The translations under genes and the position numbers were made by a program. Below, piece by piece: positions 1-64,000 of a stretch of 64,000 nucleotides of DNA. Location: assembly GCA_030867685.1 (NCBI GenBank), contig JAQOWU010000007.1, positions 620,001 through 684,000 on the forward strand, read 5' to 3'. Each line of letters starts with the position of its first letter. Position 1 is the first letter of the stretch. Below the pieces are notes generated by a model. That model saw only the letters and a program-made list of their open reading frames with translations, was not told where the DNA came from and ran no database searches. The stretch comes from Wickerhamiella versatilis (lineage: Eukaryota).

Positions 1-1
1 C

Positions 2-463
2 CATTCACATTTGCATGCATTCTGGTTGTCCTGGTGTTCTGTTAATTTCTCGCAAGTTGCTCATTTTGTGTTATACTACCATGCTCAGTCGAGTGAGGAA
101 GAACGCAAAGAAAACAAGCCGTTGATGCGAAAATGGCTTTGGGCCCTTCGAGTTCTGTCGAATGCGTGGCAGGAGGGAACAGGCTTGGCCACTTTGCGTA
201 TGGACGAGGTGTTTTATATGGGTGAGACAAATGTACATGTACCTATGCCGGTACCAGACGATAGTCAAGAGGTCCTGGGCCTTGAGGAAGATATGAATTT
301 CATGAATGACGACATCATCCCAATCAGCGAGCAAGACCAGATGTTCTCATTGCATGAATTGGATGAGGTTTCTGAGCCGGGCATGGAGGTACTTGATCAG
401 GATCTACTGACAACATCATTGCGTGATATATTCAGCAAATATACATCTCAGGATATGTTTTGA
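2..463 (+). CDS. 3' end of a fungal transcription factor, Dal81/TamA-like (partial; runs off the window start)
   Basis: Frame is open from base 2. HLHAFWLSWCSVNF resembles the C-terminal region of Dal81-type Zn2Cys6 regulators, followed by an acidic tail. Confidence 0.5.
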   Translation, partial: HSHLHAFWLSWCSVNFSQVAHFVLYYHAQSSEEERKENKPLMRKWLWALRVLSNAWQEGTGLATLRMDEVFYMGETNVHVPMPVPDDSQEVLGLEEDMNFMNDDIIPISEQDQMFSLHELDEVSEPGMEVLDQDLLTTSLRDIFSKYTSQDMF

Positions 464-659
464 ATCGTGTTACGATGTGGTATGAGATGATGCATCGTCT
501 GCGAAAAATCAGCTCAAATGAGGCTGTATAATATCTTTTGAACAATAGCACTAGTATTTATTATGATATATATGTATATAGTTTTCAGTGACTCAATGTT
601 TAAAGGAAATCGCTAGTTGTTGACAAAGTACCAACCAGTCTCAGTTATGTGATATTTCT

Positions 660-1676
660 ATGACTCAGGATTTCGAAACGTCTTTAAAACAGTTGGAGGC
701 GGCTGTACAACAGTCACAAACCGCTGACCAGCAAAAAGCTGCCCTACAACGGTTGGTGACTGCATATCCTCTTCTCTATGGCTATTGGATGCAACTAGTG
801 GCTCTTGACCCATCAGCTTGGGAACAAGCACTAGATGCTTGCCCTTCCGTGGAGCTCTGGCATCATTATCTTCAGACGCATCCCTCTGAAGAAAATTTTC
901 AAAAAGCAGTAAGTGTTGTTGGCCGCTTTTTTCGCTCGCACCCTGTATGGGATCTTTATCTTGCAAAAACCACGAACAAAGGTGAGGTCCTAAGCATGGT
1001 AACAAAGATTCCTCTATATAATTATGGCAATTATGCTGGGGCCGCTTTGCAGTTTGGAATTGAGCCGAACAAAATAGAAATGGCCAAGGCAGTTAGTGAA
1101 CGATGGGCCTTTGAATCAAAAATCTCACGACCATATTTCCACGTCGTTCCAATCGATGAATATGAGCTCCGCGTTTGGGATACATACCTGGATTATGAAG
1201 AAGCCCAGGGTGACCTTGAGCAAACAAAGGCTTTGTATATCCGATGTCTCGTGTCAACTGCTCTGTATCCAGGTTTTTGGCTGCGTTATATCAGATGGGT
1301 ATCTGCATTCAATTCACAGCAAGCATTGGACGCCGCTCAAAAAGCAAGACATTATCATCCTGAAAATCTTGAGCTCCGCTTGTGGCATGCTTTCCTTCTT
1401 GAGAAAGAAGGTGCATTGGAAGAAGCCTTAAATCTTCTCTCGGAAGATACTAATCTACGAGACGTGTACAAGGCAATGTGCGAAAGGGCACATGTAGACC
1501 CCCATGGTAGTCGTGAGGGCTTATTGTCTGATACTACGCCTGAAAAAGAAACGGATAGGGATACACTCAGATTAAATGAGGCTAGAGCAAAAGGTGATTT
1601 GGGCCAATTTTTCACTCTTGATCTGAAACAAAATGGGTACCCCTCTGTAGATAGCGTCCAGCAAGTTTTGGAATAG
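660..1676 (+). CDS. PRP39: U1 snRNP HAT-repeat protein, Prp39-like (short)
   Basis: YPLLYGYW, SVELW, FFRSHPVWDLY, FESKISRPYFHV and RCLVSTALYPGFWLRY are Prp39 signatures. Confidence 0.8.
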   Translation: MTQDFETSLKQLEAAVQQSQTADQQKAALQRLVTAYPLLYGYWMQLVALDPSAWEQALDACPSVELWHHYLQTHPSEENFQKAVSVVGRFFRSHPVWDLYLAKTTNKGEVLSMVTKIPLYNYGNYAGAALQFGIEPNKIEMAKAVSERWAFESKISRPYFHVVPIDEYELRVWDTYLDYEEAQGDLEQTKALYIRCLVSTALYPGFWLRYIRWVSAFNSQQALDAAQKARHYHPENLELRLWHAFLLEKEGALEEALNLLSEDTNLRDVYKAMCERAHVDPHGSREGLLSDTTPEKETDRDTLRLNEARAKGDLGQFFTLDLKQNGYPSVDSVQQVLE

Positions 1677-1891
1677 CCATGGACTCCACACAAGCGACTC
1701 ATGGTGCATACTTAATTCTCTGCATTGTTATAATAGTGATTTAATTTAAATTGCATTCTATTTTTTTTTCTTTCATTGCATTAATTTCACACGTTAAATA
1801 AAGAGAATTGGCAGTAAATAAACGTAGATGGATACGCGAAGTTCCTCAAAAATCAAACTTGGCCATTCGTTTCACCCGCATAGATTACGTC

Positions 1892-2296
1892 ATGGAGGTA
1901 TTCTTTCGGCCAGACCGTATATTTGCAGTCGCGGGCGCTTCAAATGATCCCAAGAAGTTTGGATATAAAGTTTTAAAGTGGTACATCGATCGAAATTTAC
2001 CCGTTGTTCCAATAAATCCGAAAGAAGAGATTGTACAATCTCTAGATACCGTGCCTTCCATAAATGACATCGTTTTACCGAAGGGAAAGCGCCTGAGCCT
2101 TAGTGTAGTGACACCTCCTGCAGCCACCAAATCAATTCTCCAAAGTGCTACCCCAAATCTGGTCTCAGCAGTGTGGCTTCAGCCAGGAACGTACGATGCG
2201 GAGACGTTCCGCATCGCCAAAGACACCGTTCCAACTGTGATTGATGACTGCGTTTTGGTTAATGGAGACAATGCTCTTCACATCTCCAAATTTTAG
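1892..2296 (+). CDS. CoA-binding domain protein (YccU/CoA_binding_2 family)
   Basis: FAVAGASNDPKKFGYKV, PINP and VWLQPG motifs. First ATG is at 1892. Confidence 0.85.
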   Translation: MEVFFRPDRIFAVAGASNDPKKFGYKVLKWYIDRNLPVVPINPKEEIVQSLDTVPSINDIVLPKGKRLSLSVVTPPAATKSILQSATPNLVSAVWLQPGTYDAETFRIAKDTVPTVIDDCVLVNGDNALHISKF

Positions 2297-2323
2297 TCCG
2301 GCATAAGTAGGTATACCAGGAAA

Positions 2324-2791
2324 TTAGGATATTGAAATTTCGTAGGGAAAAGGCGTAACATCAGTAGAGGTTATTGGTGGAATATGTTCCTTGAGGGAAT
2401 CCACTGTTGTCACAATTTCAAATAGAACGCTACGAAGGTTTCCACTGTCATCCACTACCTTCAAGTGGAACTCCCAATCCTCCCAGCAGATATTTTGTGT
2501 CTTAGCGAACCAGGCGGATTTCTTCACCCGTCTTTCATAAAGTTTGATTGAAATTGTGGCTTCGTTTGCATTTCTTAGCAGGTCAGAAGCCTCTCGTGCC
2601 TTATCATTTACCAGAGCTTCGGTCTCCACATCAGCCACAGCGGGGTAAGTGACGTCTGCAGCTTCACCAGTTTTGGGCTCAATGCCACCGAAAAGGCGGT
2701 GGAAAAGTACTGTCCATATCACCGCACGAACACAGTCTGCGGCAGATGCACGCGCTGTCCTCAATTCCAGTACAGTGGTCGTGACAGACAT
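2324..2791 (-). CDS. ATG101: Autophagy-related protein Atg101 (HORMA domain)
   Basis: TVLFHR, TYP, the WF finger (KSAWF), CWEDW and HIPPITS...PFPYEI. Confidence 0.85.
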   Translation of the reverse strand: MSVTTTVLELRTARASAADCVRAVIWTVLFHRLFGGIEPKTGEAADVTYPAVADVETEALVNDKAREASDLLRNANEATISIKLYERRVKKSAWFAKTQNICWEDWEFHLKVVDDSGNLRSVLFEIVTTVDSLKEHIPPITSTDVTPFPYEISIS

Positions 2792-2802
2792 GAATCACAT
2801 AA

Positions 2803-3405
2803 TCATTGTCGCGAGGCACTAGGGAAACATGCTGCGATAGATGATACTATTTCTGTAGCAGAATCATAAGATTCTTCTAGTTCCCGGGCTTCCATGAGAG
2901 TAAACTTTCCAAGAACAAAGGAAGTTACCGATTTGGAATCCATGGCGGGAGGAGCACCAATTCCAATTCTAAGTCTGGAAACCGGTCCATAACGAGATAC
3001 AATATCCCTTAAACCATTGTGTCCTCCAAATGACTTGGATGGAAGCTTAAATTTGACCTCCCCAACAGCCAGTTCCATATCATCGTGGATTACAACCACC
3101 TGCCAGGGTTGGGGGGGTCCCATTTTTCGAAGAGCATGTTGAAGCGACCTTCCACTCAAATTCATCATATCTGTACTTTGTGCAAACCATAAATTCGGGT
3201 GTTCGAATAGTTGACCGACGTGAGAACCGTCGATACCACCTAAGCGTGAAATTATCGCAGAGCTCACACGGTGCCCTGCGCTATGCCTGGTAGCATCCCA
3301 GCGCGGTCGTGGATTGCCAATAGAAAAAAAGAGTATACGGGTACTCTTATCTGCTTTGACAGCCACTCGTAAGTCATTAAGCAATTTGTTGATCGGTAAT
3401 TTCAT
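2803..3405 (-). CDS. PTH1: Peptidyl-tRNA hydrolase (bacterial type, mitochondrial)
   Basis: GNP...TRHSAG, MNLSG, HDDMEL, GGHNGLR, RLRIGIG and FVLGKF. Confidence 0.9.
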   Translation of the reverse strand: MKLPINKLLNDLRVAVKADKSTRILFFSIGNPRPRWDATRHSAGHRVSSAIISRLGGIDGSHVGQLFEHPNLWFAQSTDMMNLSGRSLQHALRKMGPPQPWQVVVIHDDMELAVGEVKFKLPSKSFGGHNGLRDIVSRYGPVSRLRIGIGAPPAMDSKSVTSFVLGKFTLMEARELEESYDSATEIVSSIAACFPSASRQ

Positions 3406-3640
3406 ACAGACCGCTGATCAAAGTGTTGTTACGAATGATGACAGTCAAAGTAATCTAAAAAATTGTGAAATCACCTATGGGACGCGTCTCTACTTATTGG
3501 GTCGTCGGTGTCCGCCTTAATGCGCAAATTTCAAGTTTAAAAGAAGAAAAAAGAGAAGAAAAGGATAAGCTTTACTTAAAGAAAAATTTATGGGAACTTT
3601 CGAAGAGAAAAGAATTTATCCCATGATTAAAATTTTTAGT

Positions 3641-4471
3641 TTAGTCTAGAAGGCCCTTGGCGTCTACCTCTTGTTTCACGCGAGACGCAAAAATAGAGGC
3701 GCAGACCTTGAGTCCGCCTATAATATTGGCAACACGGGCAAGCCAGTCGAAAAATCCAATACGATCATCGTGGATTGTGACAGATATGGCCTCAAAGTCA
3801 TAGAGGAAATGCAATCCCGGTAGCCCAGCACCCGCTGGAGGCTTTTTTGCAATTTCTGTGACCGTATATTGATTTGTCTCAACGGTCATACCCAATGCCT
3901 TATATGTAGTGGGCACAATGGATAAGAAATAAGCGAGGAGGCTTTTTCCATCCTGGCTATACTTGATGGTATCATCAAGGGGATTGAGCTGGCTCGGGTA
4001 GTATGGACCGAAGCTCAGTTCATGAATATAATGCGACGTGTTAAATGGTGAAACCTGGCCCCAGAGTGAAGGTAACTTGGGGCCTATTGAAAGTCTACCA
4101 GCTACACGATTGGTACGGAAAATCCCAGAAATCCTGCACCATTCCTCCCCACCGATCTCACCCATAGAATCGAATGTTGGAACGGGTACCATATCCACAA
4201 GCTCATTAACAAACAGGCGGTCATTAGCTCCGTCATAAATCATTATTCCCATACTATCACACTTGTCCATCATCGTAATATCCAAATTTATTTGGAAATT
4301 GTCGGATACACCTTTGTCAACGTCATACGTGTAGACCTGGCTCGCCCCTAGCCAGTTGGATGTTTCCAAGTACAACATAAATACAACCACTATACCTATC
4401 AGATACTGGGTAAGTCGGTCTGGGCGTCGTTGATATGCCTCCATATCAGCGAACGCCTCAAACGATCGCAT
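3641..4471 (-). CDS. ERV41: ER-Golgi COPII cargo receptor subunit, Erv41-like
   Basis: MRSFEAF start, two terminal TM segments, SHYIHELSFG, NPLD, YFLSIVPTTY, TNQY and PG.F.YDFE. Start placed at ATG 4471. Confidence 0.75.
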   Translation of the reverse strand: MRSFEAFADMEAYQRRPDRLTQYLIGIVVVFMLYLETSNWLGASQVYTYDVDKGVSDNFQINLDITMMDKCDSMGIMIYDGANDRLFVNELVDMVPVPTFDSMGEIGGEEWCRISGIFRTNRVAGRLSIGPKLPSLWGQVSPFNTSHYIHELSFGPYYPSQLNPLDDTIKYSQDGKSLLAYFLSIVPTTYKALGMTVETNQYTVTEIAKKPPAGAGLPGLHFLYDFEAISVTIHDDRIGFFDWLARVANIIGGLKVCASIFASRVKQEVDAKGLLD

Positions 4472-4602
4472 ATCTAATGTGGTAGTGGCCTGTTGTGTCA
4501 GCGAGAGGTGCAACACGCCGGAGGAGACGTGGGGAGAACAAACTTTAAGAAAATTCAGTATTTTGTGATCTAAATGCGCATTTATATGCAATTAGAGGGA
4601 TT

Positions 4603-4899
4603 TCAATGTGGCTGTGAGAGCTGAGTATTGCGTAGTGCGGCACGTAGATGAAGGTGTCGTCTTGCCTCTTCATTTTCTCGTCGAACAAGCTCCAGCTTGT
4701 TTCGTAAGGTTTTTTCGTATAATGGCGACGTGAGCTTACCTAGGCGTTCATTCTCAGTTCTCAGAACGTCAACTCGAGATAGTATTTTGTGGGCGATTGC
4801 TAGCACATCGCCGCTGGATTGCTCTGTGGTTTCAGCAATAAAAATCGCGGCCGTCAATGTCTCTAGTTGAAGTTTAAGATCCGCCAATTCGTCAGTCAT
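4603..4899 (-). CDS. Hypothetical small coiled-coil protein
   Basis: ATG-initiated 98-aa ORF filling a gap between genes, with helical heptad character. Family not recognised. Confidence 0.55.
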   Translation of the reverse strand: MTDELADLKLQLETLTAAIFIAETTEQSSGDVLAIAHKILSRVDVLRTENERLGKLTSPLYEKTLRNKLELVRRENEEARRHLHLRAALRNTQLSQPH

Positions 4900-5193
4900 G
4901 TTGGTTTAATTGGAGGGTGAATGTGGTGTGGTACCGATTACTCAACTGAGATAGTCTCCCAAGGGTTTAAAATGATAAAATCATGTAGGCTAATTTGCAT
5001 GCTTAATACTACTTTTGCATCTCATGTATTTCTGTCCACTTTCTAAGTAGAAAAGTATCGTGGTATAAATATTATTCGTAAAAAGGGGTAATCGTAGCTG
5101 AGGCATGAGGATATCATGTGTTTGCCTTTCAAGTCGTTATTCCAACGTCGTGACTGCCTCCTCATCATTATGCAGAATCAGTGCAATCTCTAT

Positions 5194-6294
5194 CTAAGAT
5201 AGCTTCTTGCAGCACAACCTGCTCCAACGCCTCCTTCGCCAATCGCTATCTATATCAATTGCCCACTCTCCATTAAGATTCACACCTTTTATTCCTCGTC
5301 GAGCCGCCCAATCAGTTGAAGTTGGCTTCCATTCGTCATCTTCAACAAAATTCCAGCCTTCTGGTGGTACAATATCGTCAATACTTTTCTCAGCGGGAGG
5401 AAGCTGTTGATGGACCCTGAATCTGCTCTCCGTTGTGTACACATAAGGAGAAAACCCTCTTGGTTCCCATAATCGCGGCGTGAGTCCTTGCTGTTGAAGC
5501 TCAAAAACCTCTACAGAGAGTGCGAGTGGATTATCATCAATACAAAATTGATCTTTGGCAATCTCCAATTCCCGCCTAATTGGCTCAATAGGAGGCTTTG
5601 GTGGGCGGAGGTTCATTGCTTTAACTTGAGGTATTGTGAAGAATGCGGCAATCCAGGCCCCCGAAACAAACAAGAAGGAAAAAGAGATGAACTTACCACC
5701 GACTACTATCAGAAACAGGGCGCAAAGAACGCTGGCTAGAAGAAGACATGAAGAGCGTGGATCCTTATTGAAAGATGCTGGACCCGCAATAAATGCATCC
5801 AGGCGATCCAAAAGTTCCACGACTTTCTTTAATTTGGCCTGTCCTGTGCGTAGAGCTGTGAAAATATCAAATGGCTCTTCAGCTGGCATTATCCTACCAT
5901 CATGCTCGAACTCTGGCTCATCATGATCTACAGGAGGAGGAATGAGCCCAAAAGTGCGGGCGTAGTTTGGAACAAGCTCTTTCCCGAGCAAAACAACCAA
6001 AGGCACGGCAAGGAACAAATGTGGGGAGTAACAACAGTAGCTCCACATCAAAAGCATTGAAATCGTCAATGTTGGACGTTGCCAAGAAAAAATTAGAGAT
6101 ATGCCTATTTCCATCATACCAAGGGCCCTGATACGGTTTCCAAGAGTTACTAGCGTGCCTAGAACAACGAGTATGCTAAGGTGCGGCAATTCAGCAACCT
6201 CCGCAGAAGTTTGCGGCATATGAGATAGCCTGGTAACAGCACCCAATGCTCGATCTGTCAGGCCATGATATCTTTTGGCAGCTTGATTGCTCAT
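5194..6294 (-). CDS. Pex23/Pex24-family dysferlin-domain peroxin (Pex28/29-like)
   Basis: Reticulon-like TM region, VEVFELQ, PPEGWNF...W and a C-terminal WRRRRW.R DysF motif. Confidence 0.8.
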   Translation of the reverse strand: MSNQAAKRYHGLTDRALGAVTRLSHMPQTSAEVAELPHLSILVVLGTLVTLGNRIRALGMMEIGISLIFSWQRPTLTISMLLMWSYCCYSPHLFLAVPLVVLLGKELVPNYARTFGLIPPPVDHDEPEFEHDGRIMPAEEPFDIFTALRTGQAKLKKVVELLDRLDAFIAGPASFNKDPRSSCLLLASVLCALFLIVVGGKFISFSFLFVSGAWIAAFFTIPQVKAMNLRPPKPPIEPIRRELEIAKDQFCIDDNPLALSVEVFELQQQGLTPRLWEPRGFSPYVYTTESRFRVHQQLPPAEKSIDDIVPPEGWNFVEDDEWKPTSTDWAARRGIKGVNLNGEWAIDIDSDWRRRRWSRLCCKKLS

Positions 6295-6338
6295 GAGATG
6301 ACGAGATGACTTGCTGACATCAAAACGGTTGCAATTTT

Positions 6339-7400
6339 ATGCACCTTGTTGGGCCCTCCAATGAGCTTCGTAGGGCAAAAGTTGAACTCGAAACTGCGAA
6401 TTGTAAACCCATAATACGCTCTGAAGGTAATATCGGGCACATATATCTCCAAGCACAGGTGAATGTGGACGGCTTTCGCGAATGCCCTGGCTGCCCGAAT
6501 CACGAGATAGAAAACACTCCTCATAAGAATAAGAAAGCTCGGAAGCATTACGCCATTTACCCTCCAATGATATTACTTCCCACAGGTACCGAAATCACGG
6601 AAGAAGAGGCCCGTGCACTGCTTAATAGGGAGGGACCACAGCAGTGCACACACGTCGCAATTAATTCAACAGTTCAGACAGATTGCCAAAGAAGTCCCCA
6701 TATAATAGGTGTCCTGGGAGATTTTGGTGTGTATGACTATGAGGGTTGCCACTTTTCTGATGCTTTCTGGTCTCGGGTTAAGCAGAACGGGGTCTGGCAA
6801 ACATGGGCCCCGCTTTATACTATGTTCAGTCGAGGCAATATCACCGAAAAGCTTAGAGTTCTTCATAAATTTCGAGATCAAAGGCCAATCATGGATTCAA
6901 CTGTGGTGGATTTATATTGTGGAATCGGCTATTTTACGCTTAACTACGCAATGAATGCTCCTCGACGTATATATTGTTGGGAGCTGAATCCGTGGAGCAT
7001 CGAAGGCCTAGTTAGGGGTGCCAGAATGAACAATATTGGTCCAGTACGTGTTGTCCATGAAAATGAGCGCTACGTCTACAATGATAATGACTACATCGTG
7101 ATATTTAATGAGGACAATCAGCGGGCAATGGACAGGCTTGAAACGCTTAATCTCACCAACCTCAGCCACATTAATATGGGCATGCTTCCCAATGCGTGGA
7201 GGGCCATTCCGGTGGCTAAAAGACTGAGCGAGCGCGGCACTGTGGTTCATTTACATGAAAACATTCCAAATAAAGACATTTCGAGATGGGTATCTCACTT
7301 CTCTAAAGAGATAGGTACCTGCATACATGTGGAGGAAATTAAACAATATTCACCTGCCTTGGTTCACGTCTGTGGTGATTTTATAGCCTCAGTCAATTAA
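6339..7400 (+). CDS. TRM12: tRNA wybutosine-synthesising protein 2
   Basis: QNGVWQTWAPLYTMFSRGNITEKLR, DLYCGIGYF, WELNPWSIEGL and HLHEN. Confidence 0.92.
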   Translation: MHLVGPSNELRRAKVELETANCKPIIRSEGNIGHIYLQAQVNVDGFRECPGCPNHEIENTPHKNKKARKHYAIYPPMILLPTGTEITEEEARALLNREGPQQCTHVAINSTVQTDCQRSPHIIGVLGDFGVYDYEGCHFSDAFWSRVKQNGVWQTWAPLYTMFSRGNITEKLRVLHKFRDQRPIMDSTVVDLYCGIGYFTLNYAMNAPRRIYCWELNPWSIEGLVRGARMNNIGPVRVVHENERYVYNDNDYIVIFNEDNQRAMDRLETLNLTNLSHINMGMLPNAWRAIPVAKRLSERGTVVHLHENIPNKDISRWVSHFSKEIGTCIHVEEIKQYSPALVHVCGDFIASVN

Positions 7401-7489
7401 TCAGAATTTTTAATTTATATCCGGAACAAAGGGGGAAAATAAAAGCAAGAAATATCTTGCTCATGTCAATAAATTATCCTATACATTAT

Positions 7490-8758
7490 TTACGGGTTAA
7501 CCGATGATAAACTATGCAATTGCTCAGAAACTGCCGTTACCACAACCCCGCGCCATGACTGCTTTTCTTTCGCAGCCACGTCAATTAGAGATAATTGCGG
7601 TTCGTTTCCTACAAAACCACGAAGTACAATGCCTTCTGGGGCACCTTCAGATTTGGGACCACGTTCCCAGACCTTTTCCACCAAAGGTCGAAGACATGAA
7701 CGACCGCCCTCAGTCCGGAAGTGTCGTGCCAACGCATCCGCCCTTGCGAACCTGCGCTTACATCCCCAGCCATCACCTTCGCATACGAACTTCTTTTCAC
7801 CGGAGTGCAAATCCTCATGACGCTTACGATCATGTTGTCTCGCGAAAGACTTGCCACATATTTTGCAGCTGAAAGGCCGCTCATCTGTGTGCGTGCGCAT
7901 ATGGGATCGCAGATTATAAGCACGTGTGAACTTTTTGTCACACAATTGGCATGAGAACATTAAAGGATGCTTCTGTGTTTGCGTTCGGTTTCCTCGATGC
8001 TCTGTTTGATGATCGGTGCCCGGCTGCGACCACCGCGGGTCAGGAGAGCTGCCTGTGCTTTGCTCATAAGGACGCGGTGAGGTGGATCTGGAATCAAATG
8101 GATTGCTTTTAGACCTTGGTCGCGTCGGGATGGGAACAGCAAGGGATGACGCGTGGCTACTCCCATAGATATCACCAACCTGAGGCTGGAACGGGGACTC
8201 AAGCACGCCAAATGGATCATGAATTGGATCACTGACCGACTGGGCCCTGCGTGATCCTGCAAGAAGATCCAAACTCCCCACGGGGTCCTCAATTATTTCA
8301 GTGGATGGTGAGAACTCAGGTGTGTGGGGTGGCACGTAAGAGTCGAGTGGATCATTTATGTCGAGACCAAATTCGCCACTGTAGGAAGCTGGGGACGCGA
8401 TTTCGTCGACATAGGGTGATGCTGGGGCTAAAAATGGGCTCATTGCCGGGTCTGCCACAGTTGGGGAGTCGAGCGTTGATGCCCAACTAGAGGCGAGCGA
8501 CCCCACAGAAGGAGATCCCGGCATACCATCGGCAGGAACTCCGCCTGGATAAGGCTGAAGAAGATCTACACCAGTTGGCATAGGATGTGAGGCTAATTCG
8601 GGCTCTGGTTGATCCGCGGGAGCCACGATGTTTATTACGGGTCCGAACGTGTTGTCGAAACCAGATGGATATTGTTGCATTTGTGGAGGACGGGGGATCC
8701 CTCCAAAATACATGCCTTCCTCTGAATTACGAGGCGGCGACTGTCGTCCCTCGGACAT
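7490..8758 (-). CDS. CRZ1: Calcineurin-responsive C2H2 zinc-finger transcription factor
   Basis: [36 protein letters not shown] and [11 protein letters not shown] fingers, plus a PxIxIT-like PVINIV. Confidence 0.92.
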
Positions 8759-8977
8759 TTCCGTTGTTAGTGAAGCCTTTTTTTGGACGTTGTTCGTTAT
8801 GTCAGATATTCCACCCTAACCTCAACTTCACGCAAACCGGCCAGGATGCCGAGGGGCTTTAATTATTAGCTTGTGATCACTTCGGATAATTTAAGGTAGC
8901 CCAATAGTATCTCTGACATACACATGCTCTCAAATATAGTTCATTCATCGTAAGGGGGGTATATATCTATATCTACT

Positions 8978-10552
8978 CTAAGCCTCCCCGCAAACAAGCA
9001 TTATGACAAGACGCTCGACAGTTAACTTACTATTATCAGCCAGTGGCTTCATGGATGATAGAGCATCATGATCACTTGATCCTGCGGTAAATATATTGAT
9101 AAGATCTCCCCTAGTCATCATGGAAGCCCTATCATTGCCATAGATGTGAAAATCACCATTTCCTGGCCCCGCAACTTCCCCAGTAAGAGGATCCAGCACA
9201 CCGATTCGAATGGCTGCCATATCCTGCACCAGCAGCATATTGTGGAAGTTTTGTCTGGCAACATTACTTTGACGAGCGAGTTCTTCCCACCTCAGCTTTA
9301 CCATGGACACCACGCAGTCAACTTTTACATCTATTGGAATCTTTGCGGCAAAGGAAGCGTATCTCAAAGCCATGAGGGAAATGCATGCGTCACAAACAAA
9401 AAAGTATACATAGGCAGGAAGAAGTTGGAAATCATCAGGTTTATAAAATATTTGCACAAGTTGCTTCACGAGGGAGATGCAAGTTTCAAATAGGGGCATC
9501 AAGACACCCTCACAGTGGAGACTAAGCCCAATATACTGAACGATCATATATCGATACAGCTTAATCTTAGCAATGAGGAAGCAGGGCCACGAGCTGGCGC
9601 TCTCGGTCTCCAGTAAAGATATTTTGGTCATTGTCGAGTCGAATCCTTGAGACAGTTCCTCGACACACACTGAGCGATTTATAAAAATCTTCATTGAATT
9701 GTATAATGTCAGTAAATTGTAAAGTGCCCCCTCTTGGCCCTCTCCTCCCGAAATGCATCCCCGACACAAATTGCCCACTTTTTCAAACGCAGTGGCAAAT
9801 GTCATTGATAGCAACGTTGTCGAGGCGGCCAATCTGGGATAAAGCCATTTGTCTCCAACCACAGCTTGCTTCTCACCTAAACTGGTGCATAAGGAATAGA
9901 GAAGGCTCAACCTGGCGAAGCCCCGCTCACCCACCGGCAATGCATAAAAGCATAGCGCGGCCAATGCTTGGAGGGCATCGCTATTTGTTAATCCACTCCT
10001 GGACGTCAATGCCTGTGAATAAATATCATCAATAAATAATTCACGTAGTTTGAAATCCTTTGTGCTGTTGGTTATAGCCACAATAGTTACGCATGCAATG
10101 ACAAGCTGTGGCGAGGCTTCATTGGTTTTGAAGAGCGACTCATTGAACGTAAGGTATGGAAGGGTATTGTATAGTGTAAAATAATGCCAGTAGTTTTGAA
10201 CCGTGTTCACGCTGTATAGGTGCACAGCCACGGCTCGTTCCAGGGGAGTGTCCGCGAGGGACTGCACCAGGTCCCGGGCATCCTGCAATGCCCTCAGAGG
10301 ATCAATTACTCCATCTATATATTCCCCTTTTGCCATGACTAGCGGGGCATTTTGATGTTGAGGACACTCTTTTGGCATGGTCTCACTAACTGGGACCTTT
10401 TTGCCATCTTTTGAGCGAGTGACGCACTCAGCATTATTCTTGGAGCATCTTATGCAAGAAGTTGCATTTGGGCCACTGAATTCACATCGAACCTTGAGCC
10501 CGCGACAGCGCTCGCACGCCGTTCTCCGACGCCAGATAGAGCCGAAATTCAT
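8978..10552 (-). CDS. Zn(II)2Cys6 transcription factor (War1-like DNA-binding domain)
   Basis: ACERCRGLKVRC...CIRCSKNNAEC binuclear cluster. Confidence 0.85.
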   Translation of the reverse strand: MNFGSIWRRRTACERCRGLKVRCEFSGPNATSCIRCSKNNAECVTRSKDGKKVPVSETMPKECPQHQNAPLVMAKGEYIDGVIDPLRALQDARDLVQSLADTPLERAVAVHLYSVNTVQNYWHYFTLYNTLPYLTFNESLFKTNEASPQLVIACVTIVAITNSTKDFKLRELFIDDIYSQALTSRSGLTNSDALQALAALCFYALPVGERGFARLSLLYSLCTSLGEKQAVVGDKWLYPRLAASTTLLSMTFATAFEKVGNLCRGCISGGEGQEGALYNLLTLYNSMKIFINRSVCVEELSQGFDSTMTKISLLETESASSWPCFLIAKIKLYRYMIVQYIGLSLHCEGVLMPLFETCISLVKQLVQIFYKPDDFQLLPAYVYFFVCDACISLMALRYASFAAKIPIDVKVDCVVSMVKLRWEELARQSNVARQNFHNMLLVQDMAAIRIGVLDPLTGEVAGPGNGDFHIYGNDRASMMTRGDLINIFTAGSSDHDALSSMKPLADNSKLTVERLVIMLVCGEA

Positions 10553-10936
10553 GTGTGATTAATTATGTCACGCGATCCGCCGTCAAGTTTGAGTCGCAGG
10601 AGAGAATCACAAATCACAAAGACTCGCACGGGCACGCGACTAAAAATCCAACCAAACTTATTTTTGGCTTTGCAGATGCAATTGCCATGCTCTACCTTCT
10701 ATGAAACGTTACGGCGTACAGGAACCTAACTTTCATTCAGTAAGCAACGTAAAGTATCAGTCATTAAATTAGCCAGCTACCAATGGCACAAATGGCTAAA
10801 TGAGAAACGGATCTCCTGGTACTAGATGAGTGACATAATAGCAGTTTGTTGCTCGAATATATTTTCATCCCAAAATCCAAGAAGAGATCCGGAACCGACT
10901 GACTGACTATAATTATTACTCACAAGACCATCGTCA

Positions 10937-11530
10937 ATGTTCCGTCTGAGTTCACGTTTTTTCTCCTCCTCGGGAATCAGGCTAGCGAATTTTGATCCTA
11001 AGGCCATGCGGGCCCAGATGGATAAAACGCTGCAGTTATTCAGCTCGAGGATAAAAGATATCAAAAGTGGGTCCACATCGGCAAACCGATTTTCCGGGCT
11101 GGAACTCGAGCTCGACCACGGTAAGAGCCAGGTTCTAAAAAACATTGCTACTGTGGCACAGCGAGGCAATAAAGTCTCTATTGTCGCTTTTGATCCGCGT
11201 CATGTGAAGTACATACAAACTGCCATTGTAGGGCAGCTGGGATTACCAGCAGAGCCCTCGCCGAAAGACCACCAGTCTTTAAATGTTATTATTCCACCGG
11301 CAACCACGGATAAAAAGGCAGAGACACACCGTCTAATCAAGGATGCGTACGAGCAGTTGCGGCACTCGAGCCACCGACAGTCGCTGGCAACCATTCGCCA
11401 TAAGTATATCAGCCCACTGAAGAAGCAGAAGGGAACGTCACAGAGTGAGCAAAAGAAGGACATTGCCGAAGTCGAAAATACAACCAAAATTTACAACCAA
11501 AAACTAGAGGATATATTCAAACGAGCATAA
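10937..11530 (+). CDS. RRF1: Mitochondrial ribosome recycling factor
   Basis: Basic presequence, LKNIATV, L.V.IPPAT and SLATIR, with an RRF-like helical layout. Confidence 0.75.
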   Translation: MFRLSSRFFSSSGIRLANFDPKAMRAQMDKTLQLFSSRIKDIKSGSTSANRFSGLELELDHGKSQVLKNIATVAQRGNKVSIVAFDPRHVKYIQTAIVGQLGLPAEPSPKDHQSLNVIIPPATTDKKAETHRLIKDAYEQLRHSSHRQSLATIRHKYISPLKKQKGTSQSEQKKDIAEVENTTKIYNQKLEDIFKRA

Positions 11531-11600
11531 TTTTACTTGACGTAGTTTCACCTCAGTGGATATATAGTCACATTAGTAATAGTACATTTCTAACCGAGGT

Positions 11601-11990
11601 ATGGATGAAGACAACAAGTTTGATACAGACGATGAGAAAGTGATAAAGCTGAATGAAAAAATAATTGATGAATATAAGAATGCAGACAAGGACTCACTCC
11701 AAGGATACCGTTTATTGTTTCTCGAACAGCTTGGCAGAATCAGGAAGGAAACTGGGCATAATAAGGAACAACGACGACTAGCCCAAACTGGCAGATTCGA
11801 CTTAGTTCCTGAGGATAGACATAATCTCCCACGGTATTCTGAAAAGCTCTACGAGGCAACTAATAGTGATGATCTTTTTGTTGAGGAACGCGCTGAGGAT
11901 AGATCAGCAGTTGTATCAAGTGAGAGACCACCACCACCTACGGAGGCCACACTACCATGGGGTGGGGAAGCATTTTCTACAGCATACTAA
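11601..11990 (+). CDS. Hypothetical acidic protein
   Basis: ATG-initiated 129-aa ORF between RRF1 and MSC7. Family not recognised. Confidence 0.6.
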   Translation: MDEDNKFDTDDEKVIKLNEKIIDEYKNADKDSLQGYRLLFLEQLGRIRKETGHNKEQRRLAQTGRFDLVPEDRHNLPRYSEKLYEATNSDDLFVEERAEDRSAVVSSERPPPPTEATLPWGGEAFSTAY

Positions 11991-12047
11991 CAACATTTAG
12001 CCATAATAGCGTGAGCAGCATATACATCATTAAACCTTATATTATTT

Positions 12048-13811
12048 CTATGCACCAACCATTTTACGAAGACCCTTGAAACGTGTCCACTTCGACGTCC
12101 CGTAACCGACCTCATTAAGGGCACGAACTGTACTCCACGCTTTGGACGAGGACGGGATTGGATAGTCAAGTTGGCGGGGGATAAAGGTATGGATGAACGG
12201 GTACTTGTCGTAGCACACAGATTTCTCAATGCAGAGTCCACGAAGTCCTTCCACTCCACCAAATTTACCATAACCAGAGCCATCCACGCCACCGAACGGC
12301 AGTTGACAGAGGTGAAAGGTAGCAAAATCGTTGATAGCAACATTACCCACCCGCAATCGATCCGTTACATCGTTGATGGTCTTTGAAGAGGACCCAAATA
12401 CTGCGGCACCCAGGCCAAATTGACTCGAGTTGGCGATTCTCACAGCATCATTGGTGGATTCAGCACACATTAGGAGACATATTGGCCCAAAAACCTCCTC
12501 CTGAGCAATCCGCATACTGGGTGTCACCCCCACAAGTAGCGTCGGCTCAAAGTATATACCCAGTGGGTACTTGGGGTGCACGAACCTTCGCCCGCCTGCG
12601 AGCAGAGTTGCGCCCGAAGCTACTGCATCTTCCACTAGACGCTCAAGACGGTCGAGATGGTGCGGCGCGATCAACGCTCCGACATCGACATCTCCGAGCT
12701 CATCTAACGATGCACCAAGGCGCAGCTGCGGGATCCTCTCTCCTAGACTTTTGCACAGGAAGCTGTAGGACTGCGGAGTGGCGATCACCCTCTCCACACC
12801 AATGCAGTTCTGTCCTGCACTTTGGAATACCCCTCTCATCACGATGGACGAGATCTCTTTCAGCCGCTGGGGCGACAATGGGTCGAGAACGAGCAAAGGA
12901 TCCTTTCCTCCTAACTCCATTACCACGGGCGTAAGGGAGCGACTGGCCGCTTCTGCAACAGCATGCGCAACAGGACGCGAGCCAATGAAGGTAATATGCT
13001 TAAGGAGCGGATGCGAGGTTAAGTAGTCCGCGTCCTCAGGCCAGCAGCAAACAAGCTGGATGACATCGGGGTCAAATCCTTCAACCTCAAGCGCTCGCCG
13101 AGCCAAATGTGCAAAATATGTGCTTGACCACACAACCTGCTCACTACACTTTACAACCACCGCATTTCCAGTGAAAAGGGCTGCCGCGACGGGTCCCATC
13201 AGGTTATGAAGAGGATAATTCCATGACACCATGGCGCACACCACTCCAAGCGGTTCATAACGAATCTCAGCACCCTTATAAAACATGAGAGGATTACTGC
13301 TGGCAGACCTTCGAGACGTCTTTAATGCCTTCTCGCCGTTTCTACAGATCCATTGGATCTTCTCCAGTGTCACCATTATTTCTCCAAGGGAGGCATCAAC
13401 CATCGTCTTACCAGTGTCACGACAAGCCACTCGAGCAACTTCCTCCTGGTTGCTACCCAAGTAGCCAAGAAGAGTATATAGAACTCGACGGCGGTCAGCC
13501 AAACTCGAGGACCGCCATTTCTGCCACGATGTCTGAGCCTTCTGTAACTTCAAGTCAATATCAACAGAAGTATCCGCCTTGACAGTCCCCAGAAACTGTC
13601 CAGTTGCAGGACAAACGCACCGAATCAAATTGAGATTCCCGGGATCCCGCACGTCCATCACGCTGACGCGCTTTCCTTTCCAGTGCGGTTGAGCTGCCTC
13701 TGGAATAGGTAAACCGAAGGGAGTTCCTCGGTGGACACGATGGCGTCGATGCTGCAATAACCATATTACCACCACCACAAGTGACGCTACAGCAATCGCA
13801 GCCACATGCAT
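12048..13811 (-). CDS. MSC7: Aldehyde dehydrogenase, Msc7 family
   Basis: N-terminal TM segment, TGKTMVDASLGEI, SWNYP, ELGGKD, GQNCIG, EEVFGP and PFGG. First ATG is at 13811. Confidence 0.9.
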   Translation of the reverse strand: MHVAAIAVASLVVVVIWLLQHRRHRVHRGTPFGLPIPEAAQPHWKGKRVSVMDVRDPGNLNLIRCVCPATGQFLGTVKADTSVDIDLKLQKAQTSWQKWRSSSLADRRRVLYTLLGYLGSNQEEVARVACRDTGKTMVDASLGEIMVTLEKIQWICRNGEKALKTSRRSASSNPLMFYKGAEIRYEPLGVVCAMVSWNYPLHNLMGPVAAALFTGNAVVVKCSEQVVWSSTYFAHLARRALEVEGFDPDVIQLVCCWPEDADYLTSHPLLKHITFIGSRPVAHAVAEAASRSLTPVVMELGGKDPLLVLDPLSPQRLKEISSIVMRGVFQSAGQNCIGVERVIATPQSYSFLCKSLGERIPQLRLGASLDELGDVDVGALIAPHHLDRLERLVEDAVASGATLLAGGRRFVHPKYPLGIYFEPTLLVGVTPSMRIAQEEVFGPICLLMCAESTNDAVRIANSSQFGLGAAVFGSSSKTINDVTDRLRVGNVAINDFATFHLCQLPFGGVDGSGYGKFGGVEGLRGLCIEKSVCYDKYPFIHTFIPRQLDYPIPSSSKAWSTVRALNEVGYGTSKWTRFKGLRKMVGA

Positions 13812-14092
13812 CCTCACGTACGCTGGTGCCTTTTTCAGAGATTACGTAACCATGGTGTAGTTCGGTTTGTTGGTGGGTTCGAGCAGTAAATTACACAAGC
13901 ACGTTGAGTTCGTAATGGAGACGACAGCCTTTCATAATAATTGTACCTTTATCAAAGATTATTTTCAATAACGACTAGTAGCGACCTTATATCGATGTTA
14001 TGATTCAATGCTGAGCGCGAGATCACGAGCACGGGCGAGTTAGGACCTTATAATGCAATATCTCACTGCCCGAACATAGAAAACCACACATT

Positions 14093-14437
14093 TCATCTGC
14101 AATTCAAAATACGCTGAAGACGTGCGATCTCGTCAAGCTGCCATTGGCGTGCTGGCCTCTGATCTTGGTGTCGTTTCATGGTGGCTGCTTCATCCTCAAG
14201 GGTCTTCTCAGCATTGGTGCATAATTCCTTCAATTTCGAAATTCCTGCTTTCACCTGCTCAACGTGGTGATTGCGCTCCTCGGCCAATGGAGAATGGGCA
14301 GGGCGAAGTCGACGCACCTGGCGCAATTGCGTGACTTTGGCGAGCCGGGAGCTTTCACTCGCAAGTCCTGAGAGCCTCTGATTGATATGCGCGAGTTGTG
14401 TGGTATGTTGGGCTAATAATTTATCCAAAGCCTCCAT
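14093..14437 (-). CDS. Hypothetical coiled-coil protein
   Basis: ATG-initiated 114-aa helical ORF. Family not recognised. Confidence 0.55.
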   Translation of the reverse strand: MEALDKLLAQHTTQLAHINQRLSGLASESSRLAKVTQLRQVRRLRPAHSPLAEERNHHVEQVKAGISKLKELCTNAEKTLEDEAATMKRHQDQRPARQWQLDEIARLQRILNCR

Positions 14438-14587
14438 GCTAAGAAAAAAAGTGAGGGAAGAAACACTGCGCGACCCACTCAGGTCGCAACGAATATCTCA
14501 TTCATGCACCAAGAAGCAATCTGCCAAGGTCAAACCATACAGGCTATAACTGGACTCAATCATTAGTGGTGCATCATTTTGCGTTCC

Positions 14588-14635
14588 CACTCACACTCAC
14601 ACTCACACAGTAACTGTAACTATAACTATAACTAT
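14588..14635. repeat. Adjacent hexanucleotide microsatellites (CACTCA)n and (TAACTA)n
   Basis: cactcacactcacactcacac followed by taactgtaactataactataacta. Confidence 0.8.
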
Positions 14636-14761
14636 CTAAGCCGTGGCTGGCACCATTGTGCTTATAGCAACTGCAATATTATGGAAGAACACAATATAGT
14701 CGTCATTAATCTGTTGCAGTGGGAGTAGTTTCGCACTGCATACCCTTCCCTCGGATTGAAT

Positions 14762-15100
14762 TTACTTCGGTATTTCTGTAGTCGTGGCCTTCTCAACCAA
14801 GAACTTGATGACCTTGCTCTTGTTGCCCTCTGACTCCTTCTTGAGAGTCTCTATCTGGCCCTGAGCTTCGCTGCTAGCTTGGGCTTCCGCATCTTCCTCG
14901 GAGCGCTCATCACTCTGAATGCTGCTCTTGAACTCTTCTTCCTTCTTCTTCTTGTACTCGTCAACTTCCTTTTGGGCATCGACCTTGGAAGCCTTCACAC
15001 GCTGAGTACGGTAAGCTCTGGCCTCCTGAACAATCTCCTGTGCCTTGTGCTCAGCTTCAAGCAGCTTCTGAATACCGGCCGAATTAGATGCTGTCGACAT
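14762..15100 (-). CDS. VMA10: V-ATPase subunit G
   Basis: SAGIQKLLEAE..AQEIVQEARAYR and DAQKEVDEYKKKKEEEF. Confidence 0.93.
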   Translation of the reverse strand: MSTASNSAGIQKLLEAEHKAQEIVQEARAYRTQRVKASKVDAQKEVDEYKKKKEEEFKSSIQSDERSEEDAEAQASSEAQGQIETLKKESEGNKSKVIKFLVEKATTTEIPK

Positions 15101-15134
15101 TACAACAATCGAACTATTACGTCAGCGATGGTAA

Positions 15135-16106
15135 ATGGCTGCAAGAGCATGTGATCTCTGTGGGAATACTCAAGCACCCTACAAATGTCCGGCTTGTGGC
15201 ATAATATCATGTAGTTTGTCCTGTTCGAAAGCACATAAAGTCAAGAACAATTGTAGTGGTATACTTGATCCAGCAAGGCCTCTCTCGAGGGAGGAGCTTC
15301 TAACTCCAGTAAGCGTTGATCGAGATTACAACTGGCTGCAGCGTTTTGGGCGAGATATTCAGTTGGAAAAGCCTCAGTTTGAGCGTCGAGCTCGTGATCG
15401 CATGCAATCGGGTGTTCAAATCCGCTCAATGCCGCGGATGATGGAAAGAGCAAAAGCCAACAAATCACACTGGGATGCTGGAAAAAAAGAATACATATGG
15501 ACTTGTGAAGTCAATGGTGAGTTAACGCAGTTCTCTGAAAAAACAATGGTCGAAACAATCGGTGATCGCTTAAAACTTCGAGATGCCGCTGGCCGGCTAC
15601 ATCGACTTGATTCCGGTAAAACACTTGGAGATGCGCTAAGAGGTTTTACTGTGGTAGAGTTCCCAACCATAGTGACGAATGTCGATTCATCTTCCTCTGA
15701 TTCCAGTTCTGATTCCGATTCTGATTCCGATTCTGATTCCAGCTCTGATTCCAGTTCTGATTCCAGTTCTGATTACAACTCTGATTCTGATTCTAATTAT
15801 AATCCCGAGTTTAATTTGGTAGTGGCTGCTGATGCAGATGCCGGTAAGAGCGACATCTCCAATTCTAGATCTGAACAAAGAGTCCTAGCAGACCCAGGTT
15901 CAGGTTCTAAGTTAGATAATTCCGCATCTCCAGAATCTTCAAAGGAAAACACTGATTTACCTCCGAAAAGACGAAAATTAGACGAGACTTCCGAGGATGA
16001 TGATGCCCCGGAGGAAGAGTCGTCTAAGCCATTCAATCCTGATGATACAGAATCAAAGACCATAGATCCCACTTCAGACCACGCCGGAAATCATGAATGT
16101 ACATAG
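15135..16106 (+). CDS. BCD1: Box C/D snoRNP assembly factor (zf-HIT)
   Basis: CDLC...YKCPAC...CSLSCSKAHK....CSG, DYNWL and VEFPTI, followed by an acidic tail. Confidence 0.85.
   Translation: MAARACDLCGNTQAPYKCPACGIISCSLSCSKAHKVKNNCSGILDPARPLSREELLTPVSVDRDYNWLQRFGRDIQLEKPQFERRARDRMQSGVQIRSMPRMMERAKANKSHWDAGKKEYIWTCEVNGELTQFSEKTMVETIGDRLKLRDAAGRLHRLDSGKTLGDALRGFTVVEFPTIVTNVDSSSSDSSSDSDSDSDSDSSSDSSSDSSSDYNSDSDSNYNPEFNLVVAADADAGKSDISNSRSEQRVLADPGSGSKLDNSASPESSKENTDLPPKRRKLDETSEDDDAPEEESSKPFNPDDTESKTIDPTSDHAGNHECT
15685..15795 (+). repeat. Coding Ser-Asp repeat (TCTGATTCC-based) within BCD1
   Basis: Tandem tctgattcc(agt/gat) units encode SSSDSSSDSDSDSD. Confidence 0.9.
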
Positions 16107-16181
16107 TTATTGTAAGCAAGTATAATTAAGAATTATCGCCAGCCTCTGATTCTGGCAAAGATGGAAACTAGTAACACATTT

Positions 16182-17072
16182 CTATACGGTATCATTTGGA
16201 CGGTTTTCCCCAAAGGGAAAATTTGGAATAGACGGATGTTGGTTCTCAATGCTTTTATCGCACTCCACTGTTTCTAATACTGGGATTTGCGGTCTTTCAG
16301 ATGGCGCCTGTTCATCTGATTTATCTGAAATTTGCCAAGGGGGTAATCCTACGTACTCAGTAGAATTTCCATCATCACTTGCATTCCTAAAAGGTGGAAT
16401 AGGTTGGTGAGGGCAAGATGATGCTGCAAGAAGCATAGTGTCGACTATTACTTCCATCTTCTCGCGAGTCAACGAAGCTAGCTGCCCGAAGGTTTTTTTG
16501 TCACAAACTGAAGTCATTAAAAGCATACGTGTGCGGGTGCTGAGTGGGTCCTTCATTGGCAGCCGATCCTTCAGGAGCTGCCGTAAATCACGGACATTGC
16601 GAAGAACGGGGGCTACATTCAGTTTTTCAATCACGGAACGAAGTATGCACATTATTCTCCGGGCTAGACGGGGTCCAGCTCCTTCTGTCGACACCATTAC
16701 ATGTAACGGTTCCATATCTATCTGTGCACCAAAATAGAAATCACAATACTCCGGTATATCTGCGGCATTGATCATGATACCTTTTTCACGACATTGGCTT
16801 GCTATGAATATTGAGAGATCCCGATCTGGAGTAATGGCCGTCAATACAAAAAACCAGCGCCGGACCTCCAGATCTTGATTCTCAAACTTGCGCTGAACCC
16901 ACTCAATATCTCCATTCTGTGCCCTGCTTTGCAAAGCGGGAGTCAATTCAGGGCTGACCACGGTAACCAGAGCATGAGCCGCTCGTAGTTTTTTTACACG
17001 CGATTCTCCTACATTTCCACCTCCAATCAACAAGACGTGTTTGTCTTCCAGCTTGAAATTCAGTGGAAGCAT
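16182..17072 (-). CDS. MET8: Precorrin-2 dehydrogenase/sirohydrochlorin ferrochelatase
   Basis: VLLIGGGNVG, INAADIPEYCDFYF and VSTEGAGPRLA. Confidence 0.9.
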   Translation of the reverse strand: MLPLNFKLEDKHVLLIGGGNVGESRVKKLRAAHALVTVVSPELTPALQSRAQNGDIEWVQRKFENQDLEVRRWFFVLTAITPDRDLSIFIASQCREKGIMINAADIPEYCDFYFGAQIDMEPLHVMVSTEGAGPRLARRIMCILRSVIEKLNVAPVLRNVRDLRQLLKDRLPMKDPLSTRTRMLLMTSVCDKKTFGQLASLTREKMEVIVDTMLLAASSCPHQPIPPFRNASDDGNSTEYVGLPPWQISDKSDEQAPSERPQIPVLETVECDKSIENQHPSIPNFPFGENRPNDTV

Positions 17073-17202
17073 TCAGCGTAGGAGTAGAGTTTTACGTCAG
17101 ACATCTTAATCAACGGGCCTACCATTACTGCATAAAATATGATGTATCTCGTATATATGGAACTATTTAGCAGATTTTTTTCTCTCTCTCTCTAATAATT
17201 CT

Positions 17203-18342
17203 TTACATTTGATTGGCAGCAGTCTGAGAGGCTTGTGCAGCGCGGAACTGAGTAGCAATGGTCTGAAGTTCCTCCTTCATGAAAGCTTGCTGCATGGCTT
17301 TAAGCTCCTCAGGCGGCTTAGGTCCATTTGTTTGCACTACTTGCTGTACTCTTTGGGCCGATTTTATAGCAGCTGCCTTCATGACTTGCTGTAGCATTAG
17401 GCGCTGGGGATCAGGCGGCTGCTGCGGGTTGCCTGGTGGTCCTGGTGTAGCTCCCGGGGGCATTCCTACGCCAAACGGCATTTGCATAGGCTTTGCCTGA
17501 CCACCGGGTTGCTCGCCAGCAGGTCGTTGGGCTCCTGCACCAGCCAACATCTGGTCCAACGGGAGGTTAAGCTTTTCCTGCTCTGCCGCTGATGGCTCAG
17601 GGGCATGCCGCTTTTTCAATTTGGGCTTCTTGGGAAGCGTACGCTGTCCCTGCCATGCCCAGAGAGGTTTGAAACTTTCGATAACTCCCAGATCTGCATA
17701 GAGATTCGGGAAGAGCCATATGCCAGGCTTCACCGTGAAGTACGTGATCAGGAACAAGGCCAATCTTATGACAGAGACAACTAGGAGGAACGCCAAAAAC
17801 CCAAGGGCTGCGACAGAAACATACCAAGACAACCGCCGCATCCGCATTGGCCACAGTGGGAAAAGACAAATGGCTAAAACAAGAGCCAGAATGCCAACCC
17901 CCATGAGGTACGTGGTGATTGGCACAGGATTGTAGAACCAAATGAAATACTCGTCATCACCGAAGGTTTGTTGTGGGTTGATAACAACACATGGCACGCC
18001 GCTTTGAGGCTTCATTCCAGATGATAACGCCTTCTGTGTTTCAAGCTTCTTCACATTAAAAGCCATGCGCTGGTGGGGAAGCTGTTCAAGAATCGACCTG
18101 GCCTGCTGTGGAGTCTTTACTTCCGGTAGAAACTGATTTTTTTGCCTGGCCTTTTCATATTCGGGGGCTAGTAGAGCGCGAACAGCTCGCTTCATCCGAA
18201 AGAAATCTTGCCGTTGACCGTTGAGAAGGGCCGGTCGCGCCTTCACAATGGGACTATTGCGCAAGTATTTCGATACTGCCACTATTCTGGCATCGGCAGT
18301 GCGCAAATCTGGTGGCGCGATGGATATTTGCACCGAAGACAT
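17203..18342 (-). CDS. SEC62: Translocation protein Sec62
   Basis: DFFRMKRAVRAL, QQTF..DEYF.WFY, two TM segments with LFPLWP, and PGIWLFPNLYAD.G..ESF.P. Confidence 0.92.
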   Translation of the reverse strand: MSSVQISIAPPDLRTADARIVAVSKYLRNSPIVKARPALLNGQRQDFFRMKRAVRALLAPEYEKARQKNQFLPEVKTPQQARSILEQLPHQRMAFNVKKLETQKALSSGMKPQSGVPCVVINPQQTFGDDEYFIWFYNPVPITTYLMGVGILALVLAICLFPLWPMRMRRLSWYVSVAALGFLAFLLVVSVIRLALFLITYFTVKPGIWLFPNLYADLGVIESFKPLWAWQGQRTLPKKPKLKKRHAPEPSAAEQEKLNLPLDQMLAGAGAQRPAGEQPGGQAKPMQMPFGVGMPPGATPGPPGNPQQPPDPQRLMLQQVMKAAAIKSAQRVQQVVQTNGPKPPEELKAMQQAFMKEELQTIATQFRAAQASQTAANQM

Positions 18343-18546
18343 GCCAAACAACACCTACTCCAAGAACTGGACTGAGTAAGCGTTACGTGTGCGCTTGGGG
18401 TCAGATCAGTTGACGCGATTTTTTCTGGCCCTAACAACAATAATTAGCTTAATGTGGCAGATTACAAGTTATACGAATATTTTTTTCTTCCTACATAATA
18501 TAGAAACGATAGACGCACATAATTAGCCTATAATGCGATACATAAT

Positions 18547-20010
18547 TTAAGCAGATGGCGTGCCCATGAAAGAGGGAACTTGCGATGGCTGCTGCCCCGC
18601 ACGGTAAATGGGCTGCCCATTGGATTCTAGAGGATCCTGGTCCTTACGCTCAGCGTGTGCCTTCTTCCAAACCTCGACTTCGCAACCACCACGTACCACG
18701 GCAACACGCATGTTAGCCAGCAGGTTATGTGCTGCATTGTGATGGTTGTAAACACCACCGTTGAATACAGCAGTAGCATCACGGCCCACACCGCTCTTGA
18801 TAAGAGCACGGCCACCAGGATGACGATCGACAAAGTCGGTCACGTCGTGAACAATGCCCGAGATAACAATGAGGTCACGATTCTTGGCCTCGGCCTTGAA
18901 GTCGTCGAACTCAATGACTGGCAACTGGTCGATCGGAACACCCCAGTTAAGACGCTGGCGCCATCTGTCCAACTTCTTCTGCTTCTGCTGGACAATACCC
19001 TGCTCGATAGCATTCTGACTGAAGCGCTGCAAGTTATAAGCAAATCCCAGCTGGTAGCAAACCCAGATGAATACCTTGGTGGGGTCAAACTGGTACCACT
19101 TGAGTGCGTTACGGTAGTCACTGGGGAACTCATGGTGGAAGTTATGGTAACCTTCACCCAACGTGACGAACGCAGTGAGTACATGGTCACGAGGGGTGTT
19201 ACGGTCGTCAAAAGGCTGCTCGCCAATCCAGTGAGCAAGCGAGTTCACACAGAAGGTGGCCTGGTGGACCCAGAACAGGCGAAGAATTCCTGCGTAGATC
19301 AGCCCACCCTTGTAATCACCCCAGCCGAGGCCGGCAATCATCATAGGCAGGAGATACGCAGTGGTAATTAGGAACCAGAGGTAGTGTTTGTGCTGGAAAG
19401 TGACCAGGGGGTCCGTCAACAGGTCAGAAATATCAGTGCGGCCCTTAAGTTTCGGGTTTTGCACGAAAATCATCCAGCCAAGATGAGAATGCCAGAAACC
19501 TCTCTTCGCATTATAGGGATCCTTATCGGTGTCAGTGAACCTGTGGTGGGTACGATGGCCATTAGACCACCACTTAACAGAGCCTTGGACCGCCGCAGAA
19601 CCCCACAGCATCAAAAACAGACGAAGTGCAGGGGTTCCGTCATAGGCACGGTGGGCAAACAGTCTATGGTATCCCGCAGTAATGCCAAGTGCCGACATTA
19701 CATACCAGAACACAGCGAGTGCAAGTGTTTTCTTCTGGAGTGGCACAACGGCCTGAGAGAGCGATGCAACAAACGGAATAAGAAGCACGAGTGTTGTATT
19801 CAGCCATTGAATCTTCTGGAAGAAGTTCCCGATACTCAAGGGCTGCTCTGAGATGTGCTTCTGGCGGCCCGTCAGACGCTGCTTTGCGCTCCCATTGGTC
19901 TCTTCCGCTGAGACGACATCACGGCCATCCCGGCGGTTGATCTTGTACTGCTCTCGGACATTGCTGCCCGTGGCAATGCTCTCAATCTCACTAGCGCTGA
20001 GTTTCTCCAT
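18547..20010 (-). CDS. OLE1: Delta-9 acyl-CoA desaturase with fused cytochrome b5
   Basis: His boxes GYHRLFAH, HRTHHRFTDT and GEGYHNFHH, plus HPGG. Confidence 0.97.
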   Translation of the reverse strand: MEKLSASEIESIATGSNVREQYKINRRDGRDVVSAEETNGSAKQRLTGRQKHISEQPLSIGNFFQKIQWLNTTLVLLIPFVASLSQAVVPLQKKTLALAVFWYVMSALGITAGYHRLFAHRAYDGTPALRLFLMLWGSAAVQGSVKWWSNGHRTHHRFTDTDKDPYNAKRGFWHSHLGWMIFVQNPKLKGRTDISDLLTDPLVTFQHKHYLWFLITTAYLLPMMIAGLGWGDYKGGLIYAGILRLFWVHQATFCVNSLAHWIGEQPFDDRNTPRDHVLTAFVTLGEGYHNFHHEFPSDYRNALKWYQFDPTKVFIWVCYQLGFAYNLQRFSQNAIEQGIVQQKQKKLDRWRQRLNWGVPIDQLPVIEFDDFKAEAKNRDLIVISGIVHDVTDFVDRHPGGRALIKSGVGRDATAVFNGGVYNHHNAAHNLLANMRVAVVRGGCEVEVWKKAHAERKDQDPLESNGQPIYRAGQQPSQVPSFMGTPSA

Positions 20011-20285
20011 GAGAGCTGCTTAGCAGTGGCGAGTGACAAACGAGATTTTCATATAGTCATTAAGTAAGTAATACACTTGGGGGCGGCGACCCAACAGGGT
20101 TAGGGTATGCCGCTTTGTGCGATCTAAATGTTCACCTATTTTCTTTCCCAAAAAGAAACAATTAATGAGGGAAGATTTCGATAGGCCGAAAAAAATAATA
20201 GTCGGCCGAATGCACTTGCAATCACTACCTACATAGGGTTAGGTTTACAGGGGATTAGTGAATTTTTTTCTTGAGTTCTTATCAG

Positions 20286-21152
20286 ATGATACGCCAGGCG
20301 TTGGTGCAAAGAGTGAATGCATCAGCCTTGCCATTTGAGGATCCGGATACTAAGAATATCCTGAATTATTTGGACTGTGATAATGCGCCAAAGTACTCGC
20401 AGCAGGTGCTTAAACGCCTGATAGTATTAACTGAGTCACAGGGTAAGGAAGTTGACGGTGAAATAATCGCGACGTATGCTATACTGATCGCATCGCATGG
20501 TGGCAACGCGATTGAGGATGGGCCTGTCGTGTATGATCTGGGACAATTCAAGCTAAGCATCGAGGAAGACCATGATGTGCTCCTTCGTGCTGGTAGTACG
20601 GGTTATCGCACATGGGAAGCCTCGCTGGGGGCCGCTGATTACTTTCTTAATAACGGTCTAGACTATCTGGCAACTCGGAGATCTGTTGTAGAGCTAGGTT
20701 CGGGAACTGGGCTGGTGGGATTGATACTTGCTAAGTTGGGATTCGACATTACCCTGACCGATGGCGACCCTTCCATCATTGGAAGACTGGAGAAAACTGT
20801 GGAAAGTAATCAGATAACAAATGCAAGATGCCAATTATTGGATTTCTATTGCCCACCAGAGGATTTAAAGCCCGATCTTGTCGTTGCATCTGATGTTCTC
20901 TACGACCCCTCTCTTTTCTCTGGAGTGCTGGGCTGCATGAAAGCCCTCGGGGCCCCTACAATTATATCAACTACTCTTCGTAACACAGACTCCTATAACG
21001 AATTTCTGTCTATGGTTAGTGATTCTTTTGAGATTGAGAAATTGGCAACCTACGACCCTTGCACAAGCTCAAAATATTTCTGGTTCCCGCCTGGACCTCC
21101 CATTGAGGTTGCCATGTTTAGGCCACGGAACAATACAATGCCAAAGCGTTAG
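20286..21152 (+). CDS. EFM3: Protein-lysine methyltransferase, EEF2KMT/Efm3-like
   Basis: GSTGYRTWEASL, VVELGSGTG, TDGD and ASDVLYDP. Start placed at the first ATG. Confidence 0.75.
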   Translation: MIRQALVQRVNASALPFEDPDTKNILNYLDCDNAPKYSQQVLKRLIVLTESQGKEVDGEIIATYAILIASHGGNAIEDGPVVYDLGQFKLSIEEDHDVLLRAGSTGYRTWEASLGAADYFLNNGLDYLATRRSVVELGSGTGLVGLILAKLGFDITLTDGDPSIIGRLEKTVESNQITNARCQLLDFYCPPEDLKPDLVVASDVLYDPSLFSGVLGCMKALGAPTIISTTLRNTDSYNEFLSMVSDSFEIEKLATYDPCTSSKYFWFPPGPPIEVAMFRPRNNTMPKR

Positions 21153-21237
21153 CCAGAACCAGATATTTTGTGGGAAAGGCAAGGAAAAAAAATTATTTAG
21201 GCATAATTAGCATGTTCGTGATGATTTATGAATAAAA

Positions 21238-22032
21238 TCAGCCTCGAGAAACTTCTACCATGGATGGTTGGGGCTGCTGGGGACGCTGCCAGTTGCGGAT
21301 ATACGTGCGCTGTTTGGGGCGGAGCACGTTTACATTTACAAGGAATAGGCCCACTTCGACGAATAACAGGAATTTTCTGGTACACAAAAAGGCTGGGTCG
21401 TCTTTCCAGGTTTGCCAATAACATAGCACGTATAAATGGAGCACGGAAAAAACCACAATTAAGCCATATGCGGCCTGTACGGAGGTCCAACTGGCAAATA
21501 CTAGCAACGTTTCGCACAAAAGCTTTTGAAGATATGGACTAAAAGATTGAGCCACGGCCACAAACACCTGCTTGACAACGTCTGGGGTTGAGGAAAGATC
21601 GAGGTCCGTCAATGCCAGTTTGTCGTAGAGTAGACGGGACAGAGGCTTCTTAACTGTCTCGTATGAGCGTAGTACAGCATCATAAACATCTGCTTGACCG
21701 ACTATTTTGTCTGGATGCAACTGCGGTGCGAGCATGTGGTAAGTCCGGCCAATGTCTTTTTGCGAGGCCGTGGCACTTATTCCCAGAACATCATAAGCAC
21801 CCCGTCCATTCAACAGTGGGTTCTCGGAGTATATATGCCTGCTGGAGCGCACAGCGACGATTATGGTGGATAAGACAACCGAAATACGGAACCACCAGCC
21901 CTGACGTAGTCTGGCAAACGTTCTGGATATGAGAAGGGCCAGAGCCATTTCTATGCATCCAACCTTAAATAGCACATAGATAGTTGCCAAATTGACTGCT
22001 GTAACAGCCATCGTGGCTAGCCCACCTGGCAT
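21238..22032 (-). CDS. Membrane-anchored DnaJ-domain protein
   Basis: YDVLGI...LHPDK...YD J-domain flanked by hydrophobic segments. Confidence 0.8.
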   Translation of the reverse strand: MPGGLATMAVTAVNLATIYVLFKVGCIEMALALLISRTFARLRQGWWFRISVVLSTIIVAVRSSRHIYSENPLLNGRGAYDVLGISATASQKDIGRTYHMLAPQLHPDKIVGQADVYDAVLRSYETVKKPLSRLLYDKLALTDLDLSSTPDVVKQVFVAVAQSFSPYLQKLLCETLLVFASWTSVQAAYGLIVVFSVLHLYVLCYWQTWKDDPAFLCTRKFLLFVEVGLFLVNVNVLRPKQRTYIRNWQRPQQPQPSMVEVSRG

Positions 22033-22083
22033 GCTTGTATGTTTGACACGTGATTTGCTACTGCTGACTGGCCATCACGATTC

Positions 22084-22779
22084 ATGAGTGAACCAGACTT
22101 GGAGCCACCAGCATCTCCAGGTGGAAGTGGTGACGATGGCTTCGATGATGATTTCGGGGATTTCGATGAGGCACCCACCATGGCTCCACCAGAGCAGCAT
22201 CCCTATAATGACATGAAGCCACTAACAGCTGCAGAGATCGAGCCTGGGATCGAAAATAAGCTCAGAGAGATATTTCCACGGCCATCTGATGGGGAAAGTG
22301 AGCGCCTGCTAACCCTCCCAGAAACGGAAACAAGCCAGGCACTTTGGTATCGTCTATTGGAGACTCCACCAGCTTATATGCCCCGCTGGCAGGGCAGTCG
22401 CATTCATAAGAAGCTTGCAGTGAGTCTTGGAGTTCCTCTCAATCTTGATGAAAGCCTGCCACGGGTCGAGAGAAAGCCAATGGAATTGCCCTCGAATAAT
22501 GAGGTCGGGGATTCCGCCCGGTTGCGTCTACTGACGCACGTCTCAGGCGAGGCCCTGGATGGAATGCAGGAGGATGAATTAAGTGTCCACATATCGCAAC
22601 TGGAACAGGCCATTACAGCTGCAGAGGCATTGAGGGATGAGGCTGAGGACCAGGAGAGTGACCTACTGGGTGAAAAGCATGTCCTGGAGGGTATGGTTGA
22701 GAGCTTGCTTGCCTATCACCAGAGAAATGAAAGGGAAGCACTGCAAAAGGAGCTGAAGCGTAAAAAGGGGATCCGATAA
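22084..22779 (+). CDS. AP-1 accessory protein, Laa2/YBL010C-like
   Basis: FDDDFGDFDE gamma-ear binding motif and W..SRI...L..SLGVPLNLDE.LP. Confidence 0.7.
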   Translation: MSEPDLEPPASPGGSGDDGFDDDFGDFDEAPTMAPPEQHPYNDMKPLTAAEIEPGIENKLREIFPRPSDGESERLLTLPETETSQALWYRLLETPPAYMPRWQGSRIHKKLAVSLGVPLNLDESLPRVERKPMELPSNNEVGDSARLRLLTHVSGEALDGMQEDELSVHISQLEQAITAAEALRDEAEDQESDLLGEKHVLEGMVESLLAYHQRNEREALQKELKRKKGIR

Positions 22780-23059
22780 TCAATTTGCCAGACATAGATA
22801 CAGACGCAAACGCAGACGCAGACACGCCCACACCCTCATACACACACATATATATAACATCACTTGAGTAGGCTGGATCCACTCTGCATGAGTAAAACCT
22901 AGATATATATATCTTATTTTTTTCTGTTAACACACTAGGCGACTCACCCTCGCTCTTAGAAGCGGAAGGGGAAGAGGAATAGGAAGAAGATTTGTGTATA
23001 TATTTATGGGCATTTTCCATTAGGTACCATAAAATGAAGTTCAGTTTATAGAGAACCCC

Positions 23060-23863
23060 TTATTTTGCTTCCGGCGCATCTGAAGCTGCTGCAGCTGGAG
23101 CTCCAGGGGCCTGTTCTGAGTTATCACCCGTTGGTGTAGCATCCGCCACGTCTCCGGTCCACAGGGTGAGGTTATCCTTGAGCAAGTTCATAATAAGCAA
23201 CGACTCACGGTACGACTCCTCACTAAGGTCGTCCACCTTTACCTTTAGAATAAGAATGGCCTCGTCGAACGCCTCGCGGGCGAGCTTGCATGCCTTCTCC
23301 GGGTTGTTGAGAATTTCGTAGTAGAACACACTGAAGTTCAGAGCCAACCCAATGCGCAGCGAGTGCGTTGGGCTCAGCTCCGCGGTTGCGACCTCCGATG
23401 CCACCGTGTAGGCCTTCAACGCCTCGTCGGCCGCGTGGTCACGCTGCTCACCACTGTAAATCTCCGCCAAGTACCGGTAGTAGTCACCCTTGAGTTTATA
23501 GTAGAACACCTTGAACTCACCGGTCTTTGCCGCAGGAATCAATGCGTCGTCAAGCAGCTTCAAAATATCATCACAGGTATCCGTCAGCTCCTTCTCGATC
23601 TTGTACCGGTACTGCTTGATTTGCTCAACCTGTGCCGAATTATCCTTGGATTCCTCACGCTGCTCAATGGATGCTACAATCCTCCAAGAGGCGCGGCATG
23701 CACCAACCACGTTCTTGTACGCAATTGACAGGAGATTCCGCTCCTCCACGCTGAGATTCGGATCCAGCCCTATCACCTTCTTCATGCTCTCCACCATATC
23801 CTCATGACGGTCTGCGTGCTCAGCGAGCTTCGCCAAATACGTATAATCCTCACGCGAGGTCAT
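23060..23863 (-). CDS. BMH: 14-3-3 protein (divergent)
   Basis: [35 protein letters not shown] and DNLTLW. Confidence 0.97.
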
Positions 23864-24289
23864 GTTGTACGAGCAATGATTGATTGCTAGCGTAATAACA
23901 ACTTAACCCAATAAATCTCCCAGGGGAGGGGGGGGAGGCACTGGGAAGGGGCTTGGGGTGTTATTAGTCATTCGCCGTTGAGGTTCCTTGTGCTTCCGTG
24001 CGTTGTTGCTGTTGGCAGGGAGCAGATTACTGGAGGGCCATTCGCACCTGGGGGAAACTCTAATTCTCTGGAATTGGATCCCAAATGTCACACTGGTTAT
24101 AATTGGCCAGTGCTATACACACAGGCTGCTAGCATTGTAAAGCAAATGTTGTGACCACGTGATCTGTGTTTAGGACCTAATCGCAAACCATCTAATAAGC
24201 TGTTGCAAAGGAAATATATGTTGATCTCTAAATAAATAAAAAAAAACATGAATATTAAATAAATAAGGGTAAATGGATGATGGATTTCA

Positions 24290-25009
24290 TTAGACTTCAT
24301 GTGCTCCAGCTGCCTCTGGCTTCCTAGGAACAGATTGAACGTGTTGTTTGGGGATTGCGCGAGCCGGTCGCGTCGTCCTGGCGTTGGTATTGGGGCTATA
24401 AACAGAGCACCGACCTAGAATCAGGCCAGTAGAAGCCATGACTGCGGTGATTGGCTTAACATTAGCACCTTGGGGGTTGACCTGGGGTAATGGAGGCACG
24501 GTAGCTAAAGAGCCCAGCAACATTTCACGGAGCGCGACAAACCGCCTTCTTGAACGAGCAGCCAAAACAACCCGTGGGGGTGCAACTGGCTCGGCATATG
24601 ACTGCCTTGCCGCCTGCCACACCTGTTCTGCCTCCTCGCGATCAGAGAGAGGCGGCCCATGCGTCAGGGCCGCGGCTGCGGCTGCCTGTTCATCCTGTTT
24701 CTGCAGGGCCAATGCAGACTTGTGGGCTTGTTTCACCTTGTTTCTTTGCTGATACGCGGCTAATAATTGGTCGTATGGCTGGGACCTACCGGGCACTGCC
24801 CGCTTAGCACCCATAGAATGCGATTTACAAGTCAGACTTCGGGCACACACTCCGCCTGCTGGCAGCTGCACCCCGCACTGCAAGTCCACATCAACATGGT
24901 CGGGTTTAGGCTTGAACCGTCGCTTGGGTGGTGGGTGTTGCTGCTCTGGCCCACCCTGACCACCGGCTGGCACGGCAGAGATCGACTCACTTCGAGCTGA
25001 CCCTGCCAT
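24290..25009 (-). CDS. SGF73: SAGA subunit Sgf73 (SCA7 domain), N-terminally short
   Basis: VDVDLQCGV....CARSLTCKSHSMGAKRAVPGRSQPYD.LL. First ATG is at 25009. Confidence 0.88.
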   Translation of the reverse strand: MAGSARSESISAVPAGGQGGPEQQHPPPKRRFKPKPDHVDVDLQCGVQLPAGGVCARSLTCKSHSMGAKRAVPGRSQPYDQLLAAYQQRNKVKQAHKSALALQKQDEQAAAAAALTHGPPLSDREEAEQVWQAARQSYAEPVAPPRVVLAARSRRRFVALREMLLGSLATVPPLPQVNPQGANVKPITAVMASTGLILGRCSVYSPNTNARTTRPARAIPKQHVQSVPRKPEAAGAHEV

Positions 25010-25136
25010 CGTGTTACTAAGCCTCGAATTCCCCCTGCCAGTCACAGAGCAATACCCAAACCCGGATCATTCTGAGGTGTAATTGGTCAGCTTATACGTT
25101 TGGCAGCATCTGGAAACCCACTCCACCATCTTGTCA

Positions 25137-25391
25137 ATGTACTCACTTCGACGTATTTCACCTCGCGCTTTTACTCGTCAGCTGCGTATGTACAGCTCTG
25201 ATGACGCCAGCTCTCGTCCTTACCGTCAAACCTCCGGCGATGACAGTTTTGCTCGCAGAGAGCATGCCAACGAGGACATGTACATTCGTGAACATGAGAA
25301 GGAGCAACTTCGTAAGCTCCACGCCCAGATCAAAGATCACGAGAAGTCTATTCAAGACCTTCAGGAGAAAGCCTCGAAGCTCGAAAACTAA
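25137..25391 (+). CDS. INH1: Mitochondrial F1Fo-ATPase inhibitor (IF1)
   Basis: Presequence, DSFARREHANEDMYIREHEKEQL and a coiled coil. Confidence 0.88.
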   Translation: MYSLRRISPRAFTRQLRMYSSDDASSRPYRQTSGDDSFARREHANEDMYIREHEKEQLRKLHAQIKDHEKSIQDLQEKASKLEN

Positions 25392-25460
25392 TATGTTTGT
25401 GTCTCTACTTTCCGAGCCATTTTACATTAACCTTAGGGTATATACATGCATGATCTAGGA

Positions 25461-26699
25461 TCAGTCTATGGTCATACGATCCCGTGGAAGTCTTCCAGCC
25501 ACTTCAATGTAACGTACACCTGTGTGAGCCTGTCGGCGAGACTCCAGAATTTCTGAAGCCATCCCCGCAGGTTCCCGTGTGCTGTGAATCCAGGCTGGCG
25601 GGAGCTGTTTCCCTCCACCTAGACGAATGGCTTCAGGAAAGCCGCTAGCAGACTTAGACCCTTTAACTAGGACGATTGTCGACATTTCTCGCGCCAAAAT
25701 TACTGCACCTGCTTGGGAAGTTGCGCGAAGCCGCGGCGAAGGGATGAATAAATGATTCTTGACGCACTCATTCGCTCCAAGTCTAGCTTGTCTCAATTCT
25801 GAATCGTTGTTAGTATAATAGCTGAGCTTAAACGGATAAACTGAGCTGGTCTTAGCAAGGATCTGCCGTGCACTGGAACTACGAAGATTCGAGGTTATAG
25901 TGAAGTCCCGGGTGTATATATCTGGTGCATCTAGCGAATACCCCACGGTTCCAAGCTCCCCTATCTTGTGTTGGCCTGAAGCGAATTGGATATCTACTAA
26001 ATAAGTCTCGCCTGGAAGAACCTCCCAACTTTCCTCGTTCTTGATCCTCTCCTCCTCATCCTCTTCAGTATGCCACTGCACGACCTTGGCATCCTTTTCG
26101 TCCACGGAAGGTTGCCCGATAACAAACCGCCGCACCCTTCGAACACGGGATCCTGGGCTGATCTCGACGCCAAAAGCATTAGATATTTGTTCAACAGTGG
26201 TTTTTATTCTCTTGGGTGTCACCGGTCCGGATATTGGGTGAGTGTCACTGAGTACCGAGGACAGGAGCGTCAACACTGCTTCGGTGGCTAGGAATGCACC
26301 GGCAGCAGCATCTGCACCCAAACCGACATATGGTTCTGTTGCCTGTCCCTCCCTAATAACGATGGTGTGACCGCATTGTGCTGTGTAGCCATCAATGAAG
26401 ACGCCCAATGTTATCTTGACAACATCGCCCTCGAAAACAGTACCACCTTGGAAGGTATCGATTACTTCTGGGGCAAGACCACTTACCATCTCATTCTTGC
26501 AAATTTCTGTGGGCAATGCGATACCCCGTTCCTCAACGCTCTTATAGCATATGGCTATTTGACTTCGCAGAAAATCGTCGGTGGCACGGCAAACATCGCC
26601 TATTGTCTGCTCGCCTATTGCCTGCCCAAGACTCTGGATGGCAAACAGAAGCCCGGACTGCGCAATGGTGCCTGCAGTTCGGTACTTTTCAATCGACAT
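25461..26699 (-). CDS. ARX1: Pre-60S export factor Arx1 (MetAP fold)
   Basis: KYRTAG.IAQ, ERGIALPT, GDVVKITLGV.IDGYT, SRVRRVRRF and WIHS. Confidence 0.85.
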   Translation of the reverse strand: MSIEKYRTAGTIAQSGLLFAIQSLGQAIGEQTIGDVCRATDDFLRSQIAICYKSVEERGIALPTEICKNEMVSGLAPEVIDTFQGGTVFEGDVVKITLGVFIDGYTAQCGHTIVIREGQATEPYVGLGADAAAGAFLATEAVLTLLSSVLSDTHPISGPVTPKRIKTTVEQISNAFGVEISPGSRVRRVRRFVIGQPSVDEKDAKVVQWHTEEDEEERIKNEESWEVLPGETYLVDIQFASGQHKIGELGTVGYSLDAPDIYTRDFTITSNLRSSSARQILAKTSSVYPFKLSYYTNNDSELRQARLGANECVKNHLFIPSPRLRATSQAGAVILAREMSTIVLVKGSKSASGFPEAIRLGGGKQLPPAWIHSTREPAGMASEILESRRQAHTGVRYIEVAGRLPRDRMTID

Positions 26700-27249
26700 C
26701 CTACTGAGAAAAAAATTTATCACTAAGCATGTGGGACCCTATATGCCAGATATATGGTGTGAAGTACTGAATTGTTAGCCTCTTGCCGAAATCATGATTT
26801 AGAAATTAAATATTGCTAAAAAAAACTCGATAGTCGCCTCTAGTCCGTTCATTATCTCTGTTACTGGTAAAGTGGGGGGAGACCACCTGTAACATGCCAT
26901 GTTGATGTTGTGTGACTTTGATTATAAACTGTATTGCCATTTTCAACTTACAAGCAGCGAAATGTGAGATGTGATGAATTCTGCTTAGTCGCTCGAGCAT
27001 ATCACAGGGTTACAAGCCACAATGTGCATTTCTAAATTGGGGTGCATATATATTTTCCCCCCTCGGAGATTGCACCAACCATACGGCCCGGCTCCCAGCG
27101 GACGAAGCAGGTTTTTAGACCAATTTTTTTTGCTAAGTTCAAATGCTGGATTCTCCAATTCATAATTTTTTACCCATATTATATTTTGAGCCGCAGGAAC
27201 AAAGATTACTTACTAATACAGTTTGCAGATAACATTCCATCGTGGCAAG

Positions 27250-27531
27250 GTATGCATCCGTCGTTTCAATTTGTGCGAACAGTTATGACACAGATGAGGA
27301 AGGGTTGAGGCTAGGACCGTTATTTTTCGGTAGAATGTTGTTCACCGTACCATGTAGGAGGCCAATGAATTATGCGTACGCAAAATTTCCTAACAGGTGC
27401 TAATTTAATCAATAGAGACTTGCATATATTATTTCTGGGGAGCATGAACTATGGAGGTAACATAATCTGAATCTTTTTGTCTTAGATCGCATTACGACGA
27501 CCACCACGGATAGGCTGAACTGCTGACACAG
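27250..27531 (+). other. Candidate spliceosomal intron 5' of the RasGAP ORF
   Basis: AAG|GTATGC donor at 27250; GCTGAC branch-like site then ACAG ending at 27531, two bases before ATG 27534. Confidence 0.4.
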
Positions 27532-27533
27532 AT

Positions 27534-29660
27534 ATGAACCGCCGAGAACGGCAATCAGTAGTTGACGCCTACAAGGCAGTCAGCGAAATTGACCGGGATG
27601 ACGGCGTGGATGATGAACTCTCTCATGCCCAGCTTCGTCTGACTGGTCTAAAGGATGAGATAAGTTCTTTGAGTCGTAATAACTATCGGCTTGAGCAAGA
27701 CGTTCAGTTTCTCGATTCTCGAATTGCTTTGCTCATTGCCGACAGGATAGAGACGAGCGAGATGCGGGAGGTGGCTCTACGGTTGGAGGAACTTCCCACC
27801 GCTGGACGTGCGGCTACTATACTTAACGGTGAACAACTACAGCTCTATGGATCATTATTTATGCTACTTCAGAGTGACCCAAGCCACATTGCGAACCTCT
27901 GCATGCGCGTGCCGCTTGCGGATATTGACACGCTGCTTGAGACTGTCATGTTTAGCATCTACGGAAATCACTTTGACCCTCGCGAAGAGCACCTCCTTCT
28001 TGTCATGTTTCAGCAGGTACTGGCTCATCATTTTGACGTTACAGACGAATTTGCGTCCCTTCTTCGAGGCAATAGTGCTGCCACTCGTATGATGATGACC
28101 TACACCCGGCGTGGTACAGGCCAGGCGTATCTTCAGCGAACTTTAGGTGAGCCGTTGAGGAGATTGTTATCATCTGCTGAATCCTTTGATTTAAATTTGA
28201 CGAGGGTATTCAATGAACTTGCTGAAAAGAATCCGGGAGACGTAGGATACCAAGTCCCTTTAAAACCTTCTGAGTTCAGTAGCCATCCCAAAGCACAAGA
28301 GATAACCGTGGAACTTGACAAGCGCTTTTATGCTCTCCAAAGGTTCACCACAGACCTCTTGAATATAATTTTTGAGTCATTGAATGAGGTTCCTTATGGT
28401 GTTCGGTGGGTGGCTAAACAAGTGAGACTGTTGGCTAGAAGGCGATTTCCGGAGGCTAATGATAATCAAATATCATCCTTGCTTGGTGGATATTTCTTTT
28501 TGAGATATATAAATCCTGCAATCGTTACGCCTCACGCATTCTTGCTGGTCAAGGATGCTCCTAATCCCCGGGCCCGCCGGAATCTTACCATGGTTGCCAA
28601 GCTTGTCCAGTTAATGGCAAATCAAAGCTCACTGAAAAAAGATTCTTGGACAGTCGATATCCCGGGATTTGTGCGTCAATTCACTTATCCGATGATTCGT
28701 TTTCTGAGCAATTTATGTGACGTCCCAGACTTCTACGATTCTCTAGAGGTTGATCAATATATGGCCCTGCAGGTACCTCAAAGGCATCTTGTGGTGAGCT
28801 ACCGCGAAGTGGTTGAAACACATCAGTTGGTGGCAAAATACCTCCCGCCTGAAGGTCGGCTTGGGACTCTTCTACAGGAGCTAGGCAAGCCACCGGCTGC
28901 CCCACCACGGGGTGGTGCTACGGCAAAAACCCAACTAGAGCTCCCACTCGCCAACAGATGGGTAGATGCAATTCTTCAGCCTGATGCAGCTGAGCAGAGT
29001 ACCTTGAAAGCGTCAGCATTGTTTTTGCAGTCAAAAGTCCTGATGGTCAATCTACGTCGGGCGTTTCCCAACCAAAAAATGTCTTTAGTTGAGCTGGCAG
29101 ATTTTGCTTCCCACTCAAGTGACCCAGCAATCGCTGGCCGGGGAATGAGAGCACATTTCATGCTCGCAGAATATAGTTCAGATGAATTGGAATTTTTGTC
29201 CCGAGAGGTTGAGAACGAAACTCAGAAGCTGGGCTCGTTACTCACTTCGGTGAGATCAGAGTATGATTCACTCAAGGTCGTTTACAATGTTGTAAATGAG
29301 CGTAATCAATATCTGGAATCACAACTTGATGTCTTCCGATCGTACCTCAATAATGTGCGTCTTAAGACGGGGCCAGCGGGTCGGGCTTCTACCTCCGTCA
29401 CGCCACAGTGGGCTCAGCAGCACGGGATTATAGAGACATGGCCTTATTCGCCCGATATAACTGCGAGTATTCGACTTGCACTTGAACGACTATCGGCAGG
29501 CACATGGGTTCTGGCACTCACTTATCGGGATCGTAGTAGACCAATTTGGCGTCTAGTATTTACTCGTGATGACCTACTAATGTTGGAGAGCAAAAATGAG
29601 GCCATTGATATAGGGTTTCGGTTACAACCAGGAAATCTACTGGCATGGGCAGGACAATGA
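27534..29660 (+). CDS. Ras GTPase-activating protein, Sar1/Gap1/GapA type
   Basis: LEQDVQFLDSRIALLI, LLRGNS...RMM.TYTRRG.GQ, FFLRYINPAIVTP and RRNLT.VAK. Confidence 0.9.
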   Translation: MNRRERQSVVDAYKAVSEIDRDDGVDDELSHAQLRLTGLKDEISSLSRNNYRLEQDVQFLDSRIALLIADRIETSEMREVALRLEELPTAGRAATILNGEQLQLYGSLFMLLQSDPSHIANLCMRVPLADIDTLLETVMFSIYGNHFDPREEHLLLVMFQQVLAHHFDVTDEFASLLRGNSAATRMMMTYTRRGTGQAYLQRTLGEPLRRLLSSAESFDLNLTRVFNELAEKNPGDVGYQVPLKPSEFSSHPKAQEITVELDKRFYALQRFTTDLLNIIFESLNEVPYGVRWVAKQVRLLARRRFPEANDNQISSLLGGYFFLRYINPAIVTPHAFLLVKDAPNPRARRNLTMVAKLVQLMANQSSLKKDSWTVDIPGFVRQFTYPMIRFLSNLCDVPDFYDSLEVDQYMALQVPQRHLVVSYREVVETHQLVAKYLPPEGRLGTLLQELGKPPAAPPRGGATAKTQLELPLANRWVDAILQPDAAEQSTLKASALFLQSKVLMVNLRRAFPNQKMSLVELADFASHSSDPAIAGRGMRAHFMLAEYSSDELEFLSREVENETQKLGSLLTSVRSEYDSLKVVYNVVNERNQYLESQLDVFRSYLNNVRLKTGPAGRASTSVTPQWAQQHGIIETWPYSPDITASIRLALERLSAGTWVLALTYRDRSRPIWRLVFTRDDLLMLESKNEAIDIGFRLQPGNLLAWAGQ

Positions 29661-29781
29661 TTGTCTATCTCCCACGTAAAGAATAATACTTAATATTGAT
29701 TATGAGATTGGCCAGGCATACAATGTCTTACAATGTCTTAAGCTTATAGAAAAGTTTTCTCCGACAAGAAAAGATAAATTA

Positions 29782-30825
29782 CTATAATAGTGATTCCGAT
29801 AGCGCCAGCGCCTGCTTAAGCTCATTTACAGCTGTGGTAACATCATCGTAGTTAAGAGCAGAGATAGCCCATTTTGCATGCTTCTGAGCTGCCTCTTGCT
29901 TCTTCCCACGCTGTAAAATCGCATCGAAATCATTCTCTTTCGCAGTATTTTCACGAATTTGCCTATATGGCCTTGACTGCGTTTTACGTTGAACATGCGC
30001 ATCTTCCTCTTTTGCCGCCTTCTTATCTTTATTAGGTTCAAAGTCTCGGACGTCAGGGACTCTAGGTGGAGGAGGATAAGAGAATGGCACACCAGGACTA
30101 TCACCAGGGGCCTCCGGAAGGCCCTCAGGTGGCATATGTGGAGTTTCTGGAAGGCCTTCAGGGGGGACACTAGGTGTGTCCGGTAAGCTTACCTCGGGCT
30201 CTTCGGAGTCCTCCCCAGGATATGAGTGACCATCCTGGTTGGCGACTGACCCAACATTCTCACTATCGTTCTTCTCCTTTTCCTCCTGCTGCTCAGTATC
30301 TAGATATTCGAGCTCTTGATCCTCCTGAAACAAATCATTTGGGTTCTCTCCCGCCTTCACTGCCTTTAAAATGCGCGCAGCTTGATACTTTGCATATTTG
30401 ATTTTTTCCGACGATTCCGCACTGAGAGGCTGCCATATACGCTCTAGATCTAAAAATATTGCTGCAGCCAGCAATGTTGATGCTGTTGCTTTGCTGACCC
30501 GATGCTCAACTATGGCACGATCTCCACGGTCGAAAATGTTAGAGGCGAAGTTAGACACATATGCAAGTGCTGCATCTTTATCAGCCAGAATCTCTTTGTC
30601 CTCGGCAGATGCTTTAGCCTCAAGTTCCTCCAATTCAGACAACAAGGCGTTGGCAAACTCACTTACCTCTGGATCGCTCAGATGCAGCTTCGACTCAAGG
30701 ATTTCCTGAGCCGCATGCAAACGACAGTAATATGATATCACAGGCTCAACCTTGTTCAATTCGGTCGCTCGGGCAAGCACAGCCTGTACGAACGACACCT
30801 TTTGGGGAACTGCCTTGTCAGGCAT
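29782..30825 (-). CDS. VTA1: ESCRT/Vps4 cofactor Vta1
   Basis: PVISYYCRL and KIKYAKY (MIT domains), C-terminal AQKHAKWAISALNYDDV.TA (VSL). Confidence 0.93.
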   Translation of the reverse strand: MPDKAVPQKVSFVQAVLARATELNKVEPVISYYCRLHAAQEILESKLHLSDPEVSEFANALLSELEELEAKASAEDKEILADKDAALAYVSNFASNIFDRGDRAIVEHRVSKATASTLLAAAIFLDLERIWQPLSAESSEKIKYAKYQAARILKAVKAGENPNDLFQEDQELEYLDTEQQEEKEKNDSENVGSVANQDGHSYPGEDSEEPEVSLPDTPSVPPEGLPETPHMPPEGLPEAPGDSPGVPFSYPPPPRVPDVRDFEPNKDKKAAKEEDAHVQRKTQSRPYRQIRENTAKENDFDAILQRGKKQEAAQKHAKWAISALNYDDVTTAVNELKQALALSESLL

Positions 30826-31152
30826 ACTTCGAGCAGTCAAGTTTATTTGTCAGCAAATTGGCTTAAGCATTATGTCCGTTAAACTTGCTTTATGGTCTGC
30901 CGGATCCTACCACAGAAGCACAGTGTATATTATGAATGTATTGACTCGTACTAGTGTAAAGATTAATATTCATACAATTTTAATTTGCATCAGATTTTGT
31001 TTTTTTGCGATAGTGCTTAAGAATAATAGCATTACAATTTCATTTATTGACACTCTGGATCATTGGTATGCTTTTTAAACCGCCATTTCACTTTTTTTGC
31101 AGTGGAGAGTATCTGTCATCTATCTAAGGCTTAACTACTGCTGACGCACAAC

Positions 31153-32427
31153 ATGCATGTTGCAGATATCATCCGGCAAGTAAGGGATGGCTCGTCGGAG
31201 TTGACCAATGATGATATTCGCCAATTCGTTGGAGGATTACAGTCAGGAAAAGTATCAGAAGGGCAACTTGGTGCTTTCCTTATGGCAGTGCGTTTGCAAG
31301 GTCTTTCGGCATCGCTAACCGCTGAGCTTACTCTTGCAATGAGAGATTCGGGACAGGTTATCCAGTGGCCATCTACTGACGCCAAAATTATAGATAAGCA
31401 CTCCACCGGAGGCGTGGGTGATAAAACTAGTTTGATCATAGCTCCTATTGTGGCCAGTTGCGGTGTGTTGGTACCCATGATCAGTGGCCGAGGTCTTGGT
31501 CAAACTGGTGGGACTCTTGACAAGCTTGAGTCTCTCGAAGGTTTTAGAGTTGATCTCAGTTGTACAGAGCTTGTCAACCAGGTGAGCAAATTAGGGTTAG
31601 CTATTTGTGCGGCGGGTGTTGAATTGGCGCCTGTTGATGCGCAGATGTACGCATTGAGAGATGTTACAGCCACTGTTGATTCAAGTGCACTTGTAACGTC
31701 GTCTATACTTTCTAAAAAAATGGCTGAGGGTATTCATGGTTTAGTACTTGACATCAAAGTGGGTAAAGGGGCTTTTATGAAGACGCTTGAGGAGGCAAAA
31801 GAGCTCGCCAATTCGATCATCACTGCTAGCCGGTTTGCCAAAATCCGTATCACTTGTGTTTTCACCAATATGGATCGACCCCTCGGTAGGACAATTGGTA
31901 ACTCCCTTGAGGTTGCCGAGGCTTTGGAAGTACTTCAAGGTGGTGGATCAAAGGATCTTAAGGACCTATCTCTGGTATTAGCGAGGGAAATGCTAAAGCT
32001 AGCGGGTGTGCCGACTGAAAATGCAGAAAAGCAACTGGCCAATGGATCTGCTTTATCCAAATTCTCAGAAATGGTGCAAGCACAGGGCGGCACCGGCATC
32101 GACTTGAAACCTCTTGCAGCGTCTACACCATTGCTCAGCAATGTGTCTGGGTACGTTACCGAGATAGATGCTCTCAAATTGGGCTACCTTGCTATGCGGC
32201 TAGGTGCAGGACGTACTCTTCCCAAGGATACTATAGACCATGGCGTGGGGTTTAAGCTACATGTACAAGTCGGCGACAGTGTAGAATCTGGTTCGAAGCT
32301 GATTGAAATTTTCCACCGCAAGAGCCTTTCTCAAGAGTTCTGCAAGGAAACGTTACTAGCTTTTTCAATAAGTGATGAACCGTGTAATATAGATCCCCTT
32401 ATCTTAGATATATGGGATTCTTCGTAA
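31153..32427 (+). CDS. Thymidine/pyrimidine-nucleoside phosphorylase (NP-II family, DeoA/Pdp-like)
   Basis: DKHSTGGVGDK, PMISGRGLG.TGGTLDKLES, YALRDVTATVDS, SILSKK, LDIKVGKGAFMK and LGAGR....D.ID..VG. Confidence 0.95.
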   Translation: MHVADIIRQVRDGSSELTNDDIRQFVGGLQSGKVSEGQLGAFLMAVRLQGLSASLTAELTLAMRDSGQVIQWPSTDAKIIDKHSTGGVGDKTSLIIAPIVASCGVLVPMISGRGLGQTGGTLDKLESLEGFRVDLSCTELVNQVSKLGLAICAAGVELAPVDAQMYALRDVTATVDSSALVTSSILSKKMAEGIHGLVLDIKVGKGAFMKTLEEAKELANSIITASRFAKIRITCVFTNMDRPLGRTIGNSLEVAEALEVLQGGGSKDLKDLSLVLAREMLKLAGVPTENAEKQLANGSALSKFSEMVQAQGGTGIDLKPLAASTPLLSNVSGYVTEIDALKLGYLAMRLGAGRTLPKDTIDHGVGFKLHVQVGDSVESGSKLIEIFHRKSLSQEFCKETLLAFSISDEPCNIDPLILDIWDSS

Positions 32428-32463
32428 TAATTAGAATATTTGCTATTCGTTTAAAAGAAAAGT

Positions 32464-35400
32464 TTAGCTTTTAGAATTTCCATTGGAGATGGGTTGGCGC
32501 TTGGATTTCCGACCCTTCTCTTTTTCCAGCATGGCCTGTTGTTTCTGCAACTCTTCGACGGCCTTATCGTCATCCAATAACCAATAAGCCACCTCGCGAC
32601 CTGGCTTGGCAACACCTCCCGCAGACTTGCCTCTATTAGTTCCTTCCATAACCACCTGCTGTACATGCTCTTTCTGCTTGGCTCTGTCCCGCATACGTTC
32701 CTCAATGGTGCCCTTGACGAGAAGACGATATACAGTAACTTGTCGCGTCTGTCCTAGTCGGTGAGCCCGATCCATGGCTTGTGAGTCAATAGTAGGGTTC
32801 CAGTCCGAATCATAAAATATGACCGTGTCAGCAGCCGTCAAGTTAATACCAAGACCACCTGCACGTGTGGACAGAAGGAAAACGAACAGCTCCGGCCTTG
32901 TTTGCCAGTCATTAACCAGATCGCGGCGGTCACTCAATCGTGAAGAACCGTCTAGACGGAGATACTTATATTGGCGGAAAGTGAGGTAGTCTTCCATAAG
33001 GTCCATCATGCGTGTCATCTGGAAGTAAATCAACACCTTATGGCCATTGCGTTTTAAGTCAGTGAGGAGTGTATCAAGGGCATTAAGCTTGCCGCTGTCA
33101 GTGACAAAGCGAATCATTGATGGCATAGTGATAGGCGCGTAGCCACGAGGGGAGTATGGCAATAGATCGTGAGGCGGGAAACCATCGCCCTTCTTGTAAT
33201 AATCCCACTCTTGGTCAAGACTCAGCTCCCACAACGACTTCGGCGGCACCAATTGCTGCTGGTGGATAGTATGCGACCGGTCAGAACACAACTCGGTGAC
33301 TGGCGGGGCGACCACAGCAGGCTGGGCAAATTCTAACCCTCTTGCTTGTGGCGGCTCTACAATTTCCAATGGACTCTTCTCCACATGCAGGCTCTCAGCC
33401 CTATGGAGGATATCACTATGGGCAATGCGACACAGCTCTGATGCAGACGTGTTCGTAAGTAATGCCTCAGTTTGCCTCGATTGAGGCTTCCATACAGTTA
33501 ATCGCCGAATTAGAGGATTTTCAAGTTCAGAGCGATAAACAAGTTTCGGTAAGTCATATTGTACAGGATTGCGCGCACTATACGTGATATTCATTGCATC
33601 GCGGTGTCCTCCAGACGTTGCGAACGAGCAAAATGCTAAAGAAGAGGCTACATCGGTTCGTTCAAACAAATCAGGATGGTTACAAACTTTGCGGAATTGC
33701 ATTACGAGATTCATAAGACTCTGGGCATCATCAGAAAGAAGATCCTGCAGCCTTATTTGCGACTTGAGCAGCCGATAAAGAGCCAACTGTCGTCGGGTGA
33801 GCTGGCAATATACATCCACCTCAATTTTATCACCCAGTTCCTGCTGAACATTACTTTTAACTCGGCGCAGCATGAATGGTTTTAAAATTAGGTGCAAACG
33901 CTTCAGTTGAGCCTCGTTGAGCTGGGAATTTTTCGTTGCGTGCGACTCGATATCCTTCGAGAACCAGTCACTAAATTCCTCATGCGAATCGAACAGTGTG
34001 GGCATGATAAAATGCAGCAAGGCCCACAACTCCTGCATACTGTTTTGAATAGGCGTTCCTGTAAGCAGCAGCCTGTTACGGCACTGCATACCAAGCAAAG
34101 ACTTCCACCGGGAACTATGAGAGGATTTTATCGCTTGCGCCTCATCAAGGATCATATATTGCCACTTGATACGGTTTAAGTACTGCGCATCCGAGACAAC
34201 AAGTTGGTAGTTTGTAACCAATACATGAAACGGAGAGTCGCGGGTATATCGCAATTGCCTACGATCCCAGAATTTTCTTAGCACCTTACGATCCTTACTG
34301 GACCCCCAGTATGGCAAGACCTTGAAATCTGGGACGAACTTTGTGATCTCCTGTTGCCAATTATGCAGTGTGGATGCTGGAGCAATTACGATGAACGGTC
34401 CCCATATATTGTGGGTTTCGGCCAAATACGCCATGACTGAGATTGACTGCACAGTTTTACCGAGACCCATTTCATCTGCTAGAATTCCGTTGATACCTTG
34501 TTCATAGAGATTTGCCAGCCATGTAAGACCCTTCAATTGGTACTCCTTCAAATGGCAATTGAGCATCTCTGGCTGAGGGAGCGTTTCATCGCCGAGCGAT
34601 GTCGGATTCTGGAAACCATCATCACCGTCATCAAACTGCCTAGTGCGGGCTTTTGCCGCAGCTGCGGCCTTTTCCGCATTCGCCTCGGCAGCCTTTTGAA
34701 GCTCACTCTCATTGTCACCATCAAAGTCAAGCCCCTTCGCGGCAGACTCATCTGGCGGTGATGCACCGGTTGCTTTGCCAGTCTTTGATGATACAAAGTG
34801 CGTGTAAAGCTCTGTCTGGGTGATCAAGAAATTAAGTTTACGGGCCTGCCTCTTCGACTCGCGTTCCTCTTCCTCTTTCTTAGCATGCTCCACTGCTTCC
34901 TTCTCAGCCTTCTTACGTGAATCACGCTCCTCCTTCTCATTGCGCTTCCAGAAAGCCATCATTTCGCGCATAGCGCGACGTCCTCGGGACTGCAAATCTT
35001 TCAGGTGCTTATTGGTCTTCACCTGGTACTTTCTGGCCTCCTTTGCAGCAAGAGTTGCCGTTTTTCTGGCGTTGGACAGCTTAACCGCCTGCGACGACTG
35101 GTATATCTTGTGGGCTTTGGTGATATCCTTTCGCGAGAGCTCACGCCAAATATCTGTGAATACCTGGGATTGCGGTGTCGTATTCTGCCGGGGTGTACGG
35201 TTAACCACCTGCGGGGACGAGGCCCGAGTAGATGGTGTCTCCGGTCTGCTTAATCCATGGGACGCCGCAACATTTAATAGCGCTGGATCTGCCTCAGCAT
35301 TGGCTGCTCTCGGGGTGGGAAGAGGCAGGGAGCCTGGCTCAGGTGACTCAAGCCGTTGTCGTTTACCTCTTGTCCGGGTAGTTGCGCCACTTCCTGGTGT

Positions 35401-35781
35401 AGCCCGTTTGCGCCGTCGCGCAGTCCCATCCTGTTCGTGCTTTGTCGCCCGCGACTCTGCACGCGCCTCCAGTTGAACCCAGGCATAGGCTTCGAAGGCA
35501 GCCTTTTTTTGCTCATATCTTTCAGAGGACTTCGCAAGGTATTCCATGCTCCTCTGTTTCGCCCTTCGCTCTTCATAGTCTCTCACAAGGTCAAAACGAG
35601 CCTCCTGGGACGCGAGGTACTGCGTAAATTCCTTGATGTCTGCCGCGGAGGGCGGAACCGCGGCTACCGCATCCAGAGTGCCCTCGGGCCGTATACCATC
35701 GAGCACTCGATTAGAGGCTATTGGTGGTCCACTCAGAATTTCACCAAAGGCCATAGCATCCCGCCTAGCCGGTGACGACAT
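32464..35781 (-). CDS. INO80: Chromatin-remodelling ATPase Ino80
   Basis: DBINO/HSA region ([16 protein letters not shown]), [19 protein letters not shown] and [11 protein letters not shown]. Confidence 0.97.
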
Positions 35782-36535
35782 GACGATGTACGATCGACCA
35801 AGCAAGAATTAGCGTAATCCACCTGTGTGGTTGATGCGCCCCTAAACCTCCCATTTGGCCGCCTGGCTCTCCCAGGCTGCTGAGGTGGGAGGAGCTTCGA
35901 ACATTGAGGTAAGGGTTATTTATGAGTATCGTGATAATTTGGCCTCCAGGCTATGTGAGGTGGGGCCGGAGGAATCTATGAGCTGAAACTTTGGCATATG
36001 ATACTACGGGATGGTTAGTGTTTAGCGTTGGTGTACGTTTACTCTTCAATTCGTCAGACTCACCCTATCTCCTTGTCTGATTAAACAGTAAGCTTAAGAG
36101 CCAATTTCTAGCAAGAGACTAGAGAAAAAAAAACAGGTAATTTAGCGAGGGAAATTTTCTAACGCTGGCACTTTGGTGCCTAAAATGCTACGTCTTGAGA
36201 AGGGCGCACGTGGCTCTGCGAAGCCGAAACTAAATTTTCCCAAATATTGTAGATCTACAGAAAGGAAAAAAATCTCTATGGGTTATGCTTGCAGCCTCAT
36301 AGTTAAGGAATTCAACGAGGCACTCCTCGCCAGGGCACTAATGATAATCATACGGGGACTACATCTGACTAGCATATATACTGCTGCATTTAGTGGTGTA
36401 GGTTCTATGGCTGTCGCGTAGCAACCTTTTTTTTAATGCTTAAGTTACACACATATATATATAAGTTACAATATTTTCATTTTGGTTATGCCTCAATAAT
36501 TTTCTCGAGCCCGCATGGTTCAGCAGCTTACGTAG

Positions 36536-38410
36536 ATGGCTCCGAGTACGGGCGCCATCTCGTGGCCTGCTGAACGGGAAATCGACAATGCATGGTTTCA
36601 AACAGCAAGCATTGCACAAAAATGGCGAGCATGGGTGCTGGACTGGGTTGTTTTGTTCACCAGTGCAGCAGCAGCAGCTTTTGTACAGGATGTGGTGGTA
36701 GTAGCAGGCGGCTGGCTTGGGTCCCTACGCCGGGGATATTGTGCTGGTACTGCCTGGTATCTTACCCAGTCTATGTGCTGTTTGGGGGATGGTAAAGATT
36801 GTACGGATTGGGTTTCCTGGCCACGAGGTAGCATTATCCTGGCTGATTGCTTAATTTCTGCGGCCAGTGCTTCCACTATTGCATTTGTAGTCGAGACATT
36901 AGCACCGCGAGCTGCTGGCAGTGGTATCCCAGAAATAACATCTTATGCGGCTGGTTTCAAGGCACTGGATTTGCTGAGGCCAACCACGCTACTTGTGAGA
37001 GCTGCAGGATTGGGACTCGTTGTTGCCACAAACATGTGGCTGGGGCATGAGGCTCCTCTTGTAAGTGTTGCGGCAATTACTGCTGGCCTGTTGCCTGGTG
37101 CTCGGTCAGAGGCTCACCGTCGTGATCGGGTAATGGCCGCAGCTGCCACCGGAATTGCCGCGGCATTTGGTGCGCCAATTGGTGGCCTTCTTTTCGTCCT
37201 TGAAGTCTTCGACGCGTCGCCAAACGTAATGTGGCAAGGATTTGTCGCTGCAGCAGCTGCAGGAATTCTTCTCAAGGTATTTATACCTGCGTCTAGTGAT
37301 GGGGAGGCGTACTTTCACGTATCGGACGATCGAATATGGCATACTGTCGAACTAATTCCATTCACAATGCTTGGTGCCCTCGGTGGATTATGGGGGTCTG
37401 CATGTATTTGGCTGCATGGGGTGATGGGCCGTTTCTACTTCTCTCGGTGGCCGACTTTAACAGTGGCAGCGGCCGCAGCAATCTCAGCTCTTCTGGGCCA
37501 GGTATCAGAACTAACTAGCATTCCACATTCACAGTTGTTAATAGAAGCTTTCGCAGAATGCCGGCCTGGGGAGGAGAGAATCCTTTGCGAGGATGGCATA
37601 GGTGGCATACTGAGCCTTATTTGGGCACTCTTCATCGGTGCCATTTTGACGCCCCTCTCGTTCGGACTGCCCATACCTTCGGGGATTCTGCTCCCCTCGA
37701 TCCTTGTCGGTGCGCTTGGGGGTCGCCTTTTTGGGCTGGCGACCCAGAAAATTCTTGAGAAGTTGCCGTTGTTCCTTAGTACAAGCTTTTGCCCTGACGC
37801 TAATGTCCATTGTGTAACCCCAGGCGTATATGCACTGGTAGGGGCGGCAGCTGCTCTAACGGGCTCCACAAGGCTCACCCTCTCGAGTGTTGCAATTTTG
37901 TTCGAGATTAGTGGTGCTTTGAGTTACATAGTACCTATAATGTCTGGAGTCTTAGTATCGAAGTGGATCGCAGATTTATTGGGTACAGATGGTATCAGTG
38001 CGGCTTGGAAAGATAGAGTTGGGCTCACCCGATATGTGGATGGCCCTATTGCAGATATCAAGGCAGCGGAAGTGATGAAACCGGCCAGTGAGCTTGATAT
38101 TTATGGCGTCACACCGCTTGAAGAGCTCAGGAAGTCCAAGTTCCATGGATTCCCCATGGTAGTTGGCGACAAGCTGGTGGGATACTTACCTCGACGCTCT
38201 CTCGACAACACGGACGATCGTGAACCAGCTCCAATCATCGGGCCTCAGGCATCTTTATATCGCATGGTGACCATGTTTCGCCAGCTTGGTGTGAGGGTCA
38301 TTTTATTTGCTGAAAGTGGCAAGTTAGTAGGTCTAATCACTCGAAGGGATGCGTTAAATATCGCCCGGGACACCCAGGTCCCTCGTCGGACTCCCTTCAA
38401 TTTACATTAA
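36536..38410 (+). CDS. CLC-family chloride channel/transporter with CBS domains (Gef1-related, divergent)
   Basis: GSGIPE, GHEAP, FGAPIGG.LF.LE, PG.YALVGAAA, FEISGAL, plus C-terminal CBS motifs (GFP.V, GLITRRD). Confidence 0.92.
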   Translation: MAPSTGAISWPAEREIDNAWFQTASIAQKWRAWVLDWVVLFTSAAAAAFVQDVVVVAGGWLGSLRRGYCAGTAWYLTQSMCCLGDGKDCTDWVSWPRGSIILADCLISAASASTIAFVVETLAPRAAGSGIPEITSYAAGFKALDLLRPTTLLVRAAGLGLVVATNMWLGHEAPLVSVAAITAGLLPGARSEAHRRDRVMAAAATGIAAAFGAPIGGLLFVLEVFDASPNVMWQGFVAAAAAGILLKVFIPASSDGEAYFHVSDDRIWHTVELIPFTMLGALGGLWGSACIWLHGVMGRFYFSRWPTLTVAAAAAISALLGQVSELTSIPHSQLLIEAFAECRPGEERILCEDGIGGILSLIWALFIGAILTPLSFGLPIPSGILLPSILVGALGGRLFGLATQKILEKLPLFLSTSFCPDANVHCVTPGVYALVGAAAALTGSTRLTLSSVAILFEISGALSYIVPIMSGVLVSKWIADLLGTDGISAAWKDRVGLTRYVDGPIADIKAAEVMKPASELDIYGVTPLEELRKSKFHGFPMVVGDKLVGYLPRRSLDNTDDREPAPIIGPQASLYRMVTMFRQLGVRVILFAESGKLVGLITRRDALNIARDTQVPRRTPFNLH

Positions 38411-38750
38411 AATGTTTGCCGAAATACATGTTTGTTTTTGTATTTTTTTTTACACAAGTTTGCTAATTTAATGATTCAGTAAAAATTTAAACTGGTTGTA
38501 ATTTTATTCACTCTTCGATTTAATTGTGATCTGTAATTATTCCTCGTAACAGAGCGTGCTAGTTGGAACGTTTGTGAACTGAACCTTCTTATCTTATTGT
38601 ATCCAGCATCTCCTATAATGACATAAAATAATATAATATAAAATAAAATAGAGTAGAGAGACTCAATTCTTGGAAATATTGTCAGGTTTTACGATTATTT
38701 ACCTAGTTATTTTGGTGGGTCTGAATTACTAAGCAACGTAAACACTAGAG

Positions 38751-41468
38751 ATGGCCACCTGGTTAGACCGGGAATTGAGTGATGAATGGCCAGAACAACA
38801 CAGTGAAAGTTATGTACCTCAGACATCGGTCTCAGGTAGTTCTGAGGATGATTTTGGTGGGCCCACAGTTGCCATCCAGGAAAATGGCGACGCACACACC
38901 CCTCAGTGGAAAAAGGCATTGAGTCCAACTAAACAGGAGGATCCCTCAGTTGCCAGATTTTTCGATAATAGCAGTGATGCGTCTGCTAGTACATCATCTG
39001 CAAGACCGCGAGGAAATATTTTTGCACCAGACACATATGTGAACGAGCGATTGTCAGACCTGGCCTCCCAACTGGTTCAGAAAGATCAATCGACTCGCAC
39101 AGATGATTCCAATTCAAAATCTGGGACATTTGCCACCTCGGGCAGGTCTTCGCTCGACAGGGCTACGGCTGCAAACACCCACGCAAATACCAGACTGTCA
39201 GAAAATCCGGATGGTGACTTGAAGAACCTGGCGGAACAAGGTCGCGAATTCTTCGACAAGCTGATTCGAAAATTCCCTAATGGTCCACCAGGCTCTAATG
39301 CTAAGCAATCTTTAAGTGGAGACCATTCCCCTTCACCGCACAGACATGACAACTCATTAGATGGCCTTGAGGCAGACTTGAACAAGCAAAATAGCTCCAC
39401 GTCTCAGAACTCGGCAAATGGTGGCACGCTGGACGTGAATTCAACCCAGTCAATCTCTACCGAAGCTGGTGATCTCGATGAACCACCCAGCGCGTTGGGA
39501 CGGGTTCCTTTAGAACCAACATACAGTCCCCGTGCCATACGTCGTGATGTTTCATGGAGCAATGATGATCAGTCTGTGTCACACGAATTCAGTAAACAGT
39601 TTCGCGAGAAGGAACGTGTTCCAGAGCCTAAAGAAAGCTCCATAATGTACAAGGATGTGTCGTACAGTGTTTCTCGACGGAAGTTGGCGGAGAGGTTCCG
39701 CGAGATGGGTCTCAGAGGGGCTGATAGATATGCGCTGACATCCCTGGACTGGTCGGATGATGACCTTGAATCTTTTCTCGGATTTGAAGAATTCTTTCCT
39801 CGACTAAGAGTGCTATCAGCATCAAGAAATGAGATCTCGACCCTAGCAGGTCTTCCGAGTTCTTTGGTCACCCTTGATATTTCCTCAAACTTATTAGGAC
39901 GACAGACGACTTTTCCATCACTCACAATACTGAGCGAGCTGGACATTTCTAATAATAATTTAGAGGACCTGCGCCCCCTAAAAAATTTGAGAGCCCTGAG
40001 GTGTCTTCGTATTCGTCGAAACCGTCTCAGAACGCTCGAAGGTATTGAGGATCTACCAGGGCTGAGTATTCTCGATGTATCCTACAATCACCTAGAGAGC
40101 CTTCACACGCAACTTGGCACACTTGAGGCTGTTGATGCGAGCCATAATATGATAGTTGATGCTATTTGTGATGAACCTCAGTTGAAGCGGTTAAAGTTGG
40201 ACCACAATGCCCTGGAAATTTTGGAGGCCGTCCCCAGCGTCGAAGTGCTCAATGTATCTTACAATTCGTCGCTCGAACTAGATCTTTGCGCGGGGTGGGA
40301 TTCACTCAAGTACTTGAATTACGATGGTAACACTAAATTTGCAAGAATTGCAGGTCGGGGTATACGTAAGTTCAGCTGGCAAGTCACACGGATGCCTCTT
40401 GAAGTCCCTGATTTATCCGATTTTTTAAGGGATGCGAGGGAAATCAGACTATCAGGCATCCCTTTTCGAGCCGCTCTTGGCAAAAGCTACAACTTTGCCT
40501 GTGAAAGTCTTGACTTGATGAACGCCGGTCTTTCACGGATTCCAGCCTCATTCGCTCGCTGTTTCGCCCGTCTCATAAGCTTGAATGTCTCAGGAAACTC
40601 ATTGAGATCTCTTCATGCATTGCCGTCGTTATTAGAGCGCTTGAGTATTGCAGGCAACCCTGTGGCAGCCTACGTGCCTGCTGTTGTTCACGGCCTGAGA
40701 CATCTCAAATTACTCGATACTAGACCGGGACAGGTCTATGATGCAGCTAGTTACCTGGCACTTAAGCCTGGTAGTACCCGGGCGGCTGCTGAATACCCTT
40801 GCCTTGCCTGGCTCAATGGAAATAAACTTATGGAAGTAAGATTGCGTGACTCCACAAAGCTGTCTCCATTGTATCGAATCAAGGACGGCTTAGAGGACCT
40901 GGAATCCTCATCGTTATTTGACTCGGATTCGAGCGTACCCTTAATACCTGAGACAGGCTCTAGGATTCCTTCGAGAGGACCCACAGCAGAAAGTTCGGCT
41001 TGTTTGGACTCTCCAATTGTAATGAATAATGCTCTTGACTCCGATCATAATGAACGATCATCTCATTCTTCCCTCAAGATTGAAAACCATCCTTCCTTGA
41101 ACAAATCTCACTCAGCGGAGTCACAGCATTACTTAGATCAACAAAGAAATTCTGAAAGACTATTAGATTCAGGGCCATTGAGCTCGTCATCTCACACAAG
41201 TCGGAGTCGAAGGCTGCAAAGACCTTCTTTGTCTATGTCGACCACTTCTACCCCTCCAGCGACTCTGGGGCTTAATCCAACACCTCTAGAGTCACCACAC
41301 AAAAGAGTCACTCCTCAAGAAGACCCCCAATTATTTGAACCGCTACCAGAGGTTCCGAATGTCGTTGCGGACTATAAACCAGTTGAAGTATTCGAACTCT
41401 TGAGCGCAATAGTCGCTCGTGAAAGGCTGGTCAGCGCTGGCGTGGACTTAGCACAACTTCATCTTTAG
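38751..41468 (+). CDS. NUD1: Leucine-rich-repeat spindle-pole-body scaffold, Nud1/Cdc11-like
   Basis: N-terminal WLD..LSDEW, a Ser-rich region and many LxxLxLxxN repeats. Confidence 0.7.
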   Translation: MATWLDRELSDEWPEQHSESYVPQTSVSGSSEDDFGGPTVAIQENGDAHTPQWKKALSPTKQEDPSVARFFDNSSDASASTSSARPRGNIFAPDTYVNERLSDLASQLVQKDQSTRTDDSNSKSGTFATSGRSSLDRATAANTHANTRLSENPDGDLKNLAEQGREFFDKLIRKFPNGPPGSNAKQSLSGDHSPSPHRHDNSLDGLEADLNKQNSSTSQNSANGGTLDVNSTQSISTEAGDLDEPPSALGRVPLEPTYSPRAIRRDVSWSNDDQSVSHEFSKQFREKERVPEPKESSIMYKDVSYSVSRRKLAERFREMGLRGADRYALTSLDWSDDDLESFLGFEEFFPRLRVLSASRNEISTLAGLPSSLVTLDISSNLLGRQTTFPSLTILSELDISNNNLEDLRPLKNLRALRCLRIRRNRLRTLEGIEDLPGLSILDVSYNHLESLHTQLGTLEAVDASHNMIVDAICDEPQLKRLKLDHNALEILEAVPSVEVLNVSYNSSLELDLCAGWDSLKYLNYDGNTKFARIAGRGIRKFSWQVTRMPLEVPDLSDFLRDAREIRLSGIPFRAALGKSYNFACESLDLMNAGLSRIPASFARCFARLISLNVSGNSLRSLHALPSLLERLSIAGNPVAAYVPAVVHGLRHLKLLDTRPGQVYDAASYLALKPGSTRAAAEYPCLAWLNGNKLMEVRLRDSTKLSPLYRIKDGLEDLESSSLFDSDSSVPLIPETGSRIPSRGPTAESSACLDSPIVMNNALDSDHNERSSHSSLKIENHPSLNKSHSAESQHYLDQQRNSERLLDSGPLSSSSHTSRSRRLQRPSLSMSTTSTPPATLGLNPTPLESPHKRVTPQEDPQLFEPLPEVPNVVADYKPVEVFELLSAIVARERLVSAGVDLAQLHL

Positions 41469-41772
41469 CTATAATTTAATATATTAGCCAAAATAAGCAC
41501 ATAATAGCCCTAATACATTCTACAGCCGCGTCTGTCACGTGAGAGAATAATGTATACACAGTGCCTTCGGAGCAGTCGTGTTTTGTACTAAAAGGATGCC
41601 ATTGAGAAAATAAATTAACAATAGAATGAGCTTTAGACAATGCAGAAGTTCCTTCTTAGATGGGTTTAGTGTCAGGGGCGCGAAATTGCTACCCATCGTT
41701 GCAGGCGCGGTATAGCACTCGAGAATGCATTAAGAGCGGTGGGGCAAGCTTTGCTTCCCACTCTTCACAAAT

Positions 41773-42495
41773 ATGTCCATACTACGTGAATTCACAATGT
41801 TCTCAGGGGAAGAAGATGATCCTGATAGTCTTCCATCGTCTCCTGAAGTTCTACACCTTGACCAGGAATTGACGGACGCCCATATATACCGCCCCACCAG
41901 CAGCGAAGTGAATGCAGTTATTGAGGAAGCATCTATAGAATTGAATGCAAATGTGACGCTAGTCGAAGTTGAAGGACATGCTGAATTAACTAGAGGCTCG
42001 ACGATTCTTAGTTCTCCAGAGAGGAAATTGCACAAGCAGGAGGATACGTTGACCAACAGTAGTATTGACAAGCTGGAGGTTCTTCAGGAACCCACAGTCT
42101 CTTCAAATATGTTGCCCAAGCCGAGAAAGATTTCTCTTAACACCGCGAAGTGTAGGCAAGAAGTTATAGACGAGACCCCACGGTTGTTGGCTGACGCTAA
42201 AAGCAGAGTGAAAGGCAAGAGCAAGTGTGGCAGTAATTGCCCTTTAAGCTTCAGCACTCCATATGAAATGGCTATTCATTTGGATCAGTGCCATCCTAGA
42301 GATTATCGATGCTTTCTTTGCCCTCACTCAGATTGTGCCTGGTCTGTTGTGGGATTCCATAAATGGGCTTCGTGCAATCGTCACATAAACGCAATTCACG
42401 GCACAAGAGACTTTGAGTGCAAAATATGCCACCGAAAGTTTCCGCGTTCCGATTCATTCCTCCGTCATGCGCGAAAGTCGCACGGCCGGCAGTAG
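41773..42495 (+). CDS. C2H2 zinc-finger transcription factor, Rme1-like
   Basis: Three fingers, including CP...C.W.VVGF......RH...H and C..C.RKF.RSDS..RH....H. Confidence 0.7.
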   Translation: MSILREFTMFSGEEDDPDSLPSSPEVLHLDQELTDAHIYRPTSSEVNAVIEEASIELNANVTLVEVEGHAELTRGSTILSSPERKLHKQEDTLTNSSIDKLEVLQEPTVSSNMLPKPRKISLNTAKCRQEVIDETPRLLADAKSRVKGKSKCGSNCPLSFSTPYEMAIHLDQCHPRDYRCFLCPHSDCAWSVVGFHKWASCNRHINAIHGTRDFECKICHRKFPRSDSFLRHARKSHGRQ

Positions 42496-42518
42496 AGAGA
42501 GAGAGAGAGAGAGAGAGA
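42494..42518. repeat. (AG)n microsatellite, about 12 units
   Basis: agagag... run starting within the stop codon of the zinc-finger gene. Confidence 0.95.
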
Positions 42519-42594
42519 AGAGGTAAAGCATTGATATCTATATAATATTATTACTCGTAATGGCCTTAAGTTAAATAATTAAGTGTTTGTGATC

Positions 42595-43722
42595 TTAATG
42601 ACTTGCTGCAAAGTCACCCACTGCCTGCATCCAGCATCTGACGTTCTCAACTGCAGGCTTTTCTGGATCCAATGGTGCCAAATTCTTACGTATCAGGAAG
42701 GATTGCCTTCCTGATGGAATCTCGATCTTCAGAGTTAGGAATGGTAGTGTCAATGAAAATTCGCTTTCACTGAGATGGCATGTGGTGAGAAATCCATAGC
42801 CACCGATATGCTCTTGTAGTTTCCTAACAAATCCATCCAGCGTACCGCTGGTATGCTCCAATGTTACACTTTCAGTCGCTAAATGTTCTATCTGAGCGTC
42901 CGAATCTTTCAGGTTTTCTCTAAGCTTCTCCAAATGCTTTCTTAGATCAGTGACCCGTTCGGTGGTGCTGGCGAGCAATTCCTCGGTTCTGTCGGATGCA
43001 TTATCATCATCATTCTCCTCCTTAAGTGCTGCGAGCTCTTCGCGGAGTGCAGCTAACCTTGCAAGACCTGCTGCTTGGTTTCGCTCAGAAATTCTTTTGG
43101 CCTGCTCATCCTCCACCAAACTCTCTGAAACATTCTTCAAGGCAGTCAGGAAAATCCTACCTGCATTCAAAGCATTATCATTGCGAAGCCTTAACCATTT
43201 GTCTGCAAGTGATGCACGATTAATGGGAGCTGCTGGATACTTCTCCGCTGCTAACTTTGCCTTCTCCTCATAGACGTCACGGGCCATTTCCTGAAGCCGT
43301 TCGAGCTCTCTACCCCACGCAGCCGCACTAGGGCTATTCGAATTTGCACCTGAGTTCACTTCTGTCATATTAACATGTCGACGTAGGATTTCTGAATCCT
43401 TCTTTTCCCCCACAATTTCCTCAAGAGAATTCATTGTGACTTTTCCTGATGCCCGAACTGGGGAAGACTCCAGTAAGGAATCATCAACTGGTGGAGCTGC
43501 AAAGGTAGGTGGCTCCGTCAAAGGGTCCTGGTCCATACTGGAAATATGAATATCGTTTTTTGACTCGTTTCGGGCAATCGAGTTGTCGACTTCATCATTA
43601 GCTACTCGAGTAGGGCTCTCTGTTTCTTCGCGTTCTGAACTAGAAGTTGCATGGCTTTCTTCAACACGGCGCCGATGCCGCTGTGACGGCGAACTTACTG
43701 GTGAATACGCGGCGCGTTTCAT
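42595..43722 (-). CDS. Coiled-coil protein, possibly a reduced Spc105/Spc7-like kinetochore protein
   Basis: Disordered SP-rich N-terminus, long coiled coil and a small globular C-terminus. The coding call is solid; the family call is weak. Confidence 0.45.
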   Translation of the reverse strand: MKRAAYSPVSSPSQRHRRRVEESHATSSSEREETESPTRVANDEVDNSIARNESKNDIHISSMDQDPLTEPPTFAAPPVDDSLLESSPVRASGKVTMNSLEEIVGEKKDSEILRRHVNMTEVNSGANSNSPSAAAWGRELERLQEMARDVYEEKAKLAAEKYPAAPINRASLADKWLRLRNDNALNAGRIFLTALKNVSESLVEDEQAKRISERNQAAGLARLAALREELAALKEENDDDNASDRTEELLASTTERVTDLRKHLEKLRENLKDSDAQIEHLATESVTLEHTSGTLDGFVRKLQEHIGGYGFLTTCHLSESEFSLTLPFLTLKIEIPSGRQSFLIRKNLAPLDPEKPAVENVRCWMQAVGDFAASH

Positions 43723-44835
43723 GGGCCCCCACCCCTAAGCCTATATTACGCGAGATATGATGTTTCGCGTGTCGGCGGATACAGGACATGATTTCATCGA
43801 TGGAATCCTTTCACTCCCCCAGGAATCATTTAAGTCACATTATGGAATTGAAATTCCTCGAGCCATATAAAAATAAATACGTAGGGACGATGCAGCCAAT
43901 TCCTAGCAGAAATTTTACTTTTATATCATACTTACTTAATATACTGCGGCGAGAATGGTGCCGTAAAACGCTGCGACTGTGGCTGAATTGCATTTCTGTG
44001 ACGCCAAAATTGATTCATGACTCGCAGATACCTTCGGCATAGGTACTTGATATTCGAAACAAGGTTCGTGCGACCGTCTTATTATAGCAATCTATTTGGT
44101 TTATTTGTGATAGAGTTCATGGATGTTTCCAAAATGAACACCTAATTAAGTTTGTTTTTCGAACATCAGTGGCAATTGGTCTCAGAAGACTTGCAATCAT
44201 TTGTTATATCACAGGTAATGCATTTATATCTAGTATGATATTGCTCATCATAGCCACGCGTCGTGTCCCCAGAAAAGCATCTATGAAAACCTAAACAATA
44301 TGACAGTACGTCAACACTACGTCATACGGTATGCTCCTCTCCTCCCGGGATTCGTGGCTGAGTGGGACTTTCGATCTATCTGTAGTGGTCACCCATAGGG
44401 TGAAAAGGACTGCACTATAGACCATTTGGGGTAGCTATCTGGATATGGAAGTTCTTAATTTATTTTATGCACCTTACTCTATGGGTAGCAAGCACGGGGT
44501 TGCCTTATCGACAATCATTACATAATAACGTACCATAACATAGTAATAAAATATACGCGACAGTAAGACCACCACCCCCGCGTTCGGACGCCGACTGTCC
44601 CTTTTCCACGTCTTAATATAGAAGTGGCTAAACTACGCGTCTGAGTGGCTCTGATGTCTTAGTGTCGTGTAATTATTTTCCATGCAGCTAATAATTATTT
44701 AAAGTTTCTAGTACCCAGGAGAGTGGGGGTACGGCACCTCGGGGCGTTCCATAGCTGACATAAGCCAACTGTCACTGCTAAATAAATAAGCCCCTCCGAC
44801 CCACACTAATTCCCAACTGCATTCTTGCTACCAAA

Positions 44836-45150
44836 ATGAGACTTTGGCTATTGCTAGCTGCGGCAGTGTATGCAGCTCCATTCGATGGGAGCTCGCTGGA
44901 GAAAAGGGCCGACAAGGAGGACTATATCATCGTATTTTCTAAGGGGTTGGACACACCAGACCGGGTTGTGCGGAGTCTCGAGGATTCCATTAAAGGCCAA
45001 GGTGGCCAAATTCACTACGAGTATCGAACGGTTATCAAAGGATTCAGTGTATCTATGGATCCATCGGCCATGGAACGGGTCAAAGCTATGAATGACGTTG
45101 ATTTCCCGTTTGTCGTGGAGGTTGACCAACAAGCACGAACTATGCTCTAG
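44836..45150 (+). CDS. Peptidase inhibitor I9 (Pbi2/YHR138C-like) with signal peptide
   Basis: Hydrophobic leader, LEKR, YIIVF, GG.I..EY..VIKGFS and VE.DQ. Confidence 0.8.
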   Translation: MRLWLLLAAAVYAAPFDGSSLEKRADKEDYIIVFSKGLDTPDRVVRSLEDSIKGQGGQIHYEYRTVIKGFSVSMDPSAMERVKAMNDVDFPFVVEVDQQARTML

Positions 45151-45543
45151 CGCAGGCGCGGAGATTTATGATATTATATTGAGATATTGAGCCTCGCGTT
45201 CGGGGAGATGGATTTGCATTTTATTTTCGTTCCCCGGAGGTAGAGGCAGAAAACCGTTACGTTAAATACCAGCATAATATATTTTCTTGAGGCTCGGAGC
45301 AAACGGGCCCGTTCTAACAAACTTTGACTAGGTTAGGAATAACGTATTGCTATTATATGTCCTATATATAGTCCTTATGGATATGGGTTACTGACAGCCA
45401 CCATAGAGCAACCGACGCGATGACGCATTTTAAGGGCACCATCCTGGTTGCAACTTACGTTTCATCCTATACATACATATCTGTCGGTCCTTTTAGCACT
45501 AAAATCTGTATTAAGGGCTTTTTATCTGATGCCTGAGACCTGC

Positions 45544-45912
45544 TCAGTCTCTTTCTAGGTTTATATTCTCCCTTCCAAATTTTGCGTACAGCGATTTCTT
45601 CAAGCCGTCCATTCGCGTGGCTTCGTCGTCAATTTGCGATTCACGCTTCTTCAAGCGTTCCTCCAGCCCCTCTTTGCGTTTTTCAAGACGCTCCATAACT
45701 TCTTGCTGTTTCAGATAGACAAGTGCGTCGCCAATGCGGTAAGGGATCTCTTCATCCTCGTCCACGAGTTCCAGCTCGAGTGAGACGTCATCCACAAGCT
45801 CCATCTCGGTCTTTATGGATGCAAGGGCATCTTCGTGACCATTTAGGCGGCTATTGAGCTTTGAAAACTCGTTTATATTCTGCTGCTCCGTCCAGGTCAC
45901 CTCGGTGCTCAT
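45544..45912 (-). CDS. GIM3: Prefoldin subunit 4
   Basis: EVTW.EQQNINEFSKLN, IPYRIGD and LK..LYAKFG..INLE. ATG at 45912. Confidence 0.92.
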   Translation of the reverse strand: MSTEVTWTEQQNINEFSKLNSRLNGHEDALASIKTEMELVDDVSLELELVDEDEEIPYRIGDALVYLKQQEVMERLEKRKEGLEERLKKRESQIDDEATRMDGLKKSLYAKFGRENINLERD

Positions 45913-46025
45913 GTAATCAATTAGTGCTTCGGTGAGTGAGACAGAAGCCGGTGCAAGGTGGCAAAAAATTAAAAAAAAATTGCATATAACCATATATATA
46001 TAAAAAATAATATAACTTAGCGAAT

Positions 46026-46457
46026 CTAGTTGGCGTCCTTCAAGGACAGGACCTCACCACGCAGGCGGCGAGCAAGCTCGATGTCCTTCTCCTGGATAGT
46101 GACACGCTTGGCGTGAGTGGCGCAAGCATTGGTGTCCTCAAACAGGGAGACGAGGTAAGCCTCAACTGCTTCCTGCAATGCACCAATAGCAGAAGACTGG
46201 AAACGCAGCTCAGCCTTGAATTCCTGAGAGATCTCACGGACAAGACGCTGGAAAGGAAGCTTGCGGATCAACAATTCAGTCGACTTCTGGTAACGGCGAA
46301 TTTCTTGCAGGGCAACGGTACCAGGCTTATAACGGTGAGGCTTCTTGACACCAGAAGTGCCAGGAGTTGACTTACGGGCAGCCTTGGAGGCAACCTGCTT
46401 ACGGGGAGCCTTACCACCAGTGGATTTCTTAGCGCGGACGTTCTTTGTGCGAGCCAT
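46026..46457 (-). CDS. Histone H3, divergent variant (143 aa)
   Basis: Full H3 fold ([45 protein letters not shown]) with many substitutions. It lacks the long N-tail and loop-1 insertion of CenH3. Confidence 0.97.
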
Positions 46458-47236
46458 CTTAACAACCCTGAATTATTAAAGTGGGAATTGCTGAGCTTTT
46501 ATACTCTGGTTGGGAGATTACATCACATTATTCCATCACGCGGAGATTCCACTTCGCTCACGTTAAGCATGTACCTTTAACTCGTTAGAACACTAGTTAA
46601 CAAGATCAAAGCATAGCCATTATCGTAGATTTGGATGGAATTAGTTTAATGAGCCTATACAAATAACCATGCATTGCTCTTGAGCTGTCTTATTTTCCTA
46701 TCGCCTATCGTCATTTAGTTTCGTGGGTTGGGGTCCTGATGATCAGAGAACACACATTATATAAGCAAAAGGTAAGTTAGGGCTTCTTTTGGAGGCAAGG
46801 CGAGTGCGAACTTAGCACAGGTGGGTGCCTTCATGGCCGTCAAATTCAAATAATTATAGTACGAAGTAAGCTCTTAATTTTCGTTTATGGCACTGGCGCT
46901 CTCATTGTGACAGTCAAATAACTATTTTTCTATTCATTCTAGCGACATGATATCCTTTAAAAGCCCATGCAAGAGGATAATACTTGAGAGCTGCAATGCT
47001 GTGTTCAATTTGGGATTGCTGGCCGAAATTTGTCGCTCACAGCCCCCATTTAGTTCAGATTAAAAGTTTAGGATCAGACCAAAAAAAAGTTTCCAATTAT
47101 TCACCGGTTGGAGTTTAGTGGGAACGTCTGGTACATCCCAGAGTCGCTCTATATCCCTCTCTTTGGCCAGCTTAACTTGCCACAAACCTCGGGACCTGAT
47201 AGTTTGACATAATCACTCAGGTCCAAGAAGGTATGA

Positions 47237-48622
47237 ATGCAGGCTCGCTTTGATGCGGTTCTCAGAAGAGTGCTTGGACTGCATCCCTCGCATAGAATAG
47301 GATTAGCTGTCAGTGGTGGTGTTGATTCGATAGTCTTGGCTTCGCTGGCCCAATCTTGGGCGCTTCCCCGGGGAATCTTCTTGCAGGCTTTTGTGATTGA
47401 TCATTTACTTCGTAAGGGTAGTTCTGAAGAAGCATTGAAAGTGGCGGAGCTACTTGAGAAGCAGGGAATATCTACCAATATCTTGAGAATGGATATGAGC
47501 GGTGCCGATCCCTCAAAAATGGAAGTTTTAGCGAGAGATGAACGCCGCAGGCTTCTGGAGCGTGAATGCAATAAGCATAAACTTACCACATTAATGCATG
47601 GCCATCATCTGGATGATCAGGTTGAACTTATGATCATGAGACTCTTGGGTGGCAGCGGATGGATGGGTTTAGCGGGTATGCAACCCTCCAGCTGGCTTTC
47701 TCAGGTATTGCCCCCAAATCTCCTACCGGTACGGCTTCTCAAACCTCTCTTAGGTTTTCGCAAAAAAGAATTATATGGCATCGCCGAGAAAAGGGGGCTT
47801 CGCTATTTTGAAGATGCGACGAACTATCAACCTATGTTAACTCGCCGAAACGCTATAAGAAAAATTCTTTCGGAGACTCCTCAATCTGCGCTGGAGTCTC
47901 TGTATCAGGCACAGCTGTTGTTTAACAAACAACGTACGCTAGTTACCTCCCAGGCCCTTCTAACGGATCAGGTTCTTCAGGCATCCGGGGATCTCAATTA
48001 TTCTAAACTGGAGGGCTCAGCAACGTTGGAAATACAATCTGATACTCAGCGGCTGCCGCCTGCTATTTTGACTCAATTACTTTACATGATAATTGCACGA
48101 TTGGCCCCCATTGATCCCTCACAAATTGCTTACCGGCGGCAGCCTATCGTACGCGAACTAATCCCCAGACTTCAACATAAAGTCTGGCCTTCATTCAAAA
48201 AGACACTTAGTGGCCTGGTAATCACGCATAGAAAGGGGAAGATATCTTTCGAGCGAGCCCCTCCTCGGGCCACTGAGCTGACAAGTGTTTCTGATGTATA
48301 TAATGCTACCCATTCCTGGTCCGAATGGCAATTATTTGATGGAAGATGGTGGCTTCGATGGCGCCTCCCTCCCAAGGACACCTGTGAGGTACGCCAGATC
48401 TCCATAAAATTATTAGGGCCTCATGCGGAAGTTATTAACAAAGTGTTTCAGCCCTCAACCCCTGTGGAAGCCTCGGCAGTTAATGCGAGCCAACCCTTCT
48501 TTATCATTCACGACGTTCGAGATCCATTTGGTATTTCTATGGATCGAGTCTTAGGGTGCCCAACCCTGGGGCATATGAGAGGATTAATGGTTGAAGCTAA
48601 ATTCAAAAGAATAATGTTTTAA
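47237..48622 (+). CDS. tilS: tRNA(Ile)-lysidine synthetase homologue (PP-loop ATPase)
   Basis: AVSGGVDS, IDH.LR, E..AR..R, HHLDDQ.E...MRL..GSG..GLAGM, PLL...K and ED.TN......RN.IR. Confidence 0.88.
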   Translation: MQARFDAVLRRVLGLHPSHRIGLAVSGGVDSIVLASLAQSWALPRGIFLQAFVIDHLLRKGSSEEALKVAELLEKQGISTNILRMDMSGADPSKMEVLARDERRRLLERECNKHKLTTLMHGHHLDDQVELMIMRLLGGSGWMGLAGMQPSSWLSQVLPPNLLPVRLLKPLLGFRKKELYGIAEKRGLRYFEDATNYQPMLTRRNAIRKILSETPQSALESLYQAQLLFNKQRTLVTSQALLTDQVLQASGDLNYSKLEGSATLEIQSDTQRLPPAILTQLLYMIIARLAPIDPSQIAYRRQPIVRELIPRLQHKVWPSFKKTLSGLVITHRKGKISFERAPPRATELTSVSDVYNATHSWSEWQLFDGRWWLRWRLPPKDTCEVRQISIKLLGPHAEVINKVFQPSTPVEASAVNASQPFFIIHDVRDPFGISMDRVLGCPTLGHMRGLMVEAKFKRIMF

Positions 48623-48733
48623 TGTAAATAGTGCGCGCGTGTTATGTGCCAATCAATCAATCTTATGGCTAGCAAAGATTAATAATCTAACAGACTCACA
48701 CTTTAGCGAATAGAGTGACTAATTTTTGTGGTC

Positions 48734-51700
48734 ATGAACTTCCCCAAGGCTGAAGAAGAAGTACTTAAGTACTGGGGGGATATCGATGCATTCCATGAGT
48801 CTCTCAGACAATCAGAGGGTAGGCCCGAGTTTACTTTCTACGATGGACCACCCTTTGCGACAGGGACACCCCATTATGGCCATATGCTCGCGAGCACAAT
48901 TAAGGATGTGGTGCCCCGCTATGCGACCATGAAGGGCTTCCACGTCGAAAGAAGATTCGGATGGGACACCCATGGACTACCGATTGAGCATATGATCGAT
49001 AAGCAACTTAACATCCGCCGCAAGGAAGACGTATTGGAGATGGGCATTGACAAATATAACGATGAATGTCGCAAGGTTGTCATGACGCATTCCGACGTTT
49101 GGAGGCGTGATATAGGCCGTCTTGGTCGCTGGATTGATTTTGATCATGACTATAAGACAATGTATCCGAGCTTCATGGAAACTGAGTGGTGGGTGTTCCG
49201 CCAATTATTTGAAAAAGGTGCTGTATATCGTGGCTACCGTGTTATGCCGTATTCCACCGGATGTACTACACCACTCTCTAACTTTGAAGCCCAGCAAAAT
49301 TATAAGGAGGTTTTGGACCCAGCGGTTACTGTCTCTTTCAAGGTTGTGGGTGAGGATTACGAGTTGCTTGCTTGGACAACGACTCCATGGACGCTTCCCT
49401 CAAACCTGGCACTTGCAGTTAACCCAGAATTCGAGTATTTGAAGTTCCGTGATGAAAAGAGAGGCCGAACGTTTGTGATCCTTGAGAAACTTTTAACGAC
49501 TGTGTACAAAAACCCCAAGAAAGAGTCACTGACCAAGTTGGGAACGCTGAAGGGCAAGGATATAGTAGGGAAGCGCTATGAGCCCCTCTTTCCTTTCTTC
49601 GTGGACGAGTATGGGACTACAGCATTCAGGGTTATTGGTGCAGACTACGTGACGGATGACAGTGGTACAGGTGTTGTACATCAGGCCCCGGCATTTGGTG
49701 AGGCAGACTTCGAAGCGGCCCTTGCCGCGGGTATTGTCACTCCAGAGAAACCCGGAGCAAATCCAGTGGACGATAATGGCTGTTTCACCAATGCTGTTAC
49801 ACAGTGGGCTGGCCAGTATGTTAAAGAGGCCGATCGGTCAATAATCAAGCACCTGAAGCAAGAGGGTCGTCTTATCGTCGATGCTCAAGTCCGCCATTCC
49901 TACCCATTCTGCTGGCGGAGTGATACCCCACTGCTCTATCGAGCCGTACCAGCATGGTTTGTGAAGGTCAAGGAGTACGTACCACAGATCTTGGGTAACT
50001 TGGAGAAGACTTATTGGGTTCCACAGGCGATTGGGGAGGGCCGTTTTGGTAATTGGATCAAGGGTGCGCGCGACTGGAATGTAAGCCGTAACCGTTATTG
50101 GGGTACACCTATTCCTCTGTGGGTTTCTGATGACTACGAGGAAGTTGTTTGTATTGGATCAATTGAGGAGCTTTCAAAGCTTTCCGGAAAACCAGTGTCA
50201 GAGCTTAAGGACCTCCACCGAGAATTCGTCGATGATATCACAATTCCATCAAGTAAAGGCAAGGGTGTTCTTCGCCGCATTCCCGAGGTCTTCGACTGTT
50301 GGTTCGAATCTGGTAGCATGCCCTTCAGTTCCCAACACTATCCCTTCGAAAACAAGGAGAATTTTATGGATAGGTACCCTGCTGACTTCATTGCCGAAGG
50401 TCTTGATCAAACGCGTGGATGGTTCTATGTGTTGACAGTGCTAGGAAACCTGTTAATGGACCAGTCTCCTTTCAAGAATGTGGTAGTGACTGGTATCATT
50501 TTGGCTGCAGATGGTAAGAAGATGTCAAAATCATTGAAGAACTATCCTGACCCAAATCTGATGTTCGATAAATATGGCGCAGATGCTATCAGACTTTATC
50601 TCATAAACTCACCTGTGCTAAGGGCAGAGGCTCTCCGGTTCAAGGAGGAAGGCGTTCGTGAGGTCGTTTCCAAGGTTTTTATTCCTTGGTGGAACTCCTT
50701 CAAATTCCTTGAAATGCAGGTAGCACTGTTGAAGAAAGATACTGGTAAGGAATACAGTTGGGATCCGAATGCGAAGTCATCAAATGTTATGGATAAATGG
50801 CTTTTAGGAACTCTGCAGCATTTGCTGGGCCATATTGATGTCGAAATGAAGGCATATAGGCTTTATGGTGTTGTTCCAGGGCTTTTGGGATTCATAGATG
50901 ACCTCACCAACTGGTACATCCGCTTGAATCGACCTCGATTGAAGGGTGAGTTTGGTGTCGAAGATACATGTCATGCTTTGAATACACTTTTCGAAGCACT
51001 ATATGTGTTTTCGAGGGCAATGGCTCCCTTCGTTCCGTTCTTGAGTGAGACTGTATACCAGAGACTGCGTCAATGGCTTCCAGGTGAAACAAAGGCTAGT
51101 GTCCATTTCCTCAGCTATCCCGAAGTTCGGGCTGAGCTTGTGGATGAGGATACTCGTATTGCCGTTGATAGGATGCGCAGCGTCATAGAGCTTGGTCGTA
51201 CCATTCGTGAAAGGCGCGCTGTGTCCTTGAAGACACCTCTTGGTAAATTGATAGTGATTCATCAAGACCCTAAGTATCGTACTGATATTGAGAGGCTCGG
51301 AAAATTCATTCAGGACGAGCTTAATGTACGCGAATTGGAAGTAACGGGCGACGAGGCTTCTAATGGGGTGCGCTATGTCGCCCTTGCCGACTGGCCCGTT
51401 CTAGGGAAAAAACTCAAGCGTGACGCTGCACGTGTTAAGAAGGCTCTTCCTTCATTGGCGTCAGAAGACGTTGAGAAATATCTGGAAACAGGTAATATCA
51501 TCGTTGATGGCATTCCTCTTGAACGGGGTGACTTACAGGTCACCCGAACTGTAGCCGATGAGTACGAACAAAAGAATCTTTGTAGCAATTCGGATAATGA
51601 TGCGCTTATTATCCTGGATACTAATGTGTATCCCGAGCTTGCAGCAGAAGGTTGCGCTCGTGAATTTTTGAACCGCGTGCAGCGCTATCGTAAGAAGCTT

Positions 51701-51922
51701 GGTTTACAACAGACCGATGATATCCAGGTAGAATATCTATGTACGTCTGAAAACCAGTCCGAACTGCCAAAGGCCTTGGATGGGCATGCTGAAATGGTCA
51801 CGAAGAGTCTTCGTCGTCCTCTTCGTAACTGGTCTTCTGAGGCACCACCTAAAGTTTTGGGAGAAGAACCTCAGGAAATTGGAGATATCCAGTTTAAGCT
51901 GAGACTTATTTCTTTGGACTAG
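48734..51922 (+). CDS. ILS1: Cytosolic isoleucyl-tRNA synthetase
   Basis: DGPPFATGTPHYGH, WTTTPWTLP, DWNVSRNRYWGTP, EGLDQTRGW and KMSKS. Confidence 0.97.
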   Translation: MNFPKAEEEVLKYWGDIDAFHESLRQSEGRPEFTFYDGPPFATGTPHYGHMLASTIKDVVPRYATMKGFHVERRFGWDTHGLPIEHMIDKQLNIRRKEDVLEMGIDKYNDECRKVVMTHSDVWRRDIGRLGRWIDFDHDYKTMYPSFMETEWWVFRQLFEKGAVYRGYRVMPYSTGCTTPLSNFEAQQNYKEVLDPAVTVSFKVVGEDYELLAWTTTPWTLPSNLALAVNPEFEYLKFRDEKRGRTFVILEKLLTTVYKNPKKESLTKLGTLKGKDIVGKRYEPLFPFFVDEYGTTAFRVIGADYVTDDSGTGVVHQAPAFGEADFEAALAAGIVTPEKPGANPVDDNGCFTNAVTQWAGQYVKEADRSIIKHLKQEGRLIVDAQVRHSYPFCWRSDTPLLYRAVPAWFVKVKEYVPQILGNLEKTYWVPQAIGEGRFGNWIKGARDWNVSRNRYWGTPIPLWVSDDYEEVVCIGSIEELSKLSGKPVSELKDLHREFVDDITIPSSKGKGVLRRIPEVFDCWFESGSMPFSSQHYPFENKENFMDRYPADFIAEGLDQTRGWFYVLTVLGNLLMDQSPFKNVVVTGIILAADGKKMSKSLKNYPDPNLMFDKYGADAIRLYLINSPVLRAEALRFKEEGVREVVSKVFIPWWNSFKFLEMQVALLKKDTGKEYSWDPNAKSSNVMDKWLLGTLQHLLGHIDVEMKAYRLYGVVPGLLGFIDDLTNWYIRLNRPRLKGEFGVEDTCHALNTLFEALYVFSRAMAPFVPFLSETVYQRLRQWLPGETKASVHFLSYPEVRAELVDEDTRIAVDRMRSVIELGRTIRERRAVSLKTPLGKLIVIHQDPKYRTDIERLGKFIQDELNVRELEVTGDEASNGVRYVALADWPVLGKKLKRDAARVKKALPSLASEDVEKYLETGNIIVDGIPLERGDLQVTRTVADEYEQKNLCSNSDNDALIILDTNVYPELAAEGCAREFLNRVQRYRKKLGLQQTDDIQVEYLCTSENQSELPKALDGHAEMVTKSLRRPLRNWSSEAPPKVLGEEPQEIGDIQFKLRLISLD

Positions 51923-52102
51923 GCACATAATAAAATTCAGTTACCTATATATTATACAATAACCATTAGTGGAGGTACTCTGTTTTCTTGGCCGGAAAGC
52001 GTTTGATCAGGGTGGTGTGCGATAAATTCAAAGTTTCGAGCCTCACCTGGACTCATAGTATACTTGACTCCGTCCCGGAAAAACTCCTCTGATAAAATGT
52101 TT

Positions 52103-52723
52103 TTATAAGAGGTCATTTGCAGCATCAATTGTGTCAGTAAATTGTTTTGCAAATATTTTAAACTTCCCATCTTCTACTATGGTAACACAACAGTTACCCA
52201 ACCGGTCATTCATACGGTCAAGTTGATCTTCCATAGTCACCCTGCCAGAGGTGATGAGCCATTTATAAAGCGCACGTAGCGTTCCGCCATGGGAAACGAT
52301 AAGAACATTTTGATCATCAAGTGCTATGTTGTTGTTTATAAAATCCCAGGCTCTGCCAACACGTGCTATATGGGCATCTGGCTGTTCGCCATATTCAATA
52401 AATGATTTTTTACCTTCCTTTTTCATCTTATCGAGGGCTTCTGAATACAAGAGACCTTGCAATTCACCCAAATTTCTTTCTCGCAAATCCTCTATCCGTT
52501 TAATAGGCTGTTTGTTCCCGGTGATCAATTCAGCAGTTTGTGATGCTCGCTTCAGATCGCTACTATAGACCTGGTCAAACTTGACACCAGCTTTTGCCAA
52601 CACAGAACTTAAAGTTTTTGCTTGCTGCTCACCAGCTTCGTTTAATGGAATATCAAGATGGCCTTGCATTCGTCTATCGAGATTATACTCTGTCTCGCCA
52701 TGCCTCACGATGAAAAGCTTCAT
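52103..52723 (-). CDS. Histidine phosphatase/phosphoglycerate-mutase family protein (YOR283W-like)
   Basis: RHGET, SSDL.RA.QT, LRER..G and VSHGG. Confidence 0.9.
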   Translation of the reverse strand: MKLFIVRHGETEYNLDRRMQGHLDIPLNEAGEQQAKTLSSVLAKAGVKFDQVYSSDLKRASQTAELITGNKQPIKRIEDLRERNLGELQGLLYSEALDKMKKEGKKSFIEYGEQPDAHIARVGRAWDFINNNIALDDQNVLIVSHGGTLRALYKWLITSGRVTMEDQLDRMNDRLGNCCVTIVEDGKFKIFAKQFTDTIDAANDLL

Positions 52724-52904
52724 TGACGTGCTGAATAATCATGATATTAAAAGACTATTAAAGGGACTCAAGATTCAAAAATACCTGCAGTAATTATTTC
52801 CACTACATAGAATGTATAGTCGCTGAACTGGTGGCCGGTTTTGGTTTTGTTTATTTGAGGATACGCATTAGTCATCATTGTTTTCATTCTTACAGAAACA
52901 GTTC

Positions 52905-54689
52905 ATGGATCCTGAGATCCAGGAGCGTTTCGGAGTGCTCGCGGCATTGCAGGAAGAGATAAGGGGGCAGTCATTTACGAATATCAAGGATCTTATCCTC
53001 GCAACATTGGATGATGAGACATTAAGCTTGAAGACTAAACGTGACCGGTTGAAAGCCGCATGCCAGACATCACGCGATTCATTAGATACCATGCAGCGAT
53101 TAATGGCTGATTATAAGCTGGGAGTTTTGGATATTGAATTGAAGCCTCCTTTTGAGCCGCTCCTGGAGAAATTGAACAACATCAGTCGTGATATACGTAT
53201 GGCACATGATCAGAGACTAGAAAGGCGCAGAGTCGCATTGGAAACAATGACGGCATTAACGGATGAGCTGGAAGAATTGCCACCTTGCACAATACCTACT
53301 GGTAATGTTTCAGGTGCGGGAAGTCTTAGTTTGGGGACTATCTGTGATCTAGAATCTGCCGTAGAGGAAATGCAGATTTTGTCGAAAGAACGCGCAAAAC
53401 AGGCGGAAGCAATTTGCAACGAAATTAGTGCGCTGAAGAAGCTGTTAGGTATTCAGGATGAACCTTTGCGTATATCTTCCGCGGGAAAACTATCCCAGAA
53501 ACGTCTCACTGACCTGAGAATAGCAAAAGACCATCTCGAAAAAGAAACAACCAGGCGGAGAGATGAGATGAACTCTCTTCACATGCGACGATCTAATCTT
53601 AGAAAAATGCTCGATATGGATCCTGTGCCTCTATCTTCCTTTCTCGGTCAAGATGAATTTGATGCGGTAAAACAAGATCTGAGCTTGCTCGAGAATTTAA
53701 AATTACAGCATATGGAGAAATTTGTGAAAAAGGCCCGGAATGAACTAATTAGTCTTGGCTCAAGACTCTTTTTGACGACAGAGGAAATTACATTACCTCG
53801 TGAGGATTACACAGAGGAAGCTCTTGTTGAACATGAAAACGCTATTCTCTGCTTCAGTAAAGAGTTGGAAAATCCTGAAAGACAGAAAATTTCAAAATAT
53901 ATATCTGAATTTTTGCATATCCAGGAAATCGAGGCGGAGTTAACTGAATTGATGAAAGATCCGACTCGCTATAATAGACGAGGGAAGGAAATGCTCTCGG
54001 AACAGAAGAAAAGAGATTTTGTTACTCGTCGTAAGCCGGCAATTGTAGCGATGCTTTCAAAACTGCTAAATGAGTGGGCTATGAATCATGATCAAATCAT
54101 TTTGGTATTTGGAAAAGATATTAGAAATGAAATACATGAACTTAATGCGAAACTCAACCACGTCCGTTCAAACTCCCGTGTAGTACGACCAATTCCCCCC
54201 CCTGTCGCTAACGAACAAGACCGCAGGTCCTCATCACGACTTGGTAAATCAGTTTCAATAGATCAGCGAGAAAGTCAGAGTCAGAGTCACAGTCAGAATC
54301 AGGACCAGAAACACATTCCTTCGAGCGCATCCTCACAAGTTGTAGCTGCAGCGGCTACAGACAATGCTAAAGCTTCTGAGCAAAAAATTAAGACAAGAAA
54401 ATCTCAGGCCCTTGCAGCAATAAAAAGTGCACCTGCGAGGATCAAGCGTGCTTTAAATTCACACCCAGGAATCTCCAAAGACAGAAGGCTATCTAATTCC
54501 TCAAAACCAATCAAGGTTGCCCCTAGCGAGAATAAGAATGTTTCCAAAAGACCTAAAGGGGGGAAGGAAAATGTTTTGAGTCCTGGGACAGCCTTTCAAG
54601 AATGGAAAAGGAAAAAAGTGCCTCGCGATAACCCAAACGACACCTATACACTGGGACCATCATTCCGTTATTCGACTGATGGATTTTAG
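52905..54689 (+). CDS. ASE1: Microtubule cross-linker of the Ase1/PRC1/MAP65 family
   Basis: Coiled-coil rod, DP.RYN.RG...L.E.K.R motif and a basic disordered tail. Confidence 0.75.
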   Translation: MDPEIQERFGVLAALQEEIRGQSFTNIKDLILATLDDETLSLKTKRDRLKAACQTSRDSLDTMQRLMADYKLGVLDIELKPPFEPLLEKLNNISRDIRMAHDQRLERRRVALETMTALTDELEELPPCTIPTGNVSGAGSLSLGTICDLESAVEEMQILSKERAKQAEAICNEISALKKLLGIQDEPLRISSAGKLSQKRLTDLRIAKDHLEKETTRRRDEMNSLHMRRSNLRKMLDMDPVPLSSFLGQDEFDAVKQDLSLLENLKLQHMEKFVKKARNELISLGSRLFLTTEEITLPREDYTEEALVEHENAILCFSKELENPERQKISKYISEFLHIQEIEAELTELMKDPTRYNRRGKEMLSEQKKRDFVTRRKPAIVAMLSKLLNEWAMNHDQIILVFGKDIRNEIHELNAKLNHVRSNSRVVRPIPPPVANEQDRRSSSRLGKSVSIDQRESQSQSHSQNQDQKHIPSSASSQVVAAAATDNAKASEQKIKTRKSQALAAIKSAPARIKRALNSHPGISKDRRLSNSSKPIKVAPSENKNVSKRPKGGKENVLSPGTAFQEWKRKKVPRDNPNDTYTLGPSFRYSTDGF

Positions 54690-54907
54690 CATTGTCTATT
54701 TTATTTTTGTCTCTATTTTTATTAAATTTCTTAATCTGCACCATAGATTTTGGGGACTTCATCAGAAATATCCCCGTTGACTAGTGAGCCATGCCATGCA
54801 TGTGTTACTATATCATATCATTCTATATCTCCAATGAAGAAAACTAAAATGATTCAAGCTTTGACGATAAGCTAGATAGATTGAAACCATGTCTCTCAAA
54901 ACTAAAT

Positions 54908-57118
54908 TTAGGTAAAAGCTGTCGTAAATCTCTTTTCGTCATCCCCCTCAAAATGAAACAAAGTCGCTAAGACCGGCATAAGCTGCTTCCGTTGATCTTT
55001 GCGTTCAACGAAACCGAGTAGAACATTTTTTGCGTATGCCGCCCTCTTACTTTCCTCATCAGAAGATTCACCGACCGCTGAACTGCTGCTAGGAGTCGAA
55101 ATCGATGAGGCCCTTTCTCTTTGACGCTGCTGTTTTAGAAGCGCGTTTTCCTCACGAAGCTGCTCTAGGTCATCTTGCAGTGCACGCTGTGTTTTCTGAA
55201 GACGTTCCACACGAAGCGTTGCATCGTCTCCTATTTTCTTGAGTAGATCGTTAGCTTTCATGGCAGATTCTGCCGACTTACGTGCCTTTTGAAGCTCAAG
55301 CTGCAGCTCTGAAGAAGATTCAATGCTCGATGCTGATTTCTTTGAGGACCCAAGAATGAGCTGAGTCTCTCGAAGTTCAGCTTCTAGGCTGGACCTTGAA
55401 TTATCTGACGCAGCTAGAAGTTCTTCTGTAGTCTGTACTCGCTTTCGAAGGTTTGTTATCTGTTCTCGAAGCTGACCTGACTCACGAACAAGGCGTGCAC
55501 TCAATGCTTCGACCTCACTTTCTAATTGATCTCGCTCTTGTTGGATTTCCTCTAATTGATACTGATTATCATTGGATTTCAACTGTTTGTCTTGATCCCG
55601 TGAACGCATTAAGTTGCGCATGCTAGCAGCCTCTTGTAAGCGTTCCGAGGCTTGTGCTTGCGCCTCTGCGGCCTCATCTCTCAATATATCAGCCTCCTGA
55701 ACAGCCTCTGCATATCTCTGTCGCAGCTCACCTATCTGTGTCCGCAAAGATTCCTGAGTTTTAAATTGGACGTCTGCTGATGCTACTCGAGCACGAAGTT
55801 CGACAATCTGGGATGTGAGTTCTGCTCGTTCCTTCTGCAGCTTAGATTCTCGGGATTGAATAGCATCACGCTCAGCTGATAGCTTTCTTGCAGAAGCAAG
55901 CTCTTCACGGAGTGAAACTCTTTCGCTTTCAAGTGCTTTGGCACGCTTTTGCAAAGAGGCGATCTGATTTTGTAGACTACCTCTTTCGTTCTGAAACTTT
56001 ACCTGGAAGTTTTCCGCTTTTATCCGTTCCGCTTGGATTCTTGCCCGATCCTCGTCAATCTGCTTTATTTTTATTTGGTCCTCTTTCTTCTCTTCTTTGG
56101 CCTTTTCGTATTGTGTGACGATGTTGCGATGCTCTAGTTCTAAGCCATCATATTTGGTCTTGAGTTGCTTGAGACTATCCTGTGATGAGTTATAGTCGGA
56201 TTCCAGTTTTTTATAGTCTTCTCGAAGCTTTGCCAACTCTGAATCAAGCTTGTCATATTGTGACTGAAGTTCCTGTATTTTCCCCTGGTTCTGAGTATCA
56301 CCAGTGCCGCCTTTCTTTCTATTCTTTTTCCTTGACGACTTGCTAGAAGGTGCTGCTGGGTCAGCATCCGCAGCAACGGTCTGGGCTTGATCATGTCGAT
56401 TTTGCTCGAGCTCGTGCTCGAGGTGGCTTATTCGTTCAAGGAGTTTTTCCTTTTCCGTTTGAAGATGGTCCTTGGCTAGTGTCAATTCATTTTTTAATGC
56501 AATCAAAGATTCTTTTTCTTCAGTCAAAGTGTTGTTTTCCTTTCGTGCCTTCTCAAGCTCTTCCTCCGACGAATTGTTTGTGGAGACGCGCCCAAGCTCT
56601 TCGCGAAGCATTTCATTCTTGGAGTTGAGTCCATCTAAAAAGTTTATCATCGCTTGTGGATCAGCAATGGTATGACAGGGAGTGTGTTCCGATAGTACTT
56701 TTTCGAAAAGTTTTACAAGTTCGCCTTTCTTTTTTTCAATTCGGTATGCCTTCAAAAGTTGCGGGTACTTTTCCTCATATTTAGAATATTTTGCGAGTAT
56801 TGTCTTCAATTCAGCGTCAGAAACCTCCTGGGGAGTGGTACTCTCATTGGCTTCTGGCTTTGGTACCTCCTTAGTAGGCTGGGACACCTCCGAGCCTACC
56901 GACTTTGAAGTACCATTTGAATTTGCAGGTGTTGGGTCCGTGTAAGCGTCTTGGCTGTCCATGACAATAGCTTGAAGCTCTGGAGTTTCAGTATGGAGTA
57001 ACTTAGAATTTCTCTCGATTAAACTCACTGGGTCACTCTTTTCCTTTTGTGGGCCAGCAAGTGCTTGTTCAAACTCTTCACCTATTGTTTGGCGAAGTTG
57101 CGAAATACGTGAGAACAT
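54908..57118 (-). CDS. IMH1: GRIP-domain golgin
   Basis: Long coiled coil ending in YAKNVLLGF.E.KDQR.QL.PVL.TLF (GRIP). First ATG is at 57118. Confidence 0.85.
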   Translation of the reverse strand: MFSRISQLRQTIGEEFEQALAGPQKEKSDPVSLIERNSKLLHTETPELQAIVMDSQDAYTDPTPANSNGTSKSVGSEVSQPTKEVPKPEANESTTPQEVSDAELKTILAKYSKYEEKYPQLLKAYRIEKKKGELVKLFEKVLSEHTPCHTIADPQAMINFLDGLNSKNEMLREELGRVSTNNSSEEELEKARKENNTLTEEKESLIALKNELTLAKDHLQTEKEKLLERISHLEHELEQNRHDQAQTVAADADPAAPSSKSSRKKNRKKGGTGDTQNQGKIQELQSQYDKLDSELAKLREDYKKLESDYNSSQDSLKQLKTKYDGLELEHRNIVTQYEKAKEEKKEDQIKIKQIDEDRARIQAERIKAENFQVKFQNERGSLQNQIASLQKRAKALESERVSLREELASARKLSAERDAIQSRESKLQKERAELTSQIVELRARVASADVQFKTQESLRTQIGELRQRYAEAVQEADILRDEAAEAQAQASERLQEAASMRNLMRSRDQDKQLKSNDNQYQLEEIQQERDQLESEVEALSARLVRESGQLREQITNLRKRVQTTEELLAASDNSRSSLEAELRETQLILGSSKKSASSIESSSELQLELQKARKSAESAMKANDLLKKIGDDATLRVERLQKTQRALQDDLEQLREENALLKQQRQRERASSISTPSSSSAVGESSDEESKRAAYAKNVLLGFVERKDQRKQLMPVLATLFHFEGDDEKRFTTAFT

Positions 57119-57183
57119 AAACGCGGGCCAGGAGCCAAGCAAGTGCCGTCGAGATCACACCTTGCTTACTTAAGATTAGCACT

Positions 57184-57804
57184 ATGTTGCCGACATTTGA
57201 AGTTCTCTATGCTGTACCGATGACATGCCAGGATTGTGTGGACTCCATTGGCGGGGTGCTTAAAACACTTCCAGGTGTTGAATCATATAATATTTATCTT
57301 GACAGAAAGGAGCTGTTTATTCGAGGTAATGTACTTCCTTCGAGGATAGTAGAGAAAATGCAAGACATTGGCCGCGACGCCTTTGTTCGTGGATCAGGAA
57401 AACCAGATAGCAGTGCTGTGTGTATTCTGGAAAATAGCCAGGGCTCTCCTAAGGGCCTTGTGAGAATTGTGGCGACAGGACCGAAGTCTTCCCTCTTCGA
57501 CGTAAGCTTATCTGGGATTAGAAGTGCAACGCTAAGTGTCCACCAGTATGGTGATATCAGCAGAGGTCCGCAAAGTGCTGGTGACTCACTATTTGAAATT
57601 TGCAAGGCACCAGAGACATTTGGTCTCTGCCCTGTTTCATTACCGTCCTTAATCGGCCGATCCATAGTTGCAGATTCCCCCCATGGGTCTCTCGTAGGCG
57701 TAATTGCCCGAAGTGCAGGCTTATGGGAAAATGATAAGCAGGTTTGTTCGTGTTCTGGGCAGACTCTTTGGCAAGAACGAGAAAATGCCTCGATACGCCT
57801 TTAA
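57184..57804 (+). CDS. CCS1: Copper chaperone for superoxide dismutase
   Basis: MTCQDC HMA motif, LIGRS and GVIARSAGLWENDKQVCSCSG.TLW.E. Confidence 0.93.
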   Translation: MLPTFEVLYAVPMTCQDCVDSIGGVLKTLPGVESYNIYLDRKELFIRGNVLPSRIVEKMQDIGRDAFVRGSGKPDSSAVCILENSQGSPKGLVRIVATGPKSSLFDVSLSGIRSATLSVHQYGDISRGPQSAGDSLFEICKAPETFGLCPVSLPSLIGRSIVADSPHGSLVGVIARSAGLWENDKQVCSCSGQTLWQERENASIRL

Positions 57805-57965
57805 TTTTTTTCATAACTTACATATTTGCCTATATATATTCATATATAAACATAGAACAAAAGTTATGAAGTGGGTAAACATTGTTTACTAGAGGAGAAT
57901 TTAAATTAAAAAGTAAATAAGTAAAAATTTAAGAAAAAAATAAATAGACCATGTGAAAATATAAA

Positions 57966-60518
57966 TCATGCCTTAGGCTCCTGAACTCGTGATAGATCGT
58001 ACAGCGCATTCAAGCTAGGCGCTTTTGCCGTATTCACTGCAAGATAATTCTGTACTTCGGGTAACGGCATCAAAGGATAAGACATATCTTGAAATCGTAA
58101 AGTTTCAGATATGATAGCTGCACATTGTGACCACTTAGCCCAGTTCACCAGTCCTGGGTCTTGTCCCAGAAAATCGGAGTTGCCATCAAGACTAAAACGT
58201 AGATCCATGAGGCAAATTCCAAGAAAGGGGACTGCCTGGTTTGCCACTAGAGAAAGCATTACGCGGTACTCACTAAAGTTACGAGCAGAATTCATCAAAC
58301 GACACATAACTTGCAGGTCAGCGACAACCTCGCCTTTCACTAGAGGCCAAGTTGCACCAAGACGGTATACACCTGCTGAGTATAGAGCTGTAATTACCGA
58401 CATCATTGCAGAGAAATTTTTAAGATCTTGACATGCTTTGGAAACCCGAATAAAGTATTCAATTCGTCGAGCACGTTCCAGCGGGTAATGCGGCTCCAAG
58501 ACCTGCTGGACTATCCAGCAAACTTCTTGATTCCAAGCTTTAATAAATTCGGCAACGTTGTCCTTTTTAGGGGACTTATGTCTCCATAAAAGCTCTCGAG
58601 GCGAAATCTTGGAGAAATAATGATAATTGCGCAAAGTAATCTGTCGTGCCATTTCCAGAGGTGGTACATCGCCCAAACTTAGCTGTCTGTGAGGGCGAAG
58701 CTCCATTGGCACCTCTAGAGACATGGCACTAGACTTCCGAGGTTTCTCTATCGGTTCTCCCGCGGTTCGTTGGATAAATATCTCTTTCAACTTAGATGAT
58801 CCCGGAAAGTCCGAATCTCTCAGACGGTCAATGAAGCGCCCAGCTCTCTGTACAACTTCCTCATCCGCATCCAAAGGCCAATATGACTCAAGCAGCTGCT
58901 TGAGCACTTTAGTTACCCGAAGCCGGATTGGGCGCTGGATCGTCTCCTCCCAAACAACAAATGATTCTCTGGTGAGACCAATGAGCGGTTGTATTGCAAA
59001 ACGATCCTGAAGTAAATCAATGAAATCGAGGTCAGTGAGAAATGCTGGGTATGTCAAGAGGAATGCTGCAGTGGCGTCACTTAGTTGATCATGATGTGTG
59101 ATTGTTGCCAACAGCGCAGCCCGCGTACCACCACGGATTCCTCCGCTATGATCATAAACAAGACCAGAGGGGTCAGGTGTAACTAATACTGTAGTGTTCT
59201 CTGGCTCCGAAGTCCAGTTCAAAGACTTCAACAAATCTGTGAGATTTACCAACAGGACAGCAAGATACTGAGCCGACCGCAAGACGTTACCCCAGCCCAC
59301 AAAAATGTCGGTTTCGTGCACTTCCCAGTGTCGCTCACATTCAATGAGCCCACAAAACATCTTGATCTTCTGCTCGATGAATTTCAATTCATCCTCGGGG
59401 TTTACACTTAGACATTCCATTACGCAAAGTGCACTTCTGAATACGGCTCGTGCCATTAACATTTGACCGTAGAGGGCTGTATTAGGTGCTTGACTCACGT
59501 GCGAGGGCATTTCAACGAATCGGCGCAAGAACTTCGCCTTTGTAGATAGGTCGGAAACAATCAAAGAGGAGAGTGGTGTTAGGAACTGGAAATACTCTAG
59601 TTGTAACGGCTGTATCGGTGGAGGAGAAACAGAAATGCGATTGCCACGTCGGTCTACAACCGAATGTGCCCAATCCTGAGATAGTGAGAGGACACAGAAT
59701 TTAGACAACGAGTTACCCCATAAGCCTTTCTCTCTTGCACATTCTATAAATTCAAGAACAATATCAACAATATCTTCGTATTTCCTTCTTCCAAGCTCCA
59801 TTTCCCGTAAATATGCTTGGACAAGCCACCAATAAACAGCGATGGTACCATGTCCAAGCGCTGGATATGTACCAATGGGTATTCCCGCACATAAGCCAAC
59901 ACCAGCCACTGTTGCTTTAATTGAACACAACGAGGATCCCACGTTCTCTATGACACTTTCAGCAGCTTCGGACCAGTTATTGAAGTCTGGAATTTTTATA
60001 TTGAGCGGGGGATGACCGTCAGTAGAGCAACTAGATAGTCTTCTCAACGAACTATAAAAGTCGGCGTTGCGGTATATGAAGTCCCCCCTTCGTTCCTGGA
60101 TGGGCTCGCCCCCATGGCTGGTATCATGCCGATCGCACATCCACTGAGGCAAATGAATATCAAAAGTAGATAAGCGAGTTATGTTTGACGTGAAAGTAAG
60201 CTCTCTTGAGACCTGACCCGTCGAGGGGTCGACGTATGCTATAGCTCCATTCTTCCACGTAGGGATGGATACAACTGATTCTGCACCAGTATCCGTAGTA
60301 TCGGACAACTGCGTCATGTATGACGTTTGGCTTCCTTCTCTACCTCTCTCAGACAAAATTTCATCTGTTTGCGGACTTAAACTGCCTGCATTAACATCTG
60401 TTCGAGATAGCCATGGTCCACGTGGACTACCCCCATCCATCCAGTGCTTGTCTTCGTCCCAAATTTTGGGATTTAAATTTTGGACTAACTTGGTAGTCTC
60501 TTCCGGAGTAGACTCCAT
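57966..60518 (-). CDS. Ras guanine-nucleotide exchange factor (REM + CDC25 domains)
   Basis: FLLTY, RLRV..VLK, EMARQIT, L.NFS, VPFLG..L.DL and VNW.K. No SH3 domain visible. Confidence 0.88.
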   Translation of the reverse strand: MESTPEETTKLVQNLNPKIWDEDKHWMDGGSPRGPWLSRTDVNAGSLSPQTDEILSERGREGSQTSYMTQLSDTTDTGAESVVSIPTWKNGAIAYVDPSTGQVSRELTFTSNITRLSTFDIHLPQWMCDRHDTSHGGEPIQERRGDFIYRNADFYSSLRRLSSCSTDGHPPLNIKIPDFNNWSEAAESVIENVGSSLCSIKATVAGVGLCAGIPIGTYPALGHGTIAVYWWLVQAYLREMELGRRKYEDIVDIVLEFIECAREKGLWGNSLSKFCVLSLSQDWAHSVVDRRGNRISVSPPPIQPLQLEYFQFLTPLSSLIVSDLSTKAKFLRRFVEMPSHVSQAPNTALYGQMLMARAVFRSALCVMECLSVNPEDELKFIEQKIKMFCGLIECERHWEVHETDIFVGWGNVLRSAQYLAVLLVNLTDLLKSLNWTSEPENTTVLVTPDPSGLVYDHSGGIRGGTRAALLATITHHDQLSDATAAFLLTYPAFLTDLDFIDLLQDRFAIQPLIGLTRESFVVWEETIQRPIRLRVTKVLKQLLESYWPLDADEEVVQRAGRFIDRLRDSDFPGSSKLKEIFIQRTAGEPIEKPRKSSAMSLEVPMELRPHRQLSLGDVPPLEMARQITLRNYHYFSKISPRELLWRHKSPKKDNVAEFIKAWNQEVCWIVQQVLEPHYPLERARRIEYFIRVSKACQDLKNFSAMMSVITALYSAGVYRLGATWPLVKGEVVADLQVMCRLMNSARNFSEYRVMLSLVANQAVPFLGICLMDLRFSLDGNSDFLGQDPGLVNWAKWSQCAAIISETLRFQDMSYPLMPLPEVQNYLAVNTAKAPSLNALYDLSRVQEPKA

Positions 60519-60993
60519 ACTTTCGGTGCTTTCCAGTTAAAGCCTCCGCACCTACGAGAATTACTAATTAACCACTGAATCATGAGAATATCAACGCACT
60601 CACGGGCAAGGGTTGAAGGTCCATTCGGATCTATTCGGGTAGAATCTAACCGATTGCGAATTTCTGTCATTTACGTTTGCACTAAATAGCTACTAGCTCT
60701 AGATTTGCTGACGCCTAGTAAACAAAATTAATCGAAATAACATTTTTCATTACAACAAGGCGATCAGGGTAGGTGTCTGGGCGGCATGCGATCGCCCGCG
60801 AAATCCTGGTGATGCTGTAGATCAAAGATGAATTTTCATGGGCGTCGTGGCAGGGTGAGCAACTCTTGGCAGGTCGTAAGAAACTCGTGTAACCAGGGTA
60901 GATCTTGGATTACCTACCCTTGTTGTGGCTTTGAAAATCCCTTTCGGTGGCAATATGTAGCAATGACGGTCAAGTTGCTGATTCTATCGACAT

Positions 60994-62403
60994 TCAATGA
61001 GTCTGGTTGAATTGCTGAGTTTGACTTGATGCCTGAAGATAGTTCTCATCGCAACCACAACCGCCATTGTCGTCATCGTACCCACCGTTATCATAACCAT
61101 AGTATCCCCCATTATTCCCATAACCTCCGTAGCCCCCGTAGCCTCCATAACCTCCGTGGCCTCCATAGCCTCCATAGCCTCCATAATTTCCTGAACCGCC
61201 GTAACCGCCGTAACCACCATAATCTCCTGGATTGCCACCATAACCACCATAACCTCCGTAACCACCATTATAGGCACCCGAGGTCTGGTAGCCTCCATTA
61301 GTACGATAACTGCCATAGTACCCGGAACTTCCATAACCACCATAACCACCATAACCGCCATAACCGCCATAGCCACCATAGCCACCATAGCTGCCATAGC
61401 TGCCATAGTTTGTATAGGTTGAAATATGTGACTTGTTTAATGTCAAAGTAGCAGTGTGTTCGGAAGGAGAAGCAGTAACTACCACAACGTTTGTAGTGGT
61501 CGCTACAGAATCACCCCCATTTGACATGGTAGATGGTAGAGTTACCACAGAGGGATAATAATTGGTGATAGTTTCTGCTGGAAGCGATGCAGTGTACGTG
61601 GTTGTGACAAGACTGCTTAAGATACTGACAGGGCCTGGCTCTGTTGGTAACCACCAACTTGATCTTGATGGGTCCAATGTAAAGACACTAGTAACTACTT
61701 CTGGTTCTGATCTTGTTAATTCAGATGACACCACCTGACCCGAAACGGTGACATACACGGTCGAAGTCTGCAATGTAGGCAATGCTGTGAATATAGTAGT
61801 GTAATAAGACTCAGTTTGTCTGGGTGGAGTGTACGATGGTTCTATATTGAAGGTACTGAATGATGAAACAGAGGTAGGACTCGTAGTTAAACCCCCATAT
61901 CTAGTTGATGGGCTCAGTGTGAAAGCATTTGTGGCTGCCCCTGGTTCTGTTATGGTATATTCAGATGTTATCACTTCACCTGAGACTGTAACATATACGG
62001 TCTCGGTTTGCAATGAGGGCAATGCAGTAAATATAGTACTGTAATAAGATTCTGTCTCTCCAGGATCGGTTACAGTGTATGTGATCGCGGAGGCATATGT
62101 AGAGCTACCTCCTTCAGTAACGGTAGTGTAAGAGGTAGACTTCTGTGCTGTAGAAACAACTGTGGTCGGTCCACCCACGGGAATGGTGCTTGATGCTGTA
62201 TCGGATACTTCGCTGTAAGAAGTGGATACGGCGCTGCTTGTTTGCCAGTATGGTGTACTATAGGTATCAAAGGATGGGGTTGGCTCATAGGATGGTGTCT
62301 CCAATGAATTCTTATGATGAAACCACCATTTTTCTTGAATTTCAGAGGAGGCAGCTGCATTCACAGGTACATATAATGCGGAAAATAGAGAAATGAGCAA
62401 CAT
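60994..62403 (-). CDS. Secreted Ser/Thr-rich protein with a C-terminal Gly-Gly-Tyr repeat domain
   Basis: Signal-peptide-like N-terminus, mucin-like S/T region with an internal duplication, and roughly 20 GGY-type triplets. Confidence 0.8.
   Translation of the reverse strand: MLLISLFSALYVPVNAAASSEIQEKWWFHHKNSLETPSYEPTPSFDTYSTPYWQTSSAVSTSYSEVSDTASSTIPVGGPTTVVSTAQKSTSYTTVTEGGSSTYASAITYTVTDPGETESYYSTIFTALPSLQTETVYVTVSGEVITSEYTITEPGAATNAFTLSPSTRYGGLTTSPTSVSSFSTFNIEPSYTPPRQTESYYTTIFTALPTLQTSTVYVTVSGQVVSSELTRSEPEVVTSVFTLDPSRSSWWLPTEPGPVSILSSLVTTTYTASLPAETITNYYPSVVTLPSTMSNGGDSVATTTNVVVVTASPSEHTATLTLNKSHISTYTNYGSYGSYGGYGGYGGYGGYGGYGGYGSSGYYGSYRTNGGYQTSGAYNGGYGGYGGYGGNPGDYGGYGGYGGSGNYGGYGGYGGHGGYGGYGGYGGYGNNGGYYGYDNGGYDDDNGGCGCDENYLQASSQTQQFNQTH
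61085..61410 (-). repeat. Coding 9-bp tandem repeat (GGY)n
   Basis: ccataacca/ccatagcca/ccgtaaccg-type units on the + strand. Confidence 0.9.
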
Positions 62404-62866
62404 TTCAGTTCGGATCTTATTTCAGTGAAGACCTTCTTATATGACTACCACAGTTGGGTACTACGACTGTTTAAGTGAAGCTTGGAATCTTAAAATGGAA
62501 TAAAATACATACCTAAATGCTTGTAAAAAATACGAGATTTTTCAGACGGAAGTGCTAACGAATCAAGATTCATATCATTAAACCAATAAGTTCTTCACTT
62601 AACAGTTCCACACAATTCATGCAGTTAAGCGACATTCTTAGCCATAGTTAGCTCTGAAACTTTAAATATTATTGCGTATATGGAGCGAAACCTAGTTAAC
62701 ATTTGCAAAATATTATGCCACCTGTTTTAAGAAAGTTTTTCGCACACTGTAATGACGCCTTTAGCTTAGAAGAATCTATTACTTAGGACCTAAAAGCATC
62801 CTAAACTTTGGCAACAGCCTCTAAAGCAGACTGCCGGGAGTAGGATATACGATAATCGATGATATT

Positions 62867-64000
62867 CTAAGGGCGGACTCTCTTTGGGTCGCGTGGGAAC
62901 AAAGACGCGCGACGAATGTTCTTCAAGTCCAGGAAAAACATAACCACACGCTCCAGTCCAATACCACCGCCTGCATGTGGCGGGGCACCATATTCAAATG
63001 CTCTGACGTAGTCCTTAATACCATCTTGTTCAGGGTCAATCTCGTGCGCCTTCAAACGCTCTCGAAGAAGATCCGCATCATGGACACGCTGAGCACCACT
63101 TAGGATTTCCTCACCACGCATGAAGAAATCATAAGAATTAGAATACCGAGGATCCTCGGGATCTGGCATGGTGTAGAAAGGCCTGATATTCAAGGGGAAT
63201 TTATCAAGAATGTAGAAGTCCGAATGGTAGGTGTCACGCACAATTTTTCCAAGAGCTTTCTCCTGTTCGGTAGAAAGGTCCTCAAAGTCTGAAATATCAG
63301 GATAACCATTTTCACGCAGCAGCTTCATCGCCTGTGGATAATGAAGGCGAGGGATTTCATCAGGTACCAGGAACTCCTCAACAGGGAACTGCTTGCGTAC
63401 AACAGCTATGTCATCGGCATACCTATTTTTCAGCTCCTTAAAAATGAACACAAACATGTCGCTAAGTAGCTTCACTACTTCGTCGTAATGTTCATTAAAT
63501 GCCATTTCCATATCGAGTCCTACAAATTCTGTCATATGTCGATGTGTGTTGCTGTTTTCTGCACGAAAGATGGGAGCTATCTCAAAGACTTTGTCAAAAT
63601 CTGCAGAAACAAGCATCTGCTTGTAAAACTGTGGAGATTGCGCCAAGAAAGCATTTCCCTTGAAGTAATCTACCTTAAAGACGTTGGCGCCACCTTCGGA
63701 GGAAGCACCAAGCAGCTTGGGTGTATGAATTTCAGTGAAATAGTGTTTCATCAAAAACTCACGGAATAGAGCACACACAGCAGCTTGGATACGGAAAATG
63801 GATTGATTTACAGGCGTTCGAAGGTCAATTGTACGTGAGTCAAGCCTAGTATCGAGGTTGACCACTGGCAGGCCAAGCGCCTCTGCTTCTGCATCAGACC
63901 GGGACGCATCCTCTACCAAAATTGGCATTTGAGAGGGCGTGATGCATTGCGCATGTATTTCACCTATATGAATTTCGACATCCTGCACTGATGCACTTGT
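62867..64000 (-). CDS. DPS1: Cytosolic aspartyl-tRNA synthetase (partial; 5' end beyond the window)
   Basis: [37 protein letters not shown] and LFPRDPKR. Confidence 0.97.

Follow-up and report, generated by a model that had tools for sequence, protein, structure and literature searches.

The closest described relatives of the enzyme reported here are thymidine phosphorylases (TPs) and pyrimidine-nucleoside phosphorylases (PyNPs) of the NP-II family. They include E. coli DeoA (1azy/1tpt), the PyNPs of Thermus (2dsj), Geobacillus (1brw), and B. subtilis (5oln), the animal enzymes known as TYMP (human 2j0f, together with TPs of a cricket, P0374, and a snail, P0382), and TPs of 443 and 433 residues, here called Myxococcota-type, from metagenome-assembled genomes (MAGs; P0018, P0047, P0003, and others). 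Budding yeasts are textbook organisms without thymidine salvage, and labelling of their DNA needs an imported kinase. Among fungi, a TP of Botryosphaeria dothidea, which belongs to a different fungal class from Wickerhamiella versatilis, is flagged as derived from bacteria by horizontal gene transfer (HGT) in one report (PMC11051394); likened by description only, it resembles the gene below as a lone metabolic enzyme that looks prokaryotic, lacks introns, and occurs patchily among fungi. No TP of a yeast or of Saccharomycotina and no HGT of a fungal PyNP was found in the literature as far as its accessible text extends, and the supplementary tables of large yeast HGT surveys may list one.

The gene described here lies in the window, the whole stretch of 64,000 nucleotides of W. 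versatilis DNA that was analyzed. Its product, hereafter yeast TP, belongs to the known NP-II family. The features of the locus and of the gene are as follows:

29782..30825, reverse strand: VTA1, host gene on the left flank (Pfam Vta1 and Vta1_C)
30826..31152, no strand: AT-rich spacer of 327 bp between VTA1 and TP, which lie head to head, presumed to be a divergent promoter region (34.9% GC, versus 46.4% for the whole window)
31153..32427, forward strand: open reading frame (ORF) of the thymidine/pyrimidine-nucleoside phosphorylase, NP-II family, 424 aa, intronless, TAA stop (ORF list, Pfam, NCBIfam, PDB, and model)
31165..31353, forward strand: N-terminal helical-bundle domain, aa 5-67 (Pfam PF02885, Glycos_trans_3N, E = 2.6e-17)
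31381..32010, forward strand: alpha/beta catalytic domain, aa 77-286 (Pfam PF00591, Glycos_transf_3, E = 7.5e-36)
32152..32343, forward strand: PYNP_C C-terminal domain, aa 334-397 (Pfam PF07831, E = 1.1e-18)
32428..32463, no strand: AT-rich gap of 36 bp between the stop codons of the convergent TP and INO80 (19% GC)
32464..35781, reverse strand: INO80, host gene on the right flank, 1105 aa (Pfam DBINO, SNF2-rel_dom, and Helicase_C; yeast homologues)

The ORF runs uninterrupted from ATG to TAA with no internal stop, has an in-frame stop seven codons 5′ of the ATG, and carries an A at position -3. A preliminary description of this DNA had proposed an intact, intronless NP-II enzyme of 424 aa between VTA1 and INO80, behind an AT-rich spacer and ending 36 bp from the INO80 stop; the ORF and the Pfam assignments of its neighbors bear this out, and both intergenic measurements are as it gave them. 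The 3′ ends of the TP and INO80 transcripts must overlap or abut in the 36-bp gap. DeoA sits in the deo operon, whereas yeast TP is solitary on a eukaryotic chromosome, and the absence of deoB and deoC partners from the window, also proposed earlier, was confirmed among the 35 ORFs of at least 200 aa scanned against Pfam. No repeats, tRNAs, Rfam families, or traces of mobile elements flank the gene.

Yeast TP is physically integrated in the yeast chromosome and is not contamination. The preliminary description had called for reads linking the gene to both neighbors, and two contigs from an independent metagenome run (X16), each with 0 differences, bridge VTA1 to TP (29926-31804) and TP to INO80 (31893-32539). 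A 47.9-kb contig of run X5 covers 29700-33700, and the gene is present on contigs of up to 873,793 bp. Nineteen of the 24 runs listed, spanning 11 studies, contain half or more of the words sampled from 30400-33200, and contamination or misassembly is ruled out by this recurrence together with the junction-bridging contigs.

All three Pfam domains exceed their gathering scores, and NP-II membership is far beyond chance, with an NCBIfam E value of 5e-145 and an E value of 4e-97 to PDB 2dsj. Yeast TP passes the NCBIfam models NF004490 ‘thymidine phosphorylase’ (483.5 bits versus a cut-off of 269) and TIGR02644 (463.1 bits versus 409.05), and it falls below the cut-offs of the stricter equivalogs on both the DeoA side (TIGR02643 T_phosphoryl, 397 versus 571) and the PyNP side (NF004747, 391 versus 559). 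An AF2 model (pLDDT 95.8, pTM 0.94) has the three-domain NP-II fold, with Foldseek TM values of 0.93 to Geobacillus PyNP 1brw, 0.92 to human TP 2j0f, and 0.92 to E. coli TP 1tpt. Among solved structures the PyNPs score highest (329 and 309 bits), and DeoA reaches 299 bits with only ∼38-40% identity. The animal enzymes share the fold, an E-x-Q-[LI]-G-A motif, and a W motif with yeast TP, yet they are 38-42% identical and score 283-303 bits, and the cricket and snail TPs carry N-terminal extensions of ∼130 aa that are missing in yeast TP. The Myxococcota-type TPs are closer in identity (50-52%), but in place of the EGQ and WP of yeast TP they have DYQ and lack the Trp, and a loop in their C-terminal region is ∼13 residues longer. 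The N-terminal motifs of yeast TP, SEGQ and one containing W, are held in common with DeoA.

The family motifs of yeast TP lie at residues 81-87 (DKHSTGG), 166-170 (YALRD), 184-189 (SILSKK), and 203-219 (VGKGAFMKTLEEAKELA), and the His, the Arg, and the Ser and Lys of the first three, which had been singled out earlier as retained, are indeed in place. All 40 columns that are invariant across an alignment of 38 sequences are kept in yeast TP; D81, K82, H83, S84, R113, T121, K124, Y166, R169, S184, K188, and K189 are among them, R113 and T121 belonging to the SGRGLG.TGGT loop, and the catalytic and binding residues were also aligned residue by residue to 1brw, 2dsj, and 1azy. The view that the VGKGAFMKTLEEAKELA segment is like bacterial rather than animal enzymes proved correct, as it is almost identical to VGRGAFMKTLEEARLLA of Thermus PyNP and unlike the corresponding part of the cricket and snail TPs, the VG..AF.KT segment of animal TYMP being distinct. 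According to one description (PMC13629066), the pocket of B. subtilis PyNP is defined by seven residues, among them Lys108, which is said to bind phosphate. Five of these seven are matched in yeast TP (D81, K82, H83, Y166, and K189) and two differ, with Met109, in the catalytic domain, at the Lys108 position and Ala154 at the Gln153 position. The same Met is found in E. coli thymidine phosphorylase, whose PMISGRGLG is identical to that of yeast TP, where the PyNPs have AKMSGRGL; differences from the E. coli enzyme are Ala154 for Gln in the pocket wall and Gln117, in GLGQTGG, for the His of GLGHTGG. The residue at the PyNP Lys108 position, Met or Lys, is taken here to set sugar specificity, and because Met109 is as in E. 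coli TP, yeast TP is tentatively expected to prefer thymidine and deoxyuridine over uridine.

Yeast TP is transcribed over most of its ORF, in unstranded reads that do not distinguish the sense strand. The evidence comes from only two raw-read RNA runs, of a strain diverged from the window, and no RNA run was present among the indexed runs listed for the stretch. Summed depth in the two runs was ∼19-24 over 31308-32245, about one sixth of that over VTA1 (∼117-135) and INO80 (∼139-153). It was ∼0-2 over 31040-31307, which includes the first 150 nt of the ORF, near zero over the spacer 30826..31152 in this diverged strain, and dropped from ∼60 to ∼10 across 32380-32647. With an unstranded library and a nearly uncovered 5′ end of 150 nt, the reads fall short of a sense transcript of the whole ORF. 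The gene is under purifying selection, because, in the annotated frame, 19 of the 21 inter-strain SNPs listed within the ORF are synonymous. Two lineages ∼2-3% apart both retain the full-length ORF, and P0121, a 98% variant from the same species, is likewise full length.

The composition of yeast TP is host-like and carries no signature of recent transfer. Compared with the window, its GC (z = -0.40) and GC3 (z = -0.58) are ordinary, and its codon-usage distance ranks 23 of 35. A compositional anomaly is an optional criterion for transfer, expected only in recent cases, and the host-like codon usage implies that any transfer was not recent. Given this ordinary composition and the lack of flanking repeats or mobile-element traces, only its distribution marks the gene as foreign.

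That distribution is narrow. In a collection of 5.8 billion proteins, the best 120 of 7999 scored matches contain no protein between 98% (same species) and 51% identity, and the 90% cluster of yeast TP has two members. For the neighboring INO80, the same collection contains yeast relatives at 88, 71, 70, and 67% identity, and this difference favors horizontal gain. Yeast TP is thus absent from the sampled yeast relatives as judged from the protein collection, rather than from their genomes or their VTA1-INO80 interval. The organism-named matches among the best 120 are all bacterial MAGs, mostly Myxococcota, both in the search with yeast TP (9 of 9) and in a search with a profile of yeast TP and its sister protein P0245 (12 of 12); the best 120 of either search hold no organism-named fungal protein, and the profile found no further kin. 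Myxococcota-type TPs give the top scores in collections of 5.8 and 15 billion proteins (50-52% identity, 384-393 bits), and the P0018 cluster, at 384 bits, is followed by no other 50% cluster above 356. Animal TPs (∼303 bits) score below ∼130 clusters, none shown to be eukaryotic. A scan of prokaryotic genomes with the single yeast TP returned one locus at 43%, and a search of the ESM Atlas gave generic bacterial TP clusters only.

Trees place the gene less clearly than scores do. Yeast TP, on a branch of ∼1 substitution per site, pairs with P0245, its sole supported sister (99/96 in maximum-likelihood (ML) trees), and this pair, the Myxococcota-type clade, and a mixed animal/archaeal clade form a three-way split without firm resolution. 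The animal/archaeal clade, which contains the cricket and snail TPs, is sister to the pair in two of three trees, a weak grouping seen in a careful LG+C20 tree (UFBoot 78, SH-aLRT 69) and in FastTree (support 91). This clade is not cleanly eukaryotic because one of its members, P0320, matches at 99% identity a gene whose contig is prokaryote-style and was binned as a marine Euryarchaeota MAG, and long-branch attraction in the grouping is likely. In the quick tree of 44 rows, the test A grouping was already present (support 56), and constraining the pair to the Myxococcota-type clade gained 16.2 lnL over the free tree. The Myxococcota-type placement fell short of the careful tree by 3.3 lnL (p-AU 0.41), and AU tests, run on 44 rows of an 82-row set after 39 were left out (for the most part redundant representatives that were Myxococcota-type, Actinomycetota, or unnamed), rejected neither this nor the animal/archaeal placement. 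No ML tree nests yeast TP inside a bacterial clade, the Myxococcota-type TPs included. The earlier reading of a bacterial-type gene acquired by horizontal transfer is thus supported in part: the gene is embedded in yeast chromosomal DNA, has no counterpart in the sampled yeast relatives, and has bacterial proteins as its top named matches, but bacterial nesting is not recovered. As the score ranking is bacterial but an animal-allied placement is viable, calls in the style of an alien index would alone overstate the case.

Because no counterpart is found in the sampled yeast relatives, horizontal acquisition is the most economical and most likely reading, and from it we infer direction and donor. 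The gene probably encodes a functional cytosolic NP-II TP gained horizontally once this lineage had separated from its nearest sampled relative, yet early enough that the codon usage has since become host-like, with a Myxococcota-type prokaryote as the single most likely source. It is unlikely that the donor was instead an unsampled eukaryote, such as the organism of P0245 or one with kin of the animal-type TPs, and not directly a bacterium. P0245 gives this some footing, as it is a singleton seen on one 4-kb Logan contig and has no close match in prokaryotic species genomes by a peptide pattern scan (38-52%, the best full-length matches 41-45%), and JGI metagenomes hold only distant relatives (37-51%, the best over a partial match); the careful tree sets the pair beside animal TPs, and a donor of similar composition would make amelioration needless. 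The clade holding those animal TPs is nevertheless mixed and probably drawn in by long branches, no indel is common to yeast and animals, the animal N-terminal extensions are missing, and animal TPs score low, human TYMP at 283 bits against 329 for the Thermus enzyme.

Retention of an ancestral opisthokont or fungal TP in W. versatilis, and perhaps in the host of P0245, with loss from nearly all other fungi, is improbable. It would fit the weak grouping with animal TPs, the long branch, and the fully host-like composition, and one study (PMC4177761) calls the distribution of TP across the domains of life sparse and difficult to interpret. Such descent demands that all other sampled budding yeasts lost the gene, even the relative with an INO80 core 88% identical, and it sits poorly with the lack of named fungal matches, the mixed domains of the animal-containing clade, and a Myxococcota-type placement that is statistically equally good. 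Contamination from bacteria, a chimeric assembly, or decay of the gene to a remnant without function is scarcely credible: the position of the gene wedged between host genes, 36 bp from the INO80 stop, and its low RNA depth with an almost bare 5′ end could raise the suspicion, yet both junctions recur independently, the ORF is intact in two lineages with mostly synonymous differences, the catalytic residues are all kept in a confident fold, and the composition is yeast-like, unlike that of a GC-rich bacterium.

The activity, substrate preference, and physiological role of yeast TP are predicted from its sequence. By analogy with the NP-II family, the alpha and alpha/beta domains of a homodimer would close around phosphate together with a pyrimidine (deoxy)nucleoside, with K82, S84, and T121 binding phosphate, R169, S184, and K188 binding the nucleoside, and H83 acting in catalysis. 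The glycosidic bond would be cleaved to give the free base and (deoxy)ribose-1-phosphate. To our knowledge, yeasts generally lack thymidine kinase, and if this holds for the host, the useful direction of the enzyme would be catabolic. Uracil could then be converted to UMP via UPRT, thymine could be excreted or, where the fungal T7H/IDCase route exists, oxidized to uracil, and the sugar phosphate could enter central metabolism. The family makes scavenging of pyrimidine deoxynucleosides a reasonable role to propose. It is quite unlikely, though worth stating, that yeast TP and P0245 stand for a branch of eukaryotic TPs so far unsampled and akin to animal TYMP, either an ancient opisthokont enzyme that survives in a few fungi or one passed between eukaryotes; in a host expected to lack thymidine kinase, it would offer a kinase-independent route for using or detoxifying thymidine, deoxyuridine, and analogues of nucleosides in food fermentations rich in DNA. 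If acquired and selected, yeast TP would be a further dated case of a single-gene acquisition shaping yeast metabolism, may alter the response of the yeast to fluoropyrimidine nucleosides, and would add an entry point for pyrimidine deoxynucleosides to a food-fermentation yeast; the runs that carry the locus are labelled as food fermentations.

The gene for a thymidine/pyrimidine-nucleoside phosphorylase (TP) in this budding yeast is real, under selection, and transcribed, and it was very probably gained horizontally by the host yeast lineage. The preliminary description gave its ORF exactly; the frame is free of internal stops, and the four motifs quoted there were located at residues 81-87, 166-170, 184-189, and 203-219. 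An in-frame stop lies seven codons upstream of the ATG, which has an A at -3. The gene and its surroundings are arranged as follows.

29782..30825, minus strand: VTA1, neighbor of TP
327 bp upstream of TP: spacer, 34.9% GC
31153..32427, plus strand: TP ORF, ATG to TAA, 424 amino acids
36 bp between TP and the INO80 stop: gap, 19% GC
32464..35781, minus strand: INO80, neighbor of TP

A Pfam scan placed a RasGAP gene and a CLC channel gene outside the VTA1/INO80 pair and gave family matches for 26 of the 30 further window ORFs of at least 200 amino acids, all ordinary fungal housekeeping, with no nucleoside-related gene among those 26. ORFs of this size fill about 75% of the window, the density of a compact yeast genome, and no repeats, tRNAs, or RNA families were found flanking TP. 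The remaining four ORFs, of 240-469 amino acids (25461-26699, 41773-42495, 42595-43722, and 60994-62403), matched no Pfam family at E ≤ 1e-5. Three stretches of 1.3-3.5 kb (43723-47236, 10553-12047, and 13812-15134) lack ORFs of at least 200 amino acids in the otherwise dense window and gave no tRNA or Rfam matches; they may contain short or intron-containing genes. INO80 has 1105 amino acids here, 1087 in its closest relative, and about 1200-1500 in most named yeast homologs, so the protein is shortened in the host lineage.

Sequencing runs were matched on sampled words of 30400-33200, with at least half of the words required, and this stretch was present in 19 of 24 listed runs from 11 studies, including food-fermentation metagenomes and isolate runs labeled organism A; 12 run rows are marked as possible sources, and these are hence not independent. 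In the metagenome X16, which carries no such flag, contigs cover 29926-31804 and 31893-32539 with no differences, thus bridging both the VTA1-TP and TP-INO80 junctions, and a 47.9-kb contig from isolate run X5, which may be the source of the window DNA, spans the entire 4 kb. As expected of a xenolog, the gene is physically integrated in the host chromosome. Run X19, labeled organism B, contained 0.56 of the sampled words, so a near-identical VTA1-TP-INO80 stretch may also be present under a second species label.

The protein has the complete NP-II architecture (Pfam Glycos_trans_3N, Glycos_transf_3, and PYNP_C) and exceeds the cut-offs of NCBIfam NF004490 'thymidine phosphorylase' (483.5 bits vs 269) and the subfamily model TIGR02644 (463.1 vs 409), while missing the narrower equivalog cut-offs of TIGR02643 (397 vs 571) and NF004747 PyNP (391 vs 559). 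Its solved relatives are, by bits, Thermus PyNP (329), Geobacillus PyNP (309), E. coli TP (299), and human TYMP (283). All invariant columns of a 38-sequence alignment are present, including D81, K82, H83, S84, R113, T121, K124, Y166, R169, S184, K188, and K189, and the AlphaFold2 model (mean pLDDT 95.8, pTM 0.94) aligns with TM scores of 0.93 to 1brw and 0.92 to both 2j0f and 1tpt. By every feature open to testing, TP belongs to the NP-II family.

The pocket differs from the usual one at three positions. Met109 of the yeast enzyme occupies the position of PyNP Lys108, a residue counted among the phosphate binders in one recent study (PMC13629066); the PMISGRGLG motif is identical in E. coli TP. 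Ala154 occupies the position of pocket-wall Gln153 of PyNP, and the His of the GLGHTGG motif is replaced by Gln117. The N-terminus is level with bacterial N-termini and lacks the extension of about 130 residues found in cricket and snail TPs, so a cytosolic location is expected.

By family, the predicted reaction converts a pyrimidine (deoxy)nucleoside and phosphate to base and (deoxy)ribose-1-phosphate, and the E. coli-type Met109, at a position with a putative role in sugar choice, together with the NF004490 match leads to the expectation, from sequence, that thymidine and deoxyuridine are preferred substrates. Yeasts are not known to have thymidine kinase; if this host lacks it as well, the reaction would be useful in the catabolic direction. 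Uracil would then feed UPRT-dependent salvage, the pentose phosphate would enter central metabolism, and thymine would be excreted or would feed the thymine-7-hydroxylase/isoorotate decarboxylase route, which occurs in some fungi (PMC4787775).

Evidence for transcription comes from two raw, unstranded RNA-seq runs of organism A (X23 and X24), from a strain 1-5% diverged, with 1732 of 2024 and 1783 of 2083 reads, respectively, in the 95-99% identity band. Over 31308-32245 the summed depth reaches about 19 in X23 and 24 in X24, with neighboring depths of about 117-135 for VTA1 and 139-153 for INO80. Over 30906-31307, which takes in part of the spacer between VTA1 and TP as well as the initial 150 nt of the TP ORF, depth is only about 0-3 in both runs. 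We suspect that reads from a more diverged stretch were lost here at the 95% mapping threshold, because 4-5 further differences are already present in reads from the ORF segment next to it, and read ends accumulate at 30820/30823, immediately within the start of VTA1; an indel in the spacer of the RNA strain or a downstream TP transcription start could also produce the low depth.

Among the 40 of 95 differences between the window and the RNA-seq strain on which the tally rests, 19 of the 21 within the TP ORF are synonymous in the annotated frame (1-15 in the other five frames), compared with 9 of 16 in VTA1. The two replacements, T75P and N142S, both match P0121, a full-length cluster member 98% identical to TP, and together these observations show that purifying selection acts on the gene. 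Over 619 nt of TP (31375-31993) there are at least 21 differences, and over the 1044 nt of VTA1 (29782-30825) there are 16; synonymous divergence, on those 40 of 95 differences, looks about three times higher in TP.

The conserved INO80 core has Logan relatives at 88, 71, 70, and 67% identity, and its best named relatives are Trichomonascus ciferrii, T. vanleenenianus, and Sugiyamaella lignohabitans, which identifies the host as a Dipodascales-type budding yeast. TP itself has no relatives above 51% identity among the best 120 of 7999 scored candidates from a 5.8-billion-protein collection; its 90% cluster has two members, and a profile of TP and its nearest tree neighbor found no further kin. 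A HMMER pass, exhaustive over 1.84 billion 50%-identity representatives and blind to relatives closer than 50%, a range that the search of the 5.8-billion-protein collection does include, returned TP as representative of its own cluster, followed by the Myxococcota-type P0018 at 384 bits and others at 356 bits or less. Judged from the protein collection, the sampled relatives appear to be without the gene, a restricted distribution typical of xenologs. Seven high-scoring relatives (P0249, P0284, P0313, P0329, P0321, P0337, and P0348) are fused forms of 547-839 amino acids, with an extra 80-410 residues before or after the TP part.

The bacterial origin put forward in the preliminary description finds support in the similarity ranking, as all organism-named matches are bacterial MAGs, both in the first search (9/9; eight Myxococcota, one Gemmataceae) and in the profile search (12/12; eleven Myxococcota or 'Deltaproteobacteria', one Gemmataceae), and no fungal names occur among the best 120 of 7999 scored. 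A bound on the alien index calculated by hand from those 120 (best bacterial E-value 7.8e-112, weakest listed 4.3e-104) is about +18 natural-log units, valid only if the nameless entries include no fungi. However, in the trees TP is nested in no bacterial clade, nor inside any other donor clade.

In a FastTree of 350 rows, TP paired with the singleton P0245 (91), and the pair joined a set with the cricket and snail TPs (91). Under LG+C20+F+G4 (PMSF; 83 rows), the pair (96) lay outside the animal set on an unresolved backbone and was excluded from a Myxococcota-type clade of 31 rows (91). The careful 44-row tree (lnL -28171.74) recovered the pair at 99/96, united it with a six-row animal-containing group at 78/69, and joined these to an eight-row Myxococcota-type/Gemmataceae/Vicinamibacterales group at 68/82. 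Forcing the pair onto six Myxococcota-type rows gave a likelihood 16.2 lnL better than the quick free tree and 3.3 below the careful tree (p-AU 0.41), and neither the animal-allied nor the Myxococcota-type placement was rejected with 44 rows. No indel unites yeast and animal TPs, and long branches throughout make attraction among the yeast, animal, and P0320 branches a real risk. Nor is the animal-containing group purely eukaryotic: one of its members, P0320, shares 99% identity with a gene whose contigs were assigned to a marine Euryarchaeota MAG in one case and to a Yoonia MAG in another, so that at least one bin is wrong. The Euryarchaeota-binned contig has tightly packed genes on one strand in prokaryotic style. 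On that contig (L090, 2008-4308), the P0320 TP follows a co-oriented 2OG-Fe(II) oxygenase gene at a distance of 9 nt, a pairing reminiscent of thymine oxidation after thymidine cleavage. P0245 was seen a single time, on a Logan contig of 4 kb, and has no close match in JGI metagenomes or, in a peptide-pattern scan, in prokaryotic species genomes. A bacterial donor is plausible.

TP lacks a compositional anomaly, an optional mark of xenologs expected only for recent transfers: GC (0.467, z = -0.40), GC3 (0.414, z = -0.58), and codon-usage distance (rank 23 of 35) are typical for the window. This host-like composition, the absence of flanking repeats, tRNAs, and RNA families, and a terminal branch length of about 1 substitution per site argue against a GC-rich donor having passed the gene on recently. 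All the data fit a gain that came after divergence from the relative whose INO80 core is 88% identical and that was followed by a long stay in the host genome.

Single bacterial enzymes have been found in yeasts before. No main-text report of a TP in a budding yeast was found in the literature searched, supplementary tables being the likeliest place for such a gene. One study flags a TP of Botryosphaeria dothidea as bacteria-derived HGT (PMC11051394).

Follow-up and report, generated by a model that had tools for sequence, protein, structure and literature searches.

A diverged histone H3 gene of Wickerhamiella versatilis is probably one of several dispersed copies of an ordinary H3 remodelled across its yeast clade

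Few eukaryotic proteins are as conserved as histone H3, which in fungi is commonly taken to be invariant. In the canonical nucleosome, R49 touches the DNA close to where it enters and leaves, residues 75-81 make up the surface patch around K79, and the H3-H3' four-helix bundle consists of residues 109-113 and 121-135, a face that is also held by Asf1-type chaperones. Candida albicans has an H3 variant that differs by few residues, and in centromeric H3 (CenH3; Cse4/CENP-A), the C-terminus runs past alpha3 with hydrophobic residues, loop L1 is longer, the tail is unrelated to that of H3, and the fold is less similar. Passages of a paper on histone evolution stress the conservation of histone protein sequences and describe a single H3-H4 cluster in Starmerella and in Yarrowia (PMC10917516). 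Further, the Wickerhamiella/Starmerella clade is presented, in part of another study, as one of three faster-evolving budding yeast lineages with reduced genome-stability gene sets (PMC12629084). In the literature searched, we found no account of a diverged H3 in Starmerella, Wickerhamiella, or related yeasts; supplementary tables may hold gene-presence data.

The window analyzed here, the whole 64-kb stretch of Wickerhamiella versatilis DNA (G+C 46.4%), carries on its minus strand an intron-free ORF that runs from ATG to TAG and encodes an H3 of 143 aa (Table 1). The protein matched the Pfam Histone family over residues 9-133 (E-value 5.7e-45; 152.9 bits vs. a cut-off of 26.4), and in a PDB sequence search the best 60 of 176 matches were all H3, H3.1, H3.2, H3.3, or similar (220-232 bits), with no CENP-A or Cse4 among these 60. 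The non-centromeric type assigned to the gene in the original prediction is thus borne out by both searches.

Table 1. Coordinates of the H3 gene, its flanking transcript features, and the paralogous pieces aligned to it (window positions)
Feature	Coordinates	Strand	Differences from window	Basis or source
Histone H3 CDS	46026..46457	-		ORF list, Pfam PF00125, PDB matches, codon bias, RNA depth
Upstream intergenic region, 780 bp, H3 promoter	46458..47236	.		RNA depth, ORF list
H3 3' UTR, window copy	45982..46025	-		polyA-selected RNA run X23 end points
H3 paralog piece	46025-46284		45 in 260	7.3-kb contig, run X1
H3 paralog piece	46027-46104		11 in 78	25-kb contig, run X1
H3 paralog piece	46116-46284		15 in 169	run X1
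H3 paralog piece	46272-46457		16 in 186	164-kb contig, run X1
H3 paralog piece	46272-46457		26 in 186	2.7-kb contig, run X1

Identity to conventional fungal H3 was 84-85%, and the sequence changes that had been predicted were all present in the translation and alignments. The N-tail is of the ARTK type with one extra residue between K4 and K9, along with R8 replaced by K, and STPGTSG precedes K36. Compared with conventional fungal H3, R49 is replaced by Q, the surroundings of K79 carry A75S, D77E, T80A, and D81E, the motif NACATH contains L109A and I112T, and positions 121 and 125 are acidic (K121E and Q/K125E). At the C-terminus, the final R-x of GERx is replaced by the extension VLSLKDAN. 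The equivalents of K4, K14, K27, K36, K56, and K79 were retained as claimed, and those of K9, K18, K23, and K122 were also present, with H113 and D123 unchanged. Codon use was as strongly biased as had been supposed, with AAG at 94% vs. 57%, CGT plus CGC at 100% vs. 40%, and GGT at 86% vs. 37% in the H3 ORF and 29 long window ORFs, respectively; CGT and CGC are the arginine codons favored in highly expressed genes. A CTG-clade genetic code was ruled out in favor of the standard code, the 5 CTG codons of the ORF all lying at leucine positions, 4 of them conserved in H3. An AlphaFold2 monomer built on a 16-row alignment (mean pLDDT 53.2) recovered the histone fold with helices at 50-66, 69-79, 88-115, and 123-132, and rendered the extension as coil with pLDDT below 50 at residues 138-143, a model too weak for the role of the extension to be read from it.

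We searched for relatives with scoring on residues 98-143 and obtained 753 H3-family clusters, only 3 of which (P0255, P0256, and P0257) matched via the extension. With the members of the P0256 cluster, these amounted to eight relatives of 153-161 aa (P0255-P0257 and P0346-P0350). All eight begin with ARTK[NH]V and have Q49, NACATH, acidic residues at both 121 and 125, and an extension of 8-9 residues of the form [VI][LF]..K[DE].. at the end. Of these, P0346 is annotated as histone H3 from Starmerella bacillaris and is represented by two accessions (GMM53124.1 and GMM53202.1; UniRef A0AAV5RQ03). In a comparison set of 208 other H3-family proteins, biased to fungi and to similarity with the query, Q49, acidic 121/125, and ACAT were each found in none. 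Position 49 was R in 184 of the 184 proteins with the motif, LCAI stood where the window has ACAT in 200 of 208, an acidic residue at 121 or 125 occurred in 0 of 138, and the protein ended three residues after RRLRG in 122 of 135. The absence of the near-invariant R49, L109, I112, and GERx from the window H3 is a departure of sequence and not of family, and the claim of lineage specificity holds, the derived residues being found in the eight Starmerella-type proteins and in none of the 208 others.

The N-tail insertion fared differently. It had been listed among the changes of this gene and is indeed present, but it is not unique, as it also occurs in four conventional H3s, three of 140 aa and one of 139 aa, with Trichomonascus, Sugiyamaella, and Blastobotrys among the sources; by this distribution the insertion predates the clade. 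In a maximum-likelihood tree of 16 sequences, the 8 conventional H3s were separated from the window H3 and 7 Starmerella-type proteins with support of 100/99, and the Starmerella-type group itself also received 100/99. The window H3 occupied an intermediate place on the line to Starmerella H3 with a terminal branch length of 0, and for this reason the protein appears to represent the ancestral H3 of the clade.

Several further pieces of H3 sequence were encountered. P0347, a member of the P0256 cluster, is a Starmerella-type H3 that NCBI assigns to a bacterial species, on a contig of 512 bp, and most likely represents yeast contamination of a bacterial assembly. In run X16, a contig covering 46053-46346 had 46 letters replaced by 67 at 46175-46222 (+21 nt), and its loose end decodes to IFSTKESN*; as decoded, this is a Starmerella-type H3 with a loop L1 insertion, and the two H3 types in run X16 probably derive from two yeasts. 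In run X15 (organism B, maybe more than one organism), the loose end of a piece before 46240 reads the conventional R-E-I-A-Q-D vs. R-E-I-S-Q-E in the window, and this piece represents conventional-type H3 mRNA alongside a near-identical relative of the window locus; it may stem from a further organism in run X15 or from an additional H3 gene of a relative. A scan of JGI metagenomes with a back-translated 12-residue H3 motif gave 0 matches.

The gene had been described as a stand-alone variant beside a conventional H3. We aligned the contigs of an isolate genome of the same organism (run X1) to positions 44800-48700 of the window at 80% likeness, a threshold that places H3 genes with less than 80% DNA identity to the window ORF outside the copy count. 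Three pieces with 0 differences correspond to the window locus itself, and five further pieces matched within the ORF only, each with 0 gaps (Table 1). Four of these five lie on contigs 2.7 to 164 kb long, in which similarity to the window breaks off exactly at the ATG or at the stop codon and gives way to unrelated sequence. Contig depth, when summed, was 44-62 over the ORF vs. 15.6-15.8 in the flanks; the genome thus has two further H3 loci of equal length, each with the C-terminal extension. With two additional gap-free, full-length loci at the detected level of at least 80% DNA identity, and with their decoded codons synonymous, the stand-alone description was abandoned.

The paralogs differ from the window ORF by 9-17% at the DNA level. 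Three consensus strings of paralog mRNA in run X23 (1351, 567, and 822 reads) read LKD at codons 139-141, ARRL at 129-132, and LP at 67-68; 9 of 9 decoded codons were synonymous with the window, none of them at 49, 75-81, 109-112, or 121-125. The in-ORF paralog differences that were displayed were likewise third-position synonymous in 7 of 7 cases, with at least 196 further difference rows. The exact 143-aa protein was located on 15 contigs vs. 5-10 contigs for five neighboring proteins, and no second member was found in its 90% cluster in a collection of 15 billion proteins. On account of the one-member cluster and the synonymous codons, the three H3 genes appear to encode one protein. We also weighed whether the copies might instead yield slightly different isoforms, the window copy being a minor and differently regulated one comparable to the H3.1/H3.3 pair. 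Such a division would fit a copy that is without an H4 partner and accounts for only about 15-17% of the H3 reads, and the paralog DNA, with 9 codons decoded, is divergent enough to accommodate it; yet a paralog whose product matched the window protein at 90-99% identity should have shown up in the 90% cluster, which holds a single sequence on 15 contigs, and both the synonymous decoded codons and displayed differences and the same-length, gap-free paralogs speak for one product. We consider distinct isoforms unlikely.

At the window locus, H4 is not adjacent, as had been noted. No histone-family match was found among the 44 other window ORFs of at least 85 aa, and tblastn for a second H3 in the 64-kb window returned the self match only, with all others at E above 6. 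The single H3-H4 cluster described for Starmerella and Yarrowia in passages of PMC10917516 fits the presence of extra, unpaired H3 copies. The 780-bp intergenic region upstream of the gene, in which ORFs reach 44 aa at most, is shared divergently with a PP-loop ATPase gene and not with H4. RNA depth is about 8,000 in bin 46372-46502 but below 8 in bins 46503-47157, which implies a 5' UTR of less than about 45 nt. The mRNA of the window copy ends at about 45989 and 45982, 37 and 44 nt past the stop codon, with 693 molecules of run X23 ending at 45989 (adjacent depth 1464) and 179 at 45982, and an A/T-rich TATATA tract lies just beyond these ends. Because the paralog alignments stop at 46025/46027, only the window copy has this 3' UTR stretch. 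The next gene on the 3' side of H3 encodes a prefoldin subunit, and between the H3 and prefoldin transcripts, at 45933-45950, RNA depth is in single figures.

The motif RTTCCN6TTCNC, which we take to be the Spt10-type histone UAS, was not enriched in the window (40 matches with at most 1 mismatch vs. 28.6 +/- 5.6 expected), and the two one-mismatch sites in the 780-bp region speak neither for nor against Spt10 control. A scan for bacterial-type promoters and terminators, a type of scan unsuited to yeast, gave nothing above shuffled sequences.

The genes around H3 are tightly packed at 45912-46025, where the likely start codon of the prefoldin gene (MSTEV..., about 45912) lies about 114 nt from the H3 stop. 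The PP-loop ATPase gene (47237-48619, plus strand) encodes 461 aa with PF01171, resembles tRNA(Ile)-lysidine synthase (TilS-like), and has an RNA depth of about 40. Behind it lies ILS1, the nearest named proteins to which are those of Starmerella bacillaris (67%), Blastobotrys adeninivorans (66%), and Trichomonascus vanleenenianus (64%); identity to the best cluster was 99%, and to any other at most 69%. The window DNA occurs in isolate assemblies and in food-fermentation and other metagenomes. Elsewhere in the window, a 424-aa pyrimidine-nucleoside/thymidine phosphorylase (31153-32424, plus strand; PF00591, PF07831, and PF02885) has its best solved relatives in the bacterial-type 2dsj_A (329 bits) and 1brw_A (310 bits), and thymidine phosphorylase chains of 474-482 residues scored lower (275-283 bits). 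The clade is reported to carry many genes of bacterial origin, and this phosphorylase gene may be another. A stand-alone 134-aa CoA_binding_2 domain protein is encoded at 1892-2293 on the plus strand (PF13380, E-value 3.6e-26).

In polyA-selected run X23, RNA depth was about 12,000 over the H3 ORF for all copies together, and about 330 over the prefoldin gene. Among the aligned reads, 47,688 of 64,946 were less than 95% like the window, which indicates that most H3 reads come from the paralogs. Four synonymous strain SNPs (46185, 46218, 46311, and 46380) were carried by 15.3-16.9% of the H3 reads, these being otherwise identical to the window, and depth in the copy-specific 3' UTR was about 1,460. 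From the SNP share and the copy-specific 3' UTR ends, the window copy contributes about one-sixth of H3 mRNA in this one RNA-seq run, a level about six times that of prefoldin, and the expectation that this gene is expressed was borne out by reads and 3' ends of its own. The RNA-seq strain has the same species label and differs from the window by at least 31 fixed differences over the 1,150 bp of flank at 44800-45950 (about 2.7%); the H3 ORF showed four fixed differences only, all synonymous.

A 452-nt contig of run X16 that reaches into the 3' UTR of the window copy had six differences from the window, 6 of 6 synonymous. On the assumption that roughly one random change in four is synonymous, the chance of this outcome is about 2 in 10,000; purifying selection acts on the gene, which is not in decay. 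The same data bear on whether the ORF could be a decaying duplicate on its way to becoming a pseudogene, or else a CenH3 of the Cse4/CENP-A type. The hydrophobic C-terminal extension, together with the lengthened loop L1 of the relatives, recalls CenH3, but the frame is intact, codon bias is strong, expression is high, the tail is of the ARTK type with the usual lysines, and similarity to conventional fungal H3 is close; with these properties, and with H3 proteins alone among the best 60 of 176 PDB matches, we rejected both the pseudogene and the CenH3 readings, which have very little probability left.

A different possibility is that a conventional H3, probably paired with H4, also exists in the genome and that the three copies form a multi-copy, lineage-specific variant family. 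An alignment at 80% likeness is blind to genes below that identity, and the REIAQD piece of run X15 is of just the conventional type; the isolate genome of run X1, however, yielded no partly aligned piece of this kind, whereas run X15 did. The mRNA depth of the remodelled type is that expected of a bulk histone, this type is the annotated histone H3 of S. bacillaris under two accessions, and the tree places the window sequence on the way to Starmerella H3 with zero private branch length. An additional conventional H3 thus seems improbable to us.

We consider it likely that the window ORF is an H4-unpaired copy, one of at least three dispersed genes detected at 80% DNA identity or more, of the clade's remodelled bulk H3. 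This family is multi-copy, with three loci in the genome contigs, and very highly transcribed. Judged from the sequences compared, the unusual residues would be alterations of the ordinary H3, fixed across the clade, and not marks of a specialized variant. The two same-length paralogs and the S. bacillaris annotation argue for a diverged canonical H3 in place of a variant, the distinction that the original prediction had itself drawn by asking whether this is the only H3 in the genome; this holds, as a reading short of proof, for copies of at least 80% DNA identity. The special geometry that had been foreseen for readers of K4, K9, and S10 falls away with it, since models made for a variant do not apply to a gene read as ordinary bulk H3.

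As a copy of the bulk H3, the gene would be transcribed from the 780-bp region into a short polyadenylated mRNA, the two paralogs supplying the rest of the H3 mRNA, and its product would pair with H4 and build normal nucleosomes, as extrapolated from the canonical structure. By reference to the canonical nucleosome, R49Q would remove one DNA-end contact in the alpha-N helix, and A75S, D77E, T80A, and D81E would retune the surface patch around K79. L109A, I112T, K121E, and Q125E, together with the hydrophobic extension, would fall on the alpha2-alpha3 face and may change the H3-H3' bundle and the grip of chaperones. As these changes lie on the bundle and chaperone face, they suggest altered tetramer stability and chaperone hand-off rather than altered tail-reader logic, and the effect is most likely on tetramer and chaperone behavior and on DNA-end contacts, not on tail readers. 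In the Starmerella-type relatives, a loop L1 insertion comes on top of the same changes. In S. cerevisiae H3, RTT101-dependent ubiquitination is described, in part of one study, as falling mainly on K122 and also on K121 and K125 (PMC7746308). The window H3 keeps K122, and its neighbors at 121 and 125 are acidic. The main text of PMC12629084 does not name DOT1, SET2, RTT109, HST3, RTT101, MMS1, MMS22, RTT107, ASF1, or CAC1, and RAD9 appears in its reference list only; its supplementary tables might bear on loss of these genes.

These results correct the first reading of the gene, which is probably no special variant, and present what is probably the ordinary, highly expressed H3 of a yeast lineage, one that is altered at positions invariant in about 200 other H3s sampled and that carries a clade-conserved C-terminal extension. 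The clade thereby offers a natural experiment on how much change is tolerated in the core of the nucleosome, at the tetramer interface, and on the face bound by chaperones. A broader proposition, which we advance tentatively and hold to be rather doubtful, is that Wickerhamiella/Starmerella and close kin have rebuilt the core of their only bulk H3, with nucleosomes and an H3-H4 hand-off physically unlike those of all model eukaryotes. If this were true, R49Q would stand for a weaker DNA-end contact, L109A, I112T, K121E, and Q125E for a slimmer and more acidic H3-H3' and chaperone face, and the conserved hydrophobic C-terminal tail for a gain, to which Starmerella adds a CenH3-like L1 insertion. 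H4, Asf1/CAF-1, and the enzymes directed at K79 and K121-125 would then have co-evolved or been lost, and there might be a link to the clade's fast evolution and reduced genome-stability gene set.

Among the known H3 types, the closest are the Starmerella-type proteins, comprising the S. bacillaris H3 (P0346) along with P0255-P0257 and P0347-P0350. These share with the window H3 not only Q49 and NACATH but also Q[DE]KD[IV][DE]L and a C-terminal [VI][LF]x[x]K[DE]xx extension, and at 153-161 aa they are 78-83% identical to it. In contrast to the window H3, they have a loop L1 insertion of 7-8 residues (..ELRDGFGDNKPDFRF), TPRKS instead of AARKS at K27, I89L, and V96A. The conventional H3s of Trichomonascaceae (Trichomonascus vanleenenianus, P0108; Sugiyamaella lignohabitans and Blastobotrys adeninivorans, P0105 cluster) are 85% identical overall to the window H3 and have the same insertion in ARTKST[IV]ARKST, but they differ from it in R49, IAQDFKTDL, NLCAIH, QKKDIQL, and a GER[AT] end, and in extra residues before GGVKK.

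The best PDB match was 4kud_A, which we take to be a Saccharomyces cerevisiae-type H3 in a solved nucleosome (232 bits, E-value 1.4e-68, residues 1-135). The histone-fold helices and H113/D123 are conserved between the two, whereas the window H3 has about 20 residues substituted, one inserted in the tail, and 7 added at the C-terminus; its last eight residues, which form the extension, lie outside every PDB alignment. The likeness to CenH3 consists of the hydrophobic C-terminal extension in the window H3 and of a longer L1 in the Starmerella-type relatives only. Unlike CenH3, the window H3 combines an ARTK tail and a loop L1 free of insertions with multiple gene copies and mRNA at the level of a bulk histone.
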